Assembly: GCA_902597375.1 (NCBI GenBank)
Contig: CACJXH010000003.1
Location: 1 to 45,397 of the forward strand
Direction: 5' to 3'
Origin: an uncultured Candidatus Actinomarina sp.
GTDB lineage: Bacteria; Actinomycetota; Acidimicrobiia; Actinomarinales; Actinomarinaceae
DNA length: 45,397 nt
The notes under the pieces were generated by a model. The model saw nothing but the letters and a program-made list of their open reading frames with translations, did not search any database and had not been told where the DNA came from. The position numbers and the translations under genes were made by a program. Shown here in pieces: positions 1 to 45,397 of this stretch. Within the stretch, counting starts at the first letter, position 1. The number at the start of each line of letters is the position of its first letter.

Positions 1-839
1 ATATCATCACCAAGATTAATTGAACCTGATACAGTTTCATCACCCTCTTTTTTTGTAAGAGGTTCGGATTCACCAGAGATTACGCTTTCATCAACTTCAG
101 AACTACCACGTATGATTACACCATCAAGAGGAATGATTTCGCCTTTCTTAACTATGATGACATCACCAATTTCAATTTGATTTAAAGGCTTGCGAACAAT
201 TATTTGATTATCGTAAACATTTACATCTTTTGGAATACTTTCGATTATGGAGTCTGATACTGAAACAGATGACTTAATTGAAATATCTTCTATTGTCTTA
301 CCAAGGAGAATGAAGCTAATTATGAATCCTCCTGTTTCTAAGTACATTAATTCTCCATTATTTGGCAATATTCCAATGGCGAAAGAGGAGAGACTACCAA
401 TAGAGATTAATGTATCCATATTGAAATTAAGTTTTTTTATATTTTTTAAAGCAGATACGTGAAATTTTCTACCAAAAATAAAAATAATTAATGAACCTAC
501 TCCTAATGCGGCGAGACCTTGATCAGCCCCAATGAGTGGGTTGATACTAAGTGTAAGTATTAGAGAAAGAAACGGAGTAAGAAATTTTCTAGTATTACTT
601 TTTTTCTCCTCAGCTATTTCTTCTTGGGCTGAATATCCAATTGATCTAATTCTTTGAATATATTCATCCGAATTATTATCTTCGGGGTTAACTTCTAAGA
701 TTGCTTTTTTTAGGGGAAAGTTTACAACTACATCTTTGACAGATTTTTCTTTTGTTAGAACCCTCTCTATTCTTGCAGCACATGCTGCACAAGTCATTCC
801 TTCAACAGATAAAACTAACGTTTTTGTCTCAGCTGACAA
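1..839 (-). CDS. copA: Heavy-metal (Cu+) translocating P1B-type ATPase, N-terminal part (runs off window start)
   Basis: Manual minus-strand translation from TTG 839: MSAETKTLVLSVEGMTCAACAARIE (HMA GMxCxxC motif), then TM helices, NMDTLISIG, and actuator-domain GEIIPLDG...VDESVISGESEP. Not in the ORF track because it is truncated. Confidence 0.9.
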   Translation of the reverse strand, partial: MSAETKTLVLSVEGMTCAACAARIERVLTKEKSVKDVVVNFPLKKAILEVNPEDNNSDEYIQRIRSIGYSAQEEIAEEKKSNTRKFLTPFLSLILTLSINPLIGADQGLAALGVGSLIIFIFGRKFHVSALKNIKKLNFNMDTLISIGSLSSFAIGILPNNGELMYLETGGFIISFILLGKTIEDISIKSSVSVSDSIIESIPKDVNVYDNQIIVRKPLNQIEIGDVIIVKKGEIIPLDGVIIRGSSEVDESVISGESEPLTKKEGDETVSGSINLGDD

Positions 840-1032
840 TGGTATAGCCTTGTTCATCAAGAAGTGATTTAACAAGATCTAAATTTATCTCTTCTGAGGA
901 CTCCAGTGTTACATTTTTTGTCTGAACGTCAACATCAACTGATTCAATATTTTCAACACCTGACAAAGTGTTTACTATAGTACTTTTACAATGATCACAA
1001 CTTATTTCGGGAACGCTAAATTTAGTAGCCAT
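829..1032 (-). CDS. copZ: CopZ-like copper chaperone (HMA domain)
   Basis: 67 aa, ISCDHC metal-binding motif; overlaps copA start. Confidence 0.85.
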   Translation of the reverse strand: MATKFSVPEISCDHCKSTIVNTLSGVENIESVDVDVQTKNVTLESSEEINLDLVKSLLDEQGYTIVS

Positions 1033-1082
1033 AACAGAATAATAATTGTTAGTTGTTTATATTGTTAAGTTGAATTTTAAAC

Positions 1083-1277
1083 TTATGCAGTTTCTTGAAG
1101 AATTCTTCCTCTAACTCTTGGGTATTTAACAGGAGCATGGTTAAAGCAGTGCTCTCTTTTGTTATAGATACTTAGTTGAGTATTGCAAGATTCTTCTTTA
1201 CAAACTCTGCCCTGGTCAAAACTCTTTGAAGGTCTTATACCACCTTTAATTTGACTTGCTTTTAATCCGTCAGTCAT
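1083..1277 (-). CDS. Small basic hypothetical protein with C-x4-C-x12-C-x2-H motif (paralog 1)
   Basis: SD-like GGGGAA upstream; ungapped alignment to 22438..22644 (31 of first 57 residues identical by manual count). Confidence 0.8.
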   Translation of the reverse strand: MTDGLKASQIKGGIRPSKSFDQGRVCKEESCNTQLSIYNKREHCFNHAPVKYPRVRGRILQETA

Positions 1278-1290
1278 TTAATTCCCCACT

Positions 1291-1308
1291 TTGTGAATAT
1301 ATTCACAA
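1291..1308. promoter_or_regulatory. Perfect 18-bp palindrome TTGTGAATATATTCACAA, Rex-type operator
   Basis: Matches Rex consensus TTGTGAA-N4-TTCACAA; abuts the -10 of a minus-strand promoter. Confidence 0.7.
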
Positions 1309-1336
1309 GCTTAACAAATATTTGAAAAACCTGCAA
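1308..1336 (-). promoter_or_regulatory. Putative sigma-A promoter TTGCAG-N17-TAAGCT (with TG extension) for gene 1083..1277
   Basis: -35 at 1336-1331, 17-nt spacer, -10 at 1313-1308. Confidence 0.5.
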
Positions 1337-1381
1337 GTTTTTCCAAACTTTTTATCCAGCTACGTATAGTAACATTTGTTT

Positions 1382-1618
1382 ATGGAAATCAAACTAGAAT
1401 TTTGTATTGTTTGAAACTATACACCCCGTGCAGTTAGTACGGTAGAAGACATACTTGAAAAATATGGAAAAGAAGTAAAATCAATTGATCTTATTCCGGG
1501 AACAGGTGGTGTTTTTGAATTGTATTTAAACGGTGAACTTATTTATTCAAAACTTGAAACGGGAAGGCATACAAACGAAGGTGAAATATTAGAGTTAATG
1601 GAAAAAGCACTTAGTTGA
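1382..1618 (+). CDS. SelW/SelT/SelH (Rdx family) selenoprotein, 78 aa, CxxU motif
   Basis: MEIKLEFCIV-U(TGA 1412-1414)-NYTPRAVSTVEDIL...LIPGTGGVFELYLNGELIYSKLETGRH...; family motifs continue in frame past the TGA; stop overlaps the next start by 4 nt. Confidence 0.9.
1426..1442 (+). promoter_or_regulatory. Putative bacterial SECIS hairpin
   Basis: CCGTGC-AGTTA-GTACGG, stem begins 11 nt after the UGA, G-U near the start of the apical loop. Confidence 0.6.
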
Positions 1619-2349
1619 CATATCCATTTGATCTTTCCCTAGTTGAGCTTATATTTATTTCAATACTTCTATTTGTAAGTGCAGCGATCCAAGGAATATT
1701 AGGTTTTGGCTTTGCTGTTATTTCTTCACCAATACTTGTCCAAATTGAGCCACTACTAGTGCCACAAATTCTAAGTTTACTTGCCTTGCCTATGGCTTTT
1801 CGTATATATCAACGTGAAAAAAAAGAAGTAGATTGGAAACCGTTTAAATTCTTATTTCTAGGAAGAATTATTGGTGGCCCTTTGGGTTTATTGCTCCTTA
1901 TTAATTTGAACGAGAAACTACTTTCAATAAGCGTAGGAGCAATTGTGCTTTTTGCAGGAATTGCAACATTATTTAACTGGACTGTGAATAGGAATAATAA
2001 TTCGTCATGGATCGCAGGAACATTATCTGGAATATTTGCAATGATTGCAGGAGTAGGAGGCCCTCCTATTGCAATTTTATATAGAGGAGCTTCTGGTAAG
2101 GAGTTCAGACCATCGTTAAACGCTGTTTTTACGTTTGGAATAATGATAACACTTAGTCTTTTGCTTTTTAGTGGTGAGATTTATAGAGATCATATAGTTT
2201 TATTTTTATATCTTGCAATTCCAGTTGCTGTAGGATTAAAAATATCTTCCTTGCTGTTTTCAGATGTCTCTGACAATGCAATTTCAAAAGCCGTAACATA
2301 CTTTTCAATAATCTCAGGACTGGTAGTTATATTCAGAAATATAATTTAG
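1615..2349 (+). CDS. Sulfite exporter TauE/SafE family membrane protein
   Basis: IQGILGFGFA and GVGGPP repeat motifs; about 8 hydrophobic segments. Confidence 0.8.
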   Translation: MTYPFDLSLVELIFISILLFVSAAIQGILGFGFAVISSPILVQIEPLLVPQILSLLALPMAFRIYQREKKEVDWKPFKFLFLGRIIGGPLGLLLLINLNEKLLSISVGAIVLFAGIATLFNWTVNRNNNSSWIAGTLSGIFAMIAGVGGPPIAILYRGASGKEFRPSLNAVFTFGIMITLSLLLFSGEIYRDHIVLFLYLAIPVAVGLKISSLLFSDVSDNAISKAVTYFSIISGLVVIFRNII

Positions 2350-2387
2350 TTTTGAAATTTAAATTCGGAGTTAACATTAAATAGATA

Positions 2388-3872
2388 ATGAAAACTAGAA
2401 TCATAATATCCTCAGTCCTATTTTTTTTGAGCTTCCCCCCATTTAACTTCTGGTATTTAATATTTCCATCCTTGTTCTTTTTTTACTCAGGGATTTTATT
2501 AAGTAGTAAACCATTTCTTTCAGGCCTAGTATTTGGAGCAATATCATTTGGTGTAATTTTATTTGGTATCCAATCAATTGGTTACGAAGCTTGGATTCCT
2601 CTTTCTGTTCTTATGGGTCTTTTATATGGATTTTATGGAAAACTGTTTAAATTAATTGCTGTAAAAACCAATAACAATTTTTTTATATTGATTGGAATAA
2701 TAAGTACTTTTGATTTACTAAGGGCTTACTTTCCATTTGGCGGTTTTCCATGGGGTTCAACTTCAACAGTTTTAATTTCAGGATATAGAGATACCTCGTT
2801 CAATCTCCTACCAAGCATTTTTAAAACATTTGGTCCGACAGGTTATTCTTTAATCATTCAATCGTTGACTCTTTTAGTTGTCTTATTTGTACTTGAAAAT
2901 AAAAAGAAATATACATACTTGAAAGATTCACTAGTATTTTTCATTTTAATATTTACACCTCTTTCACTATTTTTACTAAACGACAGTTTTAATTTATTAG
3001 ACAAAAATAATAAATCTGAACAGATTAGTGTTGTGATTGTCCAGGGAAACAGTCCTTGTCCTGGAGCAAAAAACAGATGTAATAATGAAAGAGCAAGAAT
3101 ATATGAAAGTCATATAAATTTAACAAAAAGTATTAGCTCTGAAAAAGATCTGATTATTTGGCCTGAAAGCTCGACCGGTTTTAACAATGATCCTCTGATT
3201 CACGATCGGGTCTTGACCGATATTCAAATAGAAGTTGAGAGGTTAAATTCTTATTTTTTAATTGGTGGAGACAGACCAATACGGGAAGCTAATTTTGAAA
3301 ATTATGGTCTATTTATCAACAATGAGGGAACAATTGTAGATCAATATCTGAAACAACATCCAGTACCTTTTGGAGAGTACATTCCTTTTAGGAGATATCT
3401 TGATTGGATCCCTTCCCTTTCGCTAGTTCCGAGAGATATGATTAGGGGAGAACAAGAGAAAATATTTCAAATGGGATCACATAAATTGGCCTCTGTGATT
3501 TCTTTTGAGGGATCATTCCAAAGATATATTCGAAGTAGTGTTCAGGCTGGAGCAGAGATTATTGTAATTCTTACAAATCAAGCCAGCTATGGAGAAAGCG
3601 GAATGTCTGATCAATTTATATTAATGTCTCGTGCAAATGCGATTTCAAATGATAGGCCTGTCATACATTCTGCAATAACTGGAAAATCTGCATTCATCGA
3701 CAATAATGGAAAGGTTTTATCTCAGACAAATTTATTCACTTCTGAAATCCTAAACAAAAACATAAATCCAATTAACTCACAAACTCCATTTAGTTTGTTT
3801 GGAAATTACTTTAATTATCTAATAGTTGTTATTGCATTTGTTATTTTCTTAAGAGAGAGAGTTTTAAGTTAG
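2388..3872 (+). CDS. lnt: Apolipoprotein N-acyltransferase
   Basis: PFGGFPW, VQGN, WPES, YLKQHPVPFGEYIP, TNQASYG motifs; nucleophile position is Ser (ISFE). Confidence 0.9.
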   Translation: MKTRIIISSVLFFLSFPPFNFWYLIFPSLFFFYSGILLSSKPFLSGLVFGAISFGVILFGIQSIGYEAWIPLSVLMGLLYGFYGKLFKLIAVKTNNNFFILIGIISTFDLLRAYFPFGGFPWGSTSTVLISGYRDTSFNLLPSIFKTFGPTGYSLIIQSLTLLVVLFVLENKKKYTYLKDSLVFFILIFTPLSLFLLNDSFNLLDKNNKSEQISVVIVQGNSPCPGAKNRCNNERARIYESHINLTKSISSEKDLIIWPESSTGFNNDPLIHDRVLTDIQIEVERLNSYFLIGGDRPIREANFENYGLFINNEGTIVDQYLKQHPVPFGEYIPFRRYLDWIPSLSLVPRDMIRGEQEKIFQMGSHKLASVISFEGSFQRYIRSSVQAGAEIIVILTNQASYGESGMSDQFILMSRANAISNDRPVIHSAITGKSAFIDNNGKVLSQTNLFTSEILNKNINPINSQTPFSLFGNYFNYLIVVIAFVIFLRERVLS

Positions 3873-5077
3873 TTTTCAAGACCCTCATTAAAGTGCAAAT
3901 TTTTCATTGCTGCAGCTTCGACAATACCATCTTGATAGGCTCTCAGATCAAACTTATGTAACACTGCTATTAAATGATCAAATATATCTGACTGAATGTT
4001 TTCATATTCAACCCAGTCAGTAGTTTTTGTAAATGTATAGATTTGTATAGGGACACCCTGGTTTGTTGGTGATAATTGTCTTACTAAAAATGTCATGTTT
4101 TCAGTATCTAGGCTTTCATTTTGTCTGAGATAGCTTTCTATATAGGCTCTGAATGTCCCAATATTTGTTAAATTTCTTTGTTCTGTTACTGATTCTCCAG
4201 ACGCTAATTCGTTATTAAATGTTTCCAACTCTTGCACTTTTTCATTCAGATAATCTTTAATAGGAGCAATTTTTTTTAATTTTTCAATTTCTTCAAATGT
4301 TAAAAATTTAATACTTGAGATATCAATACTTATTGATCTCATGATTCTTCTGCCACCATAATCAGACATTCCTCTCCAGTTTTTGACTGATGTAGAGATT
4401 ATTTTTGAGGTAGGTATGGTTGTAATAGTTTTATCCCAGTTTTGTACTTTTACTGTGTGAAGAGCTATGTCAATTACATCCCCATCAGCTCCATATTCTG
4501 GGACCTCTATCCAGTCACCATTATTTATAATATTGTTTTGTCCAATTTGAACCGATGCAACAAAAGATAGAATTGTATCTTGAAATACTAAAAGGAGAAC
4601 TGCTGTTAACGCCCCAAGTCCACTTATATAATATGTAACTGACTGTCCAGACAAAATTGCAAAAATAATAATGAATATAAATGCGTTCAAAATAATTTTA
4701 ACGATCTGAATATAACCTTTAATTGGTCTGTCTTTCAATGCCTCATATTTACTTGATGCATTATTAAATATTGAAAGCAATTCATTTAGAGATAAACCTA
4801 AGAACACTGCTAATAGCGAACTAATTATTCGTTGACTAATTTCACTGTCTAATAATTCTGTTGAAAAGTCTGTAAATAATATTCCATTTAAAAAAGTAAA
4901 TACAGCGACAAAAGATACTCTATTTAAGAATTTTTTTTCTAAAAAAAGATCATCAATGATAGTATTTGTTTTTTTCGCTATACGTTTGAGAAGTGGAAAA
5001 ATTAGTGTTCTTAAGACTATATAAATACCCAGACTGCTTCCTGCGACAACCAGGAGTTTTAAATTATCTTCTACCAT
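3869..5077 (-). CDS. Mechanosensitive channel MscS family (YbdG-like)
   Basis: GDWIEVPEYGADGDVIDIALHTVKVQNWDKTITTIP, NWRGM, TNIGTFRAY motifs. Confidence 0.9.
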   Translation of the reverse strand: MVEDNLKLLVVAGSSLGIYIVLRTLIFPLLKRIAKKTNTIIDDLFLEKKFLNRVSFVAVFTFLNGILFTDFSTELLDSEISQRIISSLLAVFLGLSLNELLSIFNNASSKYEALKDRPIKGYIQIVKIILNAFIFIIIFAILSGQSVTYYISGLGALTAVLLLVFQDTILSFVASVQIGQNNIINNGDWIEVPEYGADGDVIDIALHTVKVQNWDKTITTIPTSKIISTSVKNWRGMSDYGGRRIMRSISIDISSIKFLTFEEIEKLKKIAPIKDYLNEKVQELETFNNELASGESVTEQRNLTNIGTFRAYIESYLRQNESLDTENMTFLVRQLSPTNQGVPIQIYTFTKTTDWVEYENIQSDIFDHLIAVLHKFDLRAYQDGIVEAAAMKNLHFNEGLEN

Positions 5078-5095
5078 ATAAGCATGATACCTTAG

Positions 5096-5779
5096 TCAGA
5101 ATCCTCTTTGTTGACCTTTCCAAGGGGGAGGAGTATTGTTTTTAAACTCTTCAACACTTGGACCATGTAAAGCTTTCAATTTATTTAAACCAATAAAATA
5201 TGAAACTACTAAAAGAATTAAAGTAGTTTGGTTTGAAGTTGCCAATTTAATAACTGCAAGCACTTCTGGGTTATCAAAAAATAAAACTTGTAAACCACCT
5301 TTTACTCCAAGAAATATGACCCACAAGATTGCAACCTGATTATAAGCTGGTTTTACTGTTGGTAATAAATACCACTCTCTAGGCCATTTTCTAAAATACA
5401 TTGATGAATAGATCGTAAATGGTTTTCTCAATACGATTGATACCAATCCTATAAATGCAATGCTTAAATCTCTTATAATACCTGGTAGAAAAAAACCTGA
5501 TGCAGTCCCTTGAATCTGAGCAATTAACAAAGCAACTAAAGTTCCAAGAACACCGTAAAATGCAAATTTAATTTCATCTTTTTTTACCAACCTGTACCCA
5601 AACGTAAGGGCAACCAATACGGCTGTACTTATAATTGCAATATTTAAATCAAAAAATCTAAATGTTAAAACAAAGAACACTGGAGCAAGAATTGAATCAA
5701 AGATATTATTTTGTGATTCATTTAAACCCAGTACTTCACTTTTTATCTCAGTGAATTGATTTTTAAATCTTTTAAACAA
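5096..5779 (-). CDS. Membrane protein, DUF3159-like
   Basis: Multi-TM protein; recalled resemblance to the actinobacterial DUF3159 family, not searched. Confidence 0.5.
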   Translation of the reverse strand: MFKRFKNQFTEIKSEVLGLNESQNNIFDSILAPVFFVLTFRFFDLNIAIISTAVLVALTFGYRLVKKDEIKFAFYGVLGTLVALLIAQIQGTASGFFLPGIIRDLSIAFIGLVSIVLRKPFTIYSSMYFRKWPREWYLLPTVKPAYNQVAILWVIFLGVKGGLQVLFFDNPEVLAVIKLATSNQTTLILLVVSYFIGLNKLKALHGPSVEEFKNNTPPPWKGQQRGF

Positions 5780-7055
5780 CAGAATTTATTTTTTCTTCAA
5801 AATTTTTGTTGGTTTTCTCAGAAAGAAAACTTTTCCCAATTTCCTGTAACTCTTTTTCTTCAACTTCCTCAAAATTTGTTGAAATATTTTTTATATAAGA
5901 ATCTAAGTTATCGATTTCAAATGATTGAGATTGCAAAAATCTATATGCTTCATCCCTTTCAACCCCTTTAGTTACTAAATGAGATAAAAAAGATTGAGTT
6001 AGCAAACTCACTTTTGCTGAATTAATATTTGAATTTATTTTTTCATGATTAATGTTGATATTTTTGAATAGCTCTTCCATCTCAATTGTTGAAAAACAAA
6101 TGAGATTAAAACTATCTGGAAAAATGATTCTTTCTACTGATGAATTTGATATATCTCTTTCATGCCAAAGAGATATATTTTCAAGCGCACTTACAACATA
6201 ACCTCTCAGAATTCTTGAAATTCCTGATATTCTCTCAGAAGTAATTGGATTTTTTTTATGTGGCATTGCAGAAGAACCTTTTTGTTCGCTTGAAAATGAC
6301 TCATGAATTTCACCCACCTCTGAACGTTGATAACCTCTAAGATTTATAGCTATACGATCATAGGAACTTGCAAGCATTCCAATAGAGCTGATTACTTCAG
6401 CATATCTATCACGGCTAACAATCTGAGAAGCAAATAGCTCTGGCTTAAGATTTAAAGTCTCTAAAGATTTTTTTTCAACATCACTGTTAATTATGGTGTA
6501 GTTCCCAACAACTCCACTTAGCTTTCCGACGCTAATATTTTCTTTTGCTCTTTCAAGACGTTCTTTATTTCGATGTATCTCCAACAACCAGTTTGAAATT
6601 ATATTTCCAAGGAAAGTTACTTCTGCAAATACGCCGTGAGTTCTCCCGATTATTTTGGTATCTTTTTCTTTTATCGCAAGATTCTTCAAAGTACTGATTA
6701 ATTCATCAACTTGACCTATTAGGAAATCTAATGATTCTAAAATCAACAAACTATTTGATGTGTCAACTACGTCTGAACTAGTTAGGCCGTAATGTATCCA
6801 TTCGGAATCTTCATTTACCTTATCTTGTAATATATCAACAAATGAAGCTAAATCATGGTTTGTTACTTTTTCTCGAGCTTCAACTTCTTTTACGGTTACA
6901 TTTGCATCAAGTATTTTTTCCGACAAACCTTTAGGTACGATACCTTCCTCTTCAAGACTTTTTGTAACAGAGGATTCAACTTTCTTCCAAGTGCTTAACT
7001 TGTTTTCTTGACTCCATATATCAACTATTTCTTTTACTTCGTATCTTTTTATCAT
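5772..7055 (-). CDS. purB: Adenylosuccinate lyase
   Basis: HYGLTSSDV, GRTHG, SSAMPHKKNP, WHERDISNSSVER. Confidence 0.95.
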   Translation of the reverse strand: MIKRYEVKEIVDIWSQENKLSTWKKVESSVTKSLEEEGIVPKGLSEKILDANVTVKEVEAREKVTNHDLASFVDILQDKVNEDSEWIHYGLTSSDVVDTSNSLLILESLDFLIGQVDELISTLKNLAIKEKDTKIIGRTHGVFAEVTFLGNIISNWLLEIHRNKERLERAKENISVGKLSGVVGNYTIINSDVEKKSLETLNLKPELFASQIVSRDRYAEVISSIGMLASSYDRIAINLRGYQRSEVGEIHESFSSEQKGSSAMPHKKNPITSERISGISRILRGYVVSALENISLWHERDISNSSVERIIFPDSFNLICFSTIEMEELFKNININHEKINSNINSAKVSLLTQSFLSHLVTKGVERDEAYRFLQSQSFEIDNLDSYIKNISTNFEEVEEKELQEIGKSFLSEKTNKNFEEKINSVV

Positions 7056-8327
7056 TTATCTAATTATATTTTGGTTTCTCTCTGGTCCAACAGATATATA
7101 TTTAATTGGCACATCGATGAAATCTTCAATAAATTCAATATATTTTTTAGCATTCTCAGGAAGTGCATCGTATTTTATAATTCCAGAAATATCTTCATCC
7201 CAACCCTTAAATGATTCATAAATAGGTTCACACTTATCTAATATCTCATCAACTAATGGATAGTCTGTAATTTTTTTATCTTCAAACCTGTATCCTACGC
7301 ATACCTTGATTTCCTCAAGGCCACTTAAAACATCTAATTTTGTTATAAATAATTGACTTAGAGAGTTAATCCTTGTCGAATATTGTAATGAAACTAAATC
7401 TAGCCATCCACAACGTCTTCTTCTTCCAGTAACTGTTCCAAACTCAGCTCCTTTTTCAATCATGTAATCACCAATTTCATTTTCTTGTTCAGTTATGAAA
7501 GGACCAGTACCAACTCTAGATATGTAGGCTTTGGTTACACCAACAACTTCATCAAAATTTAAAGGCCCAATTCCAGATCCAGTAGCTGCATTACCTGCAC
7601 TTGTATTGGAACTTGTGACAAATGGATATGTTCCGTGATCAATATCAAGAAGAGTACCTTGGGCTCCTTCAAATAAGATATTTTTATTTTCTTTTATTGA
7701 ATTAGATATAACCAATGATGTGTCGTCTGCAATTGATGAAACAAGTTCTTTGTATTTTTTATACTCCTCGACTATTTCGTCAAAATTTATAGAATTCCCA
7801 CCATAAATTTTTTCAATTATTTGATTTTTTTCTTCAAGATTATTTTTTAATTTTTCATAAAACTTTTCTTCAGATAAAAAATCTTGTATGCGTATACCTT
7901 TTCTTTGTATCTTGTCGCCATAACAAGGCCCTATACCTTTTCTAGTAGTTCCAATTTTCTTATCACCCAAACTATCTTCAATTAATTCATCAAGAATTTT
8001 GTGATATGGCATGATAATGTGTGCGTTATATGAAAGTTTTAATTTAGTCGTGTCTATGTTTTTACCATTTAAGGTTTCAATTTCATTTTTCAAAACTTCA
8101 AAATCAATTACACATCCCGAACCAATTACTGGAGTACATGATTCATACATCACTCCTGATGGAACCATTGAAAGGGCAAATTTTTCATCACCTACAACAA
8201 TTGTGTGACCTGCATTATTTCCACCTTGGAATCGGACTACAAGATCAGCTTTTGATGCAAAAAAGTCTGTGACTTTACCCTTGCCTTCATCGCCCCACTG
8301 AGCGCCTAAAACAATGGTAGTTGACAA
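7056..8327 (-). CDS. purA: Adenylosuccinate synthetase
   Basis: GAQWGDEGKGK, QGGNNAGHT, EGAQG, GTVTGRRRRCGW; start reassigned to TTG 8327 behind an AGGAG SD. Confidence 0.95.
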   Translation of the reverse strand: MSTTIVLGAQWGDEGKGKVTDFFASKADLVVRFQGGNNAGHTIVVGDEKFALSMVPSGVMYESCTPVIGSGCVIDFEVLKNEIETLNGKNIDTTKLKLSYNAHIIMPYHKILDELIEDSLGDKKIGTTRKGIGPCYGDKIQRKGIRIQDFLSEEKFYEKLKNNLEEKNQIIEKIYGGNSINFDEIVEEYKKYKELVSSIADDTSLVISNSIKENKNILFEGAQGTLLDIDHGTYPFVTSSNTSAGNAATGSGIGPLNFDEVVGVTKAYISRVGTGPFITEQENEIGDYMIEKGAEFGTVTGRRRRCGWLDLVSLQYSTRINSLSQLFITKLDVLSGLEEIKVCVGYRFEDKKITDYPLVDEILDKCEPIYESFKGWDEDISGIIKYDALPENAKKYIEFIEDFIDVPIKYISVGPERNQNIIR

Positions 8328-8512
8328 CTTTTCTCCTTGAATTACAACAATGGATAATACATGCATTTCTGATGTATAGAAAGATTTTTCTATCTAATAA
8401 TTAAATTAATTTGGTGCAAAATCAAATAAAGATTAGATTAGTACTTAGACGGGAACTTAATTTATTTATAGTTGTTTTGTTCTTGTCTGCTTTTATATAA
8501 AAGGAGAAAACA

Positions 8513-9592
8513 TTGAGTAAAAAAGCAATCGTTTCTTTACTTATACTTTCTATGATTGCAGTAGCTTGTGCTACAGAAGAAGAAGCAGTTGAGGAAGTAG
8601 CAGTTGAAGAAGAACACGATCACTCAGATGAATCTACACTAGATGAAGTAATCGAAAGAGGATTTCTTAAGTGTGGAATCAGTACTGGTGCTACCGGATT
8701 CAGTGAGCAAGCTGATGACGGATCCTTTGGTGGATTTGATGTTGATTTCTGTTATGCAGTGGCAGCTGCTGTTTTCGGCGACTACAGTAAAGTCGAATTC
8801 AAGCAACTTACATCTGCTGAAAGATTCACATCTCTAGCAGCTGGTGAGGTTGATGTTCTTTTTAGAAACACAACTTGGACTCAAAGCCGTGACACAGAAT
8901 TAGGTAATGACTTCGGTCCTACAACCTATTTTGATGGTCAGCAATTACTTGGTAGAAAAGCAGACGGTATTACCGAAAGCTCTACACTAGCTGATATTGA
9001 CGGACTTAGAGTATGTACTAACGCAGGAACTACAACCGAAAAGAATATTACTGAAGGTGCAGGACTTGCTGGTGCAACAATCGAACTTGTTACAGTTGAA
9101 GCTTTCGCAGAAGCTGTTGACAAATTCATTGCAGGTGAATGTGATATTATCACAACTGATGGTTCAGCACTTGTTGGTAGAAGAGCAGTTAATGATGCTC
9201 TTAATGATTGGGTAATTTTCCCAACTTCACCAATATCAAAAGAGCCATTAGGACCAACATATAGATCAAATGACAGCGAATGGGCAGACGTAGTCAACTG
9301 GACAGTATACGCAACAATCATCGCAGATGAGTATGGTGTAACTAGTGCAAACGTTGACTCTGTTGACACAGACGCACTTCCAGAACTTGGAAGATTATTT
9401 GGTGCAAATGATGGTGAGCTTCAAACAAAGATGGGTCTTAGCGCAGATGCGTTTTACAATGTTATCAAGCAAGTTGGTAACTATGACCAAATCTACTCAA
9501 GAAACCTAAATCCATTAGGTCTCTTCAGAGAAGGTGGAGCTAACGATCGTTGGACAAACGGTGGGTTAATTTACGCACCTCCTGCAAGATAA
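8513..9592 (+). CDS. aapJ: General L-amino acid ABC transporter substrate-binding lipoprotein (AapJ/BztA type)
   Basis: Lipobox AVAC; GFDVDFC, RNTTWT, ISKEPLGP, VGNY, GGLIYAPP motifs; AGGAG SD. Confidence 0.9.
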   Translation: MSKKAIVSLLILSMIAVACATEEEAVEEVAVEEEHDHSDESTLDEVIERGFLKCGISTGATGFSEQADDGSFGGFDVDFCYAVAAAVFGDYSKVEFKQLTSAERFTSLAAGEVDVLFRNTTWTQSRDTELGNDFGPTTYFDGQQLLGRKADGITESSTLADIDGLRVCTNAGTTTEKNITEGAGLAGATIELVTVEAFAEAVDKFIAGECDIITTDGSALVGRRAVNDALNDWVIFPTSPISKEPLGPTYRSNDSEWADVVNWTVYATIIADEYGVTSANVDSVDTDALPELGRLFGANDGELQTKMGLSADAFYNVIKQVGNYDQIYSRNLNPLGLFREGGANDRWTNGGLIYAPPAR

Positions 9593-9615
9593 TTTAATTA
9601 TCTTTATATAAATGT

Positions 9616-9639
9616 AAAAGGGGCTGAAAAGCCCCTTTT
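9616..9639. terminator. Intrinsic terminator / stabilising hairpin after aapJ
   Basis: AAAAGGGGCT-GAAA-AGCCCCTTTT perfect stem with GNRA loop. Confidence 0.8.
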
Positions 9640-9677
9640 GCTTTGTAAGTACCATATTTATTTGATAAAATTTTATA

Positions 9678-11477
9678 ATGAAAGGCGCTCTTAAATATTT
9701 ACTATTTTTTAGAAATGTTGTTTTCTTAAAATGGTTGAGCCAAATAGTTTTTCTTGTTGGTTTTATAAGCATTGTCTTGAGATATTTAGGCAATGCATCA
9801 ACTAATTTTGCATCCACCAACATAGCGTTCTCCTGGGATTTTTTAGGAGAAACACCAGGGGTATCTATTGCAGAAGGAATGTATACCCTGCCAGTTTCTG
9901 GTTTACAGATGCTTCAAGTAGGTATGTTAAATATGCTAAGAATCACAGTTACTGGGATTTTTGCTGCAACAATTCTTGGGACAATGCTTGGTATCGCAAG
10001 ACTATCAAAAAATTATATTGTTGAAAAAAGTGCAACAGGAATATTAGAAATCGTAAGGAATGTACCACTTTTAGTTCAAATTCTTTTCTTTCAAGCCTTG
10101 ATACTTACACTACCTAGATTAGAAGTATCAGAAATTGGAACATATACAATTCATGCAAGTGCAAAAGGTATTGCATTCCCATGGCCAAATAGAGAACCTA
10201 ATGCAATTTTGTTTATGGTTTACTTTGTTTTAGTTTTATATATTACAAACCAAATTTTTAAATGGAGAGTTAGAACTCTTGAAAAAGAAGGACGAGAAAC
10301 TTATCCAACATTATGGGCAGCTATATCTTTTGTTGTACTTATTATTGTGGGTTGGTTCGGAGGTTTTAGAGTTGTTGGAATAATTGGTTTGATTGCCGGG
10401 TTTATCTCCACAGGCTTAGAGAGTGTTCCGGGAATTTTTTATCAGATTCTATTTTCGGTAATTACAGTTTTTATTGGATTCAGAGTTACTAAAAGATTTA
10501 TTGATAGCAAAAAATCTGAAGAAGCCCAAGGAATTTATAGTGATGATGATTATTTCAAAATAATATTTAATGTTGCAATAGTTGTTTTACTAGTTTTTCT
10601 TTTTCTTACATCATTTGGAGCAAGTGTTTCAAAGTTCTTGGTTGGAGATGAACTTACATATAAAGCTGATTGGGGCCTTCCTCAACTCTTTCATGGCATC
10701 GAAAATAAATTGTATTGGTTTCCAATGCATGATGTTGAAATTGAAAAAGAAAATGTAGAAATGAAAAAAGCAGAGATAATTAATTGGGTAGTTGAGCCAG
10801 GATCAAAAGTAGAAGTTGGAGATAAAATTGCCGATGCCTACATTATTAGAAAACCAAATGAAGAAAAAATAGAGTATGAAATTGTTGCTAAGTACGCAGG
10901 TACTATTGAAACCCTGTATCTTGAAGAAGGAAAATCTCTAAAAGTGGGAGAAGAATTTTATGAGATTCAAGTTACAGAAGGTGATCCATTTACACTGTCA
11001 AGACCAAGAATTGAGCAAACAGGTACAACAAAATTTAAGAGATACTCTGATGATTATGGTAAAAAGTTGTCAGTTGGTTATTTTGCAACCTGGGTAGGAG
11101 TAGTTTTATACACTGCAATATTTATATCCGAAGTAGTAAGAGCAGGCATTATGGCTGTTGCCAAAGGGCAATCTGAAGCTGGACTTTCTTTAGGTTTTAG
11201 AAGGAGTGCTCTTTTGAGGTTAATTGTTATACCCCAGGCAATTAGAGTGATGTTGCCTCCAATGGGTAACCAGTATCTAAACCTTGCAAAAAATACTTCA
11301 TTAGGTATAGCTGTAGCTTTTCCCGAAATTGTTGCTGTTGGTCAAACTTTATACAACCAGGAAGGACAAACTTTACCTGTGTTTATTGTATGGATGATCT
11401 TTTACAGTACCGTAAGTTTGACAATTTCTAGCATAATTAATTTTTACAACAGAAAACTGAAGATTGTTGAGAGATAA
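9678..11477 (+). CDS. aapQ: Amino acid ABC permease (AapQ/BztB type) with inserted lipoyl/biotinyl-like domain
   Basis: RNVPLLVQI, LYTAIFISEVVRAGI..KGQSEA, NQYLNLAKNTSL; 599 aa, longer than typical. Confidence 0.85.
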   Translation: MKGALKYLLFFRNVVFLKWLSQIVFLVGFISIVLRYLGNASTNFASTNIAFSWDFLGETPGVSIAEGMYTLPVSGLQMLQVGMLNMLRITVTGIFAATILGTMLGIARLSKNYIVEKSATGILEIVRNVPLLVQILFFQALILTLPRLEVSEIGTYTIHASAKGIAFPWPNREPNAILFMVYFVLVLYITNQIFKWRVRTLEKEGRETYPTLWAAISFVVLIIVGWFGGFRVVGIIGLIAGFISTGLESVPGIFYQILFSVITVFIGFRVTKRFIDSKKSEEAQGIYSDDDYFKIIFNVAIVVLLVFLFLTSFGASVSKFLVGDELTYKADWGLPQLFHGIENKLYWFPMHDVEIEKENVEMKKAEIINWVVEPGSKVEVGDKIADAYIIRKPNEEKIEYEIVAKYAGTIETLYLEEGKSLKVGEEFYEIQVTEGDPFTLSRPRIEQTGTTKFKRYSDDYGKKLSVGYFATWVGVVLYTAIFISEVVRAGIMAVAKGQSEAGLSLGFRRSALLRLIVIPQAIRVMLPPMGNQYLNLAKNTSLGIAVAFPEIVAVGQTLYNQEGQTLPVFIVWMIFYSTVSLTISSIINFYNRKLKIVER

Positions 11478-13280
11478 ATGAATTTAGAATATAAAAAATC
11501 AATAGCCTGGATGAGAGAAAACCTATTTTCTTCAATTCCCTCATCAATACTTACCGTAGCTACATCATTTTTTGTCTTAGGTTTCTTTAGAGGATTGTTT
11601 GGATTTGCAATGGCATCCGATAAAGACTGGCTGTCTGTCTTAAATAATATGCAACTTTATATGGTCCAGGCATATCCCGAAGAAGATTTTATTAGGGTGT
11701 GGATATCTGTAGGACTAGCTTTAGTTTTTGCTGGAATGTCTATAGGGTTGTGGAAAAGTAAAGAAGAATCATCCCTTTCTGATGTATTCTCAAAATTTCT
11801 GAAAGTTAGTTTAGCTTTTCTTTTCTTCACTGTTGTAGCACCTACGTTTTCAAGTGTTACAGACAACGATGGAATCATTCAAACAGAAGAGTCTTTCCCA
11901 ATGGAAACACGCTTACAACTGCTTATACCATCTGCAATATTAGTCGTCGTATTTTTTGTACTAAAGAATGTAAAACTTAATTACAAATTCAATAAATCAG
12001 ACTTATTATGTTTTTATTTGGCAATACCAATAGTTTTATTGTGGATTATAAAGTTACCAACAATACAGCTTGATAGCAGTAACCAAAGAATAATTCCAGA
12101 TCCCTTAATGCCAATTGCTGATACAACAAAGATTCCTTGGACTATCATTTTTGCATTATTTTTAGCTTTTTACTTTATAGGTTCTAGATTTAAAGATTCT
12201 AAAAATATGAAGAGAACAATGTCTATCTCGTGGGTTCTTTTACCATTATTTATTTTTTCATGGATTTTCAAAAAGCCAGAAATAGATCTACCAACAATTC
12301 TTGGTCAAGATATACCAATTTTTATAGGAATCTTTTTAATTGGAGCATTGACAATTACCTTTATTAACAATCCAATTGTTGAAAAATATTTTTCTATATA
12401 TTTGGGTGTATTGATTGCTATTACGGGAATAGCACTTTTTATCTCGATCCCTATTCTTCTTAAATCAGCACTCTTACTACTTGTGTTATTTACTATCGTA
12501 ATTCCAGCCGTGTCTTCATCTGCAAAAGGTAAGAGAAATCTTATTATTGTTTGGGGTGTTTCACTATTTACTTTATCTGTTTTAATTCGTGGTGGCTCTT
12601 CAGATACACAGATTATCGTACAACAACAAAGTATTTTTGGCGGCTTTTCTCTAACTTGGCTTCTTGCAATATTTGGAACTTATGTTTCATTTCCTTTGGG
12701 AGTGCTTTTAGCGTTAGGGAGAAATTCGAAACTACCAATTGTTAGACTTGTCTGTACAGGGATTATTGAATTAACTCGTTCTGTTCCTTATATTACATGG
12801 CTTTTCTTTGCCAGTGTTACCATGGCAGTTTTCTTACCAGAAGGTGTCAACTTTGAGTTAGTTGTAAGAGTGCTTATGGTAACTGCATTCTTTAGTGGAG
12901 CATATTTCGCAGAAAATATTAGAGGAGGACTTCAATCAATTCCAAAAGGACAATATGAAGCAGCTGATGCAATTGGAATGAGTCCTTTTCAAAAAACTTC
13001 ATTGATTGTAATGCCACAGGCATTAAGAGCAATTATTCCTACATTAGTTAGTAGTGCGATAACTGCATTTAAAGATTCTAGTTTGGTTACCATTATCGGT
13101 CTCATCGACTTCCTCACAATCGGTAAGGTGATAATTGGTACTCAATCAATACCAGTAAATTTTGTTGGTCATGATAGAGAGAATTTATTATTCATTGCAT
13201 TTTTCTATTGGATATTTACATTTACTCTATCCAGAAGAAGCATGAAAGTTGAAAAAAGATTAGGATTAGGAGAAAGATAA
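11478..13280 (+). CDS. aapM: Amino acid ABC permease (AapM/BztC type), expanded TM region
   Basis: WMRENLFSS N-terminus, PLGVLLALGR, AENIRGGLQSIPKGQYEAA EAA loop. Confidence 0.85.
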   Translation: MNLEYKKSIAWMRENLFSSIPSSILTVATSFFVLGFFRGLFGFAMASDKDWLSVLNNMQLYMVQAYPEEDFIRVWISVGLALVFAGMSIGLWKSKEESSLSDVFSKFLKVSLAFLFFTVVAPTFSSVTDNDGIIQTEESFPMETRLQLLIPSAILVVVFFVLKNVKLNYKFNKSDLLCFYLAIPIVLLWIIKLPTIQLDSSNQRIIPDPLMPIADTTKIPWTIIFALFLAFYFIGSRFKDSKNMKRTMSISWVLLPLFIFSWIFKKPEIDLPTILGQDIPIFIGIFLIGALTITFINNPIVEKYFSIYLGVLIAITGIALFISIPILLKSALLLLVLFTIVIPAVSSSAKGKRNLIIVWGVSLFTLSVLIRGGSSDTQIIVQQQSIFGGFSLTWLLAIFGTYVSFPLGVLLALGRNSKLPIVRLVCTGIIELTRSVPYITWLFFASVTMAVFLPEGVNFELVVRVLMVTAFFSGAYFAENIRGGLQSIPKGQYEAADAIGMSPFQKTSLIVMPQALRAIIPTLVSSAITAFKDSSLVTIIGLIDFLTIGKVIIGTQSIPVNFVGHDRENLLFIAFFYWIFTFTLSRRSMKVEKRLGLGER

Positions 13281-13283
13281 TTT

Positions 13284-14012
13284 ATGAGCATTATTAAAAC
13301 AAACGATGTTAAAAAATGGTTTGGAGACTTCCAAGCTCTTAAAGGCATTTCTATGGAAGTGCAAGAAGGTGAAGTATTAGTTATTTGTGGACCATCAGGT
13401 TCAGGAAAATCAACCTTTATTAGATGTATTAACAGACTAGAACAACACCAAGAAGGTGAAATTATTGTTGATGGAATTGAATTAACTAATGACCTTAAAA
13501 ACATTGAGGCAATTAGATCAGAAGTAGGTATGGTTTTTCAAAGTTTCAATCTTTTTCCTCACTTAACAGTAATGCAAAACATTACTCTTGCCCCAATTTG
13601 GGTAAGAAAAAAGAGCAGAAGTGAGTCAGAAGAAAAAGCTATGGAACTTTTGACAAGAGTTGGTATCCCAGAACAGGCCTCAAAATTTCCGGGCCAATTA
13701 TCAGGTGGCCAGCAACAAAGGGTGGCAATAGCAAGAGCACTAGCTATGGAACCAAAAATAATGCTTTTTGATGAGCCAACATCAGCACTTGACCCAGAGA
13801 TGATAAAAGAAGTATTAGATGCGATGAAAGAACTAGCTCTATCTGGAATGACTATGATTGTTGTTACTCACGAAATGGGATTCGCTAAAGAAGTTGCTGA
13901 CAGGGTCATGTTATTTGACGAAGGCCTTATGGTTGAGGAAAATACTCCTACAGAATTTTTTGATAATCCACAAAACGACAGGACAAAGCTGTTCTTAAGT
14001 CAAATTCTTTAG
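13284..14012 (+). CDS. aapP: Amino acid ABC transporter ATP-binding protein
   Basis: [27 protein letters not shown]. Confidence 0.92.
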
Positions 14013-15148
14013 AGTTGATCCCACAGATTTTTTTCTGCTAAATCAATAATTGTTGCACCCATTCCATAAGCTCCATCAAATATAGCTTTATGACCACCAT
14101 CTTTAATCGTAGCCGCTGCAAATTCAGGCTGATGGTTAACGGCATCTCCTGAGTCGATAGCCAACATTGGATGAATAGATGGCATTGCAAATGATATATT
14201 TCCCATGTCCGTAGACCCTAAACCAAGTTTTGCCGGATCTTGTAAAGGCATATCTCTACCAATGTCGTTACAATTTTCCATAAACAATTTGAACATAGTC
14301 TCATTATTCAAAATTTCCTGGTATCTAAAATCTGGAGAGGTAACATCCGATTTACATTTGGTTGCTATGGCCGCTCCATTTACAAAATTTAAAAAATCTT
14401 GTTCCAACTTGTTCAAACCTTCTTCATTTAAAGATCTAAGGTACCATTCTGATGAAGTATAAGATGGAATAATGTTCGGCTTAAACCCTCCATCTTTTAT
14501 TACCCCATGCATCCTGTCAGTTCTTAACATTTGTTGACGATAGGTAGAAGCATTCACAAATAGTTGTATTTGGGCATCCAATGCATTTATACCCTCCTCT
14601 GGAGCACCAGCAGCATGGGCATCTTTACCAAAGAATTCAACTTTATATTGTTGTATTGTTGAAAAAGTAGGATTGGCAACATCATATGGACCAGGGTGAA
14701 TCATCATCGAACATTTGGCATCTTCAAATGCTCCATTGTCTAATAAAATTATTTTTCCACCCCCACCTTCTTCTGCAGGAGTTCCTAGTAACTTGACTCT
14801 GATACCTAGTTGGTCGACAAGATTTCTCAAACCTAATCCAGCTCCAATAGAGCAAGTCGCAATTATGTTGTGGCCACAGGCATGCCCAATTTCTGGCAAG
14901 GCATCATATTCGACACAAAGAACAACAAGAGGCCCATCTTTACCAAAAGTTACTTCAAAAGCTGTATCAAGACCATAAGTTGGATGTGCGACTTGAGGAT
15001 CATATTTTTTTATGTAGTTAACGAGATACTTCGACGTTTCAAACTCTTCAAAAGCTAGTTCTGGATTTTCGTACATCCAGTCATTCACTTCAATGAGGCT
15101 TTTATGTAAAGATTCTAATTCAGATTTAAATTCTTCTTTAATTGTCAT
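14009..15148 (-). CDS. M20 family amidohydrolase (ACY1L2/AbgB-like)
   Basis: [38 protein letters not shown]. Confidence 0.9.
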
Positions 15149-16410
15149 GAATCAAGCTTACTAAAATAACCTAAATTATACGAAGAGGAAACGTTCCAAA
15201 TTATCCAATCCAAATTTTTATCTTCAGCTGCGCGAATATTTTCTTGTACTTCAGCGTCAGAATGCCAAAACCCCTGTAAAAATGGTCTTAATTTAATTTC
15301 TTCAACACCTCTATCTAATGCATCATCTAAAGCTGAGGTAATGACCCCATATGGGTTTCTGTTCGGGTTTTGATATCCAAATGAACCTTTACTGTAATGT
15401 GATGGATAAACCATTGGTGATAAGAAGTCAACGTTTTCGATAATTGTTTCAAGATTTTGACCAATTCCTCCATCAAATTTATTTGTTAAAATAAATCCAA
15501 ATACATCTGCCGACACAAAACATCCAAGACTGTTTATTTCTTTTTTGGCAATCATAAGAAAACTATTAATATTTTTTATTCTGTTATCGTAATTATTTTC
15601 ATCTTTGAAAACCATATACTTGTAGTTCGAATCTGGATATCTAATATAGTCAAACTGGATTTCGTCAAACCCTAATTCGCATGCTTCCTTTGCGATATTG
15701 ATTACATAGTTTCTTGCCTTTTCACTACCGGGATCAATAAAATATTGACCATCTTGGGAATATATCTTGTTTTTATATGAATCAAATACTGCTTCATCCG
15801 GATAATTTTTAGCAAATAACGGATCTTGAAAAACAACAACTCTTCCTATTAAGTAAAGATCATTTTTATCTTTTAAAGTATTTAATGTTTCACTGTTATA
15901 TTTACTTCTAACATTTGACATTTCTACAGCAAGTTCATTAACAGAATCAAATAAAATATGTCCATTATCAGTTTTTACATCAATGACAAGGCTATTGACA
16001 TTTGTATTATCTAAGATGTTGTTGATTATTTCTAACTTTGAATTATTGGTCATGTGGTAGCCATTGAGGTAAATTCCTCTGACTCCTCCATGCTTTTCTC
16101 TAAATTGAGAAAATTTTTGTTGTTGTATTAAAAAAGTAATTTCTTGATTGAGAACAACTAGCTCTTCATTCAAATCTGAGATTAGTTTTGAACTAAACTG
16201 TTGTTCTTTATTAGCTATGTCTGCATCGATTTTATTTGTATCAATACTATTAATAGTTTTTGATATCTCTACAGCAACATCTCTTTTGTATATGGTTGTG
16301 TTCGTGACTATTTGATTATTAGATATTTCACTGTTTATATCTCTTGAAAAATAATTTGTAATGGCAAATGCCAATACAAACACAAGAAAAAAATTTGTTA
16401 CCCTGTTCAT
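15145..16410 (-). CDS. Putative secreted glycoside hydrolase (DUF4015-like TIM barrel)
   Basis: Signal/TM N-terminus; VIDVKTDNG, GFDEIQFDYIRYPD, SPMVYPSHY, RPFLQ. Confidence 0.75.
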   Translation of the reverse strand: MNRVTNFFLVFVLAFAITNYFSRDINSEISNNQIVTNTTIYKRDVAVEISKTINSIDTNKIDADIANKEQQFSSKLISDLNEELVVLNQEITFLIQQQKFSQFREKHGGVRGIYLNGYHMTNNSKLEIINNILDNTNVNSLVIDVKTDNGHILFDSVNELAVEMSNVRSKYNSETLNTLKDKNDLYLIGRVVVFQDPLFAKNYPDEAVFDSYKNKIYSQDGQYFIDPGSEKARNYVINIAKEACELGFDEIQFDYIRYPDSNYKYMVFKDENNYDNRIKNINSFLMIAKKEINSLGCFVSADVFGFILTNKFDGGIGQNLETIIENVDFLSPMVYPSHYSKGSFGYQNPNRNPYGVITSALDDALDRGVEEIKLRPFLQGFWHSDAEVQENIRAAEDKNLDWIIWNVSSSYNLGYFSKLDS

Positions 16411-16467
16411 CTTCTTATTTTAAGAATACTTATTAATTTCTTTCAAAGCTAGTTTTATAATATCTAT

Positions 16468-17214
16468 ATGCAAAATTCGAGATATCAAAAAGTTGAGAAG
16501 TTTTATGAAGTTCCTGTTTTTGTTGCAGTTGTATTACTAATACCTGTAATAATCATTGAATATAGAAGTTCAGGACTAAAGGAATTTGCAAACTATCTCA
16601 ATTGGGGTATATGGATTGTATTTTTATTGGAGTACGTCCACTTACTAATTCTTTCTGAAAACAAAAAAGATTATGTTCTAAATCACAAATTGGAACTTTT
16701 TATTGTAATTGGCTCAATACCATTTGTTCCCCAAGGATTAGAATCATCGAGATTTCTACGTTTTGTAAGACTACCAAGACTACTTAGAGTATTACAGTTA
16801 TTTAGACTTGCAGTTGTAGTTGCAAAATTCGGAGCAGATATAAAAGCTATTTTTAATAGCAGGGGACTCAGGTCAATTGTTTATGCAACTATATTTTTAA
16901 TAATTTTCTTTGGATTCCTTTTCTTTGTTTCAGAACCTGAGGTTGAAACATTTAGTGATGGAATATGGTGGGCTTTGGTTACCATTACAACTGTTGGGTA
17001 TGGAGATATAACGCCCTATACGACACTAGGAAGAATTGTTGCAAGTTCCTTAATGATTTTAGGCATTGGATTTATAGCAACAATAACAGCAACTGTTTCT
17101 GCTTATTTCTTATCGAATTTTGGAGAAAAACAAACTACTCTTGATGATGTTCTTATTAAGCTTGAAAAAATTGAAAATGAAATAGAAAAAATAAAGGAAG
17201 AAAAAAATGAATGA
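16468..17214 (+). CDS. Voltage-gated-type potassium channel
   Basis: S4-like RFLRFVRLPRLLR; pore WWALVTITTVGYGD; coiled-coil tail. Confidence 0.9.
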   Translation: MQNSRYQKVEKFYEVPVFVAVVLLIPVIIIEYRSSGLKEFANYLNWGIWIVFLLEYVHLLILSENKKDYVLNHKLELFIVIGSIPFVPQGLESSRFLRFVRLPRLLRVLQLFRLAVVVAKFGADIKAIFNSRGLRSIVYATIFLIIFFGFLFFVSEPEVETFSDGIWWALVTITTVGYGDITPYTTLGRIVASSLMILGIGFIATITATVSAYFLSNFGEKQTTLDDVLIKLEKIENEIEKIKEEKNE

Positions 17215-18895
17215 GGCATTAAGTAAGTTAGCAGATGATTTCTTTAAAAATACTTTAAATTCATCCCCAACATCTGCAATCATGAGAGGATACAGGGAAT
17301 ACTTTGATCAAATCGAAGAACTAACTGAAGCCAGATTTGATCAAAACTTAAAAGATTTAGATAAGTTTGAAAAAAGATTAAACGAGATAGATTTCAATAA
17401 TTTATCAAATAAGGAAAAAGTTACCCACGGAATGTTGGAGTATGCTTTTGGATCAAACAAAGATTCATTACTTGATAAAAGCTGGGAGTTTGGAGCTGGA
17501 GTTTCTGGTTTTACAGGCTATTTGATTGATTACAACCAGCAAATGTTTATTCCTGATTTAGAATCTGCAGACCTTTTATTGAAGAGATTAGAACTATATA
17601 ATCAATTCTTTAATCAAGTGTCTTTAGTTCAAAAGAAGGGTTTAGATGGAAATAGAGTAGCAACTGAAAGAAACATATTAAGGACAATCGACCAAATTGA
17701 AAGCTATCTAAAAACATCGTTAGAAGAGGATCCTCTTTTATTAGTAAATTTTTCTCCCGAAGTCTCTGAAGAAGATGTAATCAACTGGAAAGAAAAAGCA
17801 AAATTAATCATTGACGGCTATGTGAGGCCAAGTGTTAATACATATCTTGAACAACTCAAATCTGAGCATTTACCAAAAGGAAGATCGGATATGAATCCCG
17901 GGATAATGTGGATTGAGGGTGGTGACGATATTTATTTAAGAAGTTTAAGAAAATTTACAGGAAATAAAGACATAACTGTCCAACAAGTACATGAAACAGG
18001 CTTATCTGAGATTAAAAGACTAAAAAAAGAATTTCTTGAAATTGGAAAAAAAGTTTTTAAAGATGTAACAACTCCAGAAGAAGTTATCTATAAGATGCAA
18101 ACTGAACCATCGATGCGCTTTGAAAGTAAAGAACAGATGCTTCAAATGGCTGAAGATACTATTAAAAGAGCATATGAACCACTTGCTGATTGGTTTACAG
18201 TATTTCCAAAAGCCCCTTGCAATGTTTTGCCAGTGCCCGAAGAGTCAGAAAAACACGCTCCACCAGCCTACTACTATTCACCTTTGCCGGATGGTTCAAG
18301 AGATGGAACTTATTTTTTAAATACATATAAACCAGAAACAAAAAGTATTTTTGAAGCTGAATCCGTTGCTTTTCATGAAGCAATACCAGGACATCATCTT
18401 GATAGAACAATTGCTGTAGAGCTTAAAAATGTTCCTGACTTTCAGAGGTATACAGCCTCCACTGCCTTTGTAGAGGGGTGGGGTTTATATTCTGAACAGC
18501 TAGCAAACGAAATGGGCTTATATTCAAATGATGTTCAACAACTTGGAAGACTTGGTAATGATGCTTGGAGAGCATGCAGGCTAGTATTAGATACAGGAAT
18601 GCACGGAATGGGTTGGTCAAGAGATTCAGCAATTGATTTTTTCAGAAGTAACTCACCAATTGAAGAAATAAATGCAAATATAGAAACCGACAGATACATT
18701 GCATGGCCAGGTCAAGCCTGCTCGTATAAAATGGGACAATTAACAATTGAGCAACTTCGAAAAAAGGCCGAAGAAGAGCTTGGTGAAAAATTTGATATAA
18801 GATATTTTCACGATGAAGTTTTATGTGACGGTGGAATTACACTCCCAATTCTAGAAAATAAAATTGATAGTTTTATTGAAAAATTTAGAAATTAG
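17207..18895 (+). CDS. DUF885 family protein (putative metallopeptidase)
   Basis: HEAIPGHH, FVEGWGLYSE, RLVLDTGMH, PGQACSYKMG. Confidence 0.9.
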   Translation: MNEALSKLADDFFKNTLNSSPTSAIMRGYREYFDQIEELTEARFDQNLKDLDKFEKRLNEIDFNNLSNKEKVTHGMLEYAFGSNKDSLLDKSWEFGAGVSGFTGYLIDYNQQMFIPDLESADLLLKRLELYNQFFNQVSLVQKKGLDGNRVATERNILRTIDQIESYLKTSLEEDPLLLVNFSPEVSEEDVINWKEKAKLIIDGYVRPSVNTYLEQLKSEHLPKGRSDMNPGIMWIEGGDDIYLRSLRKFTGNKDITVQQVHETGLSEIKRLKKEFLEIGKKVFKDVTTPEEVIYKMQTEPSMRFESKEQMLQMAEDTIKRAYEPLADWFTVFPKAPCNVLPVPEESEKHAPPAYYYSPLPDGSRDGTYFLNTYKPETKSIFEAESVAFHEAIPGHHLDRTIAVELKNVPDFQRYTASTAFVEGWGLYSEQLANEMGLYSNDVQQLGRLGNDAWRACRLVLDTGMHGMGWSRDSAIDFFRSNSPIEEINANIETDRYIAWPGQACSYKMGQLTIEQLRKKAEEELGEKFDIRYFHDEVLCDGGITLPILENKIDSFIEKFRN

Positions 18896-19279
18896 TTATT
18901 TACGGATTGATTTATCTGTTTTCTTAACAATTTCATTTTTATAGCTTTTATGAATCTCTTTTTCTTTGAGTCTTGATTGAGTTTTTTGATTTGTTATTTC
19001 ATTTTCTAAAGCAATTAATTTTGCCTGGAGATTTTCAATTTTATCTTTCATTTCATAAATTATTTTTATCCCATCTAAATTTATACCTCGTTGAGATAGC
19101 TCTTGAATTTGAATCAATTTATCAATATCTTGTTGAGAATAGCGCCTAGTACCTCCACCTGTTCTGTAAGGTTTAATAAGACCTTTGTTTTCATAGGTTC
19201 TAATTGTTTGTTGATGTATTCCAGACAAAGAAGATGCAACTGAAATAAAATATATAGCGTTTGATTCTTCGCTACTCAT
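18896..19279 (-). CDS. hspR: MerR-family heat-shock repressor HspR
   Basis: YFISVASSLSGIHQQTIRTYE..RTGGGTRRYS; last gene of the dnaK operon. Confidence 0.9.
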   Translation of the reverse strand: MSSEESNAIYFISVASSLSGIHQQTIRTYENKGLIKPYRTGGGTRRYSQQDIDKLIQIQELSQRGINLDGIKIIYEMKDKIENLQAKLIALENEITNQKTQSRLKEKEIHKSYKNEIVKKTDKSIRK

Positions 19280-20141
19280 CTAAATACTTTCTTGGAGAAT
19301 CACCCGATTCAAATTGATCTCGAAATTTTTCTAAATGTTTTTTTGCAGATCTTGATAAGTTTGTTGGAGGTATTATAAATACTTTCACATACAAGTCTCC
19401 TGATCTTCTACCTTGTGGTGTAATACCTTCACCTCTAATTTTAAATGTCTTACCACTTGGGGTACCTGAAGGAATCTTCAATGTAACAGATTTAGTTAAT
19501 GTTGGAATTCTTATGCTTGAACCCAATGCAGCTTCTGTAAACAAAAGAGGAACCTCAAGAATTAGATCCATGTTATTTCTCTTAAAGAATTTATGTGGCT
19601 CTACAGATACTTGAACTAATAAATCTCCATCAGGAGCACCAGCTGCACCAGGACCACCTCGACCTCTAAGCCTAATTACACTCCCATTGTCAACGCCGGC
19701 TGGAACTTTAACTTTAATTGATTCGTTTTCGAGGGGAAGCACAACTTCAATTCCTGATGCAGCCTCTGTAAATGAAATATTAATATTAGTTTGATACGTC
19801 TGACCTTTCCTTCGGCCACCAAATCCAAATATATCTCCTAAATTTTCAAATATATCTCCAAAGTCATCTACTGTAAACCCCTGGCTTGTGAAGCCACCAA
19901 ACCCTGAAGCACCCATTGATCTTATCTGATCATATTCTTGTTTCTTTCTTTCATCTCCAAGCACTGAATGAGCTTCAGAGACCTCTTTAAATCTTTTTTC
20001 TGCTTCTAAGTCTCCAGGATTAAGATCTGGATGATTTTCACGAGCTAATTTTTTATACGCTTTTTTTATTTCTGAAATGGAGGCATCTTGAGGAATACCT
20101 AATGTAGCGTAGAAATTCTTATCTAACCAGTCTCTACTCAC
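19272..20141 (-). CDS. dnaJ: DnaJ co-chaperone lacking the zinc-finger region
   Basis: HPD J-domain, G/F region, C-terminal domain; no Cys in the protein. Confidence 0.9.
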   Translation of the reverse strand: MSRDWLDKNFYATLGIPQDASISEIKKAYKKLARENHPDLNPGDLEAEKRFKEVSEAHSVLGDERKKQEYDQIRSMGASGFGGFTSQGFTVDDFGDIFENLGDIFGFGGRRKGQTYQTNINISFTEAASGIEVVLPLENESIKVKVPAGVDNGSVIRLRGRGGPGAAGAPDGDLLVQVSVEPHKFFKRNNMDLILEVPLLFTEAALGSSIRIPTLTKSVTLKIPSGTPSGKTFKIRGEGITPQGRRSGDLYVKVFIIPPTNLSRSAKKHLEKFRDQFESGDSPRKYLDE

Positions 20142-20619
20142 TTTTAACTTTTACCATAGCAGGGCGTATTAAGTTGCCTTGAAAAAGGTATCCTTTCCTA
20201 AGAACACTTTCAACCTTTTGTGAGTCCCCATTACCACTGTGTTCAACGGCTTCGTGTATGTTTGGATCAAAATCTTCTCCGTGAGCTCCAATCTCTTCTA
20301 TTTGTAAAGAGTTCAAAACTGTTGAAAGCATATTTCCCAAAGTTTTAATTTCTTCATTTACATTATCTTGTGACAAAGCTATTTCAAAATTATCAATGAG
20401 AGGAAAGAGACTTTCTACAAAGTAAGCTATCGACGCATTCCCAATACTGTCTCTTTCTTTCTCTGATCTTTTTTTAAAGTTATCAAAATCTGCAGCAAGT
20501 CTGAGATACTCATCTTTAATTTTTTCATATTCAGACAAAGCAACTTTTTCTTCTGACTTGGAACCAGCTTCGGATATAGAGTCCTCAATATCCTCAGTAG
20601 ATGATTCTTCTTTATTCAT
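20134..20619 (-). CDS. grpE: Nucleotide exchange factor GrpE
   Basis: [31 protein letters not shown]. Confidence 0.93.
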
Positions 20620-22420
20620 CCTCTATAACTTCGCCTTCAACTACATCATCGGATTCATCTGATGAAGGGTCAGTTTTTTCATTTTGTGCTTCAGAATATA
20701 ATTTCTCCGCAAACGACTGACTGGCTTTTGATAGGTCCTCAATACCAACTTTTAAGTCGTTGGTTGTTATATCTTCATTTTCTAAAAGCTTTTTTAACTT
20801 ATCATTAGCATCGTTAATGGTAGCTATTTCTTCTTCAGTTGCTTTCTCTTTATTTTCTTCAAGCATCTTTTCTGTAGATGTAACCATGCCTTCAGCCATA
20901 TTTCTTGTTTCAACAAGTTCTTTCTTTTTTGCATCTTCATTAGCATGCTGCTCGGCATCTTTAATCATTCTGTCAATTTCTTCATCTTCTAATGCAGTTC
21001 CGCCAGTTATTGTAATTGCCTGTTCCTTTCCAGTTCCAAGGTCCTTAGCGTTTACATTGACAATACCATTAGCATCTATATCAAACGTTACCTCAATCTG
21101 AGGTATTCCAGCCATTGCTGCAGGTATGTCGGTTAGGGTAAACCTTCCAAGAGATTTATTCCCAGAAGCAACTTCTCTTTCTCCCTGTAGAATATGAATT
21201 TCTACTTGTGTTTGGTTGTTTTCAGCAGTACTAAAAACTTCGGATCTTTTTGTAGGAATAGTAGTGTTTCTTTCAATCATCTTTGTCATAATCCCACCTT
21301 TTGTTTCTACTCCTAGTGTAAGTGGTGTTACATCCAATAATAAGACATCTTTAACATCACCTTTTAAAACCCCTGCTTGTATGGCTGCTCCAGAAGCAAC
21401 AACCTCATCTGGATTTACACCCTTGTGAGGATCTTTACCTGTTAGTGACTTTACAAGTTCTTGAACAGATGGCATTCTTGTTGATCCACCAACTAAAATA
21501 ATGTGATCTATATCGGAATAGGTCATGTCTGCATCTTTTAGTGCATTTTCCACTGGAGCTTTAGTTCTTTCGACTAAATCAGCAGTGATCTTTTCAAACT
21601 CGGACCTGCTTAGTTTTTCAACTAAATGCTGAGGACCAGAATCATTAGCAGTAAGAAATGGTAAATTTATTTCTGTTTCACTTGTAGATGAGAGTTCAAT
21701 TTTTGCCTTTTCTGCACCCTCTTGAATTCTTTGAATTGCCATATTGTCATTTGATAGATCTATTCCAGTTGATGACTTAAATTTTTCAATTATCCAATCC
21801 ATAATTCTTTGGTCCCAATCATCACCACCCAGTTTTGAATCACCGGATGTAGACTTTACTTCAAACACACCCTCCGAGATTTCCAATATTGAAACATCAA
21901 AGGTCCCTCCACCTAAATCAAATACAAGAATTTTTTGGTCTTCGTTATTTTCAAGCCCATATGCTAGTGAAGCAGCTGTTGGCTCATTAATTATTCTTAG
22001 AACCTCTAAGCCAGCAATTTGCCCAGCTTCCTTGGTGGCTTGTCTTTCAGCGTCATTAAAATATGCAGGAACAGTTATTACAGCCTCGGTAACTTTATCT
22101 CCTAGATAAGCTTCTGCATCCCTCTTCAATTTTTGAAGGATACGTGCTGAAATTTCTTGAGGGGTATAATCTTTATTTTCAAAATTTTGATTCCAATCGG
22201 TACCCACATGTCTTTTTATTGACCTGACAGTATTATCTGGATTTGTTATCGCTTGTCTTTTTGCAAGCTCTCCAACAAGTACATCATCTGATTTGAAAGC
22301 AACTATTGAAGGAGTAGTTCTATTTCCTTCAGCATTTGCAATTACAGTTGGCTCACCACCTTCTAAAACCGAAACAACACTATTTGTTGTTCCGAGATCA
22401 ATTCCTACTGCTTTCCCCAT
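20612..22420 (-). CDS. dnaK: Chaperone DnaK
   Basis: [26 protein letters not shown]. Confidence 0.97.
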
Positions 22421-22437
22421 ATTTAACTCAATCCTCT

Positions 22438-22644
22438 CTAATCAATCTGTGGTTCTTGTTCTCTTGGTAGATGTCCACGCACCCTTGGATAGGAGATAGG
22501 GGCATGTAAAAAACAAAATTTCTTTTTGTTGTAGACACTAATTACTGTTTCACATGAATCAAATTCGCAAACTCTTCCAGAAGTGTATTTTTTTGATCTT
22601 CTCACCCCAGGCTTAACTGTTGAGGCTGTTAATGTTCCGCTCAT
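22438..22644 (-). CDS. Small basic hypothetical protein with C-x4-C-x12-C-x2-H motif (paralog 2)
   Basis: GAAAGGA SD; 17 nt upstream of dnaK; paralog of 1083..1277. Confidence 0.8.
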
Positions 22645-22680
22645 TTATTTCCTTTCAATCTTACCACATTTATTTATATT

Positions 22681-22702
22681 ATCTAAGTATATTTACTTAG
22701 AT
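22681..22702. promoter_or_regulatory. Inverted repeat ATCTAAGTA-N4-TACTTAGAT; candidate HspR (HAIR-like) operator
   Basis: Perfect 9-bp arms upstream of the dnaK operon; resembles CTTGAGT-N7-ACTCAAG but with 6 nt between AGT and ACT. Confidence 0.5.
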
Positions 22703-22805
22703 TTACTATTAATATAATATAATTAGTTTTTTATGCAAACTTTTATTTAGGTTTCTTTGAATATCCTTATTTTTAGATAGTTTCTGTGCTTGATAATATT
22801 AAATA

Positions 22806-23591
22806 ATGGCAGAAATAGACGTTCATATAGTTGGAATTGGTAACCTCGGAAAGTCTTTTCTAAGTGGTTTTGGATCTATCTCAGAAGGACCAAAACTACA
22901 TCTATATGAATCAAACGAGGATATTGTTGCATCATTTAGTGATAAACAAGAACTCAAATCAAGCTTAGGACAGCTAGATGAGGGAGTTCTTTTGCTATGT
23001 ATAAAACCAAATAATTTAAATGAATTTATTACTACAAACAAAGAACTTATATCACCTGACGTCTTAATAGTCACAGCACTTGCTGGATTAAATATAACCC
23101 ACTTTGAAAATATTTTTAAAAATAAAATTTTGAGATTGATGCCTAATCTGTCCATAAAAGATAATAACGGTTTTATTCCTTACACAAAAAATTATGAAGA
23201 TGATTACCTAGGCTTCATTAAATGCCTTAACGAACTTGGAAAAACTGCTGAATACCCTGAAAATTTATTTGATATTATTACCGCAATTTATGGAAGTGGA
23301 CCAGCTTGGTATTTTGAAATGTCTTCAAAAATAGTTGACGCTGCTGAAAAACTCGGCATGGAAAAAGAGGAAGCCAACGTTATTGTTGAACAACTAATAT
23401 TATCTTTGCCTTCATTATTAGGTGAGATAAGTTTTGATGAAATTGTTGATAACATTAAATCACCAAATGGCACTACTGAGGCTGGTATCAATTCGCTGTC
23501 TGAAAACTCTTTTGATAAAATAATATTTGACGCAATTGAAGCAGCGACTAACCGCTCAATTGAAATCTCAAAAGAAAATAACAATGAATAA
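22806..23591 (+). CDS. proC: Pyrroline-5-carboxylate reductase
   Basis: GIGNLG, CIKP, RLMPN, GSGPAW, SPNGTTEAG. Confidence 0.9.
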   Translation: MAEIDVHIVGIGNLGKSFLSGFGSISEGPKLHLYESNEDIVASFSDKQELKSSLGQLDEGVLLLCIKPNNLNEFITTNKELISPDVLIVTALAGLNITHFENIFKNKILRLMPNLSIKDNNGFIPYTKNYEDDYLGFIKCLNELGKTAEYPENLFDIITAIYGSGPAWYFEMSSKIVDAAEKLGMEKEEANVIVEQLILSLPSLLGEISFDEIVDNIKSPNGTTEAGINSLSENSFDKIIFDAIEAATNRSIEISKENNNE

Positions 23592-25743
23592 TAGTAAACC
23601 GAAAAAACAAGTCAATGATTATGTTTTATTGTTTTCTGCTGGTGCTGCTTTTTCGGTAGTATTTTTATGGCTTGCTAGCTACATATTTCCTGAAGGTGAA
23701 ATTATTGGGGGGAGAAGAGTCTTTGAAAATATACCTAAATCAATTCAATATATATTTTATATACTTAGTGCGTCATCAATATTTATTTCGGGTTATTTGT
23801 TTTCTCTTCGTGCAAAAAATTGGTCAAGAGGATCTGAAGAAAAAAGAAAAGTAAAAATTTCAGATAGGATATTTAGCTTCTTTGATGGAATACTCATGAG
23901 AACAACTTTGAGATTCAAAGCAGCTGGCTTAATGCACTCAATGATATATTTAGGCTTTCTTGGATTATTTGCAGGAACAATAACTTTGGAGATTCACCAC
24001 TTGATGCCGCCATCCTTAAAATTTTTACAAGGTACAACATATATTGTTTATTCATTTTTACTAGAACTAGCATCACTTCTTTATCTCGCAGGGCTTGCTT
24101 GGGCTTTTTATAGAAGAATTTTTGGTACTGAAGACAGAATTAAAACTAAGACAAAAATGGACGATTATTTAACTCTGTCCCTTTTAGCTTTTATGGGTGT
24201 TTCCGGTCTTACAACTGAAGCAGGAAGGATAATTGTTGAAGGATTTCCTAACTATGAGAAGTGGAGTTTTGTAGGCTATTTTATTGCCACCCTTTTACCT
24301 CTTGAAAGCGGTGTGTTATTTCACAGAATCTCCTGGATTCTTCACACTGTAAGCTTTTTTGTATTTCTACTAGTACTTCCACAATCAAAATTAAGACACA
24401 TAATCACATCTCCAGTAAATATGTATTTGAGTCCAAAAGAAAGACCAAAAGGTGCGATGAGAGATATTGGAAATCTAATGGAGGCGGAAGATATTGAAAC
24501 TGTGGGTGCTGAATTAATTGAAAATTTTACATGGAAGCAACTTTTAGATCTTGATGCATGTACTGTATGTGGTCGCTGTACTTCTGTTTGTCCAGCTAAC
24601 CTTACAGGAAAACCATTGGATCCCCGAGAGATTATCTTGAAAGTTGGACAGGTTATGTCAGAAACCGGAAATCCTGCTGTACCTACAACCGTATCAACTC
24701 CTATAGACTTAAAAGTGAAATCATCAAGTGTATTTGAGCGAATTACACCGGAAGAGCTTTGGGCTTGTACTTCTTGTAAAGCATGTGATGAAATTTGTCC
24801 TGTAAACATTGAAATTCTAGACAAGATACTTGATATGCGTAGATACTTAGCATTGATGGCTTCCGATTTTCCTTCTGAGTTAGGAAAGGCATATGTTGCA
24901 ATGGAAAATTCTTCAAATCCTTGGGGTGCCTCTCAAGAAGATAGGATGAAATGGTCAGAAGACTTAGATTTTGAAGTTCCTTTGCTTGATGAAAAAAATA
25001 AAGAGGAAATTGATTACCTGTACTGGATAGGTTGTGCAGGAGCTTTTGATGATAGAAATGTTCCTGTAACAAGAGCTGTTGCAACACTCCTCAGAAGAGC
25101 AAATGTATCATATGCAGTCCTGGGTCCAAAAGAAGTTTGTACAGGTGATTCTGCAAGAAGAACTGGAAATGAATTTGTATTTCAGCAGTTAGCAATTCAA
25201 AATATTGAGACGATGAATAACCTTGATGTTAAAAAAGTTATCACTCAGTGTCCGCACTGTTTTAATACGATTAAAAATGAATATCCCCAATTAGGCGGAA
25301 ATTTTGAGGTCATACATCACAGTCAATTGTTGACTGAACTTGTCCAATCAGGACATATTGAAGTAGGAACAAGTGACAAACCACATGTCATTACATATCA
25401 TGATTCCTGTTACCTAGGTAGACATAATGATATTTATACTGCTCCAAGAGAGATAGTTGGATCTATTGGTGGCATTGAAATTCGAGAAATGAAAAGACAA
25501 GGAACAACAAGCTTCTGCTGTGGTGCTGGTGGTGGACGAATGTGGATGGAAGAAGCAACCGGTAAAAAAGTTAATATCGAAAGAGTAGAGGAAGCTGTTG
25601 AAACTGGTGCTGATGAGGTCGCTGTTGCCTGTCCATTTTGTTATATAATGATGGATGATGGAATGAAAGAGATTGGCCAAGGAGATAATGTCAGAGTAAG
25701 AGACGTTTCTCTTATATTGCTTGATAATTTAAGAAAAGATTAA
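23584..25743 (+). CDS. Membrane-bound Fe-S oxidoreductase (FadF / heterodisulfide-reductase-related; TM + 2x4Fe-4S + CCG domains)
   Basis: CTVCGRCTSVCP, CTSCKACDEICP, CPHC, HDSCYLGR, CCGAGGG, ACPFC; start taken as ATG 23584 overlapping the proC stop. Confidence 0.88.
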   Translation: MNNSKPKKQVNDYVLLFSAGAAFSVVFLWLASYIFPEGEIIGGRRVFENIPKSIQYIFYILSASSIFISGYLFSLRAKNWSRGSEEKRKVKISDRIFSFFDGILMRTTLRFKAAGLMHSMIYLGFLGLFAGTITLEIHHLMPPSLKFLQGTTYIVYSFLLELASLLYLAGLAWAFYRRIFGTEDRIKTKTKMDDYLTLSLLAFMGVSGLTTEAGRIIVEGFPNYEKWSFVGYFIATLLPLESGVLFHRISWILHTVSFFVFLLVLPQSKLRHIITSPVNMYLSPKERPKGAMRDIGNLMEAEDIETVGAELIENFTWKQLLDLDACTVCGRCTSVCPANLTGKPLDPREIILKVGQVMSETGNPAVPTTVSTPIDLKVKSSSVFERITPEELWACTSCKACDEICPVNIEILDKILDMRRYLALMASDFPSELGKAYVAMENSSNPWGASQEDRMKWSEDLDFEVPLLDEKNKEEIDYLYWIGCAGAFDDRNVPVTRAVATLLRRANVSYAVLGPKEVCTGDSARRTGNEFVFQQLAIQNIETMNNLDVKKVITQCPHCFNTIKNEYPQLGGNFEVIHHSQLLTELVQSGHIEVGTSDKPHVITYHDSCYLGRHNDIYTAPREIVGSIGGIEIREMKRQGTTSFCCGAGGGRMWMEEATGKKVNIERVEEAVETGADEVAVACPFCYIMMDDGMKEIGQGDNVRVRDVSLILLDNLRKD

Positions 25744-26057
25744 CTATTTTTACCCATAAAGAATTTAGTGATATTTCCTTTTGACTTATTAATGCTATAA
25801 ATCACATATATTGCTGTAGTCAGATTGCCTAAAGTCATTAAGAAAAAAATCCAAACTAATGCAGATACCGTTTCTTCTTTATAAAATATCCAAATTCCTA
25901 CAAGAATAAATCCAGCATACAGATCGACAAGCGAAACGACACCCCAAGGAAGAGATGGAATTATCGAATCGAATACTGAGACTTGGTTCTGAGCCCAAAA
26001 TATTGTTGATACCATAGCTATAGTTATTAAATAAGCTATTACTTTTGTTATAGTCAT
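25740..26057 (-). CDS. Small membrane protein, DUF1475-like
   Basis: PWGVVSLVDLYAGF..WIFYKE..LGN pattern; three TM segments. Confidence 0.65.
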   Translation of the reverse strand: MTITKVIAYLITIAMVSTIFWAQNQVSVFDSIIPSLPWGVVSLVDLYAGFILVGIWIFYKEETVSALVWIFFLMTLGNLTTAIYVIYSINKSKGNITKFFMGKNS

Positions 26058-26087
26058 ACATTAGATTTTAAAGAAGAAGAAAAGTAT

Positions 26088-26708
26088 ATGGGAAACAATA
26101 GACAAGTAATTTTAAAAATATTTAGATTGGATAAAAATATTTACAATGAACTTGCATCAGAGGTTAGCAATTTCCAAATTGCTATTGCAATCTACATTTC
26201 TGGTTTCTTATTTAGTGGTCTTGCAGCCTTAAACTTTTTAAGAAACTCACTTGTTTATCTTGAGGAAAATCTTGGATTAATTGTTGGCACCCTTCCGGTA
26301 CAAACAGTCAATGAATTAAATACTTTAATAAGAGAGTTCGAGAATGTATTCGATTCTCAACAATTATTTGGATTACTTACAAGTTATTTAATTTCTAGCT
26401 TTGTATCAGGGTTTGTTGGTGTTGGCCTTGTTTATTTATTGTTGACACGTTTTTTTAGAAAAGAGACAGATTTTAGGCAAGTAGGAATAATTTATGGATT
26501 TTCAAACATTCCAGTTTTTTTAAATGGTGTAATCTTCTTTACTAGTTCAATCCCTCTTCAAATATTTTTAATTATTGGAACTGCTATTTTTGCACTGGTT
26601 TGCTTAGGGTCAGGTTTAAAACAGGTATATCTTCTAAGAAACATTGAAGCTTTTTTATTAGTAGTTGTTTCAGGCTTCGGTAGTTCACTTTTTTCACAAG
26701 TAATATAA
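26088..26708 (+). CDS. Membrane protein, Yip1-like
   Basis: About 5 TM helices, IYGFSNIP motif; family call tentative. Confidence 0.5.
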   Translation: MGNNRQVILKIFRLDKNIYNELASEVSNFQIAIAIYISGFLFSGLAALNFLRNSLVYLEENLGLIVGTLPVQTVNELNTLIREFENVFDSQQLFGLLTSYLISSFVSGFVGVGLVYLLLTRFFRKETDFRQVGIIYGFSNIPVFLNGVIFFTSSIPLQIFLIIGTAIFALVCLGSGLKQVYLLRNIEAFLLVVVSGFGSSLFSQVI

Positions 26709-27302
26709 ATGAAAGCAGCAATTATCTTAGCCGCTGGAGAATCGTCTAGGATGGGATTCCCAAAACAATTGGCTGAATATAAAGGTAAAACAATTTTGGA
26801 AACTGTTGTAGAAACTGTTTCCAATAGTATTGAAAATTCAATTGTTGTATTAGGGCATGAAAACGAAACCCTTACTGAAAAGATTGATTTTAAAAACAGC
26901 ACAATTCTTATCAATGAAAGTTGGGAGGAAGGAATTATTTCATCAATTAGAACCGGTTTATTCTATTTGAGCTCGGATAAAAATATCGATGGAGCATTGA
27001 TATTCATGGGTGATCAGCCAGCAATTAATTCAGAAGTAATTAAAAAATTACTATTAACAAAGCATGATGATGATGAGGTCGTAGTCCCTCAATACCGATA
27101 CGAAACAGGATACCCAATCTTGATACCTAGATATTTCTGGAACAAACTTGAACTCATTACTCAAGATGATATTGATGGTGATGATTCAGTATTTAAAAAT
27201 TTTGATTTGATTGACTTCTTTGAATCATCTGAATCAAAAATGAAAATTCTAAATTTTAATTTTCTTAAACCTACAGATTTTGACAAACAGTCTGATTTTT
27301 AA
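26709..27302 (+). CDS. MobA/MocA-like nucleotidyltransferase
   Basis: IILAAGESSRMGFPKQL, GDQP, GYP motifs. Confidence 0.8.
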   Translation: MKAAIILAAGESSRMGFPKQLAEYKGKTILETVVETVSNSIENSIVVLGHENETLTEKIDFKNSTILINESWEEGIISSIRTGLFYLSSDKNIDGALIFMGDQPAINSEVIKKLLLTKHDDDEVVVPQYRYETGYPILIPRYFWNKLELITQDDIDGDDSVFKNFDLIDFFESSESKMKILNFNFLKPTDFDKQSDF

Positions 27303-27364
27303 GAGTGGGAAAATCTCCCTAAAAATCTTCTTAGTTTTTAAAAAAAATTTTGTAAACTTTAAAC

Positions 27365-27769
27365 ATGAATTCAATTGACTCAATAAATGGCATGACGCAT
27401 ACAGAAGCTACAAAATTAAGAAGAGCTAGAGTCAGAACTACAGTAACGTTTCTCCAAATTGCATCAACTCGATCTGGAAGAGCACTACTTACAAAAGAGA
27501 CTGGAATAACATCACCAAAACTTTTGCATTGGGCCAAACGCGCTGAACTGATGAAAATTAAGAACCTAGGTAGAGATTATGCAGATCTTTTAGAAGCTGT
27601 TGGTGTTGAAAGTGTGGCTGATCTTAAAAGAAGAAACCCTGAAAGCCTTCATGAGATGATGCATAATGCAAATCAGGCAAAAAAAATTGTTGATAGAATG
27701 CCTTCACTTAAAAGAGTAACTAATTGGATTGATGATTCAAAAGATATTGTCATAACGGTATCTTCTTAG
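27365..27769 (+). CDS. DUF4332 family (helix-hairpin-helix-like) protein
   Basis: IDSING..LLHWAKRAELMKIKNLG..YADLLEAVGVESV..L.RRNP. Confidence 0.75.
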   Translation: MNSIDSINGMTHTEATKLRRARVRTTVTFLQIASTRSGRALLTKETGITSPKLLHWAKRAELMKIKNLGRDYADLLEAVGVESVADLKRRNPESLHEMMHNANQAKKIVDRMPSLKRVTNWIDDSKDIVITVSS

Positions 27770-27794
27770 TTAATCATTTAATTATCATTATTGT

Positions 27795-29501
27795 GTGAAT
27801 ACAAAAACACTAAGAATATCTTGTGCACAATTATCTTTTCCTGTTGGTGCGATCCAAGAAAATAAAGATAAAATAATCAACACATTAAAAGAGGCTGAAA
27901 AAGTACATTCTGATATTGTCTTATTTCCAGAACTTGCACTTACAGGATATCCTCCCGAAGATTTGCTACTAAGAGAAAGTTTTGTCGGAAAAAATTTTGC
28001 GGTAATGGAAGAGATTGCGGAGTTTTCTGGAAAAACAAGTGGTGTAATCGGGTTTGTTGATCGTAGCTTAAAGAAACAAAAAAATGATAATGTTGACAGA
28101 GATATTGCCAATGCTGCTGCGATTGTTCAAAATGGTGATGTAAAAGGTATTTATCATAAATGTTTCCTACCTAATTATTCCGTTTTTGATGAAGCAAGAT
28201 ATTTTGACAAAGGTACAAATGCTTCAACTCTTTTTTGGTATGAAGATATTGCTGTAGGGATAAATATATGTGAAGATATTTGGATCGAAGATGGTCCAGC
28301 CGAAGAACAAGTAAAAAAAGGCGCTTCAATCATATTAAATATAAATGCATCGCCATTTGATTTAAACAAAATTAACCAAAGGAAAGACAAAGTAAAGAAT
28401 AAAGCAAAAAAACTAGGTGTACCAATTGTTTATCTAAATATGGTTGGTGGCCAAGATGAACTTGTTTTTGATGGTGGTTCATTTGTGGTTGATAAAAATG
28501 GAGAAATTATATACATGGCTCCACAATTTGAAGAAGACTTTTTTACTTTAGACGTTGAACTCGATGTAAAAGATATTATTTCAGAGTCAAATTTATATTT
28601 GAATGATAAGAATGTTGAGTTAGAACCATTAGTTAGTACAAAAGAGCTTGATAAAATCGAGTCAATGTATGCTGCTTTGAAACTAGGTCTATCTGACTAT
28701 GTAACAAAAAACAAATTCAACAAAGTACTTGTTGGACTATCTGGTGGAATTGATTCAGCTTTAACGGCAACTATAGCTTGTGATGCGTTAACTCCAGAAC
28801 GTGTCATAGGTGTTGCAATGCCATCAAAATACAATCCAGAATCATCCTTAGATGATGCAAAACAACTTGCTAAAAACTTAGGTATAAACATGAAAGAAAT
28901 CACTATTGAGGATACTGTTGAAAATATAAGAACATTAGTTTCAGCAAATATTGAAGAACAATTGAAAAGTGTCGTAGATGAAAATATTCAGTCGAGGGTT
29001 AGGGGTAACCTCCTTATGGCACTATCAAATCAGTTAAATGCAATGGTTGTCTCTACAGGCAACAAATCAGAAATGGCCGTAGGCTATGCTACTTTGTATG
29101 GGGACCTAGTTGGAGGATTTGCGCTCCTTAAAGATGTTTACAAAGCAGATGTATATAATCTGGCAAAATATAGAAATTCAATATCGGAGGTTATTCCACA
29201 AAACACGATAGACAAAGAACCAAGTGCAGAGCTCAGCGAAAATCAGTTTGATTCTGACTCTCTTCCTGATTACGACACTTTAGATAAAATAATAAAACTT
29301 TATATTGAAGAAGACTTTTCCTCTGAGAAAATTATAAATTCTGGAATTGATAAGAGTGTTGTATACGATGTGCTCGAAAAAATTGACAGAAATGAATATA
29401 AGAGAAATCAAGTCGCTCCTGGTGTAAAATTGACAAACAGAGCTTTTGGAAAAGATAGAAGAATGCCAATTACAAATACATATAAAAGGGAAAGAAATTA
29501 A
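27795..29501 (+). CDS. nadE: Glutamine-dependent NAD+ synthetase
   Basis: Nitrilase domain (FPEL, K, ICEDIW) plus GLSGGIDS, ENIQSR, GNKSE, PSAEL. Confidence 0.95.
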   Translation: MNTKTLRISCAQLSFPVGAIQENKDKIINTLKEAEKVHSDIVLFPELALTGYPPEDLLLRESFVGKNFAVMEEIAEFSGKTSGVIGFVDRSLKKQKNDNVDRDIANAAAIVQNGDVKGIYHKCFLPNYSVFDEARYFDKGTNASTLFWYEDIAVGINICEDIWIEDGPAEEQVKKGASIILNINASPFDLNKINQRKDKVKNKAKKLGVPIVYLNMVGGQDELVFDGGSFVVDKNGEIIYMAPQFEEDFFTLDVELDVKDIISESNLYLNDKNVELEPLVSTKELDKIESMYAALKLGLSDYVTKNKFNKVLVGLSGGIDSALTATIACDALTPERVIGVAMPSKYNPESSLDDAKQLAKNLGINMKEITIEDTVENIRTLVSANIEEQLKSVVDENIQSRVRGNLLMALSNQLNAMVVSTGNKSEMAVGYATLYGDLVGGFALLKDVYKADVYNLAKYRNSISEVIPQNTIDKEPSAELSENQFDSDSLPDYDTLDKIIKLYIEEDFSSEKIINSGIDKSVVYDVLEKIDRNEYKRNQVAPGVKLTNRAFGKDRRMPITNTYKRERN

Positions 29502-30329
29502 ATGTATCTTATTAATGGAGTTGAGGTATCAAAAGAAGAATTTAATATACCTGTAGAAAACCTAGCTATTTGGAGAGGTGATGGAATTTTTGAAGCAATA
29601 GCCATACATAAAGGCTATTTATTTGGAATCGACAAGCACATGGAAAGATTTGCCCAATCTGCAGAAAAAATGTTTTTCAACAATATTAATTTTCAAGAAA
29701 TAAAAGATAATCTTATTTCAATTGCTTCAAATTATGATGATGGCTACATGAGGGTAATTATTGGAAGAGGCTCGGATAAAGATAAAAGTGATGTTTATAT
29801 TTTTTATCAAGAACTAATAAACTTCCCTGAGAGCTTCACATTACAATCTCACTTGGCGCACTGGCATGCTGGAGGTGATTTTGATTTAAATGAAGTAAAA
29901 AATATTGGTTCAAAATCAATTTCCTACGCAATGAATCTTAATCAGACAAGATTAGCTGAAAAAAACGGGTACACAGATTCATTGTTATTAAACAAAGATG
30001 GAATAGTATTAGAGGGTCCAACATTTTGTGTAAGTTGGATAATTGATAACAAAATTTATGTACCTGATTTAGAACTTGGGATATTGGATTCCATTACTCG
30101 CCGCTCTCTCATAGACATAGCAAACGAGACAGATTTAGATTTAGAAATTTCCAGAATTCATATTAATGATATTTATAATGTCGATACAGTTTTTGCCCTA
30201 TCAACAGCTAAACATGCAATTTTTGTAAGTAAAATTGATGACCAAGTTTATACTCAATCGCCTCTTTTAGAGAGAATCCGACATTCATTTACTGAATTTA
30301 TTGAAAAAGAAAGACAATTAAACAAGTAA
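29502..30329 (+). CDS. PLP-dependent aminotransferase class IV (IlvE/PabC-like)
   Basis: GDGIFE, HMERF, KSISY, LEGP, GILDSITR. Confidence 0.8.
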   Translation: MYLINGVEVSKEEFNIPVENLAIWRGDGIFEAIAIHKGYLFGIDKHMERFAQSAEKMFFNNINFQEIKDNLISIASNYDDGYMRVIIGRGSDKDKSDVYIFYQELINFPESFTLQSHLAHWHAGGDFDLNEVKNIGSKSISYAMNLNQTRLAEKNGYTDSLLLNKDGIVLEGPTFCVSWIIDNKIYVPDLELGILDSITRRSLIDIANETDLDLEISRIHINDIYNVDTVFALSTAKHAIFVSKIDDQVYTQSPLLERIRHSFTEFIEKERQLNK

Positions 30330-30344
30330 TCAAAGGAGGTTCAA

Positions 30345-31367
30345 TTGAGATTAACTGAATACTCTCATGGCGCTGGTTGAGCTTGTAAACTCTCACCTGG
30401 TGAGCTTGCTCAAGTTTTGACGCAATTTAAAAATCATAAAGCTACTGAATCTCCAAATTTATTAGTTGGACTAAATAATCCTGATGATGGAGGAGTTATT
30501 CAAGTTGGTGATCAAAAAATAATTCAAACTGTTGATTTTTTTACTCCCATTCTTGATAATCCTTACGATTGGGGAAGAGTAGCAGCCGCAAATGCGCTAT
30601 CAGATGTATATGCAATGGGAGGAGAACCTATTTCAGCTTTGCAGTTAGTTTGTTGGCCTCGTAGTGAAATAAGTTTTGATATATTGTCTGAGGTGATTAA
30701 AGGTGGTCTTGACACAATGCAAAAAGCAAATTGTACTGTCATTGGAGGTCACAGTATCGATGACAAAGAACCAAAATATGGTTTCTCAATCACCGGTGTT
30801 ATAAAAGATAAGATATTTAAAAATAATGAAATTAATGATGGAGATAGACTTTTTTTAACAAAACCAATAGGAACTGGGATTATTACAACTGCAATTAAAA
30901 GAGGAATTGCTTCTGACGAAAGCATAAAAATTGTAACCGACATTATGACTGAACTAAATAAAAAATCTTTAAATTTTTCACTGGATAATAATGCAAATGC
31001 AATTACAGATATAACTGGTTTTGGATTGTTGGGGCATTTGTATGAAATGCTGAATGATTCTAAATTATCAGCAACAATTAAATTTGATTCTGTTCCTTTG
31101 ATTGAAAATATTTATGACTATCTGGATAAAGAAATATTTCCTTCTGGAAGCTTGAGGAATTATGAATACCTATCAGACAAATTTATTTCTGATCTGGATG
31201 AGCAATCTTTAAAAATACTATGTGATGCACAAACTAATGGTGGCTTTCTCATTTCAATACCTAAGAACCAAAATATTAAACTTCAAAAAGATATGGAGCT
31301 TAACAAAAATATTTGGGAAATAGGTGAAATTAATTCTAAATATAATGAAAAGATAAATATTATTTAA
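30345..31367 (+). CDS. selD: Selenide, water dikinase (selenophosphate synthetase), selenocysteine-containing, 340 aa
   Basis: AGGAGG SD 30334-30339, TTG 30345: MRLTEYSHGAG-U(TGA 30378-30380)-ACKLSP, in frame with track ORF 30417..31367 (TVDFFTP, ANALSDVYAMGG, TDITGFGLLGH, DAQTNGG). Confidence 0.95.
30377..30413 (+). promoter_or_regulatory. Putative SECIS of selD
   Basis: Upper stem CTCAC-CTG-GTGAG (30392-30404) begins 11 nt after the UGA; lower pairing TTGAGC/GCTCAA. Confidence 0.5.
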
Positions 31368-31370
31368 AAG

Positions 31371-32291
31371 ATGATAAAAACAATTGCTAAAGTTTTCGCT
31401 TTCACTTCCATATTCAAGAATTTGGTTTTGACTCAAAAAAGTAAAACAGAAGGAATAACCCAATTACATCCTATAAAGATTCCTGGAAGAACTGTCTTTG
31501 TAAGAGAAAAAGAATATTTTATTAGAGAAAACATTGTTGAGGGCACAATACCAATTATTTTTCTGCATAGTTGGGGTACTGACTCACTTGGGAGTTGGTT
31601 TAATGTTCTTCCTAAAATTAAAAATGTTAGTTCATTTATAACTATTGATTTTAAAAATCATGGAAGATCGGATGCCAGTTGGGAAAGATGGAGTGTTGAT
31701 GAGAATGCAGACATAGTAATAAGCATTCTAGATGAATTAAATGTATCAGAATGCCATTTAGTAGGTTGGTCCATGGGAAGTGCAGTTGCACTAACAATAT
31801 CCAAAAAAATTCCGGAAAGAATAAATAAAATGATTTTGGTTACACCATTTAGTTGGATCGAGGGAGAGAGGTATAAAGACAACTTTCTTTTCAAATTACT
31901 TGTTGGTGGTGTAAGGATTAGAGAAAGACTTTTTCCCAACAAAAATCCACAATCTAAATATTCTTTTCTTAAAAAATCTAGTGCTCTAAAAAATGAGTTT
32001 ACTGATTGGGCGTGGAACAATCTTCATCGTTCTAAAGATGATTTTATCTATGGAGATGGTGGAAGACACGTAGTAGCTTTTGATTCAAGAGACTGGCTAA
32101 CTGATATTGAAACTGAAACCTTGGCGCTAATTGGTGGTAAAGATAGTCTTGTACCTCAAAAAGCATCGCAAGAAGTGACTACAAAAATGCAAAATATTAC
32201 ATCAATAACATTTACTAATGCACTTCATGGAATACCATGGACACATGATGAAGAACTTGTTGAAGAACTTACTAAATTTTTAAATTTATGA
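31371..32291 (+). CDS. Alpha/beta hydrolase
   Basis: FLHSWG, NHGRS, GWSMG nucleophile elbow, D and H triad positions. Confidence 0.85.
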   Translation: MIKTIAKVFAFTSIFKNLVLTQKSKTEGITQLHPIKIPGRTVFVREKEYFIRENIVEGTIPIIFLHSWGTDSLGSWFNVLPKIKNVSSFITIDFKNHGRSDASWERWSVDENADIVISILDELNVSECHLVGWSMGSAVALTISKKIPERINKMILVTPFSWIEGERYKDNFLFKLLVGGVRIRERLFPNKNPQSKYSFLKKSSALKNEFTDWAWNNLHRSKDDFIYGDGGRHVVAFDSRDWLTDIETETLALIGGKDSLVPQKASQEVTTKMQNITSITFTNALHGIPWTHDEELVEELTKFLNL

Positions 32292-33418
32292 AAAATGTTC
32301 TATTTATTGCACCCACTACATATCAACTTCCACTAACTGAAAACTTAAAAAAAAAGTTCATTACATTAAGTGAAGTTTGTAATGTTTCTGTTTTAGCTTT
32401 TGCAAACAGTAAAACTTTTTTAAACGAGACGTATGGAAACTTCTACTTAAATAAGAAGATAAAAAATCGTTTAATAAATTATTTTAGAATTATTCAAATT
32501 TCAATCTTTACCACCCACAAAATTATTAAAAAGGAAAATATAGATATTGTATGTTTTCAAGATCCAGTATCTTCTTTTTTTTCAATTCTATTTTTAAAGG
32601 TAAGAAGAGCTGAAGTAAAAATAGTTGTTGAAACTCATGGTGATTTCATCGAGACCTTGAGTTTAGAGAAAAATTTGGTTTTACCAAGTTTGTATAAAAA
32701 ACTATTTTACATAATGGCCAAATACTCTATTGGTAAATCAAATATTATAAGAGCAGTTTCATCTTCGACTGAACAACAAGTTTTAGATATAGATTCTTCA
32801 AAAAGTGTTGTAAGGTTTCCTGCTTGGATTGATTTTAAGGATTTTCAAAATATTGAACCTAAGCCATTTTCTAAAGACAAATTTAATATTCTATTTATTG
32901 GAAGTGTAACAGATAGAAAAAAACCTCATATGATTATTGAGGCAATTCAAAGAATCAATGACAAAAGTTATCACTTATCAATTATTGGACCTGCTCCTAA
33001 TGAAAAATATTTTAAAGAGCTCAAAGACTTAATAGATAAATCAGACCTTCAAAATCAAGTTTCATTGATAGGGCCAGTTGATAGGGAAAGTGTTAAAGAT
33101 TATTATTCAACTTCAAATTTAATGATTCTACCTTCAATATCAGAGGGGCTTGCACGGGTAATTTTCGAATCACAAGTAGCAATGTGCCCCGTACTTGTTA
33201 CAGATGCCCCAGGAATGAGTGATATTGTTATTGATGGTCAAACAGGATATGTATTTGAAAGTAATAATCTTGATAGCCTCTCCTTAAAGATTGAATATAT
33301 AAAAAATAATTATGAAGAGGCATCTTTAGTTGCTAAGAATGCAAAGGGATTTATTTTATCTAATTATTCTGAAGATAATTTTAAATTTAGTTTCAAAAAA
33401 CTTTTTGATACGGTTTAA
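32288..33418 (+). CDS. GT4 family glycosyltransferase
   Basis: FIGSVTDRKK, LPSISEGLARVIFES, IVIDGQTG. Confidence 0.85.
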   Translation: MKNVLFIAPTTYQLPLTENLKKKFITLSEVCNVSVLAFANSKTFLNETYGNFYLNKKIKNRLINYFRIIQISIFTTHKIIKKENIDIVCFQDPVSSFFSILFLKVRRAEVKIVVETHGDFIETLSLEKNLVLPSLYKKLFYIMAKYSIGKSNIIRAVSSSTEQQVLDIDSSKSVVRFPAWIDFKDFQNIEPKPFSKDKFNILFIGSVTDRKKPHMIIEAIQRINDKSYHLSIIGPAPNEKYFKELKDLIDKSDLQNQVSLIGPVDRESVKDYYSTSNLMILPSISEGLARVIFESQVAMCPVLVTDAPGMSDIVIDGQTGYVFESNNLDSLSLKIEYIKNNYEEASLVAKNAKGFILSNYSEDNFKFSFKKLFDTV

Positions 33419-33455
33419 TTTCAAAAGTGTCCACGCAACTTGCTATTCTTGTAAC

Positions 33456-34481
33456 ATGGAAATTTTATTTTTAGGGATAATTTCAGCGCTTTTAATCGCA
33501 ATTTTATATTTTGTTACAAAAAAAGATAATTCTGAAGAACAAAATAAGGACGAATATTTGATTAAAGGAATTGTTAGTGAAATTATTGAAAATGAAGAAT
33601 CTCAAATTTATAAATTATTAAACAAATCAGATCAAACTGTAAAAGAATTTCTTGAAAAAACTGGTGAAATAAAAAGTTCTATATCAGGAGTAGATCAACA
33701 AACTCGAAATTTAATATCAGTATTAAACAATAATCAAAGTAGGGGTCAGTGGGCTGAGTTTCAAGTTGAAGATCTTCTAGGAATTATGGACTATAAAGAA
33801 GGGATCCATTACGAAACTCAAAAAATAATGAAGAGTGGTACAAAACCTGACTTTACTTTTTACCTTCCAGATGACAAATCGATCAATATGGACTCAAAAT
33901 TCCCACTCACGATATATATGGAAATTTCAAAACTTAATAGAGACTTAGAAGATGAAACTTTAGATGAAATAGCAAGACGAGAAATAACAGATTCTATTAA
34001 GGCCAAAACTAAAGAATTTTTAGATAAAGCAATTAAAACAAAAATAGATGATACTGCTTCGAGAGAGGGCTACATTGCTCCTGATGAAGATACCGTAGAC
34101 TTTATTTTAATGTATATTCCTCTTGAGAATTTATATCACTTTCTTCTTACTTCAGTTATTGGTTCTTCAAAAACACCAGTTATTGAATATGCTTTTTCAA
34201 GGAAAGTTATATTAGTAAGCCCACAAACACTAATGGCCTATCTTGAAACAATAAGACATTCAATGAAATTATTTAGTTTACAAACCGATACTAAGAATAT
34301 TCTTGCTACTCATGAAAAAATAAAAAATGAAATTAGGAAATTTATTGATTCATTTGATGACGTAACAAAGAGATTAGACCAAACTGTTCAATCGTTTGAA
34401 TCTTTAAAGACTACAAGAGTCAATAAACTTGAAAAATCATTTGAAGAACTTGATCAGGTAAATAAACAACTTGAAGATTAA
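33456..34481 (+). CDS. rmuC: DNA recombination protein RmuC family
   Basis: RGQWAE, KPD..LP, MDSKFP, DFILMYIP, LVSPQTL; start reassigned to ATG 33456 (TM anchor; extended -10 TGCTATTCT 6 nt upstream). Confidence 0.85.
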   Translation: MEILFLGIISALLIAILYFVTKKDNSEEQNKDEYLIKGIVSEIIENEESQIYKLLNKSDQTVKEFLEKTGEIKSSISGVDQQTRNLISVLNNNQSRGQWAEFQVEDLLGIMDYKEGIHYETQKIMKSGTKPDFTFYLPDDKSINMDSKFPLTIYMEISKLNRDLEDETLDEIARREITDSIKAKTKEFLDKAIKTKIDDTASREGYIAPDEDTVDFILMYIPLENLYHFLLTSVIGSSKTPVIEYAFSRKVILVSPQTLMAYLETIRHSMKLFSLQTDTKNILATHEKIKNEIRKFIDSFDDVTKRLDQTVQSFESLKTTRVNKLEKSFEELDQVNKQLED

Positions 34482-34870
34482 TAATTAGAAGATAATCTTG
34501 TTACAACCATAATGCATTTGTCATCTATGTAATTTTTTTTGTTAATTTTTAAGAATTCTGAGATTTCATCACTTTCTGCACCTGGTTGGTACCAAAAATT
34601 GTCATACCCCTTTTCAACTAAATCCCTTGTAACAACCAATCCTTCATCTGGAGGTATTACAAAATTGATTATCGAGGGGATTTCTTCAAGCATTTCTATA
34701 TTTTTATATGCTTTAAGTCCTTCAATTTCTTTTTCTTTCTTGTTAACCGGATAAACAGTGTATCCCTTTTCTGTTAGATCTAGTAAAATTTTATTTCCAT
34801 ATTTTCTGGGATCATTTGATGATCCAATCAGAGCAATAGAGTTACTTTTATTCTTTAAAGATTCAATCAA
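34478..34870 (-). CDS. CoA-binding protein (YccU-like)
   Basis: IALIGSSNDPRKYG, YPVN, WYQPGAE, CIMV. Confidence 0.85.
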   Translation of the reverse strand: MIESLKNKSNSIALIGSSNDPRKYGNKILLDLTEKGYTVYPVNKKEKEIEGLKAYKNIEMLEEIPSIINFVIPPDEGLVVTRDLVEKGYDNFWYQPGAESDEISEFLKINKKNYIDDKCIMVVTRLSSNY

Positions 34871-36661
34871 TTAGAAATTATCAGCCTTCATGGCATAAAG
34901 ATCATCTTTACCTGCTGTAACAGCTGAAGCATAACCAGATGTCAATGGAAGTAGTTGTTCCATGTAAAATTTTGAAAGGGTTAATTTATCGGTATAAAAC
35001 TCATCATTAGTTTCTTTAAATTTTTTGTTTGCCAAAATAGCAGCTTTACCCATATAGTATCCACCAAGAACCTGTCCAAACATTTTCAAATAAGGTGTAG
35101 CAGCAGCACTTGCGTCAACAAGTTCTCCTTCTAACATTCTTCCACCAAGCCACAATGTAACCTCGGACAATGTAGAGACTTCTTTTTCAAGCTTTTCTGC
35201 CATAGATGAAATTACTTCATCATCTTTCTTCATTTCTTCGATAAGTTCATTTACATCACCCAATAATCTTTGCATTGCTTGACCATTGTCTAATGGCAGT
35301 TTTCTAAACATTAAATCTAAGGCTTGAATTCCATTTGTTCCTTCATAAATTGGTGCAATTCTTGAATCCCTCAGATATTGAGCTACTCCAGTCTCTTCGA
35401 CATAACCCATTCCACCATAAACTTGTATAGCCATAGAAGAAAGCTCAACTCCTAAATCTGATATCCATGCTTTAGTAATTGGAGTCAAGATTCCACATCT
35501 TTCCTCACCAAACGCCTTCATTTCCTCATCTTCTGCAAAGTATTCTACATCCAGCATTAATTGATTGTCATACATCATATATCTCATTGCATCAACGTAT
35601 GATTTAATTGTCATAAGCATTCTTCTAACATCTGCATGATCAATAATTGTTGAATTTTTAGCATCCTCTTTTGACATTCCAACAGGGCGACCTTGGACTC
35701 TATCCCTAGCATATTGGGCAGCACCCTGAAGTGATCCTGATGCGCAAGCAAGACCTTGTCCACCTACCCATACTCTTGCCTCATTCATCATTGTGAACAT
35801 GTAATTAAGGCCTCTGTTTTCCTCTCCAACTAAATAGCCAACTGATTCGTTATATTCCATAACACATGTTGGACTTGCGTGAATACCTAATTTTTCCTCA
35901 ATAGAGATACATGTTACATTGTTGCTTTCTCCAGAAGAGCCATCTTCATTGACCATCATTTTTGGAACTATAAACATAGAAATACCTTTTGTTCCTTCAG
36001 GTGAACCAGGTACTTTCGCAAGTACTAAATGAATGATGTTGTCAGTCATATCATGTTCTCCAAAAGTAATCCAAACTTTTGTTCCAGTTATTTTATAAGT
36101 TCCATCATCTTGAGGCTCTGCTTTTGTAGTGATTGTTCCAAGATCAGATCCTGATTGTGGCTCACTAAGGTTCATAGTCCCTGTCCACTCACCTGAAACT
36201 AATTTAGGTAAAAACTTTTCTTTTTGTTCTTCACTTCCATGAAAATTAATTGCTGAAATTGCTCCGGCACTTAAACCTGGTGCTAGTCCAAAAGCGAGAT
36301 TTGCACTGCTTAAAATTTCAAGAGTTCCTCCGGAGAGTGCAATTGGCATTCCTCCTCCACCAATTTCTGATGGTAACGAAATTGAAGCCCACCCAGCTTC
36401 GGCAAATCTTTTATAAGCGTCGACAAATTCAGGTGGCATCGATACTTTTCCGTTATCAATAGTCGCCCCTTGTTGGTCACCAATTGCATTTATTGGTGCC
36501 AAAACTTCTTCTGCAAATTTTGCACATTCTTCCATAGTTGGAATGACAATATCTTCAGTGAAGTCACTAAATGCTGGTATTTTACCAATAACGTCATAAG
36601 TGTCTACTACTTCGTATCCAAACACTATATCTTTAATTGGGGCCTTGTATGCGACAGCCAT
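34871..36661 (-). CDS. Acyl-CoA dehydrogenase (long-form, DmdC-related group)
   Basis: GTMNLSEPQSGSDLG, KLGIHASPTC, QVYGGMGYVEE, IYEGTNGIQALDL. Confidence 0.9.
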   Translation of the reverse strand: MAVAYKAPIKDIVFGYEVVDTYDVIGKIPAFSDFTEDIVIPTMEECAKFAEEVLAPINAIGDQQGATIDNGKVSMPPEFVDAYKRFAEAGWASISLPSEIGGGGMPIALSGGTLEILSSANLAFGLAPGLSAGAISAINFHGSEEQKEKFLPKLVSGEWTGTMNLSEPQSGSDLGTITTKAEPQDDGTYKITGTKVWITFGEHDMTDNIIHLVLAKVPGSPEGTKGISMFIVPKMMVNEDGSSGESNNVTCISIEEKLGIHASPTCVMEYNESVGYLVGEENRGLNYMFTMMNEARVWVGGQGLACASGSLQGAAQYARDRVQGRPVGMSKEDAKNSTIIDHADVRRMLMTIKSYVDAMRYMMYDNQLMLDVEYFAEDEEMKAFGEERCGILTPITKAWISDLGVELSSMAIQVYGGMGYVEETGVAQYLRDSRIAPIYEGTNGIQALDLMFRKLPLDNGQAMQRLLGDVNELIEEMKKDDEVISSMAEKLEKEVSTLSEVTLWLGGRMLEGELVDASAAATPYLKMFGQVLGGYYMGKAAILANKKFKETNDEFYTDKLTLSKFYMEQLLPLTSGYASAVTAGKDDLYAMKADNF

Positions 36662-36700
36662 ATTCTATTTTAAACGTAAAGTATCAAAATTATAAAATTC

Positions 36701-37546
36701 TCAGCGCGGTTTTATTTCAATTAATTCTGAGACTTCCTTTATTTTCTCCATAGTGGGAAGTTCATTAGTTCCAGCAACAATTGCTCCAGATGCACAAGCA
36801 CCTTTAACATTCTCAATTAAGTTTTCTACACCAAATGCACCAATGTATGCAGCTGTTGCATCTCCAGCCCCAGTTGAATTTATAGTTTTGAAATCTGGCG
36901 GTGTAATTTCTAATACCCCATCTTTACTAATCAACCTTGCAGGAAGATTTGATGATGTTAAAAGAATCCAATCAACGTATTCTTCATTTATTAATCTGTT
37001 TGCTTCAATTACATCAATTTCATCTTTACTTACAACTAAAAAATTAATTTTGTAAGTAATTTCTTCTTGATAGCCTGCCTGTGTAATAAACACATCATGG
37101 CTTACACTTTCTAAATCTTGTTTTATAAACGGAATAGAATACCTATCTACTATCAATGAGTCAAAGTTTTTAACTTCTTTCAAATTATTCCACTTACAAA
37201 AGTTATAACCCGAGGAAATTATTGTCCTCTCACCATTTTTATCTACATAAATCGAACAAGTTGGAGTATCGTGATTTTCAAAAATTATATTTTCGTAGTT
37301 TATGTTTGAATTTTCAAAATGTTTGATCATATATTTACCAAATTCGTCACTTCCTATACTATTTCCTGCGACCCCAACATTAAGACCCAAGTTGGCTATA
37401 TTTTCAGCACAATTAGTTGCTGTACCTCCTGCTCTGATTAGGTATTTATTACTCCTTATATCTCCACCTAAATTCGGGAGTTCATCGATGAAATATATAA
37501 AATCAGGATTCAGAGTGCCAAAACTCAATATATTATTAAAAGACAT
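36701..37546 (-). CDS. PfkB family carbohydrate kinase
   Basis: GGTATN, GSDEFG, NSTGAGDA. Confidence 0.8.
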   Translation of the reverse strand: MSFNNILSFGTLNPDFIYFIDELPNLGGDIRSNKYLIRAGGTATNCAENIANLGLNVGVAGNSIGSDEFGKYMIKHFENSNINYENIIFENHDTPTCSIYVDKNGERTIISSGYNFCKWNNLKEVKNFDSLIVDRYSIPFIKQDLESVSHDVFITQAGYQEEITYKINFLVVSKDEIDVIEANRLINEEYVDWILLTSSNLPARLISKDGVLEITPPDFKTINSTGAGDATAAYIGAFGVENLIENVKGACASGAIVAGTNELPTMEKIKEVSELIEIKPR

Positions 37547-37607
37547 AGTTACTATTCTATGCTTTAAAAATTTATCATATAAGCCGAATTTTGTTTAAAT
37601 ATTAACT

Positions 37608-38015
37608 ATGAACGTAAAAACATTAAATGCAAAAATTGATGAATTTGTATCAAACACAATGAGTTTTTTAAACAATATCCAAGTTTATCATTGGCAAACT
37701 CAGTCTTATTCAGAACATGAAGCATTGGGCGAATACTATGAAACTCTTACTCAGTTAAATGATAAGCTTGTCGAGTCATGGCAGGGAAATCAAAATACCA
37801 GACTGAGATTTAGTGAAGGTCCTTACTCAATTGAAAACTATTTTTCAAAAGAAGAAACTAAAAATAAAATTGTTGAGTTTAAAGAACAGGTAACCACAAT
37901 ATCAGGATTTGTATCTGAATTAAATGAGACAAACCAGTTTGATGATATTGAAAATATTCTTGAAGAAATATCAGAAGTTAATAGCCGAACTCTTTATCTT
38001 TTAAGTTTGAGTTAA
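37608..38015 (+). CDS. Dps/ferritin-like four-helix protein (DUF5856-like)
   Basis: HWQT..SEHEALGEYY..DKLVE ferroxidase-like pattern. Confidence 0.6.
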   Translation: MNVKTLNAKIDEFVSNTMSFLNNIQVYHWQTQSYSEHEALGEYYETLTQLNDKLVESWQGNQNTRLRFSEGPYSIENYFSKEETKNKIVEFKEQVTTISGFVSELNETNQFDDIENILEEISEVNSRTLYLLSLS

Positions 38016-38064
38016 TCCAATATCTGAATACTCTGTACTAAGTATATAAATTAGAAAGGTACAA

Positions 38065-38430
38065 ATGAAAGTAGCCTATGTTTTAAATACACCTAACGCT
38101 GCAAATTATAAAATTGGAGAAATGATACTTCCTCAACTTGAAAGTGATAGTCATGGTGTTGATGTTGTAGGAATTTTCTTTTTTGATGATAATACAATGC
38201 TTCTTCAAAAAGGAAACCCTAAAGGCGAAAGACTTGCAAAAATTGCTGAAGAAAAAGGCATGCTCTTAATGATGTGTGACCAATGTGCAAACCAAAGAGG
38301 TCTAGCTTCTGAAAACAGCGATGGTGGTTATTCACCTGAAGGTACAGTTGATGGAGTAGCAGTTGGTTGTTTCCCAGATCTCTATAGTGCATTATCAGGT
38401 AATATGCCTGATCAGGTCATTTCACTTTAA
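38065..38430 (+). CDS. DsrE-related protein, SaoD-like
   Basis: MKVAY..ILPQLE..HGVDVVGIFFFDDN..CDQCA..RG..GCFPDLY..PDQVISL matches recalled SaoD/DsrE pattern; GAAAGG SD. Confidence 0.7.
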   Translation: MKVAYVLNTPNAANYKIGEMILPQLESDSHGVDVVGIFFFDDNTMLLQKGNPKGERLAKIAEEKGMLLMMCDQCANQRGLASENSDGGYSPEGTVDGVAVGCFPDLYSALSGNMPDQVISL

Positions 38431-38445
38431 CCTAAGAATTACTTA

Positions 38446-38478
38446 AGACAAATTACCACTACAAACGGTAAATTGTCT
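38446..38478. terminator. Imperfect hairpin between convergent genes
   Basis: AGACAAATTACC-N9-GGTAAATTGTCT (11/12 paired). Confidence 0.4.
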
Positions 38479-38559
38479 AGGTTTTCGGTTATTGAAAATA
38501 AACAATTTTTTCACTCACTGAATTTAAAGGATGAAAGAATTAATAGACTTTTGTTGTGA

Positions 38560-39408
38560 TTAAGCTTGTAGCCAGTCTTCAGGATTATCATCAACAAAAA
38601 AATCTGAAACTAAAGTTGCGTCTGGATCGACTGCATATTGATCAAAATCTGTAATACCTTCTTCTTCAAGAACATCTTGGTCTAAAAAGAAGTTTCCGGT
38701 GCATGATGATGAATCTCTCTTTAAGACGGCGTATGCAGCATCAGCATATATAGAAGGTTTTCTTGATCCTTTTACAAGTTCTGCCCCAATTACATTCCTT
38801 ACAGCAGCTGTATCTAATGAAGTTCTTGGCCATAGACAATTTGATGCGATTCCAAATTTACCAAGTTCTTCTGCTAATCCATGAGCTATCAATGTCATAC
38901 CGTATTTTGCAGTTGTGTAAGCTAATGTCATTCCAAACCATTTTCTATCAAAGTTCAAAGGCGGGGAAAGTGTAAGGATGTGTGGGTTTTTTCCATTTTT
39001 TAAATGAGGAATTGTTTTTTGACTTAACAAGAACGTCCCTCTTACATTAATTCCATGCATTAAGTCATATCTTTTCATTGGAGTATTTACTGTATCAGTA
39101 AGATGAATGGCACTTGCATTATTTACACAAATATCTATTCCACCAAACTTTTCAACAGCTTCATTGACGGCGCTTTCTACTTGTTCTTCAAATCTTATAT
39201 CACAAACGATAGGCAAAGCTTTCCCACCAACTGACTCAATCTCTTCTGCGGCTGTATAAATTGTTCCTGGAAGCGTAGGATGAGGCTCAGTTGTTTTTGC
39301 GAGTATAGCAATGTTTGCTCCATCTTTACCAAGTGCTTTTGCTATTTCAAGGCCAACACCTCTTGACCCTCCACTCATAATTATTGTTTTATCTTTAAAA
39401 AATGACAT
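38560..39408 (-). CDS. Short-chain dehydrogenase (HSDL2/AtuG-like)
   Basis: SGGSRGVG, NNASAI, YTTAK, LWPRT, CTGNFF. Confidence 0.88.
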   Translation of the reverse strand: MSFFKDKTIIMSGGSRGVGLEIAKALGKDGANIAILAKTTEPHPTLPGTIYTAAEEIESVGGKALPIVCDIRFEEQVESAVNEAVEKFGGIDICVNNASAIHLTDTVNTPMKRYDLMHGINVRGTFLLSQKTIPHLKNGKNPHILTLSPPLNFDRKWFGMTLAYTTAKYGMTLIAHGLAEELGKFGIASNCLWPRTSLDTAAVRNVIGAELVKGSRKPSIYADAAYAVLKRDSSSCTGNFFLDQDVLEEEGITDFDQYAVDPDATLVSDFFVDDNPEDWLQA

Positions 39409-39411
39409 AAT

Positions 39412-40983
39412 CTAATCTATCAAATTATAAGCTGGTAATGTTAAAAATTCTTCAAAATCTTCATCAAAAATAAGATCGCTAAATAATGTTACTGCTTCAC
39501 TTAGCATTTCTGAATTTTCTTGAATTTCTTTTATTTTATTTACTTCATCTTTGATTAGCTCGGTTACAAAACTTTTATCAATACTTTTGTTTACGTCTGT
39601 TTTTGCTTCATTCTTAATCCACTGCCATAATTGAGATCTAGAGATTTCAGCTGTTGCAGCATCCTCCATTAGATTAAATAATGCAGCGGCTCCCTGTCCC
39701 AAAAGCCATGATTGAACATACAAGATACCAACACGTATATTAGTTCTAATACCTTCTTCGGTAATTGTTGCTCCAGGGATATTAAAATCTTGAAGCATGT
39801 CCTCAGATATAACTGGTTCATTGGGTATAAAATCAATTTGGTTTTCCTTAGCGCCTAAGGAATCTTTGAATACATCTTTACATACTTGTACTAAATCTGG
39901 ATGTGCTACCCAAGAGCCATCAAAACCCATAGTTACTTCACGTTCTTTATCTTTTTTCACTTGATCTATAGCCTTTTCTGTAATTTCAGGATCTCTTCTA
40001 TTAGGTATAAACGCAGACATACCCCCTATTGCATGAGCACCTCGTTTGTGACAGCTCTGTACAAGTAATTCAGTGTATGCTTTCATAAATGGAACAGTCA
40101 TGGTAATTTGTGATCTATCTGGAAAATTTATTTCTGGTAAGTCCCTATGTTTTTTGATTGCGCTAAAAATATAATCCCATCGGCCTGCATTCATTCCTAG
40201 AGAATGCTCTTTTAATGAGTAAAGAATCTCCTCAATTTCAAAAGATGCTGATATTGTCTCTAGGAGTACAGTTGCCCGCAAAGTTCCTCTAGGCAAACTC
40301 AGTTCATCTTCAGAAAAAGAAAAGATATCATCCCAAAGTTGTGACTCTGAACTATTTTCAAGCTTTGGTATGTAAAAATATGTACCTATCCCATTTTCTA
40401 ATCTCAATTTTGCATTGTGAAATGTATATAAAGCAAAATCTAAAAATGCTCCTGACACAGGGGCGCCATTTAGTAATACATTTTTGTCATCAAGGTGTAG
40501 GCCTCTTGGCCTTACAAAGAGACTTGTGTTACTTTCTGGGTTTAAAGAGTATGTTTTCTCATTTTTTGGATCCACAAATTCAAGGTCTCTAAGATTAGCA
40601 TCAAGTAAATTGACTTGGCCATCCATAATATTTTTCCATGTAGGGGAAGTTGAATCCTCAAAATCTGCCATGAATACATCAGCTCCAGAATTCAATGCAT
40701 TTATAATCATTTTTCTATCCACTGGTCCAGTAATTTCTACATTTCTATTTGCCACATCTGCTGGGGGTGCTGTAACCTTCCAATTGTCTTCTCTTATTTT
40801 TTTGTCTTTTGGGAAAGAAAGTCTTTTACCAGATGAAATATCATTTTGCATTTTTACCCTATTTTTTAGAATTTCTTGACGGGTATTCTCAAAAGTTGAG
40901 CAGACTTTCTCTAGAAAACTTATAGCCTCATCAGACAATATATTTTGATATTGACTTTTTTTTTCAGAATTAATATCGATCAT
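39412..40983 (-). CDS. aceB: Malate synthase A
   Basis: VEITGPVDRKM, MADFED, RPRGLH, NAGRWDYIFS, LMEDAATAEISR. Confidence 0.95.
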   Translation of the reverse strand: MIDINSEKKSQYQNILSDEAISFLEKVCSTFENTRQEILKNRVKMQNDISSGKRLSFPKDKKIREDNWKVTAPPADVANRNVEITGPVDRKMIINALNSGADVFMADFEDSTSPTWKNIMDGQVNLLDANLRDLEFVDPKNEKTYSLNPESNTSLFVRPRGLHLDDKNVLLNGAPVSGAFLDFALYTFHNAKLRLENGIGTYFYIPKLENSSESQLWDDIFSFSEDELSLPRGTLRATVLLETISASFEIEEILYSLKEHSLGMNAGRWDYIFSAIKKHRDLPEINFPDRSQITMTVPFMKAYTELLVQSCHKRGAHAIGGMSAFIPNRRDPEITEKAIDQVKKDKEREVTMGFDGSWVAHPDLVQVCKDVFKDSLGAKENQIDFIPNEPVISEDMLQDFNIPGATITEEGIRTNIRVGILYVQSWLLGQGAAALFNLMEDAATAEISRSQLWQWIKNEAKTDVNKSIDKSFVTELIKDEVNKIKEIQENSEMLSEAVTLFSDLIFDEDFEEFLTLPAYNLID

Positions 40984-42269
40984 TAAAACTGTTCTTCTTC
41001 AGTGGACCCCTCTAGTGCTAATGTTGAGGCATCTCCTCCAGAAATAATTGTTGATACTTTATCAAAATAACCAGCTCCAACTTCTCTCTGGTGTTTTACT
41101 GACGTAAACCCTTTTTCTTCAAGTGAAAATTCTTTCTCCTGAAGCTCTACATAAGATGACATATTTCCACCTTTGTAATTTGAAGCTAGTTCAAACATTG
41201 ATGTGTTTAAGGCATGAAACCCTGCCAATGTGATGAACTGAAATTTGTAACCAAATGAATTTAATTGCTCTTGAAATGTTTCTATTTCTTTTTCATTTAA
41301 AGAGGCTTTCCAATTAAAAGATGGAGAACAATTATAAGCCATCAGCTTGTTTGGATACTTCTCATGAATTGCATCTGCAAAATCCTTTGCAAAACCGAGG
41401 TCAGGTTTTCCAGTTTCACACCAAACCAAATCAGAATAAGGAGCATAAGAAAGTGCTCTTGAGATAGCTGCATCTGGACCATTGTTTACTCTATAAAATC
41501 CTTCTGCTGTTCTTTCTCCAGTAACAAACTCTGCATCAATTTCATCGATGTCACTTGTTAGTAAATTTGCACCTAAAGCATCAGTTCTTGCGATGATTAC
41601 AAGTGGAACACCAAGAGTATCGGCTGCTAGTCTAGCAGATGTTAATGTTCGGATATGCTGACTAGTAGGGACTAAAACTTTTCCACCCATATGTCCACAT
41701 TTTTTTTCTGCGGCAAGCTGATCTTCAAAATGAACCGCAGCAACACCAGCTTCAATGAATTTTTTAGTAAGTTCAAATACATTTAATGCTCCACCAAAAC
41801 CTGCTTCTCCATCTGCAACAATTGGAACAATATAATTTGTAGAATCGATACCGTCAGTTTTATCAACTTGCTCAGCTCTTAATAAAGCATTATTTATTTT
41901 TTTGGCAAGGTTAGGTGCACTATTGCTTGGATATAATGATTGATCAGGATAAGTTGTATCTCCAAGGTTTGAGTCAGCTGCAACCTGCCAACCACTTAAA
42001 TAAATTGCTTCAAGCCCAGCCTTTGCCATCTGTACTGCTTGATTGCCTGATAATGCGCCTAAAGCTGAAACCCACTCATCTTTACGATTGAGTAAGTTCC
42101 ATAAATTTGTTGAACCATTTTGAGACAGGGAATACTCAATTTGAATGGAATTTCTTAACGAAACAACATCTTCAGCAGAAAAGTTACGCTTTGTATCTTT
42201 CCACCTGGGGTTTGTTTCCCATTCTTCACTCAGTAAAGAGGGATCCAAATGATTTTTATTCTCCATCAT
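40983..42269 (-). CDS. aceA: Isocitrate lyase
   Basis: [32 protein letters not shown]; start ATG 42269 or 42266 preferred over 42290. Confidence 0.95.
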
Positions 42270-42480
42270 AAAAACTTTCGTAAATGTCATCTTTTGTTTG
42301 TTTTAATTTTTTTGCAACATTTCGATAAGTTTGTACAATTCCTATTTTTTTCAAAAAGTTGTAAGGAGCCCTAAAAATTTTATCTTCAAAAGAAAGAAAA
42401 TTATTCACAAATTTTGAAGAATTCTTTTCATCGTCTTTTTCGTAATATTCTTCATCGTAAAATGTATTCTCGTCAATCAT
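42256..42480 (-). CDS. Hypothetical 74-aa protein, first gene of the aceA-aceB operon
   Basis: GAAAGGA SD; stop overlaps the aceA start. Confidence 0.6.
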
Positions 42481-42492
42481 TTTTTTCCTTTC

Positions 42493-42518
42493 AAAAAAAA
42501 TCCGGGCTATTTGCCCGG
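42493..42518 (-). terminator. Attenuator terminator CCGGGC-AAATA-GCCCGG-A-U8
   Basis: All-GC 6-bp stem plus 8 U, ending 12 nt before the next start codon. Confidence 0.8.
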
Positions 42519-42545
42519 TCCATCAAACGCATAAGACAGGGCTGA

Positions 42546-42590
42546 TTATGTATAAATCACCACTACTTTTGACGCGTTTAAATTTTGCAT
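42546..42590 (-). CDS. Putative leader peptide MQNLNASKVVVIYT (Val/Ile control codons)
   Basis: ATG...GTA GTG GTG ATT TAT ACA TAA; extended -10 TGCTATATT ends 6 nt upstream (leaderless geometry); followed by antiterminator and terminator. Confidence 0.7.
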   Translation of the reverse strand: MQNLNASKVVVIYT

Positions 42591-42640
42591 GAAAACAATA
42601 TAGCAGTCATTCGAAAATAATGTATTCGATTTTTGTTAAA

Positions 42641-43543
42641 TTAATTCTGACTCGCAGCCACACTAGCAATTATTACAGTTAATGTCATAACCCCTGCTGC
42701 AGCGATAAGCACTTCGTTTCTAGTAATTTTAATCTTTGGCGCAGAACTCATCACTGAAGCAAATAGTAAAATTGCCGCAGATATTATAAGAGCAAATAAA
42801 GGTGCATAATCGTGAAAATTAATAAATACTTGAGAAATTAAAACTGATATTACACCACCAAATAAAATTGCCCCCAACGGAATTACAATAGATCCAGTCA
42901 CTCTATTTCTAATTACATTTGCCTCTTTCAGCTCATATATGTCCAAACCTTTAGGTATACCAAGGACGATCACGATTGAAGCAATTATTGCTTGAGAGAC
43001 AGTTGAAAACAATACAATCCTCCAAAAAGATCCAATTACTGGAATTAGATAGGTCGTAACGTCGTCTTCAAGTATTGCTTCAATCGTTACACCAATATCT
43101 GAAGTTATTACAAATCCAATTGAAGAACCAAATATTAAACCAAGGCCAACTCCAAGAAATAACGACTCCCTATCATTTGTAAGAATTCCAAAACCTTCAT
43201 AATTTTTTTCAAGAATTTTTTTTAAGTTTATTGAACTTATTACAGCAAAAAAAGTTGTAGTTAAAGCAATATTCAAAATGTACTGAGTAGGCGTATAGTT
43301 TGCAATTAAATTTAGAGTTTCAGACTCAAGAATTAGACCTTCATAAAGATATGAACTTACAATAAACGCCTGAATAAACCCAGCAACGATTCCAAAAACT
43401 GTTCCGTACTGTAAAGCTCTAAAAATCTTAACTGAGAGTTGAGCTGGTGGGGGAATATTTTCATCAACATAACTAAGAACTGTTTCTACTGGAGCCTCTT
43501 CCACAACTGTTTCTACTGGAGCCTCTTCTACAACCGTTTCTAC
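42641..43543 (-). CDS. C-terminal part of a multi-TM hypothetical protein, 5' end lost at the junction near 43545
   Basis: Begins inside a VEEAPVETV repeat linker; no SD or convincing start; about 6 TM segments. Confidence 0.65.
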   Translation of the reverse strand, partial: VETVVEEAPVETVVEEAPVETVLSYVDENIPPPAQLSVKIFRALQYGTVFGIVAGFIQAFIVSSYLYEGLILESETLNLIANYTPTQYILNIALTTTFFAVISSINLKKILEKNYEGFGILTNDRESLFLGVGLGLIFGSSIGFVITSDIGVTIEAILEDDVTTYLIPVIGSFWRIVLFSTVSQAIIASIVIVLGIPKGLDIYELKEANVIRNRVTGSIVIPLGAILFGGVISVLISQVFINFHDYAPLFALIISAAILLFASVMSSAPKIKITRNEVLIAAAGVMTLTVIIASVAASQN

Positions 43544-43552
43544 TGAGCCTCT
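43478..43552. repeat. 27-bp tandem repeat (about 2.7 copies) encoding VEEAPVETV
   Basis: Units begin at 43478, 43505 and 43532; the third is broken at GAGCCTCT. Confidence 0.9.
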
Positions 43553-43616
43553 AGAGGAAGAGTTTGAAAGCTCAGAAGAAGAGCCAGAATCTGGAGAGTC
43601 TAAAAACTATGAGTGA
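43545..43616 (+). other. Orphan 3' end of a gene (EPLEEEFESSEEEPESGESKNYE*), possibly cytochrome c oxidase subunit I tail
   Basis: Acidic open frame whose TGA overlaps the ctaE start; identity inferred from usual ctaD-ctaE order. Confidence 0.45.
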
Positions 43617-44193
43617 TGCCCACGCTTATCCTCATGAACCAACTGGAGTTGAAACAAGAAAATTAGGGTTTTGGGTATTTTTATCAACCGAAATCTTATT
43701 TTTTGGAACCTTAATCACTACTTTTCTAATCTTTAAAGGTAGGGATTTTCCAGGTATCAAATTAACTGATGTTTACGATATTCCATTTACATCTGTCAGT
43801 TCTTTCGTCTTATTAATGAGCTCATTAACAATGGTCCTCGCGCACAACGCCCTTGAGACTAATGATCAAGAAAAAACTAGAGTTTGGTTACTTGCAACAG
43901 CTATGCTTGGTGCTGTTTTTTTAGCTGGCCAAATTTATGAGTTTACAGAGTTTTATCATAAGGGGTTTGAACTATCAACCAACATCTTTAGTTCAACTTT
44001 TTATGTTTTGACTGGCTTTCATGGACTTCATGTATTTATTGGTGTTGTTTTGTTACTAGCTTTATGGGGTATTGGACAAAGACAAAAAGGCCTGTCTTTA
44101 AATGAAGGTATGAATCTTGAATTTATTGCACTTTATTGGCATTTTGTTGACATTGTTTGGATTGTGTTGTTTACGGTAGTCTATCTTATCTAA
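43609..44193 (+). CDS. ctaE: Cytochrome c oxidase subunit III
   Basis: LGFWVFLSTE, LLMSSLT, FYVLTGFHGLHV, YWHFVDIVW; start ATG 43609. Confidence 0.92.
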   Translation: MSDAHAYPHEPTGVETRKLGFWVFLSTEILFFGTLITTFLIFKGRDFPGIKLTDVYDIPFTSVSSFVLLMSSLTMVLAHNALETNDQEKTRVWLLATAMLGAVFLAGQIYEFTEFYHKGFELSTNIFSSTFYVLTGFHGLHVFIGVVLLLALWGIGQRQKGLSLNEGMNLEFIALYWHFVDIVWIVLFTVVYLI

Positions 44194-44492
44194 TGTCAGA
44201 AACACATAAAGAACACCCCAGCCCAACAAAATATGTACAAATTGCAATTGTTCTAGCAATACTTACAGCAATAGAGGTTGCACTATATTACACAGAAGAT
44301 ATTGTTGGCGCTCTTGCACCACCATTATTGATTATTTTAGCTGTTGGGAAATTTGTAATTGTGGTTGGTTGGTTTATGCACTTAAGATATGAAAATAGTT
44401 TGGTAAATAAATTTTTCGCAGGTGGAATGATTCTTGCTTTGATATTGTTTGCAATTGTAATGATTGAGCGTGCTGTAGGTAATTTCTTTTAA
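44193..44492 (+). CDS. Cytochrome c oxidase subunit IV family protein
   Basis: Y..IAIVLAILTAIE, KF..V..FMHLRYE; ATG 44193 overlaps the ctaE stop. Confidence 0.85.
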   Translation: MSETHKEHPSPTKYVQIAIVLAILTAIEVALYYTEDIVGALAPPLLIILAVGKFVIVVGWFMHLRYENSLVNKFFAGGMILALILFAIVMIERAVGNFF

Positions 44493-44493
44493 T

Positions 44494-45270
44494 ATGATTC
44501 TTGAATGGCATCCACATTTTGACGTATGGGCACTTATTATCTCATTAGTTATATTTTTTGAATACACAACCGATAACAATGAATTAAAAAAACCAAAGAG
44601 AAAATTTTGGTATTCTGGCTTGTTTATTCTCTGGCTCTTTACAGACTGGCCAATACATGATATTGGAGAAAAGTATTTATTTTCAGTTCACTCTGTTGAG
44701 CATCTTGTACTGGCACTTGTTTCTCCCCCATTGCTTCTTCTTGGTCTACACAGTTCACAGAAAAAACTAATATCAATAAAACCTTTTATAAATCTACTTA
44801 AAATCACTAGTAAGCCTGTAGTTGCTTTCTTTTTATTTAATTTTGTAATGGTAGGAATGCATTGGAGTACAGTTGTTAACTTGATGGTCACTAATCATAT
44901 ATTCCATTTTTTTGTACATTCAATAATGTTGCTTGTATCACTTAACATGTGGGTCCCGGTTATTGGTTTCAGCGATGAAGTAAAAAGGTTAAGTTCAGCT
45001 GCAAGCATAGGATACCTGTTCTTACAATCACTATTACCGACAGTGCCTGCAAGTTTCTTAGCATTTGGTACCGAACCTCTATATTCAGCATATGTTGGCA
45101 TTGATAACATATTTAATATTTCTACTTTGAATGACCAGGTTCTTGGTGGATTAATTTTGAAATTAGGTGGAGGAATAATTCTATGGGTATCAATATTAAC
45201 AATTTGGATGAGATGGTACAAAACAGAAAAAACCTTTGATGACGTGGTTAGAAATGTCTCATCAGACTAA
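44494..45270 (+). CDS. ctaG: caa3-type cytochrome c oxidase assembly protein
   Basis: YLFSVHSVEH..LVSPPLLLLG, PLYSAY, DQVLGGLILK. Confidence 0.85.
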   Translation: MILEWHPHFDVWALIISLVIFFEYTTDNNELKKPKRKFWYSGLFILWLFTDWPIHDIGEKYLFSVHSVEHLVLALVSPPLLLLGLHSSQKKLISIKPFINLLKITSKPVVAFFLFNFVMVGMHWSTVVNLMVTNHIFHFFVHSIMLLVSLNMWVPVIGFSDEVKRLSSAASIGYLFLQSLLPTVPASFLAFGTEPLYSAYVGIDNIFNISTLNDQVLGGLILKLGGGIILWVSILTIWMRWYKTEKTFDDVVRNVSSD

Positions 45271-45286
45271 AATTTAAATAAATCCT

Positions 45287-45397
45287 ATGGACGAAAAATT
45301 AGTAGAACAAATAAGTACAGATACAGGTGTACCTCAAGAATTGGTTTCTCGTTCAGCACAAGCTAGAGCGCAAGCTAATGGAGTTGATGTTAACGCA
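45287..45397 (+). CDS. N-terminus of a hypothetical protein (runs off window end)
   Basis: MDEKLVEQISTDTGVPQELVSRSAQARAQANGVDVNA..., open to the window end. Confidence 0.7.
   Translation, partial: MDEKLVEQISTDTGVPQELVSRSAQARAQANGVDVNA

Follow-up and report, generated by a model that had tools for sequence, protein, structure and literature searches.

The leader upstream of the isocitrate lyase gene aceA in an uncultured Candidatus Actinomarina sp. is probably a ribosome-mediated (leader-peptide) transcription attenuator, with the supply of valyl-tRNA as its signal and the transcription of orf74-aceA-aceB(-SDR) as its target. Actinomarina is uncultured and ranks with the most abundant photoheterotrophs at the ocean surface. 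Attenuation by a leader peptide is a textbook way of regulating amino-acid biosynthesis, as in the enterobacterial trp, his, leu and ilv operons. The evidence suggests that the aceA leader is a Val attenuator of a known kind on an unusual target. Searches of the main texts of the literature found no account of an attenuator that acts on the glyoxylate shunt or its genes aceA and aceB, nor of any attenuator in the Actinomarinales.

This reading is based on the sequence elements, their conservation and geometry, the predicted alternative folds and the recurrence of the module on four amino-acid operons, each time with codons for the cognate amino acid. As we weigh these lines of evidence, it is conservation rather than the tests on single sequences that carries the main weight.

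Anatomy of the aceA leader

The window, that is, the whole stretch of DNA analyzed, comprises 45,397 nt of contig CACJXH010000003.1 (GCA_902597375.1), and the leader coordinates refer to its minus strand. The features of the locus, read along that strand, are the following:

42621-42640, minus strand: candidate promoter-upstream motif TTTAACAAAAATCGAATACA, from a by-eye comparison of 25 distinct upstream sequences, without statistics
42597-42605, minus strand: predicted extended -10 promoter element TGCTATATT, from sequence
42546-42590, minus strand: putative leaderless uORF MQNLNASKVVVIYT plus stop, from sequence and comparative conservation
42558-42566, minus strand: candidate regulatory Val codons GTA GTG GTG, of which GTG GTG is invariant across leaders
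42523-42581, minus strand: predicted 1:2 hairpin (anti-antiterminator), from minimum free energy (MFE) folds
42513-42542, minus strand: predicted 2:3 antiterminator, GCCCUGUC (42542-42535) with GACCGGGC (42520-42513), 7/8 paired
42493-42518, minus strand: predicted 3:4 intrinsic terminator CCGGGC-AAATA-GCCCGG-A-T8, from sequence, 6 G-C pairs
42256-42480, minus strand: orf74, an acidic small ORF of 74 aa with its own RBS
40983-42290, minus strand: aceA, isocitrate lyase, equivalog NF011645, 703.7 bits (cut-off 562)
39412-40983, minus strand: aceB, malate synthase A, equivalog TIGR01344, 671.1 bits (cut-off 594.5)
38560-39408, minus strand: SDR oxidoreductase, match to NF006133, the last gene on the strand

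The promoter, uORF, pairings and terminator that an earlier note on this DNA had proposed were all located at these positions. A 6-nt spacer, GTTTTC, separates TGCTATATT from the ATG at 42590. The uORF has 14 codons and reads ATG CAA AAT TTA AAC GCG TCA AAA GTA GTG GTG ATT TAT ACA TAA, or MQNLNASKVVVIYT*, with its stop at 42548-42546. Segment 1 of the 1:2 hairpin spans the Val codons, and the stop codon is within the apical loop or close to it. Two pairings of this hairpin are part of the MFE fold, namely GGUGAUU (42561-42555) with AAUCAGCC (42547-42540) and UAAACGCG (42580-42573) with UGCGUUUG (42531-42524). The terminator stem-loop (42518-42502) is followed by an A and by T8 (42500-42493), and then by the RBS (AAGGA, 42490-42486) and the ATG (42480) of orf74. 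Upstream of the promoter, the by-eye comparison of the 25 sequences gave the motif in other leader groups as TTTCACAA-N3-4-CACA. The motif may be a -35 region, a regulator site or both, and its conservation upstream of the promoter leaves room for an additional protein regulator.

The naming of the downstream genes in the earlier note as aceA, aceB and SDR was borne out by the matches to NF011645, TIGR01344 and NF006133, and models for methylisocitrate lyase scored far under their cut-offs at the aceA/aceB locus. A comparison of orf74 with Pfam and NCBIfam placed it in no family. Its conserved C-terminus overlaps the aceA start, and the small ORF in this position has 73-74 aa in the window's group and 28-30 aa in the other groups.

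Proposed mechanism

From these elements we infer where transcription starts, that the uORF is translated, that the ribosome stalls at the Val codons and that the leader responds to Val. Transcription would start at the A of the ATG at 42590, which would make the 14-codon uORF leaderless, and a 70S ribosome would load on the 5' end. When Val-tRNA is plentiful, the ribosome would reach the stop codon and cover the GCCC of segment 2, which lies 4-6 nt downstream. With segment 2 covered, the CCGGGC/GCCCGG-U8 terminator would form and the transcript would end after about 98 nt. A ribosome stalled on GUG GUG would instead leave free the GCCC 18-22 nt downstream, and the free GCCC would pair with the emerging 5' arm of the terminator, allowing RNA polymerase to read through. 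If no ribosome were present, the 1:2 hairpin would sequester the GCCC, and termination would result in this case too.

Conservation of the leader in the genus

The module of promoter, leaderless uORF and terminator was found in 33 of the 64 genomes of the genus, always before small ORF-aceA-aceB. A covariance model of the leader gave exactly one match of at least 92.6 bits in each of 33 genomes, and all of its other matches in the 64 genomes were at or below 53.7 bits. The aceB gene was found in 34 of the 64 genomes, and the leader and aceB occurred together in 32. The three discordant genomes, with the leader alone or aceB alone, reflect contig ends, one of them having aceB at contig position 2. 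The leader was found at 10 of 10 orthologous aceA loci and at all 21 named Actinomarina/Actinomarinales loci for which upstream DNA was included.

The 26 distinct leaders correspond to 18 distinct peptides of 13-15 codons, all of which start with ATG and have an open frame. TGnTAnnnT is present in 25 of the 26 leaders, and the distance from the -10 element to the ATG is 6 nt in 24 leaders, 5 nt in one and 7 nt in one, while the spacer sequence itself varies freely. GTG GTG is invariant in all 26 and is accompanied by one to three further Val codons, giving a total of three to five, compared with a Val share of 6.35% among codons genome-wide. The preference for GTG, the rarest Val codon of the genome, and the finding of only UAC and GAC anticodons among tRNA-Val also speak for the proposed attenuator. 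The Val positions show synonymous variants (GTA/GTG/GTT and GTT/GTC/GTA). Comparative signs that the uORF is coding thus comprise, across the 18 peptides, the fixed distance between -10 and ATG, the preservation of frame and stop, and the synonymous Val variants. In all 26 leaders the GCC of the antiterminator strand lies 4-6 nt from the stop codon and 18-22 nt from the last Val codon, and the terminator stem was invariant in the 21 leaders compared. The invariance of GTG GTG is in part structural and not codon-driven, since the 1:2 hairpin joins GUGGUG to GCCC.

A terminator conserved without the uORF or its Val codons would, by the earlier note, have spoken against an attenuator. Instead, all 26 distinct leaders preserve the uORF and its frame, the spacing to the -10 element and GTG GTG. 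The description of the peptide as a Val/Ile leader held for Val, which is conserved as the regulatory residue, but not for Ile, which follows the Val run in the 14-codon group alone. An alternative frame, MLCKWW..., which runs through some of the 15-codon leaders, was rejected, as it has no conserved ATG and is closed by stops in the window's leader.

Outside the genus, a crude scan by regular expressions of 56 aceA loci from other Acidimicrobiia (58 fetched, two dropped for having less than 350 nt of upstream DNA) found no Val-rich short uORF with a U-tract upstream of aceA, the sole match being the trivial MAVVAQ.

Predicted folds and their statistics

The mutually exclusive 1:2, 2:3 and 3:4 pairings are all present as predicted folds, with the antiterminator appearing solely in folds of the nascent transcript. 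The MFE of the 101-nt leader is -31.0 kcal/mol, compared with -19.83 +/- 3.08 for shuffled sequences (z = -3.63), and none of 200 shuffles was as stable. The 1:2 hairpin, a simple bulged structure, was obtained in 21 of 21 leaders folded singly and also by RNAalifold within each group. When RNAalifold was run on a mixed MAFFT alignment of 21 sequences, the terminator alone was recovered. The two leader groups differ by 3 nt in the register of pairing between GCCC and the G-rich Val segment, and because of this difference the groups were folded separately and each sequence was folded alone.

The folding of leaders with a masked ribosome, which the earlier note had proposed as a check, supported its model in the nascent transcript. 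When a ribosome mask covered the second GTG and the terminator still lacked its 3' arm, the antiterminator formed in 21 of 21 leaders with energies of -8.5 to -13.9 kcal/mol (-11.9 kcal/mol for the window's leader). With the ribosome masked at the stop codon it was lost, the antiterminator energy in the 21 leaders being just 0 to -3.8 kcal/mol. The full-length folds, however, did not follow the model, since with a masked stalled ribosome the MFE retained the terminator and not the antiterminator in 21 of 21 leaders. The full-length optimum thus remains the terminator despite a stalled ribosome, and antitermination must therefore be kinetic.

Some of these measures are modest on their own. Mononucleotide shuffling of segment 2 reached the antiterminator energy of the window's leader in 98 of 2000 cases, which is marginal, and the 7.4-kb region holds three terminators against 3.7 expected, a count that alone is not significant. 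Covariation, another of the checks put forward earlier, is weak: RNAalifold found compensatory changes at 2 of 25 predicted pairs in the window's group, but at 0 of 20 in the other group. A search of positions 41800-43200 with Rfam returned no family at its gathering score. The best sub-threshold matches were KRAS_3UTR (24.3 bits, E = 4.4) and ar9 (21.7 bits, E = 0.8; gathering score 45).

Proposed sister attenuators in the same genome

Four sister leaders of the same genome, all leaderless and with a terminator, carry codons for their cognate amino acids. These are MKKSVNLISLLVLVLM before ilvB-ilvN-ilvC-leuA-leuB, MINFIIII before citramalate synthase (cimA), MKINTYFYFRAHI before DAHP synthase and aro genes, and MKNVINWHWWTTT before a TrpB-like enzyme (trpB2). 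The 0.73-Mb assembly contains 11 strict terminators, that of the aceA leader among them, and the aceA and four sister leaders include the top four of the 11 by antiterminator energy.

The trpB2, aro, ilvB and cimA leaders share with the aceA leader the spacing between -10 element and ATG, a length of ~95 nt, a hairpin at the stop codon, a (G)UGCCC antiterminator strand and a terminator of the form CCGGGC-N-GCCCGG-U7-9. They differ from it in carrying W, Y/F, I or L/V/I codons in place of V codons. The target of the aceA leader also differs, in that it belongs to central carbon metabolism and does not make the amino acid that would be sensed.

The Trp leader aligns with the Val leader over its full length, and the covariance model of the aceA leader matches both the Trp and the aro leaders end to end. 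Codons 7, 9 and 10 encode W in the Trp leader and V in the 15-codon aceA leaders found in other species; in the 14-codon leader of the window, the Val codons are at positions 9-11. Judging from these alignments, the Trp and Val leaders are related.

Genomic context of the cassette

The module and the aceA-aceB cassette occur together behind at least five different upstream contexts, some with genes on the opposite strand. A paralogous isocitrate lyase (ICL) of ~420 aa occupies the same syntenic slot with no intergenic region, and no leader was found upstream of it in any of 17 loci. The SDR gene follows this leader-free paralog in 16 of the 17 loci (the sequence of the other one stops short of it) and is not present after aceB in the other contexts of the cassette. 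On this comparative evidence, the SDR gene is an ancestral neighbor of the locus that lies outside the mobile aceA-aceB cassette.

Alternative explanations

One alternative is a general sensor in place of a Val-specific one: the leader would depend on translation but respond to the rate of elongation or to starvation at large, the ribosome slowing on two rare, wobble-read GUG codons whenever the capacity for translation falls, as under any limitation of amino acids or energy. GTG, the rarest Val codon, accounts for 6.7% of Val codons genome-wide but for 73 of the 95 Val codons in the leaders. The only tRNA-Val found were those with UAC and GAC anticodons, and the glyoxylate shunt as a pathway is not specific to Val. 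These points fit a general sensor. However, the tRNA sets examined were incomplete, there being no tRNA-Glu among the 36 tRNAs of genome G008. In addition, the GTG pair is flanked by other Val codons (GTT, GTA, GTC) in 19 of the 26 distinct leaders, with the other seven all-GTG. A general sensor would also not be expected from the cognate codons of the four sister attenuators, or from Val codons placed exactly at the Trp positions of a paralogous leader. This explanation seems unlikely. Still less probable is a structured RNA switch, either a riboswitch or a protein-binding leader, in which a ligand or protein stabilizes or opens the 1:2 hairpin and the uORF is incidental. It would account for the high conservation of the hairpin and the GCCC strand, and a hint of regulation by a protein comes from the motif conserved ahead of the promoter. 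There is also a precedent in Streptomyces coelicolor, whose ilvB and leuA leaders contain candidate peptides and are reported not to behave as classical attenuators (PMC1262725). In contrast, an incidental uORF would explain neither the ATG fixed 5-7 nt from the -10 box nor a frame and stop position kept through variants of 13, 14 and 15 codons. The structure is a simple bulged hairpin, Rfam assigned it to no family at threshold, and the sister elements carry cognate codons.

The element might finally be a constitutive terminator or insulator of the upstream gene next to an unrelated promoter, with no conditional read-through, so that transcripts of aceA-aceB would arise by leak or from a start elsewhere. 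A co-directional membrane-protein gene does end 120 nt before the module in the window's group, and the terminator is always part of the full-length MFE fold. The genes in front of the module differ among genomes, however, and the movement of the module with aceA-aceB through its various contexts rules against the proposal, raised in the earlier note, that it is simply the terminator of the gene upstream. Only 2-10 nt separate the U-tract from the RBS of the small ORF, there is no other promoter-like space, and the paralogous ICL sits in the same slot without any intergenic region. We consider this the most improbable of the explanations weighed here, and a Val attenuator remains the reading that we prefer.

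Proposed metabolic logic and significance

Val is synthesized purely from pyruvate. The earlier note took the charging of tRNA as a possible proxy for a shortage of pyruvate or oxaloacetate. Poor charging of tRNA-Val may report a shortage of PEP or pyruvate, or a poor supply of amino acids, and the proposed response would move anaplerosis from PEP carboxylase to the glyoxylate shunt, which is fed by acetyl-CoA. PEP carboxylase and an aconitase-family ORF were found in five of five genomes and citrate synthase in four of them. Searches of the same five genomes, which are 61-90% complete, with Pfam models only did not find malic enzyme, PEP carboxykinase (GTP or ATP type) or methylmalonyl-CoA mutase. 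With malic enzyme and PEP carboxykinase not found, the shunt probably cannot feed pyruvate directly; there is thus probably no direct route from the glyoxylate shunt to Val, and the shunt as a direct source of pyruvate for Val was dropped as an explanation. A scheme in which the catabolism of Val via succinyl-CoA makes the shunt redundant was likewise dropped.

It is quite possible, if still tentative, that Actinomarina uses one modular, leaderless attenuator of ~95 nt for much of its metabolic regulation, with specificity set by the codons at positions about 6-11. On this view, one copy would have exchanged its Trp codons (UGG) for Val codons (GUG), or the reverse, and become joined to the mobile aceA-aceB cassette. 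Charging of valyl-tRNA would then gauge the supply of pyruvate/PEP or amino acids and switch anaplerosis to the acetyl-CoA-fed glyoxylate shunt. The glycine riboswitch on malate synthase in SAR11 would thereby have a ribosome-based counterpart, reached independently in a second dominant marine heterotroph with a streamlined genome.

If the attenuator is confirmed, it would show that cells can set central carbon flux by using tRNA charging as a metabolic signal of general scope. The locus would also be a concrete case of a ~1-Mb genome that regulates by cis-acting RNA modules instead of proteins such as IclR and RamB. With such a switch on its carbon-conserving pathway, the nutritional state of Actinomarina could be read directly from metatranscriptomes, as leader coverage relative to aceA coverage, and the Trp and Val sister leaders would constitute a natural experiment on how attenuator specificity evolves by codon swaps.

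Comparison with known systems

The aceA leader follows the same 1:2, 2:3, 3:4 logic as the enterobacterial trp, his, leu and ilv attenuators, including a stop codon placed so that a terminating ribosome would block segment 2 and predicted superattenuation when translation is absent. Unlike these attenuators, it has a leaderless uORF with no Shine-Dalgarno sequence and a non-biosynthetic target. It does not match them in sequence or structure, the Rfam model Leu_leader scoring 15.6 bits in the region against a gathering score of 50.

There are parallels in the actinobacteria. Leader peptides are described in Corynebacterium glutamicum at trpE, leuA, ilvB and aroF (PMC3890552), and the leaderless ilvB leader MTIIRLVVVTARRLP is reported to lose valine-dependent expression when its three Val are changed to Ala (PMC11857589). 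The ilvBNC attenuator and the aceA leader both have a leaderless uORF of 13-15 codons with a Val run. They also share an anti-antiterminator/antiterminator/terminator arrangement with a GCC/GGC trinucleotide common to the hairpins, and both finish in an intrinsic terminator with a U-tract. In contrast to ilvBNC, the aceA leader targets isocitrate lyase and malate synthase and not a Val biosynthetic operon, and Val is its only conserved regulatory residue. At about 98 nt, it is about half the length of the C. glutamicum leader. A negative precedent is the similar ilvB leader of S. coelicolor, where mutation of the regulatory codons is reported to have been without effect (PMC1262725).

In Escherichia coli, aceB and aceA are reported to be under EttA-dependent control at the level of translation, through acidic residues within AceB (PMC11282234). 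In both systems, the behavior of the ribosome on a short, early coding stretch would set the expression of the shunt, and in both the translation of aceA appears to be coupled to the ORF upstream. The E. coli control, however, operates on translation through acidic residues, whereas the aceA leader would operate on transcription termination through Val codons, and a tie between EttA control and the acidic orf74 is only a lead.

Another parallel is the glycine riboswitch reported upstream of the malate synthase gene glcB in SAR11 (PMC5069720). It shares with the aceA leader, as proposed, an amino-acid signal, a cis-acting RNA leader and an enzyme of the glyoxylate cycle as target, and SAR11 and Actinomarina alike are marine heterotrophs of very high abundance whose genomes are streamlined. 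The two lineages are unrelated and the mechanisms belong to different classes, a metabolite-binding aptamer that senses glycine in SAR11 and, in our reading, a ribosome that reads the charging of Val-tRNA in Actinomarina.

Anatomy and conservation of the leader

The leader upstream of orf74, aceA and aceB is quite likely a conserved, well-formed Val leader-peptide attenuator of the glyoxylate shunt, a reading with both comparative and computational support. Its elements and neighbors are as follows.

Features of the window locus
42605-42597, minus strand: extended -10 box TGCTATATT, then a 6-nt spacer and ATG (from sequence)
ATG 42590, stop 42548-42546, minus strand: uORF MQNLNASKVVVIYT (from sequence)
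42518-42502, minus strand: terminator stem-loop CCGGGC-AAATA-GCCCGG, then A and T8 (from the terminator scan)
42256-42480, ATG 42480, minus strand: orf74, a small acidic ORF of 74 codons preceded by AAGGA
42641, minus strand: stop of the upstream gene (from sequence)

The pairings that the earlier note had named were all found where it placed them. The 101-nt window leader is predicted to fold into a long anti-antiterminator (1:2) hairpin plus the terminator (3:4), with an energy of -31.0 kcal/mol that none of 200 shuffles equalled (z = -3.63), and the region has no Rfam family at threshold. The assembly measures 0.73 Mb at 61% completeness, and the G+C content of the window is 33%. About 30-47 nt 5' of the start, a motif TTT(C/A)ACAA-N3-7-(C/T)ACA is conserved (42621-42640, minus strand, with equivalents in loci L007-L050), and an inverted TTGTGAAA lies farther 5' in some loci. 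This motif may serve as the -35 region, bind a transcription factor, or do both.

The 54 redundant loci reduce to 26 distinct leaders encoding 18 distinct peptides of 13, 14 or 15 codons, all starting with ATG. The distance from the end of the -10 box to the ATG is 6 nt in 24 leaders and 5 and 7 nt in one each, while the intervening sequence varies freely, as would be predicted for a transcription start on the A of the ATG. Every leader keeps GTG GTG, flanked by one to three further Val codons, giving three Val codons in 16 leaders, four in 3 and five in 7. The flanking Val codons vary synonymously: in the 14-codon group, to which the window's leader belongs, codon 9 is GTA, GTG or GTT, and in the 15-codon group codon 6 is GTT, GTC or GTA. 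The earlier note had proposed that both Val and Ile are sensed. Only the Val part stands: the Ile codon after the run is not conserved in that position, so Val would be the regulatory residue.

Of the 95 Val codons that the leaders contain, 73 are GTG, versus a GTG share of 6.7% in long ORFs. The only tRNA-Val species found, among 26 tRNAs in the window's assembly and all 36 typed tRNA matches of the relative G008, carry GAC and UAC, although both sets are incomplete, since G008 yielded no tRNA-Glu. Because GUGGUG is also predicted to pair with the GCCC strand within the 1:2 hairpin, GTG GTG would be under joint constraint from structure and coding.

Geometry and folding

Segment 2, the GCCC strand of the antiterminator (2:3), begins its GCC 4-6 nt after the stop codon and 18-22 nt after the last Val codon. 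Nascent transcripts were folded up to the terminator loop with the ribosome footprint masked. A ribosome placed on the second GTG gave a predicted antiterminator in 21/21 leaders (-8.5 to -13.9 kcal/mol); one placed on the stop codon left these leaders only 0 to -3.8 kcal/mol. Free RNA was predicted to form the 1:2 hairpin and the terminator in all 21. The full-length minimum free energy structure retains the terminator despite a stalled ribosome, so the modeled switch would have to be kinetic. The energy of the window antiterminator was matched by 98 of 2000 shuffles. Covariation, a check suggested in the earlier note, was weak, with few compensatory changes: they affect 2 of 25 pairs in one leader group and none of 20 in the second. 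These three results count against the model.

A cassette with its own leader

The module (promoter, leaderless uORF and terminator) was present at 10/10 orthologous aceA loci among relatives and at 21/21 named Actinomarina/Actinomarinales loci with upstream DNA, one of the 22 named loci being truncated. The gene 5' of the module encodes a membrane protein of 354-377 aa in the window's group and elsewhere a 348-, 198- or 332-aa protein, or lies on the opposite strand. The possibility that the structure is merely the upstream gene's terminator was rejected, because the module is kept at aceA behind these differing genes. Nor is the terminator conserved apart from the uORF or Val codons, an outcome that the earlier note had held would count against attenuation: ATG, frame and GTG GTG are kept in 26/26 leaders. 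In the window, the membrane-protein gene (42641-43504, minus strand) encodes 287 aa from GTG, but in close relatives 354-377 aa (MDEKLVEQIS...); in this assembly the 5' portion of the gene seems to have been disrupted or shifted.

Among 64 genus genomes, the leader covariance model had one match of at least 92.6 bits in 33, with no score between 92.6 and 53.7 bits. Malate synthase occurs in 34 and both occur together in 32; the three discordant genomes reflect contig ends (a leader on a 2286-nt contig, aceB from contig base 2, and a contig ending inside aceA). According to a preprint, 20 of 84 complete Actinomarina genomes have malate synthase, in agreement with a variable cassette (10.64898/2026.04.03.716425).

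A paralogous isocitrate lyase (ICL) of 420-430 aa, 50-56% identical, occupies 17 other loci (L014-L030), directly after the same membrane-protein gene and before the SDR. These 17 loci have no intergenic region, leader or aceB, and the SDR follows in 16, L020 ending before that point. The slot is taken by the aceA-aceB cassette in the window's species group, where a second ICL was not found. Together, leader conservation, differing upstream genes, co-occurrence with aceB and the leader-free paralog argue that leader, small ORF, aceA and aceB are a cassette with its own predicted promoter and attenuator.

The downstream genes are isocitrate lyase and malate synthase, as the earlier note had named them (both equivalog-level matches, the second to malate synthase A), followed by the SDR. 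Between attenuator and aceA lies orf74, with a strong RBS; it has 74 aa in the window and 28-30 aa in other groups. Translational coupling is suggested by its conserved C-terminus (K-TK-D-YES-YDGE), which overlaps the start of aceA. A family search with orf74 gave no match. Its acidity recalls the EttA-dependent, acidic-residue control of aceB and aceA in Escherichia coli, as a lead only.

Probable sister attenuators in the lineage

The window's assembly was scanned for a -10 box followed at 4-9 nt by ATG, then a short ORF and a terminator. This recovered the aceA leader and four more leaderless ones, all on contigs outside the window.

Sister leaders (contig:position, strand)
C5:14019 (+): MKKSVNLISLLVLVLM, L/V/I codons, 5' of acetolactate synthase, ilvN, ilvC, leuA and leuB (ilvBNC-leuAB)
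C21:430 (+): MINFIIII, IIII codons, 5' of citramalate synthase
C14:1435-1528 (+): MKINTYFYFRAHI, YFYF codons, 5' of DAHP synthase and aro genes
C8:161-255 (-): MKNVINWHWWTTT, WxWW codons, 5' of a TrpB-like (TrpB2) enzyme, seen in relatives; the contig ends in this assembly

NCBIfam confirmed the identity of the first genes. Strict intrinsic terminators (a perfect stem of at least 5 pairs with at least 4 G/C, and T6 or more) number only 11 in the 0.73-Mb assembly; ranked by upstream antiterminator pairing, the top four are those of the aceA, trpB2, ilvB and aro leaders. Sister leaders with cognate codons and terminators mean that, at the level of predicted structure, the lineage demonstrably uses this module. 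The Trp leader is predicted to control a stand-alone trpB2; Trp biosynthesis has been reported in a preprint as lacking in the lineage.

Matches of the aceA covariance model to the Trp and aro leaders (34-54 bits) span each leader entirely. Trp leaders occur in L111 and L119-L125. In an alignment of six Trp and eight aceA leaders, which match along their full length, codons 7, 9 and 10 are V (GTG) in the 15-codon aceA peptides and W (TGG) in the Trp peptides; the stop-codon hairpin, GUGCC strand, terminator and block CATATGTAGTGCC are common to both. This exchange at the same codons of related leaders is the strongest argument that codons 7, 9 and 10 would be the functional core and Val the residue read. 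The two kinds of leader, Trp and Val, resemble paralogous modules that changed specificity by codon swap or a 1-nt frame change.

Physiological reading

Aconitase and citrate synthase were called absent from Actinomarina on KofamScan thresholds in the 2026 preprint (10.64898/2026.04.03.716425). Contrary to that call, an aconitase-family ORF of 762 aa was found in 5/5 genomes and citrate synthase (351-360 aa) in 4/5 (G000, the window's assembly, and relatives G008, G011, G013 and G018), which makes an ordinary glyoxylate shunt plausible.

Aconitase/citrate synthase entry
G000, contig C11: 22313-23578

A PEP carboxylase gene is present. A search of the five genomes found no malic enzyme, neither type of PEPCK and no methylmalonyl-CoA mutase, and without malic enzyme or PEPCK the shunt probably cannot supply pyruvate for Val. 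Poor Val charging would instead report low pyruvate/PEP or poor amino-acid supply, and anaplerosis would then shift from PEP carboxylase to acetyl-CoA. Val charging as such a gauge is more consistent than a shunt that feeds Val.

Comparison with known systems

In the literature searched, no description turned up of an attenuator on aceA, aceB or the shunt as a whole, nor of any in Actinomarinales. Caution is warranted, as similar leaders in Streptomyces coelicolor reportedly did not act as classical attenuators (PMC1262725). In Corynebacterium glutamicum, leader peptides are described at trpE, leuA, ilvB and aroF (PMC3890552), and the leaderless ilvB peptide MTIIRLVVVTARRLP lost its Val response after Val-to-Ala changes (PMC11857589). 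This ilvB attenuator is the closest member of the mechanism class, and the use of sister leaders in Actinomarina matches the picture in C. glutamicum. In function, the SAR11 glycine riboswitch on malate synthase comes closest (PMC5069720). Overall, the predicted mechanism belongs to a known class, whereas its glyoxylate-shunt target is unusual.
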